Assembly (NCBI GenBank): GCA_963748215.1
Contig: CAVVHS010000008.1
Location: forward strand, 224,001 to 288,000
Reading direction: 5' to 3'
Length of the DNA: 64,000 nucleotides
From: an uncultured Gammaproteobacteria bacterium
GTDB lineage: Bacteria; Pseudomonadota; Gammaproteobacteria; UBA9214
Numbering within the stretch: position 1 is the stretch's first letter; each line of letters starts with the position of its first letter. Shown here in pieces: positions 1-64,000 of the stretch. Both the position numbers and the translations under genes were made by a program. Under the pieces are notes generated by a model. The model had not been told where the DNA came from. It searched no databases and saw nothing but the letters and a program-made list of their open reading frames with translations.

Positions 1-739
1 CTTTCAGCGCCAGCGCGGCCAGGCACAGGGTGCCGGCCGTGTCGACCAGGTCGTCCACCAGCACGCAGGTACGGTCCTCGACCTCGCCGATGATGTTCAT
101 CACGCGCGCCTCGTTCGGGCGCGGGCGGCGCTTGTCGATAATGGCCAGCTCCGCGTCATCCAGGCGCTTGGCCAGTGCGCGCGCCCTGACCACGCCGCCG
201 ACATCGGGCGAAACCACCACGACATCCGGGTACTTCTGCCTCCAGATGTCGCCCAGCAGGATCGGCGAGGCATACACGTTGTCCACCGGGATATCGAAAA
301 ATCCCTGGATCTGGTCCGCGTGCAGGTCCACCGTCAGCACCCGGTCCGCCCGCACATTGCCGATCATCTGGGCCACCACCTTGGCGGTGATCGGCACGCG
401 CGCCGAGCGCGGCCGGCGGTCCTGCCGGGCGTAGCCGAAGTACGGGATCACCGCCGTGATCCGCGCCGCCGACGAACGCCGCACGGCATCGACCATGACC
501 AGCAGTTCCATCAGGTTGTCATTGGTCGGCGCACAGGTCGGCTGCACGATGAAAACGTCCTTGCCGCGGACGTTCTCCATGATCTCGACATGCACCTCGC
601 CGTCGCTGAACTGGCTGACCAGCGCACTGCCCAGGTTCAGCTTCAGGTGATTGGCGATGGCCTGCGCCAGTTCCGGGTTCGAATTCCCGGAAAACACCAT
701 CATCGGGTTGCCGGTTTCTGAAGCATGCATTGTGTTCAT
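1..739 (-). CDS. prs: Ribose-phosphate pyrophosphokinase, 5' part (runs off window start)
   Basis: Hand translation of minus strand: [20 protein letters not shown]...[20 protein letters not shown]...[21 protein letters not shown]. In-frame ATGs at 739/730/703/700. Standard ispE-tRNA-Gln-prs synteny. Confidence 0.96.
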
Positions 740-873
740 TAGGCTTTCCGCTGTCTCTGCCTTTGCAACCTGTAAGGCACTACCTGAATACCTGCGGCCG
801 TCGCTTGCATCACGGTGCACATCTGGCCGGCATGGCAATACGGGGACACCTGCCCTGGCCGGTTCTGTTCATC

Positions 874-1012
874 TGGCTGGGACGGCAGGATTACTCGATC
901 CACTCCTACTCGGGGCGTTCCGCCCCTCGCACCCTTCGGGCCGCCGCCGCTGCGCGGCGACGTTCTAACACGCTGCGCGTGTTAGTCGAACCTCGAGGTT
1001 CTCATCCTGCCG
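874..1012 (-). repeat. tRNA-Gln-derived tRNA-like unit: multi-hairpin insert followed by the tRNA 3' end (...AATCCTGCCGTCCCAGCCA)
   Basis: 871-892 is identical to 1034-1055 (tRNA 3' end). CGGCAGGAT can pair with ATCCTGCCG. Core 932-966 is identical to 1199-1233. Confidence 0.8.
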
Positions 1013-1036
1013 TGTCACTGCCAGTACAATTTTATC

Positions 1037-1111
1037 TGGCTGGGACGGCAGGATTCGAACCTGCGAATGCGGGGATCAAAACCCCGTGCCTTACCACTTG
1101 GCGACGTCCCA
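1037..1111 (-). tRNA. tRNA-Gln (anticodon TTG), CCA encoded
   Basis: Reverse complement TGGGACGTCGCCAAGTGGTAAGGCACGGGGTTTTGATCCCCGCATTCGCAGGTTCGAATCCTGCCGTCCCAGCCA folds as a cloverleaf. Confidence 0.97.
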
Positions 1112-1170
1112 GTAACTTCTTGCACAACTACAGGACCTGTCATGCCATGGTGTAAACCTTTCACCCCGCT

Positions 1171-1310
1171 CGGCAGGATTACTCGGCCTGCGGCCTCGCC
1201 CTTCGGGCCGCCGCCGCTGCGCGGCGACGTTCTCTCGCGCTATCGCGCTCGAGTCGAACCTGCGAATGCGGGGATCAAAACCCCGTGCCTTACCACTTGG
1301 CGACGTCCCA
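1171..1310 (-). pseudogene. Second tRNA-Gln copy interrupted in the T-loop by a 73-nt hairpin insert; acceptor 3' strand and CCA missing
   Basis: 1254-1310 is identical to the first 57 nt of the tRNA. Insert at 1181-1253, then AATCCTGCCG. Confidence 0.85.
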
Positions 1311-1354
1311 ATAACTCACGCCCGTCGCCGACGCCGTGCCGGACGGGGCTGCTG

Positions 1355-2215
1355 TCACTCCATTGCCGTCAGCAAGGGTGAGCGGTTCACTCCCCGGGCG
1401 ACGAAGCTGTCCCAGTGCTCCGGTACGCGCGCCGCCACTGCCCGTGCATCCGCCTCGGTCGCAAAGGCTGCAAACACGCAGCCGCCGCTGCCAGTCATGC
1501 GTGCAGGGGAAATTGCATTCAGCCAATCGAGTGCCGCCGCCACTTCCGGATACCTGTCACGCACAACCGCTTCGCAGTCGTTGCGGGTACTGCCCGAAAG
1601 AAGGTCGGCTATTGTCTGTCGGGGCGTGTCCCGTGTCAATTCCGCGTCGAAAAAAACAGTGGCCGTTGATATGCTTACAGCAGGATTCAGCACCAGGTAG
1701 CAGGACTCCGGCGGTTGTGCCGGAGTCAGCCGCTCGCCCACGCCCTCGGCCAGCGCTGCATGGCCGTGCACGAACACCGGCACATCGGCGCCGAGCTGCA
1801 GCCCAAGTTCGGCTAACACACTGATATCCAAGTCCAGTTTCCAGAGCCGGTTGAGTACCAGCAGAGTGGTGGCGGCATCCGAACTGCCGCCGCCCAGGCC
1901 GCCGCCGGCGGGGATGCGCTTGTCGATATAAACGGTTACCCCGGCCCCGGTGCCGGTCGTGGACTGCAGCAGGCGCGCCGCCCGGGTGCAGAGATCATCC
2001 GCCTCCGCCACGCCGTCTGGCCCGCCGACCCGCCGGACCTCGCCATCCGCGCGCTGCTCGAAATACAGCCAGTCGGCCAGGGTCAGAAACTGGAACAGGG
2101 TCTGCAGGTCGTGATAGCCATCCGCGCGGCGCCCGGTGATATGCAGGAACAGGTTGAGCTTGGCCGGCGCCGGCCAGGGACCGCTGGCGCTGGCCGGAAC
2201 GGCCAGCGGGCTCAT
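1355..2215 (-). CDS. ispE: 4-diphosphocytidyl-2-C-methyl-D-erythritol kinase
   Basis: PAKLNLFLHITGRRADGYHDLQT, KRIPAGGGLGGGSSDAA, MTGSG motifs. Start at ATG 2215 overlaps the lolB stop. Confidence 0.97.
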   Translation of the reverse strand: MSPLAVPASASGPWPAPAKLNLFLHITGRRADGYHDLQTLFQFLTLADWLYFEQRADGEVRRVGGPDGVAEADDLCTRAARLLQSTTGTGAGVTVYIDKRIPAGGGLGGGSSDAATTLLVLNRLWKLDLDISVLAELGLQLGADVPVFVHGHAALAEGVGERLTPAQPPESCYLVLNPAVSISTATVFFDAELTRDTPRQTIADLLSGSTRNDCEAVVRDRYPEVAAALDWLNAISPARMTGSGGCVFAAFATEADARAVAARVPEHWDSFVARGVNRSPLLTAME

Positions 2216-2802
2216 TGCACCGGGTCCGGCGGCGGGTCGAGCTGCCACTGGTCAATGACCAGGCGTACCACCACGTCGTCATGCACCAGGTTCAGCTTCG
2301 CCGGCCAGTCGCTGCCGGCAATGGTCCGGTAGCGCTGGTAGGTGATCACCCAGCCGGATTGCACCAGCTGCTGCAGGCGTCCCTGCGGGTCCAGCGTGAC
2401 CCGGACCGCGCCATCGGGCGCCGACAGGCCACGCACCCAGTAGTGCATCCCGGCCACCGGAATGTCCCAGCCGGTCACTTGTGAAAACAGCACATCCACG
2501 TCGTGTGCCGTGTGGATGCGGGCATTGCTGTCGATGAGGGTTACGCCGCTGGCATCGCCGGTCAGCTGCAGGGCACCCTGCCCGAGCGGCCCGGTCACCT
2601 GCAGGCGGTAATGATCCGCCCGGTTCTCCCAGTCCAGCCCGGCGTGCCAGCCCTGCTCACCCTGGGTCAGCGAAATGCGGCCATTGAATTTCCAGTCCTT
2701 GATGGTCGCCGGGGTTGCGGCACCGGGCACGGTCTCCGGTACTGGCAGCGCGGCGCAGCCGGACAACAGCAGGATCAGCAGGAGCTCGCCGAGGCGCTTC
2801 AC
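2212..2802 (-). CDS. lolB: Outer-membrane lipoprotein insertase LolB
   Basis: Lipobox LLSGC, GPLGQG and W..PV..M.YW.RG motifs, position upstream of ispE. Confidence 0.93.
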   Translation of the reverse strand: MKRLGELLLILLLSGCAALPVPETVPGAATPATIKDWKFNGRISLTQGEQGWHAGLDWENRADHYRLQVTGPLGQGALQLTGDASGVTLIDSNARIHTAHDVDVLFSQVTGWDIPVAGMHYWVRGLSAPDGAVRVTLDPQGRLQQLVQSGWVITYQRYRTIAGSDWPAKLNLVHDDVVVRLVIDQWQLDPPPDPVQ

Positions 2803-4586
2803 GGCTTGAGGCGATCGAGGACTTCCAGCAGCACAGCGTTGTCCGGCCCGGCCTGACGCGAGAGTTCAAACACGCGGCGTGCCTCGTCGCGCTCGCCGCT
2901 CATCCACAGCACCTCGCCCAGGTGCGCGCCGATCTCGCTGTCCTGGTTCTTTTCCCAGGCCTGCTCCAGGTAATAGCGTGCCTTTTCCAGGTCGCCGAGC
3001 CGGTAATGCACCCAACCCATGCTGTCGATGATGGCTGGATCATCCGGTTTCTGCAGGAATGCCTTGCTGATATACGCGAGCGCCTCTTCATAACGGTCGG
3101 TCCGGTCCGCCAGTGTATAGCCCAGCGCGTTCAGCGTACGCACATCGTCGGGCTTGGCGGCCAGGATTTTCTTCAGGTCGGCCTCGGCCTCGCTGATGCG
3201 GCCCAGTTGCTCGGCCGTCAGCGCCCGGGAATACAGCAGGTCGTCGTTGTCCGGGCTGTAGGCCAGCGCATCGCTGTAAAGCGTATAGGCCTTGTCATGA
3301 AGACCGGCATCCGCCAGCACCTGGCCTTCGATGATGTAGTAGTTGACTGCCTGTTCCGGGTTTTTCTGGCGCAGGACGCGCATGTGATCCTGCATGCGTG
3401 CGACGTCGCCGTTCTCGACCATGATGGCGGCGGCGCGCAACAGGGCCTGGCTCCAGTAATCACCGGAATCGACCTTGAGATACCAGTCCAGCGCCGTGTC
3501 GCTATTGCCCTGCTCGTACTCGGCGTAACCGAGATAGTAGTAAGCGTTCTGGTCGTCCGGGGTCTGCTTGAGCAACTGTTTGAGGTGTTTCTCACCCGCC
3601 TTGTACTGCCTGGTTTCCAGTTCCAGCAGCGCCAGCGAGTACAGGCCGCCCGCATATTCGGGGTCGATCTTGACCACCTTGGCGAACTGCTGTTTCGCGC
3701 CCTCCAGGTCATCGGCGTCCAGCAGCATGCGACCATAGGCAAACAGCAGGTCGGTGTCGTTCGGGTGCTGCGCCGCCGCATCCTGCAGCATGCGGGTTGC
3801 CTCGGTATTGCGCTCCATGCGTACCAGCACCTGCGCCTTGAGGATGACAGCGGTCGTCAGGCCGGGCGCCAGCACCAGCGCCTTGTCTGCAGCGGCCAGC
3901 GCGGTATCGAGCTGCTCGGCCACCACCGCCATGCGGCACAGGGACATCCAGGCGAAGGCATTGTCCGGGTAACGGTCAACCAGCTGCTGCGTGGCCTTGA
4001 GCGCCGCCTGCCGGTCCGCGTGACGGGCAAGGATGGCCGTGGCCATGCGGAAGCCATCTTCCGGATCGTCGGACACGCTCAGCAGGTAATCCAGCTGGTT
4101 CACGACCTCGTCCAGGTCGCCGGTCTGCAGCGCGAGCGCGGTCAGCGATTTGCGCGCATCGAGATTTGTACTGTCCAGGGCGACCCAGCGACGCGCCGCC
4201 ACCAGGGCGATGTCGTACTGTCGGGCAAAGCTGGCAATCTGCACGGCGCGTTCCGCGACGCGCGGGTCGTCTGCCGCCTCCGCCGCCTCCAGGTAGCGCG
4301 ATACGGAGACATCGAAGTCACCGCGCTGGCCGGCGATTTCCGCCAGCAGGATGTCGTACATCAGGTCACCGGTCAGCGGCTGGCCTGCACCGGCAGCGGG
4401 CTTGCCGCCGGACGAAGGCATGGCCTCCGGCACTGCCACCGGGACCGGCAGCTCGGACCCGGCCGGCTCGTTATTGCGGTCACCGGAGACGGCACAGGAC
4501 GCCATCAGGGCTGCCAGCACCAGGGCCAGCTGGGTACGGCGCAGCACTCCGCAAAATCCGGTCATAGCGTTCTCCATCCGCTCCAT
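2799..4586 (-). CDS. TPR-repeat lipoprotein
   Basis: Lipobox LMASC, multiple TPRs, LNALGY..AD and IDSMGWV.YR.G motifs. Conserved position between hemA and lolB. Start uncertain. Confidence 0.88.
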   Translation of the reverse strand: MERMENAMTGFCGVLRRTQLALVLAALMASCAVSGDRNNEPAGSELPVPVAVPEAMPSSGGKPAAGAGQPLTGDLMYDILLAEIAGQRGDFDVSVSRYLEAAEAADDPRVAERAVQIASFARQYDIALVAARRWVALDSTNLDARKSLTALALQTGDLDEVVNQLDYLLSVSDDPEDGFRMATAILARHADRQAALKATQQLVDRYPDNAFAWMSLCRMAVVAEQLDTALAAADKALVLAPGLTTAVILKAQVLVRMERNTEATRMLQDAAAQHPNDTDLLFAYGRMLLDADDLEGAKQQFAKVVKIDPEYAGGLYSLALLELETRQYKAGEKHLKQLLKQTPDDQNAYYYLGYAEYEQGNSDTALDWYLKVDSGDYWSQALLRAAAIMVENGDVARMQDHMRVLRQKNPEQAVNYYIIEGQVLADAGLHDKAYTLYSDALAYSPDNDDLLYSRALTAEQLGRISEAEADLKKILAAKPDDVRTLNALGYTLADRTDRYEEALAYISKAFLQKPDDPAIIDSMGWVHYRLGDLEKARYYLEQAWEKNQDSEIGAHLGEVLWMSGERDEARRVFELSRQAGPDNAVLLEVLDRLKP

Positions 4587-4820
4587 TCTATCAGTCTCTC
4601 GGTTAACCTGTCAGGAAACACGTGTATTATTCAGCAGTTCCGCCCAGGCAAGCCTGGCTGCAATCGGCCGGGGCGGGTGGCCCGGCACCAGCCAGATGGA
4701 CAACAAAACCGTCCGTTGGTTGTATCTCCCGAATGAAATGCTCAGGATGCGACCCTGCTTGTATATACTGATTCCGCCATGCAGAATTTTGCGTTCACTG
4801 CGGATTTTTCTTGAATTGAC

Positions 4821-6077
4821 ATGTACCTGACCGTTCTTGGCATCAATCACCGGACCGCGCCCGTGGAAATCCGCGGGCAGGTCGCCTTCCCGCCCGAGCA
4901 GATCGAGCGGGCACTGGGTGAGCTGCGCACGCTGGACGGTGTTCACGAAGCCGCCATCCTGTCCACCTGCAACCGCACCGAACTCTACTGCGCGCGCGAG
5001 GACGCCTCGCCCGACGTACTGGCCGACTGGCTGTGCCGGTTCCACGAACTCGAGGCCAACAGCCTCCAGCCGCATATCTATACCTACCAGGAAGAGGACG
5101 CCGTGCGCCACGTGTTGCGCGTTGCCGCGGGCCTGGATTCCATGATCCTCGGCGAGCCGCAGATCCTCGGCCAGATGAAGACATCCTACCAGCAGGCGCT
5201 GCAATCCGGCAGCATCGAGACCCTGGTCAACCGGCTGTTCCAGCATACCTTCCAGGTCGCCAAGCAGATCCGCACCGATACCGCGATCGGCGCGAGCCCG
5301 GTATCGGTCGCGTTTGCCGCGGTTAGCCTGGCCCGGCAGATCTTTGGCAGTCTGGAGAGCCATTGCGCCCTGCTGCTCGGCGCCGGCGAGACCATCGAGC
5401 TGGCCGCGCGCCACCTGCATGAACGCGGCATCAGCAAGCTGATCGTCGCCAACCGTACCATCAGTCGCGCGCATGAGCTGGCCGCGCAATTCGACGGCTA
5501 TGGCATAGGCCTGGACGAGATCCCCGCGCACCTCGAGGAAGCGGACATCGTGATTGCCTCTACCGGCAGCCCGGTCGCGCTGATCGACAGGGCCATGGTC
5601 GAGCGGACCCTGAAAAAGCGCAGGCACCGGCCCGTGCTAATGGTCGACATCGCCGTGCCACCGGACATCAGCGGCGACATCGCTGAACTGGATGATGTCT
5701 ACCTGTACACCATCGACGACCTGAAACAGGTCATCGAGGACAACATGCGCTCGCGCCAGGAAGCCGCGCAACAGGCCGAGGACATCATCGACACCCAGGT
5801 CGCGCATTTCATGTCCTGGGTGCGCGCGCTGGATGCCATTCCCACCCTCTGCAACTACCGGGATCATGCACAGGCCCAGGCCGACGCCGAACTGGACAAG
5901 GCCCTGCACCAGCTCGCCAACGGCGTGCCACCGGCGGAGGCGATGGAAGCACTGACCCGCAACTTGGTCAGGAAGCTCACCCACGACCCGACCGTGAACC
6001 TGCGTACGGCCGTCGCCGAGGGCCGCACCGACCTGCTCGAAGCCGTCTGCACGCTGTTCAACCTGAACAGAAAATAA
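4821..6077 (+). CDS. hemA: Glutamyl-tRNA reductase
   Basis: [35 protein letters not shown] motifs. Confidence 0.98.
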
Positions 6078-6079
6078 CC

Positions 6080-7171
6080 ATGCAAACCAGCATCATCCGC
6101 AAACTCGAGCACATCGAGGAACGCCACCACGAGGTCAGCGCCCTGCTCTCCGATGCCGACACCATCGCCGACCAGGACAGTTACCGCAAGCTGATGCAGG
6201 AGTATGCGCAGCTCGGCCCGGTGGTGGAAATCTTCGCCGCCTGGCAGCGGGCGAACCGCGACCTGGCCTCGGCACAGGACATGCTGAAGGATCCCGACCC
6301 GGACATGCAGGGCATGGCGGAGGATGAATTCGCGCACGCCCAGCAGCGCATGGCGTCACTGGAGACGGAACTGCAGAAGCTGCTGCTGCCGAAAGACCCG
6401 CACGACGATAACAATATCTTTCTCGAAATCCGCGCCGGCACCGGCGGTGACGAGGCCGCCATCTTCGCCGGCGACCTGTTCCGCATGTACTCGCGTTATG
6501 CCGAACTCAACAGGTGGCAGGTCGAGGTACTCAGCGAGAGCCCGGGCGAACACGGCGGCTACAAGGAAATCATCGCGCGCATCATCGGCCATGGCGCCTA
6601 CTCGCGGCTGAAATTCGAGTCCGGCGCGCACCGCGTGCAGCGCGTGCCGGAAACCGAGTCGCAGGGCCGCATCCACACCTCGGCCGCGACCGTGGCCATC
6701 ATGCCCGAGGCCGAGGAGATCGACAGCATCGATATCAACCCGGCCGATCTGAAAGTGGACACCTTCCGCGCCTCGGGCGCCGGCGGTCAGCACGTCAACA
6801 AGACCGATTCGGCCATCCGCATCACCCACCTGCCGAGCGGCATCGTGGTGGAATGCCAGGACGAACGCTCGCAGCACAAGAACCGCGCCCGCGCGCTGTC
6901 ACTGCTGTCCGCGAAGCTGCTTAGCGTCGAACAGGAAAAGCAGAAGGCGCATGAAACCGAGACACGCCGCCTGCTGGTCGGCAGCGGTGACCGCTCCGAG
7001 CGCATCCGCACCTACAACTTTCCGCAGGGACGCATGACCGACCACCGCATCAACCTGACCGTCTACAAGCTCGACGACTTCATGGCCGGCAACCTCGACC
7101 TGGCGATCGAGCCGCTGATCAACGAATACCAGGCCGACCTGCTCAGCGCACTGAATGAGCAACAGCACTGA
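6080..7171 (+). CDS. prfA: Peptide chain release factor 1
   Basis: GGQ motif ([10 protein letters not shown]), VPET recognition loop, hemA-prfA-prmC operon. Confidence 0.98.
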
Positions 7172-8012
7172 AACACGCACCATCGCGCAACTGCTCACGC
7201 ACGCCACGCAACAACTCGATACGACATCGGCACGGCTCGATGCCGAAGTGTTGCTGGCGCATGCAATCGACAAGCCGCGCAGTCACCTGCACGCCTGGCC
7301 GGACAAGGTGCCCGCACCCGACCAGCAGAGTCGCTTCGCGGCCCTGCTGAAGCGCCGTATCGGCGGCGAGCCGGTCGCCTACCTGACCGGGCAGCGCGAA
7401 TTCTGGTCGCTGTCGCTCACGGTCAGCCGCGACACACTGATACCGCGCCCGGAGACCGAGACCCTGGTGGCACAGGCCCTGTCCGTGATTGCTCGCGACA
7501 GCCGGATCGACATCGCCGACCTCGGTACCGGCAGCGGCGCCGTCGCCCTGGCCATCGCGAGCGAACGACCCAGGGCCCGCATCCTGGCAACGGACCACTC
7601 GGAGTCCGCGCTCGCCATCGCGCGCGCCAATGCGCAGCGGCTCGGCATCGGCAATGTCGAGTTCGTGGCCGGCGACTGGTGCGATGCACTGGGCGAGCGT
7701 CAGTTCGATTTGCTGCTCAGCAACCCGCCCTATATCGCGGCACAGGACCGCCATCTGGCCGAGGGCGATGTGCGCTTCGAACCGCGCAGCGCGCTGGCTG
7801 CCGGCAGCGACGGCATGTCGGCGCTGTCGACCATTGCATCCTGCGCACGGCAACACCTGCGCACTGGCGGCTGGCTGATGCTGGAACATGGCTATGACCA
7901 GCAGGCTGCGGTCATGCGGCTGCTGCAGTCACTCGGCTATCGTGATGTTGCCGACTATCCGGACGATGCCGGGCTCAGCCGGGTCGTTTGCGGCACTTGG
8001 CACCAGCCATGA
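7155..8012 (+). CDS. prmC: Release factor glutamine methyltransferase
   Basis: [20 protein letters not shown] motifs. Confidence 0.97.
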
Positions 8013-8075
8013 ATGCAGGGACGGGCCTTGCTATTTACCTGCGGCGGGTTAGGATTAGGGTAGTTCTGACAACTT

Positions 8076-8143
8076 CGTCATTGCGAGTAATATCGTGACG
8101 AAGCAATCTCCTGCCAATAATCCTGAAATCAGTCGATTGCTTC
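8076..8143. repeat. Degenerate GTCATTGCGAG...GAAGCAATC-type palindromic intergenic repeat
   Basis: cgtcattgcgag...gaagcaatc...gattgcttc inverted arms. Confidence 0.55.
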
Positions 8144-8198
8144 ATAGGCCACGCGTAGTTACGAGAACTCACAATCTCAACAGGGGGCTTGCGAGGCG

Positions 8199-8591
8199 GT
8201 GATCGAGAAACTGAAAAAACGCTCCATCCGGCTCACGAGCAGCGCGGATGAGCCGGCTGCCATCGAGTCTGCGGCCGGACTTCTGCGCGAGGTGAAAGGC
8301 GTGCTGCACGTGCGCATCACCGGGGCAAACCGGCTGGTGGTCAGCTACAACGTGCGCTGTATCACCCTGCAGGTCATCGAGGCCCTGTTGACCGAGTTCG
8401 GCTACCAGCTGCGTACCAGTTTCTTCTGCCGCACCCTGCGCGGCCTGTGCTACTACCTCGAAGATATCGAGTGCTCCGGTGCCAGGCACGACCAGGCCGA
8501 CTGCACCCGCGAGGCCTTCATCAACCGTTACCTCGACCGCCCGCACGGCTGCCGCGATCACCGGCCTGAATACCTGCGGCGCTATCTCTGA
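8199..8591 (+). CDS. Hypothetical protein; HMA-like N-terminal half without CxxC, Cys/His-rich C-terminus
   Basis: Host-like codon usage; LREVKGVLHV...LVVSYN pattern resembles an HMA fold. Confidence 0.65.
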   Translation: MIEKLKKRSIRLTSSADEPAAIESAAGLLREVKGVLHVRITGANRLVVSYNVRCITLQVIEALLTEFGYQLRTSFFCRTLRGLCYYLEDIECSGARHDQADCTREAFINRYLDRPHGCRDHRPEYLRRYL

Positions 8592-9055
8592 TCTCGATCG
8601 GGCGCGACAACAACACCACTCCTGCCTGCGGCTGTAGCAAACAAGCTGCATGCGCCGCCATACGGTTGACTGGACGGCACCAGATCCCGAACCAGTGACG
8701 CTACCGATTGTACATCTTGCGTATTCAAGACGGCTGAATGACGAGTTTCAACTCCAGTCGGACCTTTAGCTGCTTATATAACCAACGGCTAAACGAGAAA
8801 GTACGACCCTAATACGACATTTAGTTCCCGCTAATATCCCCCCAGTTCGATGAAGAATCGTCTTGACCGGAAGAGCCCATTGCTTTTGTACTTGCCCAAG
8901 AGTAAATCTATATCAACTTGCCTCTCTTTCGTCCCTTCAGCAAAAAGCCAGACCGACAGGTGCGGTAAAGATGACAGCCATTAACGAATAACAAGCCACC
9001 TTAGGTAGCAGATCGTTTTGGGCGAAATAAACAAACGATTTTACGGAGACATCTC

Positions 9056-9439
9056 ATGCAACAAGAAGAAAAGCTCAAGTATTTGAAAGTAGCTCTTTTT
9101 TTGTTTGGCATCATTTTCATCGCAGGGATCTACGTGATGATGATGTGGGTATGGCCTTCGGGTTGGGGTTGGACGCCACGACAACCCGAATACGAACAGA
9201 TGATTATGGGTTTTTACGCCACATTGGGAGTCTTTTTGATTCGTGCTGCGAAAGACCCTCTAGCTAACGCAAGTCTTATATGGTTCACGATCTGGTCAAG
9301 TATTGTTCACGGTGGAATCATGCTGGTTCAGGCTATCGTCGATGAGACTGAACGGGCAAATCTGTTGGGCGATATCCCGGCTTTATTTCTGGTGGCATTT
9401 GTCCTGTGGTATCTCATGCCTAAAAGAATCCGGGCGTAG
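9056..9439 (+). CDS. Small four-helix membrane protein (DUF6632-like), cassette-borne
   Basis: GGAG RBS, hydrophobic segments, WPSGWGW..YEQMIMG.YATLG motif, followed by an attC-like site. Confidence 0.8.
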   Translation: MQQEEKLKYLKVALFLFGIIFIAGIYVMMMWVWPSGWGWTPRQPEYEQMIMGFYATLGVFLIRAAKDPLANASLIWFTIWSSIVHGGIMLVQAIVDETERANLLGDIPALFLVAFVLWYLMPKRIRA

Positions 9440-9449
9440 TGGGATCAGC

Positions 9450-9517
9450 AGCTAAAATTTTGCTCATTGGGATGCTTCGCCGTGATATGGCTCGCACCCA
9501 CCCGCTAATAGTTAGGC
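9450..9517 (+). mobile_element. Degenerate integron attC-like site
   Basis: Degenerate R'' (AGCTAAA), stem TGGG[A]TGC/GCACCCA with an extrahelical base, R' GTTAGGC at 9511-9517. Confidence 0.6.
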
Positions 9518-9536
9518 CTTACTGAGGAAAGTTGAT

Positions 9537-10100
9537 ATGCCTGCGCGATTGTTTTCGTTCATTGGCGGTGAGACAGGCCTCTGGCGTGTCACCGAAATGG
9601 AAGTGATAGTTGGAGAGCCGCTGCCTGCGGCAATAAGGCTCGAAATCGCTTCTGGCTCAGAGATTCCATCCGATCCACATGCGTCCTGGGTTCTTCGTGG
9701 AATAACAAGCAATGAGCGGTATGTCGATCGCGAGGAAAGGCGTCAAATCGTCGCCAAGCTGCTCGATCTTGGGCGCCCGGAGGCAACGTGCGCGGCGCTG
9801 ATCCCGATTCGCAAGAACGAGGCCTGGTGGGCACTCACACAAGAGGAACGCCTGAGCATTTTCAAGGAGCAATCTCACCACACCAAAATCGGACTGGAGC
9901 ATTTTCCCACGCTGGCTAGAAGGCTCCATCACTGCCGTGATCTCTCGGAGAACGAACCGTTCGATTTCATCACTTGGTTCGAGTACGCGCCATCTGATGA
10001 GGTGAGGTTCAACAATCTGCTTGCTGCATTGCGTGCTATACCGGAGTGGCAGTATGTTGAACGAGAAGTGGACATCCGGCTCGAGCGTGATCAGGTCTAA
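9537..10100 (+). CDS. cld: Short-type chlorite dismutase family heme protein
   Basis: LIPIRKNEAWW.L...ER, EQSHH proximal His region, LARRLHHCRDL with distal Arg, FDFITWFE, EW.YV.RE. Confidence 0.88.
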   Translation: MPARLFSFIGGETGLWRVTEMEVIVGEPLPAAIRLEIASGSEIPSDPHASWVLRGITSNERYVDREERRQIVAKLLDLGRPEATCAALIPIRKNEAWWALTQEERLSIFKEQSHHTKIGLEHFPTLARRLHHCRDLSENEPFDFITWFEYAPSDEVRFNNLLAALRAIPEWQYVEREVDIRLERDQV

Positions 10101-10152
10101 CCCTTCGTTGCAGCGGACGGCCTTCGACCGCCGCTGAACTCGATCATTACGA
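10095..10152 (+). mobile_element. Integron attC site (59-be-sized) with degenerate R'
   Basis: R'' GTCTAAC contains the cld stop codon. Stem CAGCGG[A]CGG/CCGCCGCTG with extrahelical A. R' degenerate (ATTACGA). Confidence 0.8.
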
Positions 10153-10263
10153 ATGACCGGAGTTGCTGCTTTCCTGTCGTTCGCTAGTTTTCCGGGAAGG
10201 GCAGAAGTTGGCCGGAAACGGTCATCCATGCGAATACTATTTCAGTATAGATTAAGGACTAAT

Positions 10264-10656
10264 ATGAAATTATCGATATATTTAATCCCTCTTCTAGCTA
10301 TTCTTGTTGGAGGCTGCGCATCTACTGAGACTGTAAAGGAGGCGGAAGGTGAAGGCATTAGTCGCACCTACAATTATGCATATGAACCTGTTTACAATGC
10401 CACGCTTGCTGCCGCTAAAGTTAAGAAGCTAGAGGTTGTCGAGAGCGACAAGGAATCTGGCAGGATAATCCTTTCGCATGGAATCACCTTGTGGAGCTGG
10501 GGTGAACGAATCGCAGCATTCATCAAGAAAGTAGCGGATGATACGACGAAAGTAGAAATCATAAGCAAGCCTGTATTGGCTCCACTTAACTTCCCACCTG
10601 ATTGGCAGCAGATACTGCTTGAGCAAATTGCAGTTGAACTGCAATCAACGAAATAG
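10264..10656 (+). CDS. Small lipoprotein of unknown function, cassette-borne
   Basis: AAGGA RBS, lipobox LVGGC, AT-rich codon usage. Confidence 0.8.
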   Translation: MKLSIYLIPLLAILVGGCASTETVKEAEGEGISRTYNYAYEPVYNATLAAAKVKKLEVVESDKESGRIILSHGITLWSWGERIAAFIKKVADDTTKVEIISKPVLAPLNFPPDWQQILLEQIAVELQSTK

Positions 10657-10657
10657 C

Positions 10658-10765
10658 GCCAAACCACAAATTACGCCAGACCTGTCAATACTTACGCAGG
10701 CCAGTGAGCATAAAATATTTCTGAATGTCTTATACAGCCGGCATGTGACCTACGAGCAGTTAGGC
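10658..10765 (+). mobile_element. Degenerate long attC-like site
   Basis: GCCAAAC just after the stop codon and GTTAGGC at 10759-10765; internal complementarity is weak. Confidence 0.45.
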
Positions 10766-10975
10766 CCTTAAATTCTGAGGCTACTTCCGATTCCGACCCG
10801 AAACGGACGTACAGTTAGTATCAAGCGAGCAGAAAGTTCTGGCCGATCCTGTTCCTGGGACGGTGGCTTTAGGTGTTATCCTGTTGATCGCGACTGGTAT
10901 GAGTGAGTCAAGTTTCGGGCAAAACCGAGGGTCTGCACAAACGAGGGTGTGAAGTGTGTTGCTAATAGTGGCCTG

Positions 10976-12238
10976 ATGGAAGTGGATACAGAATATTTCT
11001 TGGCGCTGGTCGAGGCTTTGGGGATTGGCCTTCTGATTGGTGTCGAGCGCGAGCAGCAAGCGCACAGATCAGGCGAGCAAGCCTCGGCGGGTGTGCGAAC
11101 CTTCACCCTGGCGTCGCTTGTCGGTGCACTCAGCATTCTGGCGGGCGGTGTGCCGCTCCTGGCTGTTGCGGTAGTGATTGTAGGGGCTGTCCGCATTGTC
11201 TCAGTCGTGGTGCGAAGCGACCCGACGGCCGGGCTAACCACAAGCCTTGCGCTTGTCGCGGTCGTGCTGCTGGGTGCGCTTGCCGTAGAAACAGCGACGA
11301 TGGCAGCAGGTGTTGCGGTGGTCATTGCCTCGCTTCTAGCCGCCCGCGAAGTCTTGCACAGTTTTAGCCGGACGGTGTTGACAGCGGTCGAATTGCGCGA
11401 CGGACTTATCCTTGGGGTCTCGATTCTGGTGATCCTGCCGGTCCTGCCCAACCTCGATTTCGGTCCGGGTGGCGCGCTGAACCCGCGCAATCTGTTCATC
11501 ATCGTCGTGCTTATCATGTTGATCGGTGCCGCGGGTCACATCGCGACGCGAGTCGTCGGTGCTCGCCTCGGCCTGCCGCTCAGCGGTTTCCTGTCGGGCT
11601 TCGTGTCGAGCACGGCCACGATCGCCGAACTCGGTCGGCGTGCCAGCGACAAGCCGGACGAGGCGCGCAGCGCTTCCGCGGGGGCGACGCTGTCCTCTGT
11701 GTCGTCGTTGATCCAGATCGGAATCATCCTGTTGTTATTGAGCCCGGCGATGTTTATCGACGGGATGCCGGTCCTGATCGGGGCCGGGCTGGCGGCGGGT
11801 CTTTACGGAGCGGCGACTTTCTTCCTGTCGCTGTATGGCGGAACGAAGCCTGCGGTGCTGGAATTGCCGTCTCAGGTCTTTTCGGTCAATGGTGCTGTTA
11901 AGTTCATGCTAATCGTGGCGTTTGTGATGCTCGTTTCGGCAATTCTCAGTGACCGTTTCGGAAGCGACGCCATACTCCCTGCCGTGGCGCTCGCCGGTCT
12001 GGTAAGCACTAATGCTGCGGCCGTCGCACTCGCCTCACTCGTGGCCGCGGGGCAGATATCCCCCATTCATGGCACCTTGCCTCTGGCTGCCGCGCTGAGC
12101 GCGAACACGGTCGTGCGGCTCTGGATATCCGTGCGCGCCAGCGAATCATCCTACCGCTGGGCCGTGTCCGGTGGCCTTGTGCTCCAACTGGCGGCGCTCT
12201 GGGCCGCCTGGTGGCTGAGCGGCCTGATCCTGGCCTAG
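10976..12238 (+). CDS. MgtC/SapB + DUF4010 membrane protein
   Basis: GLLIGVERE, AGVRTF, GLTT, SGFVSSTAT motifs; many TM helices. Confidence 0.88.
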   Translation: MEVDTEYFLALVEALGIGLLIGVEREQQAHRSGEQASAGVRTFTLASLVGALSILAGGVPLLAVAVVIVGAVRIVSVVVRSDPTAGLTTSLALVAVVLLGALAVETATMAAGVAVVIASLLAAREVLHSFSRTVLTAVELRDGLILGVSILVILPVLPNLDFGPGGALNPRNLFIIVVLIMLIGAAGHIATRVVGARLGLPLSGFLSGFVSSTATIAELGRRASDKPDEARSASAGATLSSVSSLIQIGIILLLLSPAMFIDGMPVLIGAGLAAGLYGAATFFLSLYGGTKPAVLELPSQVFSVNGAVKFMLIVAFVMLVSAILSDRFGSDAILPAVALAGLVSTNAAAVALASLVAAGQISPIHGTLPLAAALSANTVVRLWISVRASESSYRWAVSGGLVLQLAALWAAWWLSGLILA

Positions 12239-12458
12239 TTAGCGACCTGCCCATTGGTTGCGGCCCTATTCACGCGCCGAGCTGGAAGCTGCCAGGCAGG
12301 ACACCGGACGCCATTCAGTGCAAGCTATTCGTTATTCAATGTCGCAGGACCGGCTATCTACTGCCGTAAAAAATGCTGAGAGCCTGGGCGTCAGGTAAAT
12401 GTGAACAAGAACCAAGCAACCTGTAGCGAGACAACATTTTAGTCTGTATATCTGCTTG

Positions 12459-12518
12459 TGGCCGGAATAAGACCTGGCTGCTGAATCCATTGGGAGGATT
12501 AGCCGTACTTCTGAAACC
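12459..12518 (+). repeat. ~60-bp direct repeat, copy 1 (copy 2 at 15680-15739)
   Basis: tggccggaa(t/a)aagacctggctgctgaatccattgggaggattagc(c/t)gtacttctg(a/t)aacc. Confidence 0.9.
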
Positions 12519-12607
12519 GACCCAAAGTTGCAGTTCCCGTTAGTCCTGGAAACGGCGGAAAAGCACTGTAGTCGGTCATTCAGATTAAGGCGGCTATCGG
12601 TAGCGAC

Positions 12608-12660
12608 TGGACTTCCCCCGGTCTAGTGGACACCTCCAGCTTATAACGCTCATATTTGCC
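12608..12660 (-). mobile_element. Probable IS3-family terminal remnant
   Basis: TGGACTTCCCCCGGTCTAGTGGACAC resembles IS3-family TG...CA ends; no transposase ORF remains. Confidence 0.45.
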
Positions 12661-12772
12661 AGCTAGGACTGGAGCAAAATAGCCTGCCATAGACCTCCTT
12701 TTTATCTATATATCGACAAGGGGCGGGACATATGGGCCTCATGCTTAGCTGGAAACGGAATGGAGCGTACTG

Positions 12773-13165
12773 ATGAGTTGGCCAAGAGCACTTGCGACAT
12801 GGCTTCTGATAGTTGTTGCCGAATCAATCCACGGCACTATCCGACAGATCTTCATTATGCCCGTGATAGGCGACCTGCCAGCGCGCCAGGCTGGGGTTTT
12901 TATCGGGTCAGCCATCATCTTCGCAATCGCGTGGATTTGTATACGCTGGATCGGTGCCAGATCGTTTGGGGAACAACTTGAGGTTGGCCTGCTGTGGGTG
13001 GTCCTCATTGTCGTCTTTGAGTTCAGCCTGGGAACTGCTCTAGGCTATACACACGAGCGCATGCTTGCTGACTACAAGCTTGCGGAGGGTGGTTTTATGG
13101 GCCTTGGCTTGCTGTTCATGCTATTTGCTCCTGCGCTGGCGGCCAGGGCACGTGGCGTTGGCTAG
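12773..13165 (+). CDS. Small four-helix membrane protein
   Basis: GGAG RBS, four hydrophobic segments, G..W..L...FEF..G...G.....MLADY pattern. Confidence 0.8.
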   Translation: MSWPRALATWLLIVVAESIHGTIRQIFIMPVIGDLPARQAGVFIGSAIIFAIAWICIRWIGARSFGEQLEVGLLWVVLIVVFEFSLGTALGYTHERMLADYKLAEGGFMGLGLLFMLFAPALAARARGVG

Positions 13166-13218
13166 CGATTCGCTCACTTAAACATTGATACGGCTTATTC
13201 CTGAGAAGGAGTTGCGCA

Positions 13219-14325
13219 ATGCTTACTCGAAGAAAATTCATTATTTCCGCAACGTCGGCCGTAGGCGGCTTGGCGGTTCTGCAGGCATGTTCATCGGGAA
13301 CGCGTGCTGAAACGTACGAAGAGGCCGTGCGCAGAACCTGGCATCCTGACAAGCAGGACATGGCTGATGGCTCTGCTCTCCAGCGCGAACTCGTACGCTA
13401 CGCCACGCTCGCACCATCGAGCCACAACACCCAATGCTGGAAGTTTCGCATCGAGGCGCGTGCGATTTCTATATTGCCTGATCTTTTGCGTCGATGCCCT
13501 GTAGTCGATCCGGATGATCACCACCTTTTCGTATCGCTCGGGTGCGCAGCCGAGAACTTGATACAAGCAGCGCTGGCTAACGGTTTGAAAGGGGATTCAA
13601 GCTTTGATCCATCAGCAGGGGGAGTGCTAAGGGTCAATGTAGAGCCGACCAAGGCAGTCGTTACCCCGCTCTTTCGGGCGATAACCGAGCGGCAATGCAC
13701 GCGTGCCGAGTACGACGGAAAACGCCTGACCAGGGAAGAATTGGGCCTGCTCGAGCAGGCCGGCACCGGAAAGGGCATTCGAGTGATGCTCCTCACCGAA
13801 CCCACCACGCTGGAAAATGTCCTCGAATATGTCGTTCAAGGCAATACAGCTCAATTGAACGATCGCGCATTCATCGATGAATTGAAGGCGTGGATTCGTT
13901 TCAATAGTGGCGAGGCAGTTCGAACCGGGGATGGACTGTACTCAGCATCATCGGGTAATCCGTCGTTGCCAACATGGCTGGGCAGCCGGCTCTTCAATTT
14001 GTTCGTTACGCCAAAGAGCGAAAACGAGAAATATGCGAAGCAAATGCGCAGCTCAGCCGGAATCGCGGTTTTTGTTTCGGACGCCGAAGACAGGGCCCAT
14101 TGGCTCGAAGTAGGACGTTGCTATGAGCGCTTTGCCCTGCAGGCGGCAGCATTGGGGATACGCAACGCATTTCTCAACCAGCCCGTCGAAGTGTCGACGC
14201 TGCGACCGCAGTTTGCGGCTTTTCTGGGTATTGGTGGGCGCAGGCCCGATCTTGTCGTTCGCTTCGGCCGAGGTCCGAAGATGCCTCAGTCACTGCGACG
14301 CCCGTTACAAACAGTGCTGGTTTGA
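13219..14325 (+). CDS. Tat-signal Acg-family FMN-binding nitroreductase-like protein
   Basis: TRRKF twin-arginine signal, LAPSSHNTQCW, SLGCAAEN, NQPVEV, RFGRG motifs. Confidence 0.88.
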   Translation: MLTRRKFIISATSAVGGLAVLQACSSGTRAETYEEAVRRTWHPDKQDMADGSALQRELVRYATLAPSSHNTQCWKFRIEARAISILPDLLRRCPVVDPDDHHLFVSLGCAAENLIQAALANGLKGDSSFDPSAGGVLRVNVEPTKAVVTPLFRAITERQCTRAEYDGKRLTREELGLLEQAGTGKGIRVMLLTEPTTLENVLEYVVQGNTAQLNDRAFIDELKAWIRFNSGEAVRTGDGLYSASSGNPSLPTWLGSRLFNLFVTPKSENEKYAKQMRSSAGIAVFVSDAEDRAHWLEVGRCYERFALQAAALGIRNAFLNQPVEVSTLRPQFAAFLGIGGRRPDLVVRFGRGPKMPQSLRRPLQTVLV

Positions 14326-14406
14326 AACATCGAAAACCTCGCCTTTCGCATATGGATTCCCCACGGGCTGAGTCTCCTGTTAAAGGTTGAAAGTCTGCTA
14401 CCAGTA

Positions 14407-15634
14407 GGCGGGTTCAACCGGTGAGCGCAACACTTTATCTTTTCACCAAAAGATGGAGTGTATGCAATGGTTTATCGGACACGTATCAAATACACGGCGG
14501 CGCAGCGGGCGGACATCTGGGATCGCTGGCAGCGTGGTGAGTCTCTTAACTCAATAGGTCGACTATTTGATCGGCCTTCATCTTCAGTATTCAATATGTT
14601 GGCGCCGACGGGCGGCATACGTCCGCCACCACGGCGGCGATCCCGCCAGGCACTGACGCTGGCTGAACGTGAAGAGATCTCACGCGGTATTGCCTGTGAT
14701 TTATCGTTGCGGGCGATTGCTACGCGGCTGGATCGCGCGCCCTCGACTGTCAGTCGGGAAGTGAACCGCAATGGTGGTCTTCAGCATTACCGGGCCAGCC
14801 GGGCCGACCAGGCCGCCTGGGATAGAGCGCACCGTCCCAAGCCCTGTAAACTGGTGAGTGAGCCTGTACTCAGCCGACTGGTGGCGAGCAAGCTGCGGTT
14901 ACACTGGTCGCCCGAACAAATTGCAGGTTGGCTGAAGCGGGCCTACCCGGAGCACGAGAACCGTCAGGTGTCACATGAGACCATCTACAAGAGCCTGTTT
15001 ATCCAGGCCCGGGGGGCTTTGAAAAAGGAGCTGCAGCAGCACCTGAGAAGCCAACGTGCGATACGCCGTTCGAGGCATGCCAGCCAGAAAGGGGATGGAA
15101 GGGGTCAGATCAAGGATATGGTGTCCATCCGAGAACGCCCGGCGGCTGTTGAAGACCGTGCGGTACCGGGTCACTGGGAAGGCGACCTGATCATCGGCAC
15201 GAACAACAGTCAGATCGCCACGCTTGTTGAGCGCCACACGCGCTATGTGATGCTGGCCAAGGTGTCGAACAAAAACACCGAAACCGTGATCAATGCCCTG
15301 ATCAAACAAGCCCGTAAGCTACCAAGTGAACTCTACAAATCACTGACCTGGGATCGCGGTAAGGAGATGCACGATCACAAACGCTTCACGTTGGCGACCG
15401 ACATCAAGATCTACTTCTGCGACCCGAAGAGCCCGTGGCAGCGCGGCTCCAACGAGAACACCAATGGTCTGCTGAGACAGTACTTTCCCAAAGGAACCGA
15501 TTTGTCGGTACACTCTCAGGCGAAGCTGAATGCCGTGGCGCGCCAGTTAAATGAGCGGCCACGCAAGACGCTCGGATTTGAAACACCGGCAGAACGTTTT
15601 AATGCGTGTGTTGCGTCGATCGGTTGAGCTGGCA
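14407..15634 (+). mobile_element. IS30-family insertion sequence
   Basis: Imperfect 27-bp TIRs GGCGGGTTCAACCGGTGAGCGCAACAC / GTGTTGCGTCGATCGGTTGAGCTGGCA; GTA repeated on both flanks. Confidence 0.92.
14467..15627 (+). CDS. IS30-family transposase
   Basis: HTH (LSLRAIA..L.RAPSTVSRE), WSPEQIAG, SHETIY, GHWEGD, TWDRGKE, PWQRGSNENTNGLLRQY. Confidence 0.96.
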   Translation: MVYRTRIKYTAAQRADIWDRWQRGESLNSIGRLFDRPSSSVFNMLAPTGGIRPPPRRRSRQALTLAEREEISRGIACDLSLRAIATRLDRAPSTVSREVNRNGGLQHYRASRADQAAWDRAHRPKPCKLVSEPVLSRLVASKLRLHWSPEQIAGWLKRAYPEHENRQVSHETIYKSLFIQARGALKKELQQHLRSQRAIRRSRHASQKGDGRGQIKDMVSIRERPAAVEDRAVPGHWEGDLIIGTNNSQIATLVERHTRYVMLAKVSNKNTETVINALIKQARKLPSELYKSLTWDRGKEMHDHKRFTLATDIKIYFCDPKSPWQRGSNENTNGLLRQYFPKGTDLSVHSQAKLNAVARQLNERPRKTLGFETPAERFNACVASIG

Positions 15635-15679
15635 GTAGGTAAGCGGACTTTCTATGAGACATACCCGACCGGCAGTTTC

Positions 15680-15739
15680 TGGCCGGAAAAAGACCTGGCT
15701 GCTGAATCCATTGGGAGGATTAGCTGTACTTCTGTAACC
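15680..15739 (+). repeat. ~60-bp direct repeat, copy 2
   Basis: Matches 12459-12518 with three substitutions. Confidence 0.9.
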
Positions 15740-15744
15740 CATTC

Positions 15745-16761
15745 TCACTTGGTGACGCCCAATTCAATTGCGCATTGCTCAGGGTTCGTTTTGGAAGAAA
15801 GTAGCTCCGCATTTAAAAGTTCTTCAGGCGAAAGCCATTCTCGAATTTGTTTTATAGTCGTAGAGCAGCAATCCGGGCATTTCATGCGTTCTGCATACCG
15901 ATACCAGGCGTATGCTTTTTTCAGGTCCCGGGGAACCCCGTCACCCGAATAATATGTGGCCCCTAATAAGATATAGGCCTGACAATATTTGCGCTCAATT
16001 GCACCACAGAGAATCTTGTTGGCTAGTTTGGTATTGTGCTGACGCAGCTTGAAGTATGTATTGACGTTTTTCCTGTCTGTGACGAATTCCTGAAACTGAT
16101 CTATTGTCTCCTCATTTCCTTCTGTTAGTAAATATTCTAATGCTGCAGCATCATCAAACCTTTCCAGCAGTTTAATGGCGGACGATAAATCTGTTGCTGA
16201 TATATCTTCCATCACAATCGCTTTCATATGCTCCTTGAGTATTGAAAGCGTTTCTTCGGTGGAATCATGAAATGATGAAAGCTCGTGTTCTTCCCAGAAG
16301 ATTCTGGCGCAACTTTCGGGTAATTGGGCGCTTCCCGTAAAGAATTCTTCTGGACCAACGCCTCTTGTCTTTAGCTGGACATCTGTAATCAAGTAATCCT
16401 GGTCAATTGCAAGAAGAAGACAATGTATGCTGCCTTTGCCTGAATCACTGGGAAGAACGGCGAACGGCGCATAGAGCAGAAAACCAACGTCAACGCCGCC
16501 ACCGTAGTCTTTATAGATCAGATATTTCCTGCCGCTCCTTTCTCGCACTTTATCCGGGTATCCCAGTTTTTGTATAACATCGTAGATAGATGTACCAATA
16601 AGCGAATCACTGCTGTTCATTTCATGGTAGGCATCTGGTGCGGGCGCCGGAATCGTCATCGCCCAGCAGCCCGCCAGTAAGAGCATGATGATGGACAGTG
16701 TCATTATCAGTACGATTTTTACTCGCTGATGTGAGGACATGTGCTTCCGCCAGGTTGTCAT
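15745..16761 (-). CDS. AT-rich lipoprotein with a C-terminal Sel1-like repeat
   Basis: Lipobox LLAGC, DVIQKLGYPD (SmpA/OmlA-like), LGATYYSGDGVPRDLKKAYAWY. Start may be ATG 16740. Confidence 0.75.
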   Translation of the reverse strand: MTTWRKHMSSHQRVKIVLIMTLSIIMLLLAGCWAMTIPAPAPDAYHEMNSSDSLIGTSIYDVIQKLGYPDKVRERSGRKYLIYKDYGGGVDVGFLLYAPFAVLPSDSGKGSIHCLLLAIDQDYLITDVQLKTRGVGPEEFFTGSAQLPESCARIFWEEHELSSFHDSTEETLSILKEHMKAIVMEDISATDLSSAIKLLERFDDAAALEYLLTEGNEETIDQFQEFVTDRKNVNTYFKLRQHNTKLANKILCGAIERKYCQAYILLGATYYSGDGVPRDLKKAYAWYRYAERMKCPDCCSTTIKQIREWLSPEELLNAELLSSKTNPEQCAIELGVTK

Positions 16762-17187
16762 TAATCGCTGATGATCTGTATATCATACAAGATACCCATA
16801 ACTGCATAGAATGATCGCTTGTGGCTGCACCCTGAAGAGTGCCATCGCATGATGGGGTTGTCGAAGTTATGGCTTTCCGGTCGCACCCGGGAATTCTGTC
16901 GGTACAATAACGGGGTCGGACCAACGTATGGCGCTGAAGCTACTTGAGTTATCCTTTGTATCGTCGCCCCTGGAACGCTTGGGCGGCGCATTGCACAGGG
17001 GGAATGTACGATCTAACGAAACACTCCATCAGAATGACCCAGCGGCCGCGGGATACAAGTTCGCATTGGAGCGTGTTTCGTCATGTAATAGCGCTTCCCG
17101 GATGATTCTTCACCCGGTGTTTAGAGTATTTCGTTCTGCTGGGCAAATTGTTGCGTTGCTCTGACCCCGTATGTAAGCATCCAACCC

Positions 17188-17261
17188 GTTGGATGCGGTG
17201 AGTGTTACGTACCGCATCAGTCACCAAATACTGAACTGCGCCGCGCCCAGCGCATCCTGCA
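17188..17261. repeat. REP-like inverted pair (GTAGGATGCGGTGAG...ACCGCATC family); relatives at about 32377-32405 and 63461-63489
   Basis: gttggatgcggtgagtgttacgtaccgcatc ... cagcgcatcctgc. Confidence 0.55.
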
Positions 17262-17417
17262 GCGGTTACATGCCACGCATGGAATTGATCTAACACCCCG
17301 ACCGGAGAATATATCCGATCCTCTTTTCACCCCGGACCCCTGCTCCCCAGAGGGAATTTCCTGATGCCTCACCAGGGCCGGACGGTCATCGGGCAGATAG
17401 CGGCGCCGGTTATATCG

Positions 17418-17454
17418 ATAGTTTTTCTCTATGTTATTAATCTAATCAATCTAT
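17418..17454 (+). promoter_or_regulatory. OxyR-type operator upstream of DUF2061-dps
   Basis: ATAG-N7-CTAT-N7-ATct-N7-CTAT matches the oxidised-OxyR tetramer consensus; dps is a classical OxyR target. Confidence 0.8.
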
Positions 17455-17514
17455 TTAATAAATTATCATTAAGCGCCTATATTCTTTCCTGAAGCAGCAG
17501 CGAAGGAGCCCGAG

Positions 17515-17691
17515 ATGAAAAAGACGATCACATTCGCGATAGTCCATTTCATGGTGGCATTCACTGTGGGATATCTGCTTAGCGGGAGTGTCATGGTAGG
17601 CGGTGCTATCGCAGTGATCGAGCCGATGGTCAACACCGTTGCATACCACTTTCACGAGCTGGCGTGGAAGCGTAGCGAGCTGGCGGGATAG
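17515..17691 (+). CDS. DUF2061 small membrane protein (58 aa, absent from ORF track)
   Basis: AAGGAG RBS; MKKTITFAIVHFMVAFTVGYLLSGSVMVGGAIAVIEPMVNTVAYHFHELAW. Confidence 0.88.
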   Translation: MKKTITFAIVHFMVAFTVGYLLSGSVMVGGAIAVIEPMVNTVAYHFHELAWKRSELAG

Positions 17692-17742
17692 CCGCTTACC
17701 AGTACCAGTAACCAACAATTCTGTCAATCAAGGAGTTCAGTC

Positions 17743-18210
17743 ATGCAAATCGATATTGGTATTGACGAACAGAGCCGGCACGAGATTTCCCAAGGTCTGG
17801 CGAAATTACTGGCCGACAGCTACACCCTGTATCTCAAGACCCATAACTACCACTGGAACGTCACCGGGCCCATGTTCAATACCCTGCATCTGATGTTTGA
17901 ACAGCAGTACACCGAACTGGCACTCGCGGTTGATGTCATCGCAGAGCGTATCCGCGCCCTGGGTGAGGCGGCTCCGGGCTCCTACAGCGCGTACGCGAAA
18001 TTGACATCAATCGAGGAAGAAGAAGCCGTACCCGGCGCTGAAGAGATGATCAGGCAACTGGTGAAAGGTCAGGAAGCCGTGGTAAAAACTGCCCGCTCGG
18101 TTTTCCCGGCTGCTGAAGCGGCAAATGATGAACCCACAGCGGATTTGCTCACCCAGCGCATGCAGATACACGAGAAAAACGCCTGGATGCTGCGCAGCAT
18201 GCTTTCCTGA
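17743..18210 (+). CDS. dps: Dps DNA starvation/stationary-phase protection protein
   Basis: [36 protein letters not shown]. Confidence 0.96.
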
Positions 18211-18225
18211 AAGGAGGCCTCGCCA

Positions 18226-18741
18226 ATGTCAGGCGTTCGTCAATTATCCGGAGTGGCTGCAAGCCCGAAAGTGCTGCGTGTGGCAGGTGTCCCGGATCTC
18301 GATGCCATCAACCGGATAATTGAACGCGCCATCATGACATGGGAACTGCCGGAAAGGGTAAAACGGCTGTCACTACCCTGCTACAGGTACAATGAACAGG
18401 ATCTGGAATCGGGCGAGCTGGTCGTTATCGAGGACAGGCAGGGTTGTATCATCGGCGTTGCCGCCTGGGAACAGGCTGCTCCCCTGGACACACCAAAGGG
18501 TTATCGCGCCTTGCAGTTGCATGGAATCTACGTAGACCCGGCGCATCAGCATGAAGGGATTGGCGGCCGGCTGATGCTTGCGGCGGAACAGGCTGCAATT
18601 CTCAATGGCTACGATGGCCTGCTGGTCAAGGCGCAGTCCGGTGCCGCCGGATTCTTCCTGGCGCAAGGCATGCAGCCCATGGAAGTGGAAGATACAAGGC
18701 GTGATTACACACATCGTTACTGGAAACCGCTGACCCGATAA
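18226..18741 (+). CDS. GNAT-family N-acetyltransferase
   Basis: IYVDPAHQHEGIGGRLM acetyl-CoA motif, A.GFF...G. Confidence 0.85.
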   Translation: MSGVRQLSGVAASPKVLRVAGVPDLDAINRIIERAIMTWELPERVKRLSLPCYRYNEQDLESGELVVIEDRQGCIIGVAAWEQAAPLDTPKGYRALQLHGIYVDPAHQHEGIGGRLMLAAEQAAILNGYDGLLVKAQSGAAGFFLAQGMQPMEVEDTRRDYTHRYWKPLTR

Positions 18742-18891
18742 CACCCTTCGCCGAAACAAAGCACAACGTCGTTCTGTCCGGTGCCATGGATTTCAGCAAT
18801 GTCTTCCGACCAATCCCGGTCATCCGTCGTTCGGGATCGAATAACGCTGCCGGCACGGGTGAGTGATCGATGGCAACCGCCGGCTGCTATC

Positions 18892-20781
18892 TCAGTTCGC
18901 GCCCTGTTCCGGATTTATCATCTGTTTAACCGGACCCAGGCATTGCTCGATCTGCTCGCGATGCAGGGTTTCCGTCTCCTTGAGCGTCGTGACCAGCTGT
19001 TCCAGCTGCGCACGGTGTTCCCGGATCACCGCCAGGGCGCGCCGCTCGCCTTCCTGCAACAGCGTCTTTACGGCCTGGTCCACGGCTTCGGCCGAGTGCT
19101 CGCTGTATCGGCGTGGTTGCGCGATCTCGCGACCCAGGAACGGGTGCTCCTCGCTTTCGCGTAAATCCATCGGCCCGATGTCCTCGGACATACCCCAGCG
19201 TGCCACCATGGCGCGGGCCAGGCTGGTGGCCTGGCTGATATCATCGTCTGCGCCGCTGCTGACCGAGGCAAGCATTTCTTGCTCGGCGGCACGGCCGCCG
19301 AGGATGACCGCCAGCCGGTCACGCAGGTATTCCTCCGGCAGGGTGTGGCGTTCCACCTCCGGCAGTTGCTGGGTACCGCCCAGCGCACGTCCGCGCGGAA
19401 TGATGGTCACCTTGTACAGCGGGTCCGCATTCGGCAGGAAATAGGCAACCAGTGTATGCCCCGCCTCGTGCACGGCCAGCCGGTGTCGTTCCTCCGGCTG
19501 GATGGCCAGGGTGCGCACGCTGCCCAGCAGCAGCTTGTCGCGCGACTCCTCGAAGTCGTGCATCGACACGGCATCCTGCTTATTCCTGGCGGCCAGCATC
19601 GCCGCCTCGTTCACCAGGTTCTTGATGTCCGCCCCGGAAAAGCCCGGCGTACCGGCAGCGATCTTGTCGAGATCGACATCGGCCTCCAGCGGCACCTTGC
19701 GGATATGCACCTTGAGGATGGCGACACGGTCGTCGCGGTCCGGCAGGTCCAGCACCACGTGACGATCGAAGCGACCCGGGCGCAACAGCGCGGGGTCGAG
19801 CACGTCCGGCCGGTTGGTGGCCGCCAGCACGATCACCGCCTCGTGTCCGGAGAAACCGTCCATTTCCGCGAGAATCTGGTTCAGTGTCTGTTCGCGCTCG
19901 TCATGGCCGCCGCCCAGCCCGGTGCCGCGCGTACGCCCTACGCTGTCGAGTTCATCGACGAATATGATGCTGGGGGCGTTTTTCTTCGCCGCCTCGAACA
20001 GGTGACGCACGCGGGCAGCGCCGACACCGACGAACACCTCGATGAATTCGGACCCGGAGATCGAGAAGAACGGGACCCCGGCCTCTCCCGCCAGGGCGCG
20101 TGCCAGCAGGGTCTTGCCGGTGCCTGGCGCGCCCATCAGCAGCACGCCGCGCGGTACCTCGGCGCCGAGCTTGCGAAAGGTCTCGGGATGCTTGAGGAAT
20201 TCCACCAGCTCGGTCACTTCCCGCTTGGCGTTCTCCTGCCCCGCAACATCCTCAAAGGTGACCTCTGGCACCTCTGCCACCCGGGCCGGGGCCTCGAGAA
20301 ACGTTTTCAGCTCGCCCGGCCCGCCCAGTCTTCCGCCCAGCGCACGCGAGGTCTGTTTGTAGATCCAGTAGAAAAACAGGATCAGGAACAGCCACGGCAG
20401 CAAGGCTATCAACACCGTTACCGCGCCCTTCTCCGCCTCGCTGGCGACCCGAAGCCTGACCTCGTGCGTCTCGAGCAGGGTCAGCAGGCTGTCATCCCCG
20501 AACGCCGGGACGGTAGTGCTGAAACGCCGCGCGGTCCCGCCCTGTGGCCCGATGTCCGAGGCGGCGCGCAACGTCCCTGCGGCATCGTTGCCGCGCAACA
20601 GCAGCTCTTCCACCTGGCCGTCCCTGACCAGTTCGCGGAACTGGCTGTAGGGGATCTCGTAGGCCGGCTCGGAGGGCAACCGGTACTGCAGCGACAGGTA
20701 CACCAGCATCAGGAGCACGAATGCCAGCAAATAGCCGGCCCACGGCGGATATCTCAGTTGCCAGGCGGGTCGCTCGTTCAT
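18892..20781 (-). CDS. ftsH: ATP-dependent zinc metalloprotease FtsH (probable paralog)
   Basis: Two TMs, [39 protein letters not shown]. Confidence 0.95.
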
Positions 20782-20937
20782 CGCGTATCGGTAATTTCCT
20801 GCTTATCCATATCGTAACCATCCGCATCCAGACGTATCACCGATTATTTGTACCCGGGCAGTGATGCGGCCTGCGCTCCGGATCGAGGTACGCAATCGGT
20901 TCAGAAGTCCGGCCGGCCGTGAGTGCTGCCGCCGGAA

Positions 20938-23627
20938 TCAGGCGCTGCCCAGGATTTTACTCAGGAGGACGACATCCTCTTCCCGCCGGACCTCGCTGCT
21001 GAAGCCGCGCTTGCGAAACATGGACAGCATGCGCCGGTTGTCCGGGTCCGTCTCGGCAACCAGTTCTGCGATACCCCAGCGTGCGGCCACCTCGAGGCAA
21101 TAGTCCAGCAACAGTCCGCCAATACCCTTTCCCTGCCATGCATCCGGCACGATAACCGCGTACTCCGCCGTCTCGTGATTGAGATCCGTCATGAGCTGGC
21201 CGACACCGATCAGCTCGCGCTGTTCGCCCGAGCCGGCCTCCGCCACCAGTGCCAGCTCGCGCTCGTAGTCGATCATGCAGTGCCGCACCGCCATCTTGTG
21301 ATCACTGGTTTTGAACATCGAGCGGAACCGGAAGCGGATCGATTCCGGCGAGGAACTGGCAATAAGACTGTGCCAGAGCGGCTCGTCCTCGGGCCGGATC
21401 GGCCGCAGTACTATTTCGGTGCCGTCACGCAGCTGGCGATGACGGATGAGTTGTTCCGGGTACGGGCGTATCGCCAGGTGTGAGTACACATCATGCGTAT
21501 GCGGCCGTGCATGCCGGTTGAGCACCGCCGCGGCATCGAGCGCAATGACGCTCGTGGATGTTACGCGCAATGGATTGATATCGAACTCCAGGATTTCGGG
21601 ATAGTCCGCCACCAGGCAGGAAAAGCGGATCATGACCTCGATGAGGCTGTCGACAGCGACCGCTGCCTGGCCGCGATAACCCTGCAACAGCGGCCAGCAG
21701 CCCAGCGACTCGAGCATCCGCATTGCCAGATGTTCGTTGAGCGGTGGCAGGCCGAGGCTGTGATCCCGGTAGACACCGGTGGCGATACCGCCCAGGCCCA
21801 CCATGATCACGGGGCCGAATGTCCTGTCCTTGGTGGCACCCAGGATCATCTCCAGGCCGTCGCCGGACTCCACCATACGCTGCAGGGTCACGCAGGTGAC
21901 TTGCGGGTCCAGCCCGTGTTTGCGAATGACTTGCTGCATGCGATCATAGGCCGCGCGCACGGCGTCCTCATCCTGCAGATCCAGCATCACGCCACCGATA
22001 TCGATCTTGTGCACGACCTCGGGCGAACACAGCTTCAGCACTACCGGATAACCGATCTCGCCGGCCATGCTGACCGCATCGTCCACGTCGTGGGTGGCTC
22101 GGGTATCAGATACCGGTATGTCGTAAGCCTTCAGCAGCATCTTGGCCTCGCCTTCCCTCAGGATATCCCGCTCCTGCAGCAGATCGTGGAAATGGCGGGC
22201 GAGCTTTTTTCTGTTGAGACTGAAGTGAATCGGCATTTCCCGGGGCGTCTCATAGAGACTTTCCAGGTTGTGTGCATAGGACACCAGGTGCATGAAGGCG
22301 CGGATGGCCTGCTCGGGTGTCGAGTGCGCCGGCACCCCGGCACGGTTCAGGTAGCGGATCGAGTTGCGCGCCTCGCTGCCACCCATCCAGGCAGCGAACA
22401 CAGGTTTACGCACCCGTTGCGCAACACCGGCCACCGCCTCGGCCACGTCCCGGAAATCCGCCAGCGGGTGGTTGCTGAATATCACCAGGATCGCATCGAC
22501 GTTGCGGTCCTGACACACGATGTCAAGCGCAGCTGTGTAACGCTGCGGCCCTGCATCATCAAGCAGGTCCACCGGGTTGCCATGTGACCAGCCGGCCGGA
22601 AGCACCTCGTCCAGCCTGCTGACGGTATCGTCATCGAAGGTGGCGAGTTCGCCCTGGCGGGAAATCAGCGCATCTGCCGCGATGATTGCAGGCCCGCCGG
22701 CATTGCCGACAATGGCAAGCCGGCGCCCGCCCGGCAGACGCTGGGATGCGAGGATCTCGGCAACCTCGAAGATATCATCGAGCTCGTTCACCCTGACGAT
22801 GCCGGCGCGCTCGAACACTGCGCTGTAGACGGCATCCTCGCCGGCAATGCTGCCGGTATGCGACAGCGCGGCCCGGGCCGAGCGCTCGAAGCGACCGGAC
22901 TTGTAGGCCACAATCGGCTTGTACGAGGCAAAGGAACGCGCTGCCGACATGAAGCGCCTGGCATGCCGGATCGACTGGACGTAAAGGATGATGGCACGTG
23001 TCTTCGGGTCAGTCCCCAGATAATCGATGAGATCCCCGTACCCGACATCCATGTTGTTGCCAAGGGAGGCAAACAGGGAAAATCCGATACCGGCATCGGC
23101 AGCCCAGTCCAGGATGGCGTTGGAGAGTGAATGTGACTGGGAGATAAAGGCCAGGCGCCCGGCCCCGGGAAAGACGACTGCCTGGCTGGCATTGAGGCCC
23201 AACTCCGGCACGATGATGCCTTGCGAGTTCGGCCCGATGATGCGCATGGTTTTGAAACGCGCGGCCGCCTCGGACAGCCGGTTCTCCAGCTGGCGGCCCT
23301 CCGCTCCGGATTCACTGAAGCCGGCGGTCAGGATGACGATGCCCATGATGCCGGCCTCGCCACAGTGGATCACGGCCTGCGGGACGTCCCGGGCGGTGTA
23401 CAGATGACCGCCAGATCAGGGGTCTTCGGCAGGCTCTGCAGATCCGGGTAGGTCGGAACGCCGCTGACCGATTCGACACTGTCGCTGACCGGGTAGACGA
23501 TGCCACGGAACCCGGCGCCCAGCAGGTTGGACAACACCCGCCTGCCGAGATCGTTCGGGGTATTGCCGACACCGATCAGGACAACCCGGCGCGGCTTGAA
23601 GATCTTGTCTAGGTTACGGATGCTCAC
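20938..23627 (-). CDS. Bifunctional NDP-forming acyl-CoA synthetase-like/GNAT protein (Pat/YfiQ type); one frameshift near 23380
   Basis: LDKIFKPRRVVLIG...PDLAVICTP continues in another frame as VPQAVIHCGEAG...GPN, SHTG, NPVD, HKIDIGGV, AIRPYP and a C-terminal GNAT domain. Confidence 0.9.
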
Positions 23628-23752
23628 GACCGTTGGAACTCGCTGCGCAGATGCTGCTACGGTCCGAATCATACTATGCTTGATAAGCAGGCAAGTCCAT
23701 GCAGCTATGCCATGGACGGGAATAGCAGCGATTTTTACTGCTGTTTGCGGCG

Positions 23753-24238
23753 CTAGCCCTGTTTATCCCTGTCCTGCTTGGGCCCGCCGGTACCGGGCGC
23801 GTAGGCCTTGAGCAGGTTTTCCTGCATGGTCTTCCAGAGCTCCATGTTGCGTTCCGCCATCTCCTTCAGCACCGAGGACGGCGCCATCCGCAACATGTGC
23901 TCCATCTGGTCCTGCAGGAGCTGTTGCTGCCCGACGAAGGAGTCCATGCTCTTCTCGAGATAGGTACCGACAAAGGACTGCAGGGTGTTGCCGTAGTAGA
24001 GGATGATTTGCTCCAGCAGCCGTGTACTCAGCATCGGCTGGCCCTTTTCCTCCTGCTCGACGATGATCTGCAACAGGATGCTGCGCGTGATGTCGTCGCC
24101 GTTGACGGTGTCGATGACCCGGAACGTCTTGCCATCCATGACGAGCTGCCGGATATCGTCCAGCGCGACATAGCGGCTCTCCGCCGTATCGTACAGGCGC
24201 CGGTTCGCGTATTTCTTGATGATCCGTTCTTCAGACAT
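23753..24238 (-). CDS. phaR: Polyhydroxyalkanoate synthesis repressor PhaR
   Basis: RIIKKYANRRLYDT..S.YV.L, D.TRSILLQII.E.E. Confidence 0.95.
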   Translation of the reverse strand: MSEERIIKKYANRRLYDTAESRYVALDDIRQLVMDGKTFRVIDTVNGDDITRSILLQIIVEQEEKGQPMLSTRLLEQIILYYGNTLQSFVGTYLEKSMDSFVGQQQLLQDQMEHMLRMAPSSVLKEMAERNMELWKTMQENLLKAYAPGTGGPKQDRDKQG

Positions 24239-24262
24239 GGGGCAAGGGCAAGCCGTTCCGCG

Positions 24263-24994
24263 TCAGCTCATGTACTGGCCGCCGTTCACCGGGATATTGG
24301 CCCCCGTGATAAAGCCCGCATCCTCGGCCGCCAGGAATACCACCACACGCGCGATGTCTGCCGGCTGCCCGAGCCTGGCCACCGGGATCTGCGCAATAAT
24401 CTGCTTGCGGACCTCCTCGGGCACGGCATTGACCATGGGCGAATCGATATAACCCGGCGAGATGGTATTGGCGGTCACACCCTTGCGTGCCCCTTCCTGA
24501 GCCAGCGACATGGTGAAGCCGTGCATGCCCGCCTTGGACGCGGCGTAGTTGGCCTGGCCGAACTGGCCCTTCTGGCCATTGATGGAGGAGATGCTGATGA
24601 CGCGACCGAACCCGCGCTCCAGCATGCCCTCGATGACATTGCGCGTGGCGTTGAAAACACTGTCGAGGTTCGACTGGATGACCGCGTGCCACTGCTCGGG
24701 CGTCATCTTGCGCAGCGAGGCGTCACGGGTGATGCCGGCGACATTGACCAGGATATCGACCGGTCCGGCCTGCGCCACGGCCGCCTGCGTGGAATCGAAG
24801 TCGGACAGATCACAGGACACGATACCGATGTCATAACCCGCGCCCTTTTGCCCGGCCTGCCACTCACCGGCGCGGTCGGTTTCGGCCGGCAGGCAGGTCG
24901 CCACGACCCGGTGCCCGGCCTGGCAAAGCTGCCGGCAGATTTCCGTACCGATGGTGCCGGTACCCCCTGTAACCAGTGCTGTCTTCTGTGCCAT
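24263..24994 (-). CDS. phaB: Acetoacetyl-CoA reductase
   Basis: SDR motifs TGGTGTIG, AGITRD, SSINGQKGQFGQANYAASKAG, NGGQYM. Confidence 0.96.
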   Translation of the reverse strand: MAQKTALVTGGTGTIGTEICRQLCQAGHRVVATCLPAETDRAGEWQAGQKGAGYDIGIVSCDLSDFDSTQAAVAQAGPVDILVNVAGITRDASLRKMTPEQWHAVIQSNLDSVFNATRNVIEGMLERGFGRVISISSINGQKGQFGQANYAASKAGMHGFTMSLAQEGARKGVTANTISPGYIDSPMVNAVPEEVRKQIIAQIPVARLGQPADIARVVVFLAAEDAGFITGANIPVNGGQYMS

Positions 24995-25098
24995 TGATAG
25001 TCTCCAAGTTTGATCGCGTGTTTATTGCGCAGGTTGCAGGCGCACCGTGAGCAGCGCTATCGACCGTGGCCTGCGATCCGTCCTTAGCTTAAATGCCG

Positions 25099-26280
25099 CT
25101 AGCGTTCCACTGCCGTGGCGACGCCCTGCCCGCCGCCGATGCACAGCGTCGCCAGGCCCTTGTGCAGGTCGCGCCTGCGCATCTCGTGCAGGAGCGTCAC
25201 CAGGATGCGGGCGCCCGAAGCGCCAATCGGATGTCCGAGCGCGATCGCACCACCGTTGACGTTCACCCGGGCGGTGTCCCAGCCGAGATCGCGATTGACG
25301 GCGATGGCCTGCGCGGCGAAGGCCTCGTTGGCCTCGATCAGCTCGAGATCCCCGATCTGCCAGCCGGCCCTGGCCAGGCAGCGCCGGGTCGCGGGCACCG
25401 GTCCGGTACCCATGATGGCCGGGTCGACACCGGCATTGCCGTAGCCCGCGATACGCGCCAGGGGTTCGAGACCCAGTTCCTGCGCGCGACGCGCCGAGGC
25501 GATAAGCAGGGCCGCCGCCCCGTCATTGATACCCGAGGCATTGCCGGGCGTGACCGTGCCGTGCTCGGTCCTGAAGGCGGGGCGCAGCCGGGCCAGGCTT
25601 TCACCGGTGGTCCCGTGCCGCGGAAACTCGTCCACGTCAAAGACCAGCGGTTCCTGCTTGCGGCGCGGGATCTCGACCGGCACGATCTCGTCCGCGAAGC
25701 GGCCGGCCTTCTGCGCGGCCTCCGCCTTCTGCTGGGATGCCGCGGCGAAGTCATCCTGTTCCTCGCGGCTGATACCGTAGCGGTCGACCAGGTTCTCGGC
25801 GGTGCAACCCATGTGATAGTCGTTGAAGATGTCCCACAGGCCGTCCTGGATCATGCTGTCGACCAGCGGCCACTCGCCCATGCGCATGCCGGTACGCGAT
25901 CCGCGCAGGATGTGCGGTGCCAGGTTCATGTTTTCCTGACCCCCGGCCACGATCAGGTCCGCATCACCGCAGCGGATGGCCTGCACCGCCATGTGCACTG
26001 CCTTCATGCCGCTGCCGCAGACCTTGTTCACGGTCAGCGCCGGAACCTCGACCGGCAGACCGGCCTCGATCGCGGCCTGGCGGGCCGGATTCTGGCCGAC
26101 ACCGGCGGTCAGAACCTGGCCCAGGATGACCTCGTTCACCTGTCCAGGTTCCAGGCCATTACGCTCCAGCAGGGCCCGGATCACCCGGGCACCCAGCGAG
26201 CTGGCCGCTACCGTCGCCAGATTACCCTCGAATTTGCCGATTGCGGTCCGTGCCGCATCGATGATGACTATGTCTTCCAT
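25099..26280 (-). CDS. phaA: Acetyl-CoA C-acetyltransferase (beta-ketothiolase)
   Basis: [30 protein letters not shown]. Confidence 0.96.
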
Positions 26281-26464
26281 TGGACGGTTCTCCCCCGAAA
26301 TCGCGGAATTCCACTCGCGCCGCGTATGCGACGATTGCCGGTACAACACAACGCTTCTGTCAGTTACCTGCCCCGCGCAAGCGGACAGGCCCGGGCACGG
26401 TCAGGGAACGGGGCGGCACAATATCATGCCGTCCCACCCTGCCTGTGACCGGCAGTCACAGGCG

Positions 26465-26830
26465 CTACTTGGACTTTTTGGCCTTTTCAGCCTGTCCGCC
26501 GCTCGCCTTCATGGTTGCGTCTTCCGCCCAACTGGCGACCGCCTGCTGCGCCTCGGTGGCGATGCGGGCGAATTCCTGGGCCCGGTTGAGCAGGCGCTCT
26601 CCGAATTCGGATACCAGTTGACCCTGCTCGGCCAGGACATCCTCCGGCTTTTCCGCCTTGCCGAGGACCGACGCCTGCCGCGTGCCCAGTTCGAGATAAT
26701 CACGGGCAACATCCAGCTGCTGGCGCGCCACCCGCTCCATCGCCGTGACCGTGATTTCATTCAGTTTCATCATGGGCTCGACAGTACTCTTGGTCAGTTT
26801 CACCCATTCATCAAAGACTTCGGAATTCAT
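26465..26830 (-). CDS. phaP: Phasin
   Basis: Amphipathic helical protein heading the pha operon; GGAG RBS before ATG 26830. Confidence 0.82.
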   Translation of the reverse strand: MNSEVFDEWVKLTKSTVEPMMKLNEITVTAMERVARQQLDVARDYLELGTRQASVLGKAEKPEDVLAEQGQLVSEFGERLLNRAQEFARIATEAQQAVASWAEDATMKASGGQAEKAKKSK

Positions 26831-26889
26831 GTTTGCATCTCCCATCGGGTTGATAATACCGGCCTCTTGGCAGCCGGCCTGCCTGATCT

Positions 26890-26904
26890 TGCTGCATTGC
26901 AGCA
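26890..26904. promoter_or_regulatory. Probable PhaR operator upstream of phaP
   Basis: Palindrome TGCTGCA-T-TGCAGCA fits the CTGC-N3-GCAG PhaR motif. Confidence 0.65.
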
Positions 26905-27045
26905 TAGTTGCTGCCGGACTGACTGTCAAGCCAAACAGAAGCCTTCCCTGCGATATTTTTTATATATATGATTTTAATGAGTAATAATTAGCATCTTCTG
27001 CCATATGGCGCCGCACCCCGGCCCGCCCGGGTGAACCGGTGAATT

Positions 27046-27064
27046 TATGTTGCATTGCAATATA
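27046..27064. promoter_or_regulatory. Probable PhaR-type operator upstream of phaE
   Basis: TATGTTGCA-T-TGCAATATA shares the TGCATTGCA core with 26890-26904. Confidence 0.55.
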
Positions 27065-27110
27065 CATCCGCTATACTATGGTTAATACCAGTGAGCGGGA
27101 GGAACCCCAG

Positions 27111-28223
27111 ATGGCAGGTTTTGCGGACACATCGAATGCCTGGAGCCAGGCGTGGCTGGATATGCAGAAGCAGTATATGGATACCTGGATGAAATTCTCA
27201 CCCCAGGGCACCCCGGGCAGCTTCATGACATCCCCGTTCGCCGCGGCCGGCCCCAACCCGTGGACGGACGCGTTTGAACAATGGTCGAAGCTGTTTTCGC
27301 AGGGCATGCCCGCCAACGCCAGGGATGTCAGCTCGCGCCTGTTCGACCTCGGCAAGGGCTACCTGGACATGAGCGAACGCTTCTGGCAGGTCATGCAGCA
27401 GGGCAAGGACAGCCCGGTGTCGGCAACGGACTGGCAGAGCATGATGCAAAAGACCTTCGAGCAGGCCGGCAAGGGCTTCAACTTCCCCGGCGGCGCCACC
27501 GATCCCTGGTCGGGTTTCGCGACCCTCTGGGGCCTGCCGCTCAGTAACTGGCAGCGCATGGCCACCTCGTTTTCGCCCTTTCCGGGCGAGATGGAAAAGG
27601 CCCTGCGCGCTGACCATATTCCGGAACCCAGCGATATGACACGTGCGGTCCGGCATACCCTCTCCCTGCCAGCGATCGGCTACACGCGCGAGTGGCAGGA
27701 ACAGCAGCAGGAGTGGACCCGGCTGCTCATGGACTATCACCACACCATGCACGCCTTTGGCGGACTGCTGGGCAAGGTCGTGCAGCGCGCGCTGGAACTG
27801 TTTGGCAAGCGCATGACGGAAAAGCTCGGTGCCGGGGAATCCTTCGATGGCCTGCGCGCCATCTACAATCTCTGGATCGATTGCGGCGAGGACGCATATG
27901 CCGAGCTGGTCGCGACCGCGGACTTCCCGCATCTGCAGGCCGAAATGGTCAATGCCCTGATGCGCATGAAACGTCATGAACAGCTCATGCTCGAGGAAGT
28001 CATGACGGCGCTGAACATACCGACGCGCAGGGAGATGGATACCACCCACAAGCGGGTATACGACCTGCAGCAGCAGGTGTGTCATTTGCAGGATGCCCTG
28101 GAGGATGCCGCAAACGTCAGGAAGGCGCCGCCGAAAGCCCGCAAGACCGCAACGAAAAAGTCCACCACGAAAAAATCCGGCACGGCCGCGCGCCGCGCCC
28201 GACCCAAAACCAGGAAGGAATAA
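27111..28223 (+). CDS. phaE: Class III PHA synthase subunit PhaE
   Basis: PAIGYTRE.QE, LRAIYNLWIDCGEDAY, LNIPTRRE motifs; basic C-terminal tail; GGAGG RBS. Confidence 0.94.
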   Translation: MAGFADTSNAWSQAWLDMQKQYMDTWMKFSPQGTPGSFMTSPFAAAGPNPWTDAFEQWSKLFSQGMPANARDVSSRLFDLGKGYLDMSERFWQVMQQGKDSPVSATDWQSMMQKTFEQAGKGFNFPGGATDPWSGFATLWGLPLSNWQRMATSFSPFPGEMEKALRADHIPEPSDMTRAVRHTLSLPAIGYTREWQEQQQEWTRLLMDYHHTMHAFGGLLGKVVQRALELFGKRMTEKLGAGESFDGLRAIYNLWIDCGEDAYAELVATADFPHLQAEMVNALMRMKRHEQLMLEEVMTALNIPTRREMDTTHKRVYDLQQQVCHLQDALEDAANVRKAPPKARKTATKKSTTKKSGTAARRARPKTRKE

Positions 28224-28226
28224 GCG

Positions 28227-29294
28227 ATGATCAATCTGCCGCTGCAACCCGACCAGGTCCTGAAGGAAGCGCTCGATTTCAACAGCAAGCTGACTGCAGG
28301 CCTCACCAACCTGAAGGATATCGGCGAAGTCGATGTCGGCACCGCGCCCAAGGATGCCGTCTACAGCGAGGACAAGCTGGTGCTGTATCACTACAAGGCC
28401 AGCGTCGACAAGCCGGCGAAAACGCCGCTGCTGATCGTCTACGCGCTGGTCAATCGTCCCTACATGACGGACCTGCAGGAAGACCGCTCCATCATCCGCA
28501 ACCTGCTCGATCACGGTGTGGATGTCTATCTGATCGACTGGGGCTATCCGGATGGCGCCGACCGTTTCCTGCAGCTTGATGACTACATCAACCGCTACAT
28601 CAATCACTGTGTGCGCCATATCTGCAAGGCCCATGGCCTGCGTAAAATCAACCTGCTGGGTATCTGCCAGGGGGGTACCTTCAGCCTGTGCTACACCGCC
28701 ATTCATCCCGAGCGCGTTGCCAACCTGGTGACCATGGTAACGCCGGTGGACTTCCACACCCCGAACAACGTGCTCAGCGAATGGGCACGTGGCCTGGATG
28801 TCGACCTGCTCGTCGACACGGTCGGCAACATGCCGGGTGAGCTGCTGAACTGGACCTTCCTGTCGATGAAACCGTTCCGCCTGACCAGCCAGAAGTATGC
28901 GGATCTCGCCGACATCCTGGATGACCCGAAGAAACTGAAAAACTTCATGCGCATGGAAAAGTGGATCTTCGACAGCCCGGACCAGGCCGGCGAGGCATTC
29001 CGCCAGTTCGTACATCTGTTCTACCAGCAGAACCGGCTGGTTACAGGCGACCTGGAGATCGGCGGCCACGCGGTCAGTCTCAAGCAGGTAACCTGCCCGG
29101 TGCTCAACATCTACGCGACCTACGACCACCTCGTGCCGCCGGAATCATCGAAGGCACTCGAGCGGCAGGTAGGCACGCGCGACTACAGCAGCATCGAGTT
29201 CAAGGGCGGCCACATCGGTATCTATGTCAGCGGCAAGGCACAGCACGATATCCCGCCGGCCATCGCAAGCTGGCTGCAGGAACGCAGCGACTGA
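28227..29294 (+). CDS. phaC: Class III PHA synthase subunit PhaC
   Basis: YALVNRPY..DLQ, lipase box GICQGG, DHLVP, GGHIG. Confidence 0.97.
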   Translation: MINLPLQPDQVLKEALDFNSKLTAGLTNLKDIGEVDVGTAPKDAVYSEDKLVLYHYKASVDKPAKTPLLIVYALVNRPYMTDLQEDRSIIRNLLDHGVDVYLIDWGYPDGADRFLQLDDYINRYINHCVRHICKAHGLRKINLLGICQGGTFSLCYTAIHPERVANLVTMVTPVDFHTPNNVLSEWARGLDVDLLVDTVGNMPGELLNWTFLSMKPFRLTSQKYADLADILDDPKKLKNFMRMEKWIFDSPDQAGEAFRQFVHLFYQQNRLVTGDLEIGGHAVSLKQVTCPVLNIYATYDHLVPPESSKALERQVGTRDYSSIEFKGGHIGIYVSGKAQHDIPPAIASWLQERSD

Positions 29295-29321
29295 TTAACC
29301 CGGAATACGGGTGCAGCAGTT

Positions 29322-29369
29322 GCTGGTCGAATGAATTCGGCCCTGCAGGGCCGAATTCATTCGACCAGC
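29322..29369. repeat. Perfect 48-bp palindrome between convergent genes
   Basis: gctggtcgaatgaattcggccctg|cagggccgaattcattcgaccagc; a related half-unit lies near 51819-51840. Confidence 0.9.
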
Positions 29370-29372
29370 GGG

Positions 29373-30293
29373 CTAGCCCAGCAGGGCGTTGAGGTGTGCG
29401 CCCACGCTGCGGGCCAGCCCCGGCAGCGAGTAGCCGCCCTCCAGCACCGAGATGATCCGTCCGCGGGCATGGCGCGCGGCAAGCTGATGCAGCTCCCGGG
29501 TGATCCAGCCATAATCCTGCTCGGTCAGGTTGAGGTCGGCGACCTCGTCCTGCCAGTGCGCATCGAAACCGGCCGAGACCAGCACCAGTTCGGGCCGGAA
29601 GGCATCCAGTGTCCCCAGCCATTCTTCCCGGATCCGCTCGCGGAAGGCCTGGCTGCCGGTTCCGGCAACCAGCGGTGTCTTGACCTGGTGCGTGCCCGTC
29701 AGGTCAGTAGCGGAGAAGGGATACAACGGATGCTGGAAGGATGAGCAGAACAGAACCCGCACATCGTCCCGGAAGATATCCTCGGTACCGTTGCCGTGAT
29801 GGACATCGAAATCGACGATGGCGATGCGCTGCAGGCCATACCGTGCGAAGGCATGGGCGGCGCCGACCGCGACATTGTTGAAGAAGCAGAAACCCATGGC
29901 CGCGGCCCGCTCGGCATGGTGGCCGGGTGGGCGCACCGCGCAGAAGGCGCTCTCCGCTTCCCCGCCCAGCACCAGGTCGACCGCATATACCACCGCACCG
30001 GCCGCATGACGCGCCGCCTCGAGGGTATGCGGGTTCATCGCCGTGTCCGAATCGAGCCAGTACAAACCGCTGGCCGGTGACAGCGCAAAAATCTCATCCA
30101 CGTAGCGTGGATCATGGATGCGGAGCAGCTGCTCCCGGGTTACCGCCGGCGCATCGTACCGGCAGATGGCAAATTCAAGACCAGTGGCAAGCAACTGGTC
30201 CTCGATGGCCTCCAGCCGTGCCGGCGACTCCGGATGCCCTTCGCCCGTTTCATGCAGCCGGCAGGCGGGATGGGTGATATAGGCGATGGTCAT
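29373..30293 (-). CDS. Zn-dependent histone deacetylase family protein
   Basis: HPESPARL, RPPGHHA, GFCFFNN, DFDVHHGNGT, SAGFDAH, LEGGY. Confidence 0.95.
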   Translation of the reverse strand: MTIAYITHPACRLHETGEGHPESPARLEAIEDQLLATGLEFAICRYDAPAVTREQLLRIHDPRYVDEIFALSPASGLYWLDSDTAMNPHTLEAARHAAGAVVYAVDLVLGGEAESAFCAVRPPGHHAERAAAMGFCFFNNVAVGAAHAFARYGLQRIAIVDFDVHHGNGTEDIFRDDVRVLFCSSFQHPLYPFSATDLTGTHQVKTPLVAGTGSQAFRERIREEWLGTLDAFRPELVLVSAGFDAHWQDEVADLNLTEQDYGWITRELHQLAARHARGRIISVLEGGYSLPGLARSVGAHLNALLG

Positions 30294-30407
30294 GGTGACT
30301 TATCCAGTGATTCTGGCCGGATTATAAACACTCCGCGCACCGAAGCTATCTGTCCGGATGCAGATTGCAGGGCACAACGGCTGCTTGTCCTGATGGGGCG
30401 CACCATG

Positions 30408-31322
30408 CTAGAACACACCCGCATAGCGCAGGCCGATGACCACCAGCACCAGGCACAGCAGTGCACGCAGGCCGTTTTCAGGCAGGTGCTTGCTCAGTTG
30501 CGGACCGATCAAGGATCCCGCCACAACCCCGATCAACAGGATGCCGAGTAGCGGGTAGTCCAGTGTGACACCCAGGCGCAGGTAGTTTGCGATCGAGGTT
30601 ATCGAGTGAATGGCGATCGCCAGCGCGGAGGTGCCGGCAATAACATACATGGGCAGCCGCATGACGATGCTCATGAACGGCACCAGCAGGAAGCCGCCCC
30701 CGACGCCGAGTGCCGAAGAGAATACCGCGATACCCATGCCGCAGAAAAACGGCAGCCAGGGACTGAAGGCGAAGTCCTCATCGCCGAAGCGAAAATAAAA
30801 GCGGCGCCAGGTTGCCCGTAGATACTTCACGCCCACTTCGCAGGACGCGCCTCCGCCCCTGACATGCTGCGCGTAGGCCTCCGCGGCGCTCATCGTCTTC
30901 GACAGCGCCACTGACGCAGAGTCGGTACGCAGCAATTGCCAGGCGAGTTGCCCGGCGATGAAAAATACCAGCACGGCAAATACCGGCCGAAAGACGTGCA
31001 TGTCGGACAGCAGGCTGACCGACAGGGTGCTGCCCAGCAGCGCACCGAACACGCCACCGGCGCCAAGCAGAAAGGCAAGGCTGTAAACCATGCGGCACTG
31101 ACGCATGTACAGCGGCACGGCAATCAACGGTGTAACCAGCGTCAGCACCTGGGCCATCGGCTTGACCAGGTTCGGATTGCCGATGCCGAACACGGATATC
31201 ATCCCGACCGAGGCAAGAATCCCGCCGGCGGCGCCGACCGTGGAGAAGACAAAGCCCACCAGCCCGCCCCAGGCGAGCAACAACCAGACCGGCACCACGA
31301 CATCGGCTATCTCGAAAAGCAT
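30408..31322 (-). CDS. TauE/SafE (TSUP) family membrane transporter
   Basis: Duplicated G.GG halves (GAAGG; GVGGGFLLVP), AGTS motif, many TMs. Confidence 0.85.
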   Translation of the reverse strand: MLFEIADVVVPVWLLLAWGGLVGFVFSTVGAAGGILASVGMISVFGIGNPNLVKPMAQVLTLVTPLIAVPLYMRQCRMVYSLAFLLGAGGVFGALLGSTLSVSLLSDMHVFRPVFAVLVFFIAGQLAWQLLRTDSASVALSKTMSAAEAYAQHVRGGGASCEVGVKYLRATWRRFYFRFGDEDFAFSPWLPFFCGMGIAVFSSALGVGGGFLLVPFMSIVMRLPMYVIAGTSALAIAIHSITSIANYLRLGVTLDYPLLGILLIGVVAGSLIGPQLSKHLPENGLRALLCLVLVVIGLRYAGVF

Positions 31323-31508
31323 CGACTATCCGTAATTTTAGGCAGTTGACAGGTCGCACACGCCGGCACTCGAAACACAGACCCAGCATAGCAACAGTAT
31401 TGCCGGTTGACACACGACTGCGCAGGATATTCGGGATTCTTTTTGCACTCGCGCCGTATCGCGCGTGATAATGCCTTATTCCACCCGCCGGAAGGCACGG
31501 AAGAAGCC

Positions 31509-32267
31509 ATGAACGACGACGACCTGCTCCGCTACAGCCGCCAGATCATGCTGCCGCAGATCGATATCCGCGGCCAGGAAAAACTCCTCGCCACGCGAGC
31601 GCTGGTCATAGGTGCAGGCGGGCTGGGCTCGCCGGCGGCCATGTATCTCGCGGCGGCCGGCATCGGGCAGCTCGCCATCGCCGACCCGGACACGGTCGAG
31701 CTGTCCAACCTGCAACGCCAGCTGCTACACCACGACAGCGACATCGGCCGGCTCAAGGTGGCCTCGGGCAGGGACACGCTGCTTGCCATCAACCCGGGAT
31801 TGCGGGTCACCACGCTGGTCGACCGCCTGCAGGGCGAGCTGCTGGACAACGCGGTATACAACACCGACGTGGTGCTCGATTGCAGCGACAATTTCGATAC
31901 CCGCCACGCCGTCAACGCGAGCTGCGTTTCGCATCATGTTCCGCTGGTATCAGGGGCCGCCGTGCGATTCGCCGGCCAGCTGGCGGTGTTCGACAGCCGG
32001 GACCCTGCCGCCCCCTGCTATGCCTGCCTGTACCGGGACGGCGAGGAAACCGACCTGACCTGTTCAGAGAATGGCGTGCTGTCTCCGCTGGTGGGCGTGA
32101 TCGGCGCGCTGCAGGCGCTGGAAGCCATCAAGGTCGTGCTGGACCTGGGTGAAAACCTGGCCGGCCGCCTGGTGCTGTTCGACGGCCTGACGCACGAATG
32201 GCGCACCCTTACGCTACCGCGCGACCCGGACTGCCCGGTATGCGGCACGCGGCCATCGCCAGGCTGA
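31509..32267 (+). CDS. moeB: MoeB/ThiF family sulfur-carrier adenylyltransferase
   Basis: RYSRQIML, GAGGLG, D.VELSNLQRQ, CYAC and CPVC zinc motifs. Confidence 0.9.
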   Translation: MNDDDLLRYSRQIMLPQIDIRGQEKLLATRALVIGAGGLGSPAAMYLAAAGIGQLAIADPDTVELSNLQRQLLHHDSDIGRLKVASGRDTLLAINPGLRVTTLVDRLQGELLDNAVYNTDVVLDCSDNFDTRHAVNASCVSHHVPLVSGAAVRFAGQLAVFDSRDPAAPCYACLYRDGEETDLTCSENGVLSPLVGVIGALQALEAIKVVLDLGENLAGRLVLFDGLTHEWRTLTLPRDPDCPVCGTRPSPG

Positions 32268-32415
32268 AGCAATAGACCATTTCGCGCCAGGCCGCAAAGT
32301 AACACAACCGCTATTCACCACAGGGGTCACCGGGGACACAGAGAGTTCCTGTCTTTCTGTTCCTTCCGAAAATATGCAGGATGCGATGAGCCTGCGAAAC
32401 GCATCATTCAGTTAA

Positions 32416-32526
32416 GGAAGCTCTGATTTAATGCGTCATGCCGGCGAAGGCCGGCATCAAGGTCATTGAAAACACTGGATCCCGGCATACGCCGGGATGA
32501 CGATAAGTGAATTAATCAGAGGTTCC
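32416..32526. mobile_element. IS5-like MITE enclosing a GTCATGCCGGC...GGGATGAC palindromic repeat
   Basis: TIRs GGAAGCTCTGATTTA / TTAATCAGAGGTTCC, flanked by TTAA on both sides. Confidence 0.8.
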
Positions 32527-32617
32527 TTAATATTATGCCCAGCGTCCTCTGCATGTCCTGTGGCATTTATGTTTTATTTTATCCTTGGGCCGTTGCATCC
32601 TGGCGCGCGACATGGTT

Positions 32618-33760
32618 TTAAACCGCGAACCCCAGCCCGGCCAGCAACTGCCTATGCGCATCCGACAGCGGCGCATGGAGCAGCGGTGTCGCCGCAAACT
32701 CGCGCCGCACCGGGTATTCCTTGCGCAACCGGTCGAAGTACGCAGGCTGCTGCTCCGGCTCGAGTTCGAGCAGCCTGCGCAAGCGCCGGTCATCAGTGCG
32801 CACGTCATAGCAGCCCAGCACGGCGGCGCGCGCCAGCGACTCGTTATCATCGCCTGTTGCAGCACCGACATCGACCGGGGCAACCGGCGGCAGCTCGCTG
32901 TGCACATCCCAGGAAAGCGGCTCACCGAGATAGTCACACGCCGCGCGGTAGATCATCTCGGTGCCGCGCAGCTTGCCATCGAGGCTGTAGCCGGCGATAT
33001 GCGGCGTACCCAGCGCCACCCTCTCGAGCAGTGGCAGGCTGATCGACGGCTCGCCTTCCCAGACGTCGAGCACCACGGCCAGGTCTGCGCGCGTCGGCAG
33101 CGTTGCCAGCAAGGCCGGATTGTCGGCTACCGCACCACGCGAGGTGTTGATGAAAACCGCGCCAGGCCGCAATCGCGCCAGAGCTGCCGCATCGATGAGA
33201 TGAAAAGTCGGGTGTTTACCGCCATGCTCGAGTGGTACATGCACGGTGACGATGTCACAGGCCAGCGCGTCATCCAAAGACACGAAATCATCCTTCGCGC
33301 CCGACGCCTGCAGTGGCGGGTCGTTCACCAGACATTCCATACCGAGCGCCCTGAGGCGCGCACGCACGCGGGAACCGACATTACCGCAACCGATGACACC
33401 GACGGTCCTGCCCGCCAGTGCAACACCCCGCTGTTGCGACAGCACCAGCAGCGCGCTGGCAACATACTCGGCGGCCGAGGTGGCATTGCTGCCCGGCGCC
33501 GTGGCAAAGCCGATGCCGCGAGCCGCGAGATAATCCATGTCCACATGATCGAAGCCGATAGTGGCCGAGCCGACGAAACGCACCCGGGAGCCGGCCAGCA
33601 GTTTTTCATCGACCCGCGTTACCGAACGCACCAGCAACACATCGGCGTCCGCAACCTGTTCCGGTTGCAGGCCACGGCCGCGCACCCGCGTCACCTCGCC
33701 CAGCGAACTGAACGCCTCCGTCACGCTGGGGATGTTTTCATCGGCAACGATTTTCATCAC
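32618..33760 (-). CDS. pdxB: 4-phosphoerythronate dehydrogenase
   Basis: MKIVADENIP, VRSVT, ATIGFDH, APGSNA, LDVWEGEP, TPHIAGYS, FDRLRK.YP.RRE. Confidence 0.97.
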   Translation of the reverse strand: MMKIVADENIPSVTEAFSSLGEVTRVRGRGLQPEQVADADVLLVRSVTRVDEKLLAGSRVRFVGSATIGFDHVDMDYLAARGIGFATAPGSNATSAAEYVASALLVLSQQRGVALAGRTVGVIGCGNVGSRVRARLRALGMECLVNDPPLQASGAKDDFVSLDDALACDIVTVHVPLEHGGKHPTFHLIDAAALARLRPGAVFINTSRGAVADNPALLATLPTRADLAVVLDVWEGEPSISLPLLERVALGTPHIAGYSLDGKLRGTEMIYRAACDYLGEPLSWDVHSELPPVAPVDVGAATGDDNESLARAAVLGCYDVRTDDRRLRRLLELEPEQQPAYFDRLRKEYPVRREFAATPLLHAPLSDAHRQLLAGLGFAV

Positions 33761-34047
33761 GCATCACGATCCAGAATCAGCCCCACGCTTGCGTCAGCGT
33801 GCAGACAGAACCCGGTTCAAACTGCTCACCGGAGCAGGCAGGAAAACCGGGTGCAGCGGTCCGTCTGGACACAACCTCGTTCGATCCAGAACACTCGATC
33901 AGTCTGCGAGCAAATATTGCATTCGGGACAACACGCATCATTCAGCGAATTCCAGTGGAAATCCGGGCGATACCGCTTGAGGAAACCGGACGAATACGCG
34001 ACCTGACCAGGACGCTGCAGGGCACCCGCCAGGCGCGTCCATATTGC

Positions 34048-34917
34048 CTATCCGAATACGACCGTCCTGTTTTCGTAGACCAGGATATTATGGTGCAGAT
34101 GGTGCCATACAGCGCGGGCCAACACCATCTTCTCGAGGTCGCGCCCCTTGCGGACCATATCCTCGACCGCGTCCTCGTGACTCACGCGCACAACATCCTG
34201 CTCGATAATCGGCCCGGCATCCAGCTCCGCTGTCGCGTAATGGCTGGTGGCGCCGATGATCTTCACACCCCGCTCGTGCGCGGAGTGATAGGGACGGGCG
34301 CCGGGAAATGCCGGCAGGAAGGAATGGTGGATATTGATAATGCGGTCGGGATAGTTGCCGACAAACCCGCCACTCAGTACCTGCATGTAGCGCGCCAGCA
34401 CGATGAAATCAATCCGGTACTGCTCCAGCAGTTCAAGCTGTTTTCGCTCCGTCTCTGCCCGGTTATTGCCGGTAACCGGCAGGTGTACATAATCAATACC
34501 CAGACGCCCCGCTGCGGCTTGCATGTCGCCATGGTTGCTGATTATCAGCGGAATCTCGACCTGCAACTCACCCGACTCGTACCGCGACAGGATATCGTAA
34601 AAGCAGTGTGGTTGTCTGGATACAAACAAGGCCATGCGCGGCACTTCATCAGAGAAATGCAGCCGCCAGATCATCGAGAAACGCCGCGCCACGAGTGTCT
34701 CGAAGTACTCGCCGATTTTCCCATGATCAATGACGAAGTCATGCAGGTCCCACTGGATGCGCATGAAAAAGACCTGGCGCTCCGCGTCTACGTGCTGATT
34801 CAAGTAAAGGATATTGCCACCGTTCTTGAAGATGAACTCGGTGACCGCTATCACAATTCCCTTCTGATCCGGGCAATGGATCAGAAGGATGGCGGACCTG
34901 GATCTCACATTGTTCAC
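34048..34917 (-). CDS. purU: Formyltetrahydrofolate deformylase
   Basis: ACT domain CPDQKGIV, LARYMQ, INIHHSFLP.F.GA.PY, GVKIIGATSH. Confidence 0.97.
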   Translation of the reverse strand: MNNVRSRSAILLIHCPDQKGIVIAVTEFIFKNGGNILYLNQHVDAERQVFFMRIQWDLHDFVIDHGKIGEYFETLVARRFSMIWRLHFSDEVPRMALFVSRQPHCFYDILSRYESGELQVEIPLIISNHGDMQAAAGRLGIDYVHLPVTGNNRAETERKQLELLEQYRIDFIVLARYMQVLSGGFVGNYPDRIINIHHSFLPAFPGARPYHSAHERGVKIIGATSHYATAELDAGPIIEQDVVRVSHEDAVEDMVRKGRDLEKMVLARAVWHHLHHNILVYENRTVVFG

Positions 34918-34951
34918 ATTGCCATCCCCTCTGTGGCGTTTTTTTGTTTAA

Positions 34952-35093
34952 GGAAGATCTGATCAATCCGTCATTCCGGGCGAACCCCGGACTTGATCCG
35001 GGGAGAGACCCGGAATCCAGGTGTTACAATTCAGGTCGCAACTGGATTCCGGCCTGCGCCGGAATAACGAGCATTGATTTAATCAGAGTTTCC
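34952..35093. mobile_element. Second IS5-like MITE enclosing a GTCATTCCGG-type palindrome with a nested CCCGGACTTGATCCGGG hairpin
   Basis: TIRs GGAAGATCTGATCAA / TTAATCAGAGTTTCC, TTAA on both sides; same architecture as 32416-32526. Confidence 0.8.
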
Positions 35094-35150
35094 TTAACTT
35101 AGCGTCTTTACGTCTTGGTGCGAGTTGGTTTCTCTGCGCCTCCGCGTCTT

Positions 35151-35200
35151 TCGGCAATTGCTCCCGGCATTGCTCTACCTCCTACCTCCATGTAGTCGTG
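35151..35200 (-). repeat. 50-bp GGA-hairpin mini-element (homologous to 57415-57464)
   Basis: Reverse complement CACGACTACATGGAGGTAGGAGGTAGAGCAATGCCGGGAGCAATTGCCGA. Confidence 0.88.
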
Positions 35201-35211
35201 CGCGAGGTGAT

Positions 35212-36652
35212 TTATGACTGATCCAGTTTCTGCTTCAGCAGCTCGTTGACCTGCTGCGGGTTGGCCTTGCCCTGGGTCGCCTTCATCACCTGGCCGACGA
35301 AATAACCGAACAACTTTTCCTGGCCGCCGCGGTACTGTTCGATCTGTTTCGCGCTGCGCGCCAGCACCTCGTCGATGATGCCCTCAATGGCGGAGGAATC
35401 GGAGATCTGTTTCAGTCCTTTCCTTTCGATGACCTCGTCGGCACTGCCCTCGCCACTCCACATCGCCTCGAACACCTGCTTGGCGAGCTTGCCGGAGATC
35501 GTACCGTCGTCGATGCGCAGCAAGAGTTCACCCAGCGCCTGCGCACTCACCGGGCTGGCGGTGATATCGATAGCATCACGGTTCAGCGCCGCGGACAGGT
35601 CGCCCATCACCCAGTTGGCGGTCAGCTTGCCCGTTCCACCCGCGGCCGTGACGGCGGCCTCGTAGTAGTCGGCCAGCTCGCGCGCCGCGGTCAGCACGGC
35701 GGCGTCGTAATCGGACAGTTCGTATTGCGCAATGAAGCGCGCCTTCCTGGCATCGGGCAGTTCGGGCAATTCCGCACGCACCGCCTCGATGAAGGCGGCA
35801 TCGATCTCAACCGGCAGCAGGTCCGGGTCGGGGAAATAGCGGTAGTCGTTGGCCTCTTCCTTGGAGCGCATGGGGCGGGTTTCCATCTTCTGCGGGTCGA
35901 ACAGGCGCGTTTCCTGCACCACCTTGCCACCGCCCTCGAGGACCATCGATCTGGCGCTCGATCTCGTAGTTGATCGCCTGCTCGACGAAGCGGAACGAGT
36001 TGATGTTCTTCAGCTCGGTGCGCGTGCCGAATTCCGCCTGCCCTTTCGGCCGCATCGATACATTGGCGTCGCAGCGGAACGAACCCTCCTGCATGTTGCC
36101 GTCGCTGATGCCGAGGTAGCGCACCAGCGTGTGGATCTTCTTCATGTAGGCCACGGCCTCTTTCGCCGAACGCATGTCGGGTTCGGACACGATCTCCAGC
36201 AACGGCGTACCGGCACGGTTGAGGTCGATGCCGGTCATGCCGTGAAAATCCTCGTGCAGTGACTTGCCGGCATCCTCTTCGAGGTGCGCACGCGTGATCC
36301 CGATGCGCTTGCCGGTGCCGTCTTCCAGCTCGATATCCAGGTAGCCGTCATGCACGATCGGCAGCTCGTACTGGCTGATCTGGTAGCCTTTCGGCAGATC
36401 GGGATAGAAGTAGTTCTTGCGCGCGAACACCGAGCGTGGCGCCACGCTCGAGTGCGTGGCCAGCCCGAACTTCGCGGCCATGCGCACCACCTCGGCGTTC
36501 AGCACCGGCAGTACGCCGGGCAGCCCCAGGTCAACAGCGCAGGCCTGCGTGTTCGGGTCCGCGCCATAGCGGGTGGCGGCGCCGGAAAAGATCTTGCTCT
36601 TTGTGGCGAGCTGGGTGTGTATTTCCAGCCCGATGACGGTTTCCCATTCCAT
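35212..36652 (-). CDS. gatB: Asp/Glu-tRNA amidotransferase subunit B; +1 frameshift near 35945
   Basis: [36 protein letters not shown], then QETR...[10 protein letters not shown] in the second frame. Confidence 0.95.
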
Positions 36653-36667
36653 AAATTAAGACCTTTA

Positions 36668-36952
36668 CCTCATCTCCCTCTCCCGGAGGGAGAGGGATGG
36701 GGAGAGGGGATCAGAACTGCAGGGTGCACGCAGCGCACACCGAATAAATTGCCTCAAAACCCCGGTGCACAAAGCGCACCCTACCGACTCGCTCTTCCCC
36801 TGCGGGGGGAGGGATGGGGAGAGGGGACTCATCGTTTACGCATCATATTGCTATTCATAACCTGCCGGTGCCCGCATGCGCCAGAACAGTAGGGTGCGCT
36901 ATGCGCACCGAATGAATTGCCTCAAATCGCCGGTGCGCACAGCGCACCCTGC
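36668..36952. repeat. Cluster of alternating palindromic repeats: two CCCTCTCCC..GGGAGAGGG units and two GTAG-type REP pairs
   Basis: ccctctcccggagggagagggatggggagagggg; g(c/t)agggtgc..gcacc...ggtgc..gcaccct(a/g)c with near-identical spacers. Another pair at 51901-51965. Confidence 0.82.
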
Positions 36953-36957
36953 CACCA

Positions 36958-38414
<1,457 letters not shown>

Positions 38415-38420
38415 GGCGCG

Positions 38421-38708
38421 CTACTCGATCACCTTCGGCACCAGGTACAGGCCTGCCTCGGTCTGCGGCGCCACGGCCTGGAAGGCCGTGCGCTCGTCCG
38501 TCTCGCTGACGATATCGGCGCGCAGCCGCTGGGTCGCCTCGAGCGGATGCGCGAGCGGCTGCACGCCGCTGGTATCCACCGCGTTCAACTGCTCGACGAA
38601 CGCCAGGATATCGGACAGGTTGCGGGAATACTCCGGGACATCCTGCGCCTCGATACCCAGCCGTGCGAGGTGGGCGATTTTTTCAACATCCGCGGCATCA
38701 AGCGCCAT
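38421..38708 (-). CDS. gatC: Asp/Glu-tRNA amidotransferase subunit C
   Basis: [30 protein letters not shown]. Confidence 0.96.
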
Positions 38709-38874
38709 GCCGGCTCCCTTGCTGATAGTCAGAAAAACAGGGCCGCAAAGGTAGCACAATCGCTGCACGAGAACATCACCACAGGCCGGCGCGGCAGCTA
38801 CCTCGGCGGACGAATTTCCCGTTATTTTCTTGCCCCGGACGTTCCCCGTTGTTAGATTAGCCGCTTCCTTTTGA

Positions 38875-39951
<1,077 letters not shown>

Positions 39952-40022
39952 GATACCCGTGACCGGAATACCGGTGGTCATGCACCGCCGGCATGCCATG
40001 CCATTGCCAGACGGAGTGCACG

Positions 40023-41033
40023 ATCAAGCTCATTTTCACACAAGGCCCATCCATCACCACGCGGCTGATCCTGTTTGCGGTACTGTCCGTGGTACTGATG
40101 GTGATGGACCACAAGTACAAGAGCCTGGAATCCTTGCGCGCCGGCCTGTCCGTCCTGGTCTACCCCATCCAGTTCACCATGGACGCGCCCGGCACCCTGA
40201 CGGACTGGTTCAGCGAATCCCTGTCCTCGCGCCGCCGCCTGCAGGAGGATAACGAAAGTCTGCGCACACAGCAGATGATGCAGCAGGTGCAGCTGCAGAA
40301 GCTGGCGGCACTGGAGGCGGAAAACATCCGCTTGCGGGAACTGCTCGATTCCTCGTTCAAGGTCGGCGAAAAGGTACTGATCGCCGAACTGCTCTCGGTT
40401 AACCTCGACCCGTACAAACACCAGATCGTGATCAACAAGGGCGAAATACACGGCGTCTACGCCGGCCAGCCGCTGCTCGACGCCAAGGGCGTCATGGGTC
40501 AGATCGTGCACGCCGGTCCCTATACCTCCACGGCCATGCTGATCACCGACACCTCGCACGCCATCCCGGTGCAGGTCAATCGCAACGGGCTGCGCACCAT
40601 CGCCATCGGCACCGGCACCATCAACCGCCTGGAACTGCCCTACATACCGAACAACGCGGACATCACGCCCGGCGACCTGCTGATCACCTCCGGGCTGGGC
40701 GGCCACTTCCCGCCGGGCTACCCGGTGGCCGAGGTCACGGCCGTGCAACACGACCCCGGGCATACCTTCTCGCAGGTCGCTGCCACCCCGCTTGCCGAAC
40801 TCAATCGCAGCCGCGAGGTGTTGCTGGTATGGCCGGGCAAGACCACCGTGCTTGACACGACGGACAAACCGCCGGCGCCGACTGCGGGGGACGCGACTGC
40901 GACCGCGGATACACCGCCGGACGGGACTCCGCCAGCCGGGGCCGTCCCGAATGCAACGCCTGCGGCAGAGACCCCGGCGCCTGCAGCGGCGGCGACACCC
41001 GCCGTACCGTCCCGCGCAGAGGACACGGAATGA
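40023..41033 (+). CDS. mreC: Rod shape-determining protein MreC (probable ATC start)
   Basis: IKLIFTQGPS aligns to the MreC N-terminus; EN.RLRELL, HAIPVQVNRNG, TSGLGG.FP.GYPV; Pro/Ala tail. Confidence 0.95.
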   Translation: MKLIFTQGPSITTRLILFAVLSVVLMVMDHKYKSLESLRAGLSVLVYPIQFTMDAPGTLTDWFSESLSSRRRLQEDNESLRTQQMMQQVQLQKLAALEAENIRLRELLDSSFKVGEKVLIAELLSVNLDPYKHQIVINKGEIHGVYAGQPLLDAKGVMGQIVHAGPYTSTAMLITDTSHAIPVQVNRNGLRTIAIGTGTINRLELPYIPNNADITPGDLLITSGLGGHFPPGYPVAEVTAVQHDPGHTFSQVAATPLAELNRSREVLLVWPGKTTVLDTTDKPPAPTAGDATATADTPPDGTPPAGAVPNATPAAETPAPAAAATPAVPSRAEDTE

Positions 41034-41518
41034 CGCTGGCACGGCATCACGGTGGTGGCGCCATCGTGTTCACGTTCATTGTCGCCCTGCTGCTGACCAT
41101 CATGCCGCTGCCCGAATGGGCTCGTCACCTGCGCCCGGACTGGGTCGGCCTGGTGTTGATCTACTGGTGCATGGCAGTGCCGGAGCGGGTCGGCGTCGGC
41201 AGCGGCTGGTTCGCCGGCCTGCTGGTCGACCTGCTGACCGGCGCGGTACTGGGACGGCATGCGCTGGCACTCGCCGTCGTCGCGTTCCTCACCATCAAGT
41301 TCCATCAGCGCGTGCGGCTGTTCCCGATCCTGCAGCAGGCCTTCACCGTGCTGGTGCTGCTGGTGCTGCACCAGCTGATCGCGCTGTGGATCAGCCGTTT
41401 CATCGGCCGCCCGGGCGTACCGTTGCATTTCTGGATGCCGTCGCTGGTCGGCATGCTGATCTGGCCACCTGTGTACGGCTTGATGCGCGGCATCAGACAC
41501 GGCTTCAGGGTAAATTAG
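41030..41518 (+). CDS. mreD: Rod shape-determining protein MreD
   Basis: RPDW..LVLIYW, GLL.DLL.G..LG.HAL. Confidence 0.96.
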   Translation: MTLARHHGGGAIVFTFIVALLLTIMPLPEWARHLRPDWVGLVLIYWCMAVPERVGVGSGWFAGLLVDLLTGAVLGRHALALAVVAFLTIKFHQRVRLFPILQQAFTVLVLLVLHQLIALWISRFIGRPGVPLHFWMPSLVGMLIWPPVYGLMRGIRHGFRVN

Positions 41519-41527
41519 GTAGCAAGA

Positions 41528-43393
41528 GTGCCGACGCGGCTGACGCTGAAAGACCACCTGTACGAATCCCGCCTGATCATGCAGCGGACGATCCTGCTGC
41601 TGGTGATCGGCGGCCTGCTGTGCCTGGTCGTGTTCAGTCGCCTGCTTTACCTGCAGGTCGTCGCGCACGAACACTACACCACGCTGTCCGAGGACAACCG
41701 TGTCAAGCTGCAACCGATACCGCCCAACCGCGGCCTGATCTACGACCGCAACGGCATCCTGCTGGCGGAGAACCTGCCGTCCTACCGGCTGGAGATCACG
41801 CCGGAACAGATCGACGACATGAGTGCCACGATCGATGCGCTGGCGGAGATTCTGGAGATCCGCCCCAGTGACCGCACACGCTTCGAACAGCTCGTGCTGC
41901 GCAAGCCGCGCTTCGAGGCCATCCCGCTGCTGTTCCACCTGAGTGACGAGGAAGTCGCGCGCTTTTCGGTCAACCGGCACCGTTTCCCCGGCGTCGACAT
42001 CACCGCCGGGCTGGCACGTCATTACCCGCAGGGCTCACTCGCCGTGCATGCGCTCGGCTACGTCGGCCGCATCGACGAGCAGGCACTCAAGGTACTGGAC
42101 ACCTCCAACTACCGTGGCACCACGTACGTCGGCAAGATCGGCATCGAAAAGACCTACGAGGCGCTGCTGCACGGCAAGGTAGGCCTGCAGCAGGTGGAGA
42201 CCACGGCCCAGGGCCGCGTGCTGCGCGTGCTAAACCGCATGGCGCCGGAATCCGGCCGCAACCTCTACCTCACCCTGGATTCACGCGTGCAGCGCGCCGC
42301 CGAGGCCGCGTTCGGCGATTTCAGCGGCTCGGCGATTGCCATTGATCCGGAGAACGGTCACGTGCTCGCCTTCGTCAGCCTGCCGACCTATGACCCGAAC
42401 CCGTTCGTCAATGGCATCGAGCGCAGCGCCTATGATGCGCTCAGGAACAGTGACTACCAGCCGCTGTTCAACCGCGCCCTGCGCGGACAGTATCCGCCCG
42501 GCTCCACCATCAAGCCGTTCATGGGCCTGGCCGGCCTGGAACAGGGCGTCACCAGCAGCCATTCCAGCACCTACTGCCCGGGCTTCTATACCCTGCCGGG
42601 TAACGAGCGCAAGTACCGCGACTGGAAGCGCACCGGGCACGGCACGGTCAACCTGGACATCGCCATCACCCAGTCCTGCGACGTCTACTTCTACGATCTC
42701 GCCCTGTCGCTCGGCATCGATAACATCCATGACTATCTCGCCCACTTCGGCTTCGGCCGTGCCACCGGCATCGACATCCTCGGCGAACTGTCCGGCCTGC
42801 TGCCCTCGCGGGAATGGAAACGACGCCGCCACGACCAGCCGTGGTTTCCCGGCGAAACCGTCATTACCGGCATCGGCCAGGGCTTCTTCCTGGTGACGCC
42901 GATCCAGCTGGCGACCGCCACGGCGGCACTCGCCAACGGCGGCCACATCCTGCAACCCAACATCGTCTACGCCGAACAGGCCGCGAACAGCAGTGCGCTG
43001 ATCCCGTATGCCCCGCGCCTGCTGGAGAACATCACCATCAGCGACCAGCACCACTGGGACGACATTATCAGCGCCATGATCAACGTGGTGCACGGCGCAC
43101 GCGGCACGGCGCGGGCCATCGGCACCGACAGTCCCTACCGGATTGCCGGCAAGACCGGCACCGCGCAGGTGTATGGCCTGAAGGAGGAAGAGAAATACAA
43201 TGCCGCGGAGATCGACGAAAAGCTGCGCGATCACGCCCTGTTCATCGCCTACGCGCCGGTCGAGAAGCCGAAGATCGCGGTCGCGGTGATCGTGGAAAAC
43301 GGTGGTGGCGGCGGCTCGGTCGCGGCCCCCATCGCACGCAAGATCCTGGACGCCTACCTGCTGGGTAACAAACCACCGGAAAAGACACCATGA
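41528..43393 (+). CDS. mrdA: Penicillin-binding protein 2
   Basis: PPGSTIK (SxxK), SCD (SxD), KTGTAQ, RDHALF. Confidence 0.97.
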   Translation: MPTRLTLKDHLYESRLIMQRTILLLVIGGLLCLVVFSRLLYLQVVAHEHYTTLSEDNRVKLQPIPPNRGLIYDRNGILLAENLPSYRLEITPEQIDDMSATIDALAEILEIRPSDRTRFEQLVLRKPRFEAIPLLFHLSDEEVARFSVNRHRFPGVDITAGLARHYPQGSLAVHALGYVGRIDEQALKVLDTSNYRGTTYVGKIGIEKTYEALLHGKVGLQQVETTAQGRVLRVLNRMAPESGRNLYLTLDSRVQRAAEAAFGDFSGSAIAIDPENGHVLAFVSLPTYDPNPFVNGIERSAYDALRNSDYQPLFNRALRGQYPPGSTIKPFMGLAGLEQGVTSSHSSTYCPGFYTLPGNERKYRDWKRTGHGTVNLDIAITQSCDVYFYDLALSLGIDNIHDYLAHFGFGRATGIDILGELSGLLPSREWKRRRHDQPWFPGETVITGIGQGFFLVTPIQLATATAALANGGHILQPNIVYAEQAANSSALIPYAPRLLENITISDQHHWDDIISAMINVVHGARGTARAIGTDSPYRIAGKTGTAQVYGLKEEEKYNAAEIDEKLRDHALFIAYAPVEKPKIAVAVIVENGGGGGSVAAPIARKILDAYLLGNKPPEKTP

Positions 43394-44514
43394 ATATCGC
43401 CATCGGCCGTCACCATGCAGACGCCAGCAAGCGCGGCTGGCAGTACCGCCTGCACCTGGACGCACCGCTGCTGTTCGTCCTGATCGGCGTGTGTACGTAC
43501 GGGCTGATCGTGCTGTACAGCGCCGGTGGCGGCAGCATCGAAATCGTCGAACGCCAGCTGGTGCGGCTCGCCATTGCCTTCACCGGCATGTTCGTCGTCG
43601 CCCAGGTGCCGCCGCGCCTGCTGCAGCGCCTGACGCCGTGGGCCTTCGTGATCGGTGTGCTGTTCCTGCTCGCGGTGCTGGTCATCGGCGAAACCAGCGG
43701 CGGCGCGCAACGCTGGCTCGACCTGTACGTGGTGCGCTTCCAGCCGTCCGAGATCATGAAGCTGGCCGTGCCGATGATGGTGGCCAGGTACCTGGCGGAT
43801 TCGCGCCTGCCGCCCAACCGCTGGCAGCTGCTGACCGCGGCGGTACTGATCGCGGTACCGATGCTGATGATCGCCAAACAGCCGGACCTCGGCACTGCCC
43901 TGCTGATCGCCAGCTCGGGGTTCTTCGTGGTGTTCCTGGCCGGGCTGCAATGGCGGCTGCTGGCGTTCTTTTCGTTGCTGACCACCGCCGCAATGCCGGT
44001 AATCTGGCACTTCATGCATGATTACCAGCGCCAGCGTGTCATCACCCTGCTGAACCCGGAAAGCGACCCGCTCGGCTCCGGCTACCACATCATCCAGTCG
44101 AAGATCGCGATCGGCTCCGGCGGGCTGTTCGGCAAGGGCTGGCTGAACGGCACGCAGTCACAGCTCGATTTCCTGCCGGAACGTTCCACCGACTTCATCT
44201 TCGCCGTGCTCGGCGAGGAATTCGGTTTCCTCGGCATCCTGCTGCTGTTCACGTTCTACGCCATTATCGTGGTGCGCGGTATGATGATCGCCATCCAGGC
44301 ACAGGACACCTACACGCGCCTGCTGGCCGGCAGTATCGCGATGACCTTCTGCGTGTATTTCATCGTCAACACCGGCATGGTGACCGGCCTGCTGCCGGTG
44401 GTGGGACTGCCGCTGCCGATGATCAGCTACGGCGGCACCTCCATCGTGACCATGATGGCCGGCTTCGGTATCCTCATGTCGATCCAGACACACCGCAAGC
44501 TGCTGGCGACCTGA
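43390..44514 (+). CDS. rodA: SEDS glycosyltransferase RodA
   Basis: GAQRWL, FQPSE, QPDLGT, GYHIIQS, FLPE..TDF, SYGGTS. Confidence 0.97.
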   Translation: MNIAIGRHHADASKRGWQYRLHLDAPLLFVLIGVCTYGLIVLYSAGGGSIEIVERQLVRLAIAFTGMFVVAQVPPRLLQRLTPWAFVIGVLFLLAVLVIGETSGGAQRWLDLYVVRFQPSEIMKLAVPMMVARYLADSRLPPNRWQLLTAAVLIAVPMLMIAKQPDLGTALLIASSGFFVVFLAGLQWRLLAFFSLLTTAAMPVIWHFMHDYQRQRVITLLNPESDPLGSGYHIIQSKIAIGSGGLFGKGWLNGTQSQLDFLPERSTDFIFAVLGEEFGFLGILLLFTFYAIIVVRGMMIAIQAQDTYTRLLAGSIAMTFCVYFIVNTGMVTGLLPVVGLPLPMISYGGTSIVTMMAGFGILMSIQTHRKLLAT

Positions 44515-44578
44515 CCCGGACAGGTTTCCGGAATTCGGTGTAGAATAGGCAGCCGGTCGTTTACTACAGGTACGTTGC

Positions 44579-45656
44579 ATGGCGCTATCCATTCGCGGTA
44601 TACGGTTGATCATCCCCCTGCTGGCGACAACGGTCGGCTGCACACCGGCGCAGTCTGTCCAGCGCGACAGCTACGCTGCCAGTCCGCAGGCACGCACCTT
44701 CATCGAGGCCATGGTGGCGAAGCACGGCTTCAGCCAGGACGCGCTGCAGGACCTGTTCAGCCAGACCGAGCGCCGCGACGACATTCTCGAACTGATGAGC
44801 AAGCCGGCCGAGAAGCGGCTGCAGTGGTACGAGTACCGCAAGATCTTCCTGACCCAGGACCGCATCGATGGCGGCGTACGCTTCTGGAAGCAGCATGCGG
44901 GCGACCTCGCCGATGCCGCGGCCACCTTCGGTGTCGATCCCCAGGTCATCGTGGCCATCATCGGCGTAGAGACCCGTTATGGCGGCAATACCGGCCGTCA
45001 CCGGGTCATCGACGCCCTCGCCACGCTGGCCTTCGACTACCCGCCGCGCAGCGAATTCTTCACCAGCGAACTGGAGCAGTACCTGCTGCTGGCGCGCGAG
45101 GAGGAGATCGACCTGCTGAAAACCACCGGCTCCTATGCCGGCGCCATGGGCTACGGCCAGTTCATTCCCAGCAGCTACCGCCGCTACGCGGTCGATTTCG
45201 ACGCCAACGGCCGGCGCGACCTGTGGGACAGCCCGCGTGACATCATTGGCAGCGTCGCGAACTATTTCAAGGCACACGGCTGGGAACAGGGCCAGCCGGT
45301 CGCGGTACGCGCCACCGTCAGCGGCGATGCCTGGGAGGCGGTGCTGAAACTCGGCTACAAGCCGAACACGGTGCTCGATGCGCTGCGCCACGACGGCGTC
45401 ACCCCGGCGCGAACCCATGCCGGATACGCTGACCGCCGCGCTGATCCAGTTCGACCAGCAGGACGGCCCGGAATACTGGCTCGGGTTCAACAACTTTTAC
45501 GTGATTACGCGCTACAATCACAGTCCGCTCTACGCCATGGCGGTGTACCAGCTGAGCGAGGAGATTCGCGCCGCCCGGGACGTGGCGGAATCATCTGCGA
45601 GCAGGCCGGCCGGGGCGCTTGCCAAACACATTCCCGCGCGGGAAAATCCGGACTGA
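44579..45656 (+). CDS. mltB: Lytic murein transglycosylase B; +1 frameshift near 45408
   Basis: [26 protein letters not shown]; C-terminus [19 protein letters not shown] lies in ORF 45378-45656. Confidence 0.93.
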
Positions 45657-45679
45657 ACGCACGTAGACGGGGACAGACA

Positions 45680-46525
45680 ATGACTATTGCGATGACTGCG
45701 AAACAGGTATTCCTGCCGGCGTGCGCGCTGGCCATCGCCGCCTGGCTCACCGGCTGCTCGACCTCGGGCATGCTGGAGCCGTCCGACGATGCACCGGCCA
45801 GCCCGCGCGATGTTTCCGGCATCCCGAATGCCGTGCCCAAACCGGAACCGCTGAGCCGCTACGGCAACCCGCAGTCCTACGTCGTCTACGGCGAACGCTA
45901 CTTCACCCTGCCAAGCAGCAAGGGCTACAGGGAGCGGGGCCTGGCCTCCTGGTATGGCACCAAGTTCCATGGCAAGCGCACCTCCAGCGGCGAGCCCTAC
46001 GACCTGTACGCCATGACCGCCGCGCACAAGACCCTGCCGCTGCCGACCTATGTCGAGGTTACCAACCTCGACAACAACCGCAGCGTGATCGTCAAGGTCA
46101 ACGACCGCGGGCCCTTCCACGACGGACGCATTATCGATCTGTCCTACTCCGCGGCCCACAAGCTCGGCATCCTCGGCACGGGGACCGGCCGCGTGGAAGT
46201 GCACGCCATCGACCCGGTGGCAGCGGACCGGGTGCCGTCCGATCAGCCGGTGCTGGTCGAAACCGATACCCCGGCCGCCCCCGAAGCGAACAGCCAGCTG
46301 TTCCTGCAGGTCGGCGCCTTCCAGAGCCACGACAACGCCAAACGCCTGCGCAGCAATATCGAGGGCCAGAATCTTGGCGCCGTACGCATTGTCGAAACCG
46401 CCACCACGGCGGGCACCTTCTATAAGGTGCAGGTCGGGCCACTGCCGGATACCGCCGCCGCCGACCGCATCGCGCGTGCGCTCAAGCCGCTCGGCATCAA
46501 CGAGGCGCGCACCTACGTGCAGTGA
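45680..46525 (+). CDS. rlpA: Septal ring lytic transglycosylase RlpA (DPBB + SPOR)
   Basis: Lipobox LTGC, G.ASWYG.KFHG, TAAHKTLPLP, VNDRGPF, LQVGAF. Confidence 0.95.
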   Translation: MTIAMTAKQVFLPACALAIAAWLTGCSTSGMLEPSDDAPASPRDVSGIPNAVPKPEPLSRYGNPQSYVVYGERYFTLPSSKGYRERGLASWYGTKFHGKRTSSGEPYDLYAMTAAHKTLPLPTYVEVTNLDNNRSVIVKVNDRGPFHDGRIIDLSYSAAHKLGILGTGTGRVEVHAIDPVAADRVPSDQPVLVETDTPAAPEANSQLFLQVGAFQSHDNAKRLRSNIEGQNLGAVRIVETATTAGTFYKVQVGPLPDTAAADRIARALKPLGINEARTYVQ

Positions 46526-46603
46526 GCCGGCCGCCGTTGCAAAACAACGGCGAGACGCGGACAATGCAGGCACTTCAGCGGCCTCAACAGCACCAGGGAT
46601 ATC

Positions 46604-47785
46604 ATGCATAACAGACTGATTTACATAATTATTTCAGCATTCCTCCTCCTTACCAGCAACCTCACCAACGCCGAATCCAAGGCCGCGCCGCAACCGATAC
46701 CCGCGACCGCTGCGTTGCCCATCCCGAAGGCACCCGCCAGCGGCGCCAAGGCCTTCGTCATCCGGGACTATGACAGCGGCCGGGTGATTGCCGAACAGAA
46801 CGCCGACGAACACTACGACCCGGCCAGCATCACCAAGCTCATGACGGCCTACGTGATCTTCAACGAGCTGAAATCCGGCCATATCCAGCTGACCGACCTG
46901 GTCACCATCAGCGAAAAGGCGTGGCGTACCCCGGGTTCGCGCATGTTCGTCGAGGTCGGCAAGCAGGTCGTGGTGGAGGACCTGCTGCAGGGCATGATCG
47001 TGCAATCGGGCAACGACGCCACTGTGGCGCTGGCCGAGTACCTCGCCGGCAGCGAGGAAACCTTTGCCGCGCTGATGAACCGCACGGCCGAGGAGATGGG
47101 CCTCAAGGGCAGTCACTTCATCAACTCGACCGGCCTGCCCGACGAGAACCACTACATGACCGCCCGCGATATCGCAGTGCTTGCCGCCCGCGTCATCCGC
47201 GAGCACCCCGAGTACTACAAGTGGTATTCACAGAAGGAGTACACCTTCAACGACATCACCCAGTACAACCGCAACAAGCTGCTGTGGCAGGACGAGACGG
47301 TGGACGGGGTGAAGACCGGCTTCACCGATGCGGCAGGCTACTGCCTGGTGACCTCGGCGAAGAAGGACGGCATGCGGCTGATCACCGTGGTGCTCGGCAC
47401 CGGCAGCGCCAGTGCACGCATCGACGCCAGCCAGGCCCTGCTCAATTACGGTTTCCGCTTCTTCGAAACGCACAAGCTGTACGACGCCGGTACCGCACTG
47501 ACCTCCTCGCGCGTCTGGAAGGGCGGCACCGATTCCGTTCCGCTCGGGCTGGACCGCATCCTGTACGTCACCATCCCGCGCGGCCAGTATGAGTCGCTGG
47601 ATGCCTCGATGAAGATCGACAACCGCATCATGGCGCCACTCCAGGCAGGCACCCCGCTGGGCAGCGTGCAGGTCAAGCTTGGAGAGGACGTTGTCGCCGA
47701 GCAACCGCTGGTTAGCCTGCAGCCCGTTGCCGAAGGCTCGTTCTGGCAACGCATCGTCGACGAAGCGCTGCTCTACGTCGAATAG
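46604..47785 (+). CDS. dacA: D-alanyl-D-alanine carboxypeptidase (PBP5/6 type)
   Basis: PASITK, QSGNDA, KTG motifs; could equally be labelled dacC. Confidence 0.92.
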   Translation: MHNRLIYIIISAFLLLTSNLTNAESKAAPQPIPATAALPIPKAPASGAKAFVIRDYDSGRVIAEQNADEHYDPASITKLMTAYVIFNELKSGHIQLTDLVTISEKAWRTPGSRMFVEVGKQVVVEDLLQGMIVQSGNDATVALAEYLAGSEETFAALMNRTAEEMGLKGSHFINSTGLPDENHYMTARDIAVLAARVIREHPEYYKWYSQKEYTFNDITQYNRNKLLWQDETVDGVKTGFTDAAGYCLVTSAKKDGMRLITVVLGTGSASARIDASQALLNYGFRFFETHKLYDAGTALTSSRVWKGGTDSVPLGLDRILYVTIPRGQYESLDASMKIDNRIMAPLQAGTPLGSVQVKLGEDVVAEQPLVSLQPVAEGSFWQRIVDEALLYVE

Positions 47786-47805
47786 CCCGATAGCGCCCGA
47801 CTGAC

Positions 47806-48669
47806 ATGCCGGTTGCCTACCTGAATGGCGCCTTCCTGCCTGTGGAACAGGCGCAGGTCTCCGTGCTCGACCGCGGCTTCCTGTTCGGCGACGGCGTGTA
47901 CGAGGTCATCCCGGTGTACGGCGGCCGGCTGTTCAGGCTCGCGCATCACCTCAAGCGCCTGCGCAACAGCCTGGCCGGCGTACGCATCGACAACCCGCTC
48001 GACGACGGTGAATGGGCCAGGGTGCTGGACGAACTGGTCACCCGCAACGAGGGCAGCGACCAGGCCGTGTACCTGAAGGTCACGCGCGGTGCCGACGTGA
48101 AGCGCGATCATGCCTTCCCCACCGGCGTCAAACCCACCGTGTTCGCCATGAGTTCGCCGCTGCCGGGGCCGCGCGACCTCGCCAGGGAAGCGGGCATACG
48201 CGCCATCACGCTGACCGACATCCGCTGGCAGCTGTGCAACATCAAGGCCATCACCCTGCTGCCGAACGTGCTGCTGCGCCAGCAGGCCATCGACGCCGGC
48301 AGTGCCGAGGCCATCCTCATCAATGACGGACGGGCCATCGAGGGCGCGGCCAGCAACCTGTTCATCGTGAAAAACGGCATCGTGATCACACCGCCCAACA
48401 GCAACGCCCTGCTGCCCGGCATCACCCGCGACCTGGTGCTGGAACTGGCCGCCAACAACGCCATCCCGTTCCGCGAGGCCGACATCAGTGAGACCGAACT
48501 GCATGCCGCGGACGAAATCTGGCTGACCAGCTCGACACGTGAAATCTCCCCCGTCGTTATCCTCGACGAACAGCCGGTCGGCGTCGGCAAGCCCGGCCCG
48601 CTCTGGCAGCGCATGAGCCGTCTGTACCAGGACTACACCGCCGCCGTGCGCCGCGGCGAGGCCGGCTAG
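47806..48669 (+). CDS. dat: D-amino-acid aminotransferase (class IV PLP)
   Basis: DRGFLFGDGVYE, IKAITLL, EGAASN, LPGITR; usual position after dac. Confidence 0.88.
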   Translation: MPVAYLNGAFLPVEQAQVSVLDRGFLFGDGVYEVIPVYGGRLFRLAHHLKRLRNSLAGVRIDNPLDDGEWARVLDELVTRNEGSDQAVYLKVTRGADVKRDHAFPTGVKPTVFAMSSPLPGPRDLAREAGIRAITLTDIRWQLCNIKAITLLPNVLLRQQAIDAGSAEAILINDGRAIEGAASNLFIVKNGIVITPPNSNALLPGITRDLVLELAANNAIPFREADISETELHAADEIWLTSSTREISPVVILDEQPVGVGKPGPLWQRMSRLYQDYTAAVRRGEAG

Positions 48670-48948
48670 CTTCGTTCTGCACCTGCAAGAGCAGACCGCG
48701 TCCGCGAACTGCATCAATCCAACCTCCAGCAATCCCGTTAGTCCTTTCGTCTTATTGAGCGGCAGGCGTTTTGTTGTATATTCGGTAACCGCGTAAAAAA
48801 CCAGATCGGCGTTTGCATCGGCCTATCCAGGATAGCCCGGAGATAAAGTGTTGAAATCTGGGGAGCAGAGCAGAACCATGTCGGACAGTCATGCATTATT
48901 TTGCACGAATATCGTGCCTACACACTGTTAGGGCTAATAGATATCTCG

Positions 48949-49296
48949 ATGGATAAAGCCGTGGAAGCGTATTTGGCATCGGTACCAAAAGATCGGAAGC
49001 CGATAGTGGACACACTCCATAAACTAATTGTCGGGTTATATCCCAAGGCCAGAATCGATATGAGATACAAAATGCCAACCTACCAAATTGGTGATGGATG
49101 GGTGGCCTTGGCAAATCAGAAAAACCACGTATCGCTTTATACGTGTGGATATCACCATATTGCTGCTTTCAAAGAAAAGCATCCGAAAATCAAAACAGGA
49201 AAAGGGTGCATTAATATTCGGCCTGGTGATCAATTACCTCTTCAAGACCTAAAGGCTGTTGTAAAACATGCGATTACTCAACCGAAAGGGCAATAG
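48949..49296 (+). CDS. DUF1801 (YdhG-like) protein, cassette-borne
   Basis: V..YL..VP..R, Y.MPTY, NQKNHVSLY, TGKGCI; AT-rich codons. Confidence 0.85.
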   Translation: MDKAVEAYLASVPKDRKPIVDTLHKLIVGLYPKARIDMRYKMPTYQIGDGWVALANQKNHVSLYTCGYHHIAAFKEKHPKIKTGKGCINIRPGDQLPLQDLKAVVKHAITQPKGQ

Positions 49297-49392
49297 CCCT
49301 GACAAGTCGTTCGAGCTGACCCTTGACCGCGTCCTCGCGTCGCTGTCGCTCTGCTCGTCGCCGTCAAGGCCAGCTCAACTCAAACGTTCAGC
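49296..49392 (+). mobile_element. Integron attC site
   Basis: R'' GCCCTGAC nearly complements the cassette 5' end GTTAGGGC (48927-48934). Stem GAGCTG[A]CCCTTGAC / GTCAAGGCCAGCTC. R' GTTCAGC. Confidence 0.8.
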
Positions 49393-49415
49393 AATCCAGA
49401 TCGCGAGGGTGAACC

Positions 49416-49913
49416 ATGTTTAGCAAGTTACTGGCATTATCTATTGTTATCGGAAGTCTGGCCGCGGTTCCTGTATATACCTGCGCGGCAGAGCCTGATG
49501 CCCCGCATCAAGGCATCGCGTTATCGCCGGATTTGCTGAACCTGCTCAGGGCAGAAATGCGTGAAATCGCCGGGGGAGTAGAGGGCATCGCCTTGTCACT
49601 GGCGACTGCGGACTGGATGTCAATCCAGGAAACCAGCACGAAAATACGGGGCAGTTACATCATGGAGAAAAAGCTCACTGCGGCCCAGAAAAATGAACTG
49701 GAGCAGGCGCTGCCCGGGCATTTCAGGCAGCTTGATGCAGCATTCCACCAGCGAGCGGAACGGCTCGGAGAGGCCGCAGCAGCCCATGATCCTGAACTTG
49801 TCGCTTTCCATTATTCGCGTCTGATCGAAAGCTGCGCCCTTTGTCATTCAGCCTATGCCAAATCGCGGTTTCCTGGGTTCTCTCCCCCTGCACCGCAGGG
49901 CCATCATCACTGA
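49416..49913 (+). CDS. Periplasmic cytochrome c'-like helical-bundle protein, cassette-borne
   Basis: Signal peptide, helical body, C-terminal CALCH heme motif, His-rich end. Confidence 0.82.
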   Translation: MFSKLLALSIVIGSLAAVPVYTCAAEPDAPHQGIALSPDLLNLLRAEMREIAGGVEGIALSLATADWMSIQETSTKIRGSYIMEKKLTAAQKNELEQALPGHFRQLDAAFHQRAERLGEAAAAHDPELVAFHYSRLIESCALCHSAYAKSRFPGFSPPAPQGHHH

Positions 49914-49918
49914 GCGAA

Positions 49919-49980
49919 ACATAACAAACCGTTGCAGTGTCAGACCTGGCGGTCCGCCACCTTTAACTCAATCGTTCCTG
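49919..49980 (+). mobile_element. Degenerate attC-like site
   Basis: ACATAACaaaccgttGCAG...TTAActcaatcGTT spacing is typical of attC, but the stem is eroded. Confidence 0.55.
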
Positions 49981-50002
49981 AACTCATCAACAGCGACATG
50001 CA

Positions 50003-50458
50003 ATGAATATCTGGGTAGATGCCGATGCCTGTCCCGCGGTGATCAAGGATATCCTGTTCCGCGCGGCGGAACGAACCGGAACACGGCTCACGCTGGTAGC
50101 AAACCAGCCCCTGCGCATACCGCCATCGAAACACATCAGGCTGCTGCAGGTGGCATCCGGTTTCGATGTCGCCGATAACGAGATCGTCAAACGGCTCGCG
50201 GCGGGTGACCTGGTCATCACCGGCGATATTCCGCTGGCGGCCGAGGTCATCGAAAAAGGCGGTCATGCCCTCAATCCCCGCGGCGAACTGTATACGACCG
50301 AGACCATCAGGGCCCGGTTGAACATGCGGGATTTCATGGATACCCTGCGGGCCAGCGGCATACACACGGGCGGCCCGCCGGCACTGAGCCAGGTCGACCG
50401 CAAGGCGTTCGCGGATCATCTGGACACGCTGCTGGCCCGAAATGCGCCCGGAACCTGA
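50003..50458 (+). CDS. YaiI/YqxD family protein (UPF0178)
   Basis: [33 protein letters not shown]. Confidence 0.94.
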
Positions 50459-50509
50459 GCGGTAAAAAACCACCGGCAATGCGGCGGCGGTGATAGATTC
50501 GACGGCAAT

Positions 50510-50546
50510 AAAAAGACAGGCGGATCGGAATACTCCGACCCGCCTG
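50510..50546 (-). terminator. Intrinsic terminator of the 50580-51491 gene
   Basis: CAGGCGGATCGGA...TCCGACCCGCCTG hairpin with an adjacent A-run (U-run on minus strand). Confidence 0.65.
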
Positions 50547-50579
50547 CCCACTAGCTTACTGCAGGGTTATCCAGGGATA

Positions 50580-51491
<912 letters not shown>

Positions 51492-51544
51492 ATTTTTTAG
51501 CCTCCTAGAGCTAGTGACTTTTGTTGATTGTCAATGCAGTAGGA

Positions 51545-51559
51545 GCAAGAGTTGTGCCA
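51545..51559 (-). promoter_or_regulatory. Sigma-54 (-24/-12) promoter
   Basis: Minus strand TGGCAC-AACTC-TTGC is an exact consensus match, about 55 bp upstream of ATG 51491. Confidence 0.8.
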
Positions 51560-52354
51560 TACCCTATGTCTAGAGACGAAACCCCTGTAAATACAGTGCG
51601 ATGAAGATTTTCATCTGGCGCCGCTACTGATTGCGCTACACAGTTCCTGTCACCACTGGACAACAGAATAATTGCTTGTGCACATAACTCGCTGATTATG
51701 TCCTCGTTGCACTGTTTCCAATCGACAACACAGCAAGGTACACAATGGATCACAGTAAAAAGGAATTACTCGTGCAGGATGCGGCGCACTGGATGACAGA
51801 TGACGATGAAACACCGTTGGTCGAATGAATTCGACCCGACAGTAGTGCCGAATTGATTAATTCACCCACTCATTCAAGGGGATAGCAAAATGAATTCAAT
51901 GTAGGGTGCGTTTTACGCACCGGGAGCGGTGCCCGAAGTGTGACGGTGCGCGCAGCGCAACCTACAACTCAATCGGGGGAAGAGCCAGTTTACTAAATGC
52001 TGCTATTGCGGTGATTAAAGTGTGTTGCGCGTCTGTAAGATATTGTGGTTATCAATGCAGCTTGCAGGATAGCCGGCCATGGCAACGATACTCGCCAAGG
52101 TGCCCATGCCATGATACACGCCACCGCGGCAGTTGCTGTCTGTCTCGGAACCGGAGGTCTTTGTTGACGGTGCACAAAATGAAAATGACGGCGGAGGCAT
52201 TGAATTGAGAGATAATCGCAAGCTTGTACACCGTGCGTCAGGCATTGAAAATGTAGTCAGACAGTGCTTGCAAATAGTTAAAATCCGGATAGTGTCTGCA
52301 ACGAAGCGATCGCTGCCGTGATACACCTCGGCACTCAATTCGGGAAAATGATCC

Positions 52355-52864
52355 ATGACACGTAAATCCATACACCACAGATTCCGGCGCTTTCTGGTCG
52401 ATGTCTCGGAACACACACCGTTTGCAAAACTGGTCATTCTGCTGATCGTGCTGTGGCTGGCATTCGCCGCCGGACTGTACACCGTCGAGCACGCGCTTGT
52501 GGGTGCCAGCATCACCAGCTACGGCTCAGCCCTGTACTGGGGTGTTGCCGCGTTCTCCACCGCCGGCATCGCCGACACACCTGTGTCGGCTCTGGGCCAG
52601 CTCATCGGGGGCGCGTGGATAGTGATCGGCTCAATGCTGTTCTTCGGCACGATCGTCGCGACAGTCACCGCCTACTTCATGCGACCGCTGCAGCGCCCGC
52701 ACAAGAAGATTATCGAAACCATCGAAGTCAATCTGGAACAGCTGAATGATCTGACAGTCGATGAACTGGACCTGTTAAAGGATACCGTCGATACCCTGAT
52801 CACGCATGTCGAGGAATTGAAGGAACGGCAGCAACAGGACAGGGACGCGCAGAAACCCGATTAG
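52355..52864 (+). CDS. Two-TM ion channel (KcsA-like) with atypical filter
   Basis: TM1, pore helix SYGSALYWG, STAGIAD, PVS.LG, TM2, helical tail. Confidence 0.82.
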   Translation: MTRKSIHHRFRRFLVDVSEHTPFAKLVILLIVLWLAFAAGLYTVEHALVGASITSYGSALYWGVAAFSTAGIADTPVSALGQLIGGAWIVIGSMLFFGTIVATVTAYFMRPLQRPHKKIIETIEVNLEQLNDLTVDELDLLKDTVDTLITHVEELKERQQQDRDAQKPD

Positions 52865-53081
52865 TCAGTTGCAGTACCTGACTGACAGATGCAGTTCGCA
52901 GTCTCGCCGCATGCTGCAATGCCATGTCAGTGGTGTATTTCCTGGCCGTTGTGAGAGTTGTTGTTCGCACCTGCCTGCGCTTGTGCATGTAATACTTTCA
53001 CGGGCAACCAGGCTTCTCACTGCACGCGCCGTGTTCTCTGCGGAAAAGTTTATTCATCACGCCGTGGCACGGGACTGACAT

Positions 53082-53109
53082 AAAAAAGGGGCGGCCTACC
53101 CGCCCCTTT
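53082..53109 (-). terminator. Intrinsic terminator of fusA
   Basis: AAAAAAGGGGCGG-cctac-CCGCCCCTTT. Confidence 0.85.
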
Positions 53110-53128
53110 CGATCACTATTGCGAAAGG

Positions 53129-55218
53129 TTACTTGGCCGCTTCGCGCTCCTTGGTTTCCTTGATCACGTCCTCGGCGACGTTCCTCGGACAAGGCATGTA
53201 GTGCAGGAACTCCATAGAGAACTGGCCACGGCCGGAGGTCATGGTGCGCAGGTCACCGATGTAGCCGAACATGGTGCTGAGCGGGCACTCGGCACTGATG
53301 TGCACATTGGTCGCACCCGCTTCCTGTGACTTGATCATGCCGCGCCGGCGGTTGAGGTCGCCGATCACGTCACCGACATGATCTTCCGGAATGTAGACGT
53401 CCACCTTCATGATCGGCTCCATGAGCTGCGGGCCGGCCTTCGGCATGGTCTGGCGGTAAGCTGCACCGGCGGCCAGCTCGTAGGCAATGGCCGAGGAATC
53501 CACCGGGTGGTAGGCACCGTCGAGCAGGATCACCTTGAAGTCGAGACACGGGAAACCGGCCAGCACGCCGCGTTCCTTGCTCTTCTGGAAGCCCTTGTCC
53601 ACGGCCGGCCAGAATTCGCGCGGCACGGTACCACCGGTGACCGCCGACTCGAACACGTAGCCGCTGCCCGGCTCGCCCGGCTCGATGGCGTATTCGATCT
53701 TTGCGAACTGGCCGGAACCACCGGTCTGCTTCTTGTGGGTGTAGCTGTCCTCGATACGCTGCGTGATGGTCTCGCGGTAGGCCACCTGCGGTTTGCCGAC
53801 GGTCACGTCGACACCGTGGGTACGCCGCAGAATGTCGATCTTGATGTCGAGGTGCAGTTCGCCCATGCCCTTGAGGATGGTCTCGCCGCTGTCCTCGTCG
53901 GTCTCCATGCGGAACGACGGATCCTCCTTGATCATCTTGCCCAGCGCGATACCCATCTTCTCGGCCGCGCCCTTGTCCTTCGGCGCCACGGCAATCGAGA
54001 TCACCGGATCCGGGAACACCATCGGTTCCAGCGTGGCCGGATTTTTCGGATCGCACAGGGTGTGACCGGTCTGCACGTTCTTCATGCCGATCACGGCGAC
54101 GATGTCACCGGCCTGCGCACTGTCCAGCTCCTGCGCGCGAGTCGGCGTGCATTTCGACGATACGGCCGATGCGCTCGGTCTTGCCGGTGAAGGTATTGAG
54201 CACGGTGGTAGCCCTTCTCCAGCTTGCCGGAATAGATGCGGATGAAGGTCAGCGCACCGAAGCGGTCGTCCATGATCTTGAACGCCAGCGCGCGCAGCGG
54301 CTTGTCGGCATCGACGATGGCGAACTTGCCGGTCTCGTTGCCTTCCAGGTCGACTTCCGGCTGCGGGGTCACCTCGGTCGGGTCCGGCAGGTAGTCGACC
54401 ACGGCGTTCAGCACCAGCTGGATGCCCTTGTTCTTGAACGCAGAGCCGCAGTAGGTCGGGAAGAAATGCAGCGCGATGGTGCCCTTGCGGATACAACGCT
54501 TGAGGTCCTCGACGGACGGCTCCTCGCCCTCCAGGTATTTCTCCATCAGCGTCGTCGTCTTCATCGAGCGCCGTCTCGATCAGTTTCTCGCGCCACTCCT
54601 CGACCAGCTCGGCCATGTCGGCCGGCGGGTCCTCGATGGTGTAAGGCAGCCGGATCGCCGGAGTCGTCCCACACGTAGGCCTTGCGGGTAAGCAGGTCGA
54701 CGACGCCCTTGAACTCGTCCTCGATACCGATCGGCAGCACCATCACCAGCGGCACGGCAGCCGAGCACATCCTTGACCTGCTTGACCACGCGGTAGAAGT
54801 CCGCGCCCATGCGGTCGAGCTTGTTGACGAAGATCACGCGCGCGACCTCGGACTCGTTGGCATAGCGCCAGTTGGTTTCGGACTGCGGCTCAACGCCGCC
54901 GGAACCGCAGAACACGCCGACGCCGCCGTCCAGCACCTTCAGCGAACGGTAAACCTCGATGGTGAAGTCGACGTGGCCGGGGGTGTCGATGATGTTCAGG
55001 CGGTGATCGTTCCAGTAACAGCTGGTGGCAGCGGACTGGATGGTGATGCCGCGCTCGCGCTCCTGGTCCATGAAATCGGTGGTCGTTTCGCCCTCATGCA
55101 CCTCGCCGATCTTGTGGATCTTGCCGGTCAGCTTCAGGATGCGTTCCGTGGTCGTGGTCTTGCCGGCATCCACGTGGGCGAAGATACCGATGTTTCTGTA
55201 CTTGGATAGATCAGTCAT
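53129..55218 (-). CDS. fusA: Elongation factor G, stand-alone paralog; about five +1 frameshifts (near 54765, 54650, 54550, 54210, 54135)
   Basis: [52 protein letters not shown] distributed over the frames; no rpsL/rpsG/tuf neighbours. Confidence 0.94.
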
Positions 55219-55459
55219 GTTCCTGCTACTCGTTGGTTAACTCGTTAAATCGACACACGTTATTGACCAGTGACCGGGTACCCGGCGCGGCTGTGACACA
55301 TGCCCGCGGTCGTGTGCATACCTGAAGATAAGGCGCGGGATTATAAACGATAGTGGCAACAAATCCATGAATCGGGCGCATTTCAGGCCGATTTCGCGGC
55401 AACGGGCGGGGGCCAACCTTGCGCACGCGGCGGCCGGCCCGCGCCGTTATAATGCCGCC

Positions 55460-55684
55460 ATGCACGATTTCCTGCGCCGCATTGCCGATGACCTGCTGGA
55501 GATCGAGGTCACCCTGCGCCGCCATGGCCGCCGGGGTCAGGTCCGGCCGCCGGCCAGGAGCGGGATCTTCGACACTGCCGGGCAGTGCCTGCGCAGGAAC
55601 GATCCGCCGAACGGTGCGCTGCTGGCGTGTATCCGGCGCTTCGATGAGCTGATCGCCATCCAGTCCTCGCCGCGCCGCCATTGA
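55460..55684 (+). pseudogene. YqcC-like protein apparently lacking its central segment
   Basis: N-terminus IADDLLEIEVTLRRHG and C-terminus P..SGI...A...LL..IRRFDELI resemble YqcC ends; the P-F..D...WLQW core is absent. Confidence 0.55.
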
Positions 55685-56052
55685 ACGCCAGCCCGCCCGT
55701 GACGCTGGATAATTTCCTGCGGCAGCTGCGGGAACGCCCGGAGCTGGTCGAATTCGATGCCACCCTGGCACTGATCGACGCGCTCTATCGCTTCACACCC
55801 GTGGCATTCCGCAACGGCACGCTGCACAACGCGGCCGGCCAGAACACCGGTTCCTGCAAGCTGCTCGCCTTCACCCGGCTTCACGGCCTCACCGGGCAGG
55901 AGACGCTGGCCTGTTTCGGACACCACTACCGGGACGCCGTACGGCTGCAACCGGACGGCGACAATCACCCGAATATCCGCAATTTCATGGCCAGTGGCTG
56001 GGCCGGCGTCGTGTTCGAGGCCGATCCGCTGACGCCGCGCCAGCCACGCTGA
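55681..56052 (+). CDS. HopJ-family protein
   Basis: F..T...ID..Y.FTP.AF.NG...NAAGQN.GSCKL, FG..YR, H.NIRNFM..GW.G. Confidence 0.9.
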   Translation: MNASPPVTLDNFLRQLRERPELVEFDATLALIDALYRFTPVAFRNGTLHNAAGQNTGSCKLLAFTRLHGLTGQETLACFGHHYRDAVRLQPDGDNHPNIRNFMASGWAGVVFEADPLTPRQPR

Positions 56053-56096
56053 CAGCCGTCATCTCAAGATCCCGACCCCGGGACCGATGCCCGGAC

Positions 56097-57338
56097 ATGG
56101 ACTCTGTCAATGTACTCGCGCGCCACGGCTTCAGCATCGGCACCGGGCTGTTCGAGGCCGTTCCCGGTCAGCGCTTCGTGCTGCCGTTCCGGCGTGCCAG
56201 GGTGGCCCTGCTGGTCATCGCGCTCATGGCACTCGTCATGACCGTGCCGGCCGTACATACGTTCCGCGACGCTGCCGGCAGCTGGGGCAATCTCGATGGC
56301 CTGTTCGACCTGACCTCGGCCCTGTTCCTGACCGGCTGGCTGCTGGGCTGGTCGATGGGCCTGTTCATCCTGTACGGCCTGTTCGCATTGCTGTGGCTCG
56401 GGCGGGAGACACTGGTGCTGCGTCCCGGTGCCGTGGAAATCCGGCTCGGCCTGCCGTTCCTGTTCCTCCGGGTGCGGCTCGATCCCTCTCGCATCAGCGA
56501 GTTGCACCATCACGTACCGCAGGCAGGCTACGGCACCGCCTGGCGCGGACCGCACCTGGCATTCGACTATGACGGTTCCCACATGGCGATCGGCTCCAAT
56601 CTCGACCCGGCCGCCGCCGACCGGCTGGCCGGACTGATCCGCGCCCTGCCGGCCAGTACCGGCACCAGCGCGCCCGGCTACTACATCACCACGCCGCAGC
56701 AGGCGCTGGCTGCCGGCGCGGACACCGACGACGCGACTGACCCGGCGCCCGTGATCACCCGGGCCGAATCCTTCCCGCTATCCATGCTGGTACTGGTTGC
56801 CGCCAACCTGGTGCCGGTCATCGGCGTGCTGCTCTACGGCTGGGACCTCGGCAAACTGATGGTCCTGTTCTGGGCGGAAAGCGGCATTATCGGTCTCTAC
56901 AACCTGCTCAAGATGGCCGTGGTGCAGCGCTGGGTGGTGTTGTTTACCGGCCCGTTGTTCGTCGGCCACTTCGGCGCCTTCATGGCCGTGCATTTCCTGT
57001 TCGTCTACGAGTTGTTCGTTTCACGCAATACCAGCGTGGACAGCTCGCTGGCGGAGGTGGGTCAGTACCTGTTCGCGCTGTGGCCGGCGCTGCTGGCCCT
57101 GCTGCTCAGTCACGGGCTGTCATTTTTCTACAACTTCATCGGGCGCGGCGAATACCGCAACAAGCGCATGCGCGAGCAGATGGGCGAGCCGTACGGCCGC
57201 GTCATGATCATGCATGTCACGGTGATCATCGGCGGCGGCCTGAGCCTGGTGCTGGGCAATCCTGCCGCGGCACTGCTGTTGCTCGTGGCGCTCAAGGTCG
57301 CGGCGGACATCACCGCGCATCGCAGGCAGCACCGCTAG
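56097..57338 (+). CDS. Membrane protein with C-terminal DUF6498-like domain
   Basis: L.AANLVP..GVL..GW, FW.ES, F..HFG.F, PYGRVMIMH. Confidence 0.78.
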   Translation: MDSVNVLARHGFSIGTGLFEAVPGQRFVLPFRRARVALLVIALMALVMTVPAVHTFRDAAGSWGNLDGLFDLTSALFLTGWLLGWSMGLFILYGLFALLWLGRETLVLRPGAVEIRLGLPFLFLRVRLDPSRISELHHHVPQAGYGTAWRGPHLAFDYDGSHMAIGSNLDPAAADRLAGLIRALPASTGTSAPGYYITTPQQALAAGADTDDATDPAPVITRAESFPLSMLVLVAANLVPVIGVLLYGWDLGKLMVLFWAESGIIGLYNLLKMAVVQRWVVLFTGPLFVGHFGAFMAVHFLFVYELFVSRNTSVDSSLAEVGQYLFALWPALLALLLSHGLSFFYNFIGRGEYRNKRMREQMGEPYGRVMIMHVTVIIGGGLSLVLGNPAAALLLLVALKVAADITAHRRQHR

Positions 57339-57980
57339 CCCGCATTTCTCACCGGGATCCCGGAGAAGGTGAGACCGCGTAGCGGTCGAGAGGCTGGCCT
57401 GGGCCATGCTGGCGCACGACTGCAGGGATGCAGGAGGTAGAGCAATGCAGGGAGCAATTGCCGAGGGCTCGTGTGACCGGACGACGCTCTGGAACGAAAG
57501 ACCCGCTCGAGGCACAGAGCAGGGGCCCCGGCGTAGCCGGGGATGCGACAGCCAGTGGGCGGGATGTCGCTTCGAATACCACCGCGGGTCTTCGCTTCAC
57601 CGGGGGTCAGATCCCCACCGCTGCGCGGCGGGGCCCCTCTTCCGCCCCTCGAAGCGATGCAGCCGTAGCTACCACTTGTGTGATGAGGTCGCTCCCGACG
57701 GTCGCTACGGGCTTCCTGCCCTCTCGCGACACTTGTGCATCCCTGCACATCGTCCTGTCTCCCGGCGACGATGGACAGGAAGTCCGAGTGTCGCGAAGCA
57801 CAGGGATGTGCGAGAGCGACCACTTGTACATCCCTGTACATCGCAAGTACGGGTGCACGAGAACCAGCCAGGGCCGGGATAGGCAGCGGCCAATGACACG
57901 CTATTTGCTACCGTATGAGTATTGGTTTCATGGTTTCAGCTCATTATGTCGGATAACCGTCGCCCGGTGAGAAATGCGGG
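57339..57980. mobile_element. 642-bp non-autonomous element (MITE) with nested hairpin cargo
   Basis: Perfect 18-bp TIRs CCCGCATTTCTCACCGGG / CCCGGTGAGAAATGCGGG, CTAG duplicated on both sides, no transposase. Ends resemble IS1380-family termini (inference). Confidence 0.9.
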
Positions 57981-59306
57981 CTAGCCGAACATATCGTAGG
58001 TAATGTTGCGATACCAGTCGACGGCGTAGATGGCCTCCAGCGGCCGCGCCGCCGGGTCATCGGCCGCACTGACACCGCCGGAACCCTCGACCGCGACAGC
58101 CTTGCCGTCCACCATCTTGTAGACGCCGGAGACGGAGATGCCATGCTCCGGCGTGATCAGGCTGTAGCAGGTGTTGATCCAGTACGGCGCGATCGGCGGC
58201 TCGCCCCTGAGCAGCTGCACCACGTTGGCGGCACACACCTTGGCCTCGGAATTCGCCGCATAACCGGACTTCGGCAACGGTGCCTGGATGGCCGCATCAC
58301 CGATCACGTGAATATCGGGTAACAGTCGGGATTCCCAGGTCAGGTAATCAACCGGACACCAGCCACTGGCATCGGCCAGCCCCGCCTGCACGGCGAGATC
58401 GCCGGCCCGCTGCGCGGGAATGATATTGATGACATCACCCGGGTGCGAACCGAACTCGGTCCGTACCGTCATGTTTGGAACATCGACGCCGACAACCCGG
58501 CCGTCCTGACCCGCCGGCACCCATTCGATCATGGCGTGATCGGTACCGTAGCCGAAGTGTTGTTCCCAACCGGCGATGAACAGCGACTGCTTGGAGAACT
58601 TGTCCTTGGCATCCAGGATCAGCACCCGGGAGCGGGGTTTAAACTTGCTCAGGTAGTACGCGATCATGCTGGCGCGCTCGGGCGGACCGGGTGGACAGCG
58701 AAACGGATCGGGCGGCGGCGCGATGATCACGGTGCCGCCATCCGGCATCGCCTCCAGTTGCCGCCGCAGCAGCGCGGTCTGTGCACCGCCGTGCCAGGCA
58801 TGCGGCATGGCCTGCATCGCTGCGGCATCGTAACCTTCCACGTTGTCCCGGAACCCGATGCCGGGCGACACGATCAGGCGGTCATAGCCGAGCGTGTCGC
58901 CACCCGCCAGCGTCACCCGGTGCCGGTCCGGGTCGATGGCCGTCACCGTGTCATGCACGACCTTCACACCGTGCCGGTCGCGCAGATTGTCGTAGCTGTG
59001 GGTAATGAAATCCATGCCATGCAGACCGCCCAGCACCCAGTTGCTTGCCGGGCAGGTAACGAAGACCGTCTTCGGTTCGATCAGCGTGACGTCGATGTCG
59101 CTGGCGAAATGACGCAGGTAGCGGGCGGCAGTCACGCCACCGAATCCACCCCCGACCACCACCACCCGGGCCGGGCCGGTCTTGCCTGCTGCAACCCCGG
59201 TTTCCGGCGCGACGTCCGCCCTGTTTCCCGCGCGCTCGTCACAGCCTGCCAGCAGCAGGCCGGCGCCGGACGCCTGGAGAAATCGTCTTCTGCTGAATCC
59301 GGGCAT
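57981..59306 (-). CDS. fccB: Flavocytochrome c sulfide dehydrogenase, flavoprotein subunit
   Basis: Tat signal SRRRFL, GGGFGG, TCPASN (FAD-linking Cys), RCPPGP.ER, GWCPV, PKSG..AN, NTCYS. Confidence 0.92.
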
Positions 59307-59308
59307 GG

Positions 59309-59617
59309 TCAGTTCCTCGCAAGGCTCGCGACGTAGCTGGCCACGGCATCGATTTCCTCGTCCGTGTAACCCCTGGCGATACGTCCCATGATGGTAGAAC
59401 TGCGTGTGCCGTCCCGGAATTCCTGCAACGACTTGGCAATAAACTGTGCCGGCACACCGACGATGACCGGCGGGATGCTGGTCTCGTTGGCACCGGCGGC
59501 GCCGTGGCAGCCGAAACAGGCGGAACCGATGGTCCTGCCGGTCAAATTTTCAGCACTCACTGCCAGCACCGGTATGGCACTGGACAGCAGCAATGCTAGT
59601 AACCCTCTGTATTTCAT
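59309..59617 (-). CDS. fccA: Monoheme cytochrome c subunit of flavocytochrome c
   Basis: Signal peptide, [19 protein letters not shown]. Confidence 0.9.
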
Positions 59618-59836
59618 CGCCCGCCCCCTGTCTCGATTTCGAACTCGGCGTGTGCCATTACAAACATAGCTGCAAATCGGGAAATTTTCACCGTCCCCGG
59701 CAAACTACGATACGTCACACCGGTCGACCCGGGCCTCGCTGTAGGCTGACAATACAGTCAGTCAGAACCCGGCATCTTGTTAAAAAAACGGGATTTTCTG
59801 CCGCTATGGAACTGAAAGTCGAACCGGAAACCAGCC

Positions 59837-60391
59837 ATGCACATCGTACTTGCCGTTTTATCCTCGGTCGCAGGCCTGATCTGGGCGCTCGTCGCGCTGC
59901 GACGCTCCGGATTCAGCCCCGACGCGATCAACCCGTTCCTGTGGCTGCGCCGCTTGCGCTGGCGCAAACAGTACAGCATTCCACCGCTGTACCGACTCGA
60001 CGAACCCATGGATGTCGCCGCCGTGCTGCTCCTGGGCACGGCCAAGTGCGAGGGGGAGATCAGCACCGAACAGAAGCGTGCCATCCGAGCGATATTCGAA
60101 CATGAATTCAAATTCGACAGCGACATGGCATCCGACCTGCTGCTGGCGAGTGCGTACCTGATTCGCGACGAGATCTACCTGGTCGACAAGCTGGACAGGA
60201 TCATCGATGCCAGCAGTACACGCTTCACACCCGAACAGGCAGCCTCGCTGCTGGCGCTGATGACGCGTGTCGGTACGCTGGAGCCACCGCTCAACGAGGA
60301 ACAGCGCAAGCTGATCACATCGACCGAAAAATACTTCGAAAGACTGTTCGCGAAACAGCAGGCGTGGAAACCGGATACCACGGGTGGTTAA
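59837..60391 (+). CDS. Membrane-anchored TerB-like protein
   Basis: N-terminal TM, INPF.W.RR..W, A.LL...AK.EG.IS.EQK, helical TerB-like pattern. Confidence 0.7.
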   Translation: MHIVLAVLSSVAGLIWALVALRRSGFSPDAINPFLWLRRLRWRKQYSIPPLYRLDEPMDVAAVLLLGTAKCEGEISTEQKRAIRAIFEHEFKFDSDMASDLLLASAYLIRDEIYLVDKLDRIIDASSTRFTPEQAASLLALMTRVGTLEPPLNEEQRKLITSTEKYFERLFAKQQAWKPDTTGG

Positions 60392-60518
60392 ACCGCAGCA
60401 TCAGTCTTGACCACGTCAATTCTCTACCACGAACGCCAACCACAGAATTCCGCAACGGAGCTCCGGCTACTGCGTGGCGGGATTGCAACAGGTACCTGAT
60501 CGCCATGCAAGCATTTCA

Positions 60519-60582
60519 TGGCCACGGAACCACACGGAAATGCGGTTTACTGTTTCTGTGCCTTTCCGTGTAGTTCCGTTGC
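60519..60582. repeat. CCACGGAA.CACACGGAAA-type inverted intergenic repeat
   Basis: gccacggaaccacacggaaa ... tttccgtgtagttccgttgc. Confidence 0.65.
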
Positions 60583-60704
60583 AATTTACAAACGATTACC
60601 CGTCTCGTGAACAATCATCCGGCCGACTGAATTGCCTCCATACTGCGCACTACACATAGACCAGCTCTCGCTGGCACTGGCGGTCCGCCATCCCGAGGAC
60701 GATT

Positions 60705-61304
60705 TTACAATGCGATACCAGACAGAATCTCGCCCCGGCTGTTAACGCGCTGCAGCACCTGGCCGGCCGCGCTGACATCCAGCCGCAGTCGCAATACCAC
60801 AGAGGAGCGACGCGTGGAAAGCCCTTCGTAGCGGAACAGGATACACAGGCTTCGGCCCTGTGCGGCGGCCTTCTGCAGGCGTTTGCCCATCAGCTCGGTA
60901 TCGCAGCCCGGCCATGCCAGCACTGCGGCGCAGGCCCCGGTCTCCAGCAGCGATTCCACCGTCCACAATGCACTGCGTCCGGGATGCGGATTGACCTGCA
61001 GCAGGTGGTTGGCGTTGATGTCGGGATCGGTGTACAGGCCGGCTCGCGCTTCAAACGGCGGTGTCACCATCGCAATCATGCGCCCCTGCTGACCGAGGCG
61101 TCGCAGGGCCGGCAACACCAGGTCCATGGCATCGGCCAGCATGTCCGGCACGATGATTTCCACCACGCCATCCCGCGGCCAGCCACCGTCCGGCAACAGC
61201 TCGTCCAGGCCGGCCACACCGCTGGGAAAGACGCGTGCGCGTCCCCTGGCAGCGTCGCGCTCCCAGGCATTGAGGTGATGCAGCTTCGTGACAGTATTCA
61301 TCAT
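60705..61304 (-). CDS. imuA: ImuA/SulA-like RecA-fold protein
   Basis: SG...LD.LLP.GGWP...V.EI, ALW..E..L..G.C.AVLAW, RLQ.AA; overlaps the lexA stop. Confidence 0.78.
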
Positions 61305-61909
61305 GATATCTCCTTGCGCAGTACACCGACCGCCAGACCCTCGATCACCAGCGCCTGCTCGCGCAGGTCAACACGGATCGGTTCGTAGTCCGGATTTTCC
61401 GGCAGTAGCCGAACCACCGCCCCGCGCTGCCGGAAACGCTTGACGGTCACATCATCACCCACTCTTGCCACCACGACCTGACCGTTTTCCACGTGTGCGG
61501 TGCGGTGCACGGCCAGCAGGTCGCCGTCGAGAATGCCGATATCGCGCATGCTGTCGCCACGCACACGCAAGAGGTAATCCGCGCCGGGATGAAAGGTACG
61601 CGGCTCGACCTGGCAGTAATCCTCGATATTCTGTTCGGCCAGGATCGGCTCGCCGGCCGCCACACGTCCGACCACCGGCAGGCCGTAGTCCTCTTCCAGG
61701 AGGCGGATGCCGCGCGATGCGCCGGGCACCAGCTCGATATAGCCCTTGCGTTCCAGTGCGCGCAGGTGATCCTCCGCGGCGTTCGGCGAACGGAAGCCGA
61801 GGGTGTCGGCGATTTCGGCACGGGTGGGCGGGCAACCCTCTTCCGTGACATAGTCGCGGATGAGTTCGAGGATTTCGGCCTGGCGGGCGGTAAGCGTGTT
61901 CTGCGGCAT
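61301..61909 (-). CDS. lexA: SOS repressor LexA
   Basis: [40 protein letters not shown]. Confidence 0.97.
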
Positions 61910-61918
61910 ATTCAATTA

Positions 61919-61953
61919 CTGGTTATCTATACAGTTGCTGTGATTATATACAG
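61919..61953. promoter_or_regulatory. Tandem E. coli-type SOS boxes
   Basis: CTGgttatctataCAG (61919-61934) and CTGtgattatataCAG (61938-61953). Confidence 0.92.
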
Positions 61954-62098
61954 TAGTTTCGCGCATGCAAGTATTTTTTATCTAACTGATTATGCTGATA
62001 TTGTCGCCCGCCACCCCGGTCTTGCCCCGTCCTGGGCCGGGACAGTACAGGCAGACCGGAATTCCATTATCATAGGCGCACCCAACCGGTAGACAGTC

Positions 62099-63332
62099 AT
62101 GCCCACGTCACAGCACCCCATCCATTCCCGCCACAGCGTGCCCGTCCGGGTCGGCACCGTCGTCATCGGCGGCGACGCTCCGGTGGTCGTCCAGTCGATG
62201 ACCAATACCGACACCGCCGACGTCGCGGCCACCGTGCACCAGGTGCGCGAACTGGCCCAGGCCGGTTCCGAGCTGGTGCGCATCACCGTGAATTCCGAGG
62301 CCGCCGCCGCAGCGGTGCCTGCCATCGCGGAGCAGCTGGCGCAGGACGATACAGCGGTGCCGCTGATCGGCGACTTCCATTTCAACGGCCACAAGCTGCT
62401 GGCGAAATACCCGGACTGCGCGCTGGCGCTGGCCAAGTACCGCATCAATCCCGGCAACGTCGGCCGCGGCAAGAAACGCGACGAGCAGTTCGCGCAAATG
62501 GTCGAGACCGCCTGCCGCCATGACAAGCCGGTGCGCATCGGCGTCAACTGGGGCAGCCTCGACCAGGCGCTGGTGGCGCGGCTGATGGACGCTAACTCGA
62601 AACGTGACGAACCGCTGGACGCACAGGACATCATGCACGAAATCATGGTCACCTCGGCGCTGGAGAGCGCCGCCCAGGCGGAGGCACTCGGCCTGCCGCG
62701 CGATCACATCACGCTGTCGGCGAAGCTGAGCGGCGTGCAGGACCTGATCGCGGTTTACCGCATGCTGTCGGCGCAGTCCGACTATGCCCTGCACCTCGGA
62801 CTTACCGAGGCCGGCATGGGCTCCAAGGGCATCGTGGCCTCGACCGCGGCGCTGGCGGTGCTGCTGCAGGAGGGTATCGGCGACACCATCCGCATCTCGC
62901 TGACGCCGGAGCCCGGTGGCGACCGCACACACGAGGTCATCGTCGCGCAGGAACTGCTGCAGTCGATGGGCCTGCGTCATTTCACACCGGCCGTGATCGC
63001 CTGCCCCGGCTGCGGGCGCACCACGAGTACCTATTTCCAGCAGCTCGCGCAGGACATCCAGTCGCACCTGCGCAGCGCAGATGCCCCGATGGCGCGCGCA
63101 CTACCCCGGCGTGGAGGAAATGAAGGTGGCCGTCATGGGTTGCGTGGTCAACGGTCCCGGCGAGAGCAAGCATGCCGACATCGGCATCAGCCTGCCGGGC
63201 ACCGGCGAGGTGCCGGTTGCGCCGGTGTATGTCGACGGCGAGAAGACCGTCACGCTGAAGGGCGACTCTATCGCCGCGGATTTCCAGCGCATCGTCGACG
63301 AGTACGTGCAGCGACGTTACGGCGGGCCGTAG
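62099..63332 (+). CDS. ispG: (E)-4-hydroxy-3-methylbut-2-enyl-diphosphate synthase; +1 frameshift near 63077
   Basis: [46 protein letters not shown], then [12 protein letters not shown] in the second frame. Confidence 0.95.
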
Positions 63333-63599
63333 CTGTAATGCCGGCACACTGACGCCGTTTAAGTCAGCGATCCCGGATTGTCTGAAAGCGCCATGGTATC
63401 CATTGGCCGACTCGGCCGGATTGCAGGATACTGCAAGGGAAAACCGCGGCAGTCATGCCCGATGCGGTTCGTACCTCAGCATATCCTGCGCAGCCCTGCC
63501 CAACAGTATCCTGGCGATTTTGCGTTCTGGCGCAAGCCATTCCTGTCCGGCCATAGCTGCGTCACAGCGTACCCGTGATGACGCAGCCTCCTGCAGCCG

Positions 63600-64000
63600 C
63601 TAGATCAGCAAATCTACCCGGCCCTTGCCGGCCGGCGTACTGTCGATCGACGGTTGACACGCGGCCAGCCGACTGGCGCTAATCGAATGCTTGCTGACCA
63701 GGTAATCGATCACCGCCGCGGCGCGCCGGGTGGCGAGGTCGAGCAGCTGTTCATCGCTGATCCTGACCGGCTCGACCGGCACTTTCTCGCCCGGCTTGTC
63801 GGCCGGCCTGTCAACGACCGTCGCCGTCGCCTTTATTGCCAGCGTCGCCCGGTCGGATTCGTTCACCACGCCGCACACCTTGATATTCAGTTCCGGCCGA
63901 TTGGCGAGGATACCGGCCACCTTGTCCAGGTAGTCATGACTGCCCTGCTTCTCCACGTCACTGCCGGGTGTGAAATCGACCGGCGCCAGCTGGACCTTGG
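63600..64000 (-). CDS. C-terminal part of a DUF748-type protein with OmpA-like end (runs off window end)
   Basis: PVDF.PG, YLDKVA..L..RPEL.IKVCG, L..LA.RRA..V..YL, GRVDL. Confidence 0.72.
   Translation of the reverse strand, partial: KVQLAPVDFTPGSDVEKQGSHDYLDKVAGILANRPELNIKVCGVVNESDRATLAIKATATVVDRPADKPGEKVPVEPVRISDEQLLDLATRRAAAVIDYLVSKHSISASRLAACQPSIDSTPAGKGRVDLLI

Follow-up and report, generated by a model that had tools for sequence, protein, structure and literature searches.

The window analyzed here is the whole 64,000-nucleotide stretch of DNA, and the feature under study is a 642-bp element at 57339-57980. The element lies between two convergent genes, which had been named from the sequence alone as a DUF6498 gene and fccB; Pfam matches bore out both. 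Upstream, on the plus strand, is the DUF6498 gene (56097-57338; PF20108, 174 bits). Downstream, on the minus strand, is an fccB-like gene for the flavoprotein of a flavocytochrome c sulfide dehydrogenase (57981-59306; PF21706 and PF09242). A copy of CTAG flanks the element on each side. The left copy (57335-57338) contains the TAG stop codon of the DUF6498 gene (57336-57338), and the right copy (57981-57984) holds the stop codon of the sulfide dehydrogenase gene (57981-57983), which reads CTA on the plus strand and TAG on the minus strand.

The element ends in 18-nt terminal inverted repeats (TIRs), CCCGCATTTCTCACCGGG at 57339-57356 on the plus strand and its partner at 57963-57980 on the minus strand. 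The sequence-only reading had described them as perfect, and we found that with the flanking GCTAG the perfect inverted repeat extends to 23 nt (57334-57356 and 57963-57985). Two long frames inside the element (180 and 168 aa) matched no Pfam family and are not genes.

Between the left TIR and an A+T-richer core (57874-57962, plus strand), which is common to the 120-bp minimal form of the family, the element is made up of smaller units. The first is a 42-nt module that we call P (57365-57406, plus strand), consisting of GAAGGTGAG, a variable hairpin, and then CGAGAGGCTGGCCTGGGCCA, and located between a GGA and a TG. It is followed by a 48-nt two-hairpin unit, the core of what we call the Q array (57417-57464, plus strand), with GGA loops at 57420-57433 and 57447-57455 and a Shine-Dalgarno-like GGAGG. 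A G+C-rich palindromic segment of 161 nt (57500-57660; arms at 57507-57533 and 57626-57652) occurs only inside long MITE copies. Two REPIN-type hairpin blocks come next in opposite orientations. The first (57700-57755, minus strand) carries GGGC-AGGAA-GCCC at 57709-57721 and GTGC-AGGGAT-GCAC at 57735-57748, and the second (57767-57822, plus strand) carries GGAC-AGGAA-GTCC at 57773-57785 and GCAC-AGGGAT-GTGC at 57798-57811. The last unit (57815-57845, minus strand) contains the hairpin GTAC-AGGGAT-GTAC (57826-57839) and is the inverted partner of 57793-57814 (22-nt arms, 82%), with which it forms a long joint hairpin.

A MITE family with a CTAG target site

Identification of the element as a MITE from its sequence was borne out by its TIRs, its copies, its CTAG flanks, and the presence of both empty and filled sites. 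A count of the copies had been proposed as a check. The 15-nt core of the element end occurs 88 times in the 3.5-Mb source genome when up to 2 mismatches are allowed, and pairing of plus and minus ends gave 39 TIR pairs. Four of these were dropped as false or tiny (33 to 34 bp in two cases, 2712 and 1311 bp in the others), and 35 intact copies of 117 to 677 bp remained. The 1311-bp pair (C2:13221-14531) is a false copy, with 3 mismatches in its ends and an ordinary 321-aa frame between them. By eye, that frame looks dehydrogenase-like.

The intact copies fall into size classes. Thirteen are 117 to 128 bp long, one is 226 bp, and seven are 238 to 241 bp, followed by singles and small groups up to 642, 671, and 677 bp. 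The window copy is therefore among the three largest. CTAG is found on both flanks in 23 of the 35 copies. Position by position, the inner G/C is kept in 34 of 35, the TA in 31 to 34 of 35, and the outer C/G in 28 and 30 of 35, so the duplication could be either the 4-bp CTAG or the TA within it.

A sister genome from the genus, G045, has the site empty and reads ...gcagcaccgCTAGccgaacat... (...caccgCTAGccgaac... in place of the CTAG-element-CTAG of the window), with the flanks contiguous over a single CTAG. G045 is 97% identical to the source genome over a 639-nt upstream query; for the 100 nt adjoining the insertion site, identity is 100% on one side and 96% on the other. In a second genome of the genus, G044, the element is present at the identical place. 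A joint from 57333 to 57980, which skips 646 nt, was also present in DNA run X4; its short side is just 23 letters, and it is weak evidence. The empty site in G045 shows that the two genes overlapped by CTAG, with a TAG stop on each strand, before the insertion. We concluded that the 642-bp element is a MITE with a defined target site and with presence/absence polymorphism.

Ends of this MITE occur in 18 of 37 genomes of the genus and are abundant in only three, with counts per strand of 34 and 37 in G000, 32 and 41 in G044, and 23 and 24 in G045. As to a parent, no TIR pair 0.7 to 3 kb apart enclosed a transposase in the source genome, which is 95% complete, or among the genus matches listed. 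No DDE_3 transposase gene was found in the source genome, none of 6 DDE_Tnp_1 hits had MITE-type ends within 2.5 kb, and a plasmid search gave no match. The family resembles MITEs of the IS630/Tc1-mariner or IS5 families in being short and noncoding, with perfect TIRs and a CTAG target (TA or CTAG duplicated), and in having tens of copies that are polymorphic for presence among close relatives. Unlike for those MITEs, no transposase with the same ends was found in the source genome or the genus matches listed, and copy length varies more than 5-fold through nested repeats.

GGA hairpins and the modules that carry them

All seven GGA-loop hairpins described from the sequence were confirmed. On the plus strand these are CTGCAGGGATGCAG (57420-57433), GCAGGGAGC (57447-57455), GGACAGGAAGTCC (57773-57785), and GCACAGGGATGTGC (57798-57811); those on the minus strand lie, in plus coordinates, at 57709-57721, 57735-57748, and 57826-57839. 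The last of them reads GTACAGGGATGTAC and matches the SELEX consensus for CsrA, as had been claimed. Counting hairpins on both strands with a perfect stem of at least 4 pairs and a loop of 4 to 7 nt, we found 7 with a GGA loop; 300 shuffled sequences averaged 1.5 and had at most 6 (0/300 reached 7), where the shuffle was an ad hoc neighbor-preserving swap and not an exact dinucleotide shuffle.

The number of GGA-loop hairpins differs greatly between copies of the MITE. There are 0 to 1 in the 13 minimal copies, 0 or 1 in six of the seven copies of 238 to 241 bp, 0 to 4 in copies of 249 to 495 bp, 2 in the 671-bp copy, and 4 in the 677-bp copy. Among the 35 intact copies compared, the window copy alone has seven. 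Conservation of the loops across copies, on which the sequence-only reading had in part staked its case, is thus absent from the MITE family. The GGA hairpins belong to passengers, not to the MITE family.

The loop itself is conserved at a wider scale. Hairpins with the pattern N3-CA-N4-TG-N3' number 371 in the genome, and their commonest loops are GGGA (36) and TGGA (24); the next most common loop occurs 14 times. The 67 hairpins with an NGGA loop (free N: G in 36, T in 24, and A in 6) carry 18 different outer stems, which indicates that the loop is conserved and the stem is free.

Alignment of the copies showed where the passengers sit. The 13 minimal copies align end to end without cargo. 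Longer copies have extra DNA that begins directly after CACCGGGAT and ends with GGCCGGGAT before the shared core, and this cargo is bounded by two CCGGGAT repeats. Separately, the 120 bp by which the 240-bp form exceeds the 120-bp form fit either an insertion or a deletion between the two CCGGGAT repeats. Pieces of the window element are shared by 119 loci in the source genome, 79 of which are without MITE ends. Module pieces (90 to 98% identity over about 50 nt) were present in 24 of the 24 same-genus genomes sampled first and in 1 of 16 genomes from other families. The modules are nested in the MITE, yet they are independent of it.

P has 38 matches in the source genome, and we found 118 further copies in at least 114 stretches of other MAGs. 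P stands atop a stem, which resumes after the TG, and at least 98 of the 118 copies in other MAGs have GGA immediately 5'. The letters before P in these MAGs are CAGGGA (38), CATGGA (20), GCAGGA (12), CCCGGA (8), CACGGA (6), and others. In the Q hairpin, the empty form is CTGCAGGGATGCAG and the filled form is CTGCAGGGA-P-TGCAG. Because filled and empty hairpins differ by exactly P, we take P to be an insertion between GGA and TG, with an ambiguity of at most 1 nt and no duplication. A joint without P, from 57364 to 57408, is present in DNA run X4. An orthologous filled/empty pair for P was not found in the spacers of G044, G045, G008, and G002.

Within P, a covarying hairpin lies near the left end and a second hairpin lies at the right end. 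The variable hairpin is 99% paired, with double changes in 3 of 6 pairs among 68 sequences. The inner pairs of the closing stem also covary (16 to 18 double changes per pair), which would be expected as well if P had inserted into ready-made hairpins. Of 401 genomes sampled evenly across the class, 4 have the P pattern with up to 2 mismatches, namely, the source genome, two of the same genus, and one of another family. An Rfam search of 15 P-bearing loci returned nothing usable.

In the 48-nt unit, a first hairpin of five pairs with an NGGA loop is followed by GGAGGTAGAGCAATG and then by another hairpin, whose 10-nt loop contains GGA. The 240-bp copies lack the unit, which stands alone at many loci. 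In the G044 orthologue of the window element, an additional homologous 48-nt unit is inserted after GGAGGTA in the Q part. The presence and absence of the unit among copies and in G044 suggest that such units come and go in place. Three insertions could be mapped (P, the 48-nt unit in the MITE, and the 48-nt unit in G044), and all three follow an A and end in an A. Joints from 57499/57500 to 57661, which skip the 161-nt palindromic segment, were found among the run contigs. Across the spacers of G044, G045, G008, and G002, orthologous arrays differ or are absent (spacers of about 446, 268, 84, and 16 nt at one site); the arrays have thus been acquired or lost as species diverged.

Standalone relatives of the hairpin blocks are partly bracketed by GTAG-headed REPs, of which GTAGGAGCG occurs 135 times and GTAGGGTGC 378 times in the genome; the brackets take the form GTAGGAGCG...CGCTCCTAC. 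The blocks inside the window element are without GTAG heads. Five Y1_Tnp genes are present in the source genome, and within 1.5 kb of all 5 we found no GGA-loop hairpin and no module match. Two IS110 genes were also found. Terminator-like sites within 150 nt showed no pattern in the source genome (P copies, 3 of 46; Q heads, 1 of 67; hairpins, 3 of 67). Inspection by eye showed several arrays of other MAGs that begin directly after a T run.

These features invite comparison with known repeat systems. As in ERIC/IRU elements with internal insertions and in pneumococcal BOX elements, a core repeat is lengthened by discrete modules in varying numbers and combinations. Unlike in those elements, the added modules here are dispersed repeats in their own right (79 loci without MITE ends) and occur in both orientations. 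The mosaic intergenic arrays of short palindromic units recall the Escherichia coli BIMEs, the Neisseria NIMEs, and REPINs with their RAYT genes. The likeness to REPIN/RAYT systems extends to the GTAG-headed REPs that bracket some blocks and to the presence of Y1 (RAYT-like) genes. The differences are that the loop CA-NGGA-TG is conserved rather than the stem, that P sits inside the loops of other units, and that none of the five Y1_Tnp genes checked, as candidates for a RAYT gene, is flanked by the modules.

The P cap also resembles the PATEs of IS200/IS605 in its lack of inverted ends and of a duplication, its strand-specific position next to a short fixed sequence, and its hairpins near both ends. 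We considered that P and the 48-nt unit might be very small transposons of the IS200/IS605-PATE kind that move as single strands, or else that a REP-associated tyrosine transposase acts on them, with cutting and joining at the hairpin loop and with the MITE as one landing place. The single orientation of P relative to NGGA agrees with this idea, as do its freedom from inverted ends and target duplication, its covarying left hairpin and its right-end hairpin, the A before and at the end of all three mapped insertions, the five Y1_Tnp genes, and the bracketing of some blocks by GTAG-headed REPs. Several points weigh on the other side: no Y1_Tnp gene is flanked by modules, no orthologous filled/empty pair for P came to light, and the covariation of the closing stem would be expected anyway from insertion into preexisting hairpins. 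Unlike a PATE, the P cap is only 42 nt long, has its target in a hairpin loop, and shows no link to a TnpA. No PATE nearly as short as 42 nt is known, which also counts against the idea. We consider this idea somewhat unlikely as stated; it is narrower than the reading of the element as a MITE with passengers, set out below, and compatible with it.

Predicted folding and the Csr question

The seven hairpins had led the sequence-only reading to propose that the element might be a mobile Csr sponge. In a widened form of this proposal, read-through or own transcripts of the element and of the standalone arrays would expose ANGGA loops that bind CsrA, and the repeats would spread titrating or CsrA-regulated modules. 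The presence of csrA had been given as the first thing to confirm, and we found a canonical gene (G000:C5:13308-13463, minus strand; 64 aa; PF02599, 92 bits). Residues 1 to 57 of its product align with solved CsrA/RsmA chains (1vpz, E 5.5e-28). The loop CA-NGGA-TG fits the SELEX consensus with N free, and it likewise fits the RsmE consensus.

Searches with the Csr/Rsm models of Rfam, also suggested as a check, gave no match. Rfam on the region returned 4 chance hits at E values of 1 or more, none of them Csr/Rsm; in the genome, RsmZ had no hit and the best RsmY hit scored 18.6 bits versus a threshold of 57 (CsrB and CsrC models were run on the region, and RsmZ and RsmY models on the whole genome). 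A scan with the GacA/UvrY box consensus gave 21 loose matches genome-wide, and a GGA array lay downstream of none of them. No sRNA-like locus was found in the densest ANGGA windows of the genome. What these windows hold is another abundant repeat, in which CACGGAA occurs three times in succession beside GTAGGGTGC REPs. Thus, no other Csr/Rsm sRNA was found in these searches, which leaves the role vacant for the arrays and speaks for a sponge. The CACGGAA triple repeat is equally rich in ANGGA, and this counts against it by showing that ANGGA richness is not specific to the modules. In the part of the literature covered by our search, we found no paper linking CsrA with MITEs or REPs.

We then compared strands. 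On one strand of standalone arrays, ANGGA reaches 12.1 per kb; the opposite strand has 3.4 and the genome 2.8, and this 4-fold enrichment on one strand counts in favor of a sponge. Relative to neighboring genes, the arrays showed no strand bias that would support it: by crude gene calls (2815 genes, 79% of the genome), Q arrays lie sense to codirectional neighbors at 12 sites and antisense at 11, with 9 sites between convergent and 8 between divergent genes. Nor is there the asymmetry that G:U pairing in RNA stems would leave, as G:T and A:C mismatches number 37 versus 33 in the source genome and 9 versus 6 at other loci. Only 5 multisite clusters of perfect hairpins on one strand were found.

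Predicted folding bears on the sponge in both directions. The whole element folds at -312.6 and -313.2 kcal/mol on the two strands, with z scores of -7.5 and -9.7 relative to shuffled sequences, in predictions that ignore cotranscriptional folding. For 5 of the 7 GGAs in these folds, the unpaired probability does not exceed 0.3, and pairing with inverted sister copies is predicted. The small hairpins alone are predicted at -3.4 to -5.4 kcal/mol. Within 66 nt of context, the hairpin at 57798 and the one at 57826 (the SELEX match) fold together into one long hairpin of -32/-31 kcal/mol, in which the GGA at 57826 has an unpaired probability of 0.0. More generally, the three ACA-GGGA-UGU hairpins (57735, 57798, and 57826) are buried in long hairpins in local folds of 66 to 100 nt. 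In a local fold of the 48-nt unit, the loop GGAs at 57426 and 57451 are predicted to be free (unpaired probabilities of 1.0 and 0.7 to 0.9), with GGAGG between them.

Contigs from the metatranscriptome runs X16 to X18 hold parts of the element; they have no strand information and may include DNA. One RNA-library contig bridges 57821-58055, from the 3' end of fccB to 160 nt into the element. Depth over the element in these runs sums all copies, and its uncovered parts are uninformative. No promoter-like site was found in the element, and the only terminator-like site is a weak one on the minus strand.

The strength of the fold and the contig that reaches fccB could also be accounted for by a REP-like RNA end structure. 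REP elements stabilize upstream mRNA, and the element might in the same way shield the 3' ends of mRNAs against exonucleases or serve as an insulator of convergent transcription, with the GGAs irrelevant. It folds far better than shuffled sequences on both strands, and before the insertion the genes shared their stops and had no spacer. The RNA-library contig that joins fccB to the element fits this as well. The sister genome G045, which does without the element, argues against such a role, as does the lack of an intrinsic terminator of quality; moreover, inverted repeats nested in one another would fold strongly in any case. We judge a role as an RNA end structure to be improbable.

For the sponge, the RNA-library contigs and the GGAs predicted to be free in the 48-nt unit are favorable, and so is the G044 orthologue, in which GGA is kept in 5 of 5 comparable hairpins with one change beside a GGA. 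Like CsrB, CsrC, RsmY, and RsmZ, the arrays have several A-N-GGA motifs in and between short hairpin loops, and the 48-nt unit resembles a two-hairpin slice of such an RNA. Unlike those RNAs, they have no covariance-model match, no GacA/UvrY-type upstream box, and no terminator; they occupy about 100 dispersed loci rather than one to a few genes and lie in both orientations within one element, and most GGAs of the window copy are predicted to be paired. The absence of the hairpins from most MITE copies, the lack of a promoter-like site, and RNA contigs that lack strand information and may be DNA also count against a sponge.

Thus, the MITE, the csrA gene, and the fit of the loops to the CsrA motif stand from the sequence-only reading. 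Its proposal that the element distributes Csr-titrating modules is not supported, since the hairpins are not conserved across copies, Rfam gave no match, and 5 of 7 GGAs are predicted to be paired. We regard the Csr sponge as unproven and unlikely, and we would give it only a small chance of being correct. An equally slim chance attaches to the broader version, in which the CA-NGGA-UG hairpins, the 48-nt unit, and the P cap would be lineage-wide mobile CsrA-binding RNA modules, with the MITEs and REPIN-like arrays as vehicles, forming a distributed sponge or portable CsrA-controlled leaders and trailers.

Probable growth of the element and its meaning

The element is a MITE that carries passengers, which probably come from a repeat system like BIMEs, NIMEs, and REPINs in which the loop marks where units are joined. 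A nonautonomous transposon inserted into the CTAG common to the overlapping stops of two convergent genes. The 4-bp duplication restored the stop of each gene, and because both stops were returned, the insertion would have been without cost. From a minimal form of about 120 bp, which has no GGA hairpins, the element would then have grown to 642 bp as mosaic repeats accumulated in both orientations, namely, the 42-nt P cap, the 48-nt two-hairpin unit, the REPIN-like hairpin blocks, and the 161-nt palindromic segment.

The passengers would belong to an independent, lineage-wide repeat system of the BIME/NIME/REPIN kind with hairpin loops CA-NGGA-TG, and the conserved loop may be the recognition or joining site of that system at the level of DNA or single strands. 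P always lies in the loop, with GGA before it and TG after it; it takes a single orientation and leaves no target duplication, and for this reason we read the loop as a joining site at the DNA level. Our inference is that the conserved loop acts as a target in DNA and that no dedicated Csr function attaches to the element. Counting against a DNA target, every base of the loop agrees with the CsrA/RsmE consensus, even to the free N, which a pure DNA target does not predict. The strand enrichment of ANGGA in standalone arrays also counts against our main reading, as do the crude gene calls behind the strand comparison, the failure to find an orthologous filled/empty pair for P, and the searches in which no enzyme could be linked to the modules and no autonomous partner was found.

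The locus offers an example of a neutral MITE insertion, in which two overlapping stop codons were both restored by target duplication, and of how small repeats nesting within one another built a 642-bp element from a 120-bp core. Less ordinary is that the passengers keep the loop CA-NGGA-TG while their stems change and that a 42-nt unit sits in the loop without target duplication. Should this unit indeed home into hairpin loops, few site-specific mobile units as small have been described. Should CsrA bind the loops, mobile repeats could rewire a global posttranscriptional regulator. Were the modules to act as distributed CsrA-binding sites, the genome would need no classical CsrB/RsmZ gene, and none was found in the searches made.

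The P module and its spread

The 42-nt P module carried by the MITE (window 57365-57406) caps a hairpin. We found that it sits at the hairpin top, between GGA and TG, in a single orientation and without duplication. The same genome holds 38 P modules, including those at contig C4 81262-81305 and 81329-81372. We also found P in at least 114 stretches (L041-L154) from uncultured gammaproteobacterial MAGs, and in an even sample of the class it was rare, occurring in only 4 of 401 genomes. No Rfam family matched the module.

In addition, P recurs in two conserved contexts that are unlike the hairpin arrays, …AAGGTGAATTGA-P-C…CATCAAGAGAGGGTGCCCTGG and …GCGCGACGAATCTTTGCGGGA-P-CTCCGGTCCGGC…, with two sets of loci in non-array contexts (L047, L113, L134, and L144; L059, L109, L133, and L153). 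The MAGs containing L047 and L113 are labeled Luminiphilus or Halieaceae, and that containing L059 is labeled Lysobacterales. Rfam gave no family at the P loci in either non-array context.

Other repeats in the genome

A standalone Q-type array, GCGCACGACTACA-TGGA-GGTAGGAGGTAGAGCAATGCCGGGAGCAATTGCCGA, lies directly past a gene end in the same window as the MITE (35151-35206, minus strand; contig C8 259151-259206). A second abundant repeat, distinct from the window modules, consists of GGCCACGGAA, CCACGGAA, and GAACACGGAAAAA in tandem, giving three ANGGA motifs, and adjoins GTAGGGTGCG...CACCCTAC REPs; examples among many are C7 181239-181933, C8 419330-419502, and C8 5773-5970. In the 3.5-Mb genome, we counted 378 copies of GTAGGGTGC and 64 of CCGTGTTCTTCCGTGG.

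On contig C9, a Y1_Tnp (RAYT-like) gene is present twice (316317-316643 and 333650-333976); the two copies are identical and lie 17 kb from each other. AAAACGTGGTCTGTCCCC-type repeats flank each copy on both sides and are possibly the pair's own REP family.

The orthologous MITE copy and the CTAG target

A sister species carries the orthologous MITE copy (L167; G044 contig C88 1-560, reverse strand). We found that this copy has one additional 48-nt two-hairpin unit, placed after GGAGGTA, and an altered P hairpin loop relative to the window copy. With the 48-nt gap excluded, the two copies differ at ~3.5% of positions, a divergence close to that of the flanking gene.

CTAG flanks the window MITE at 57335-57338 and 57981-57984. 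At the empty site of another sister genome (L166 2110-2170), CTAG is the overlap of the two convergent genes that border the window MITE, a single stop codon read on both strands. We concluded that the shared CTAG stop is a ready-made target that is harmless when duplicated.
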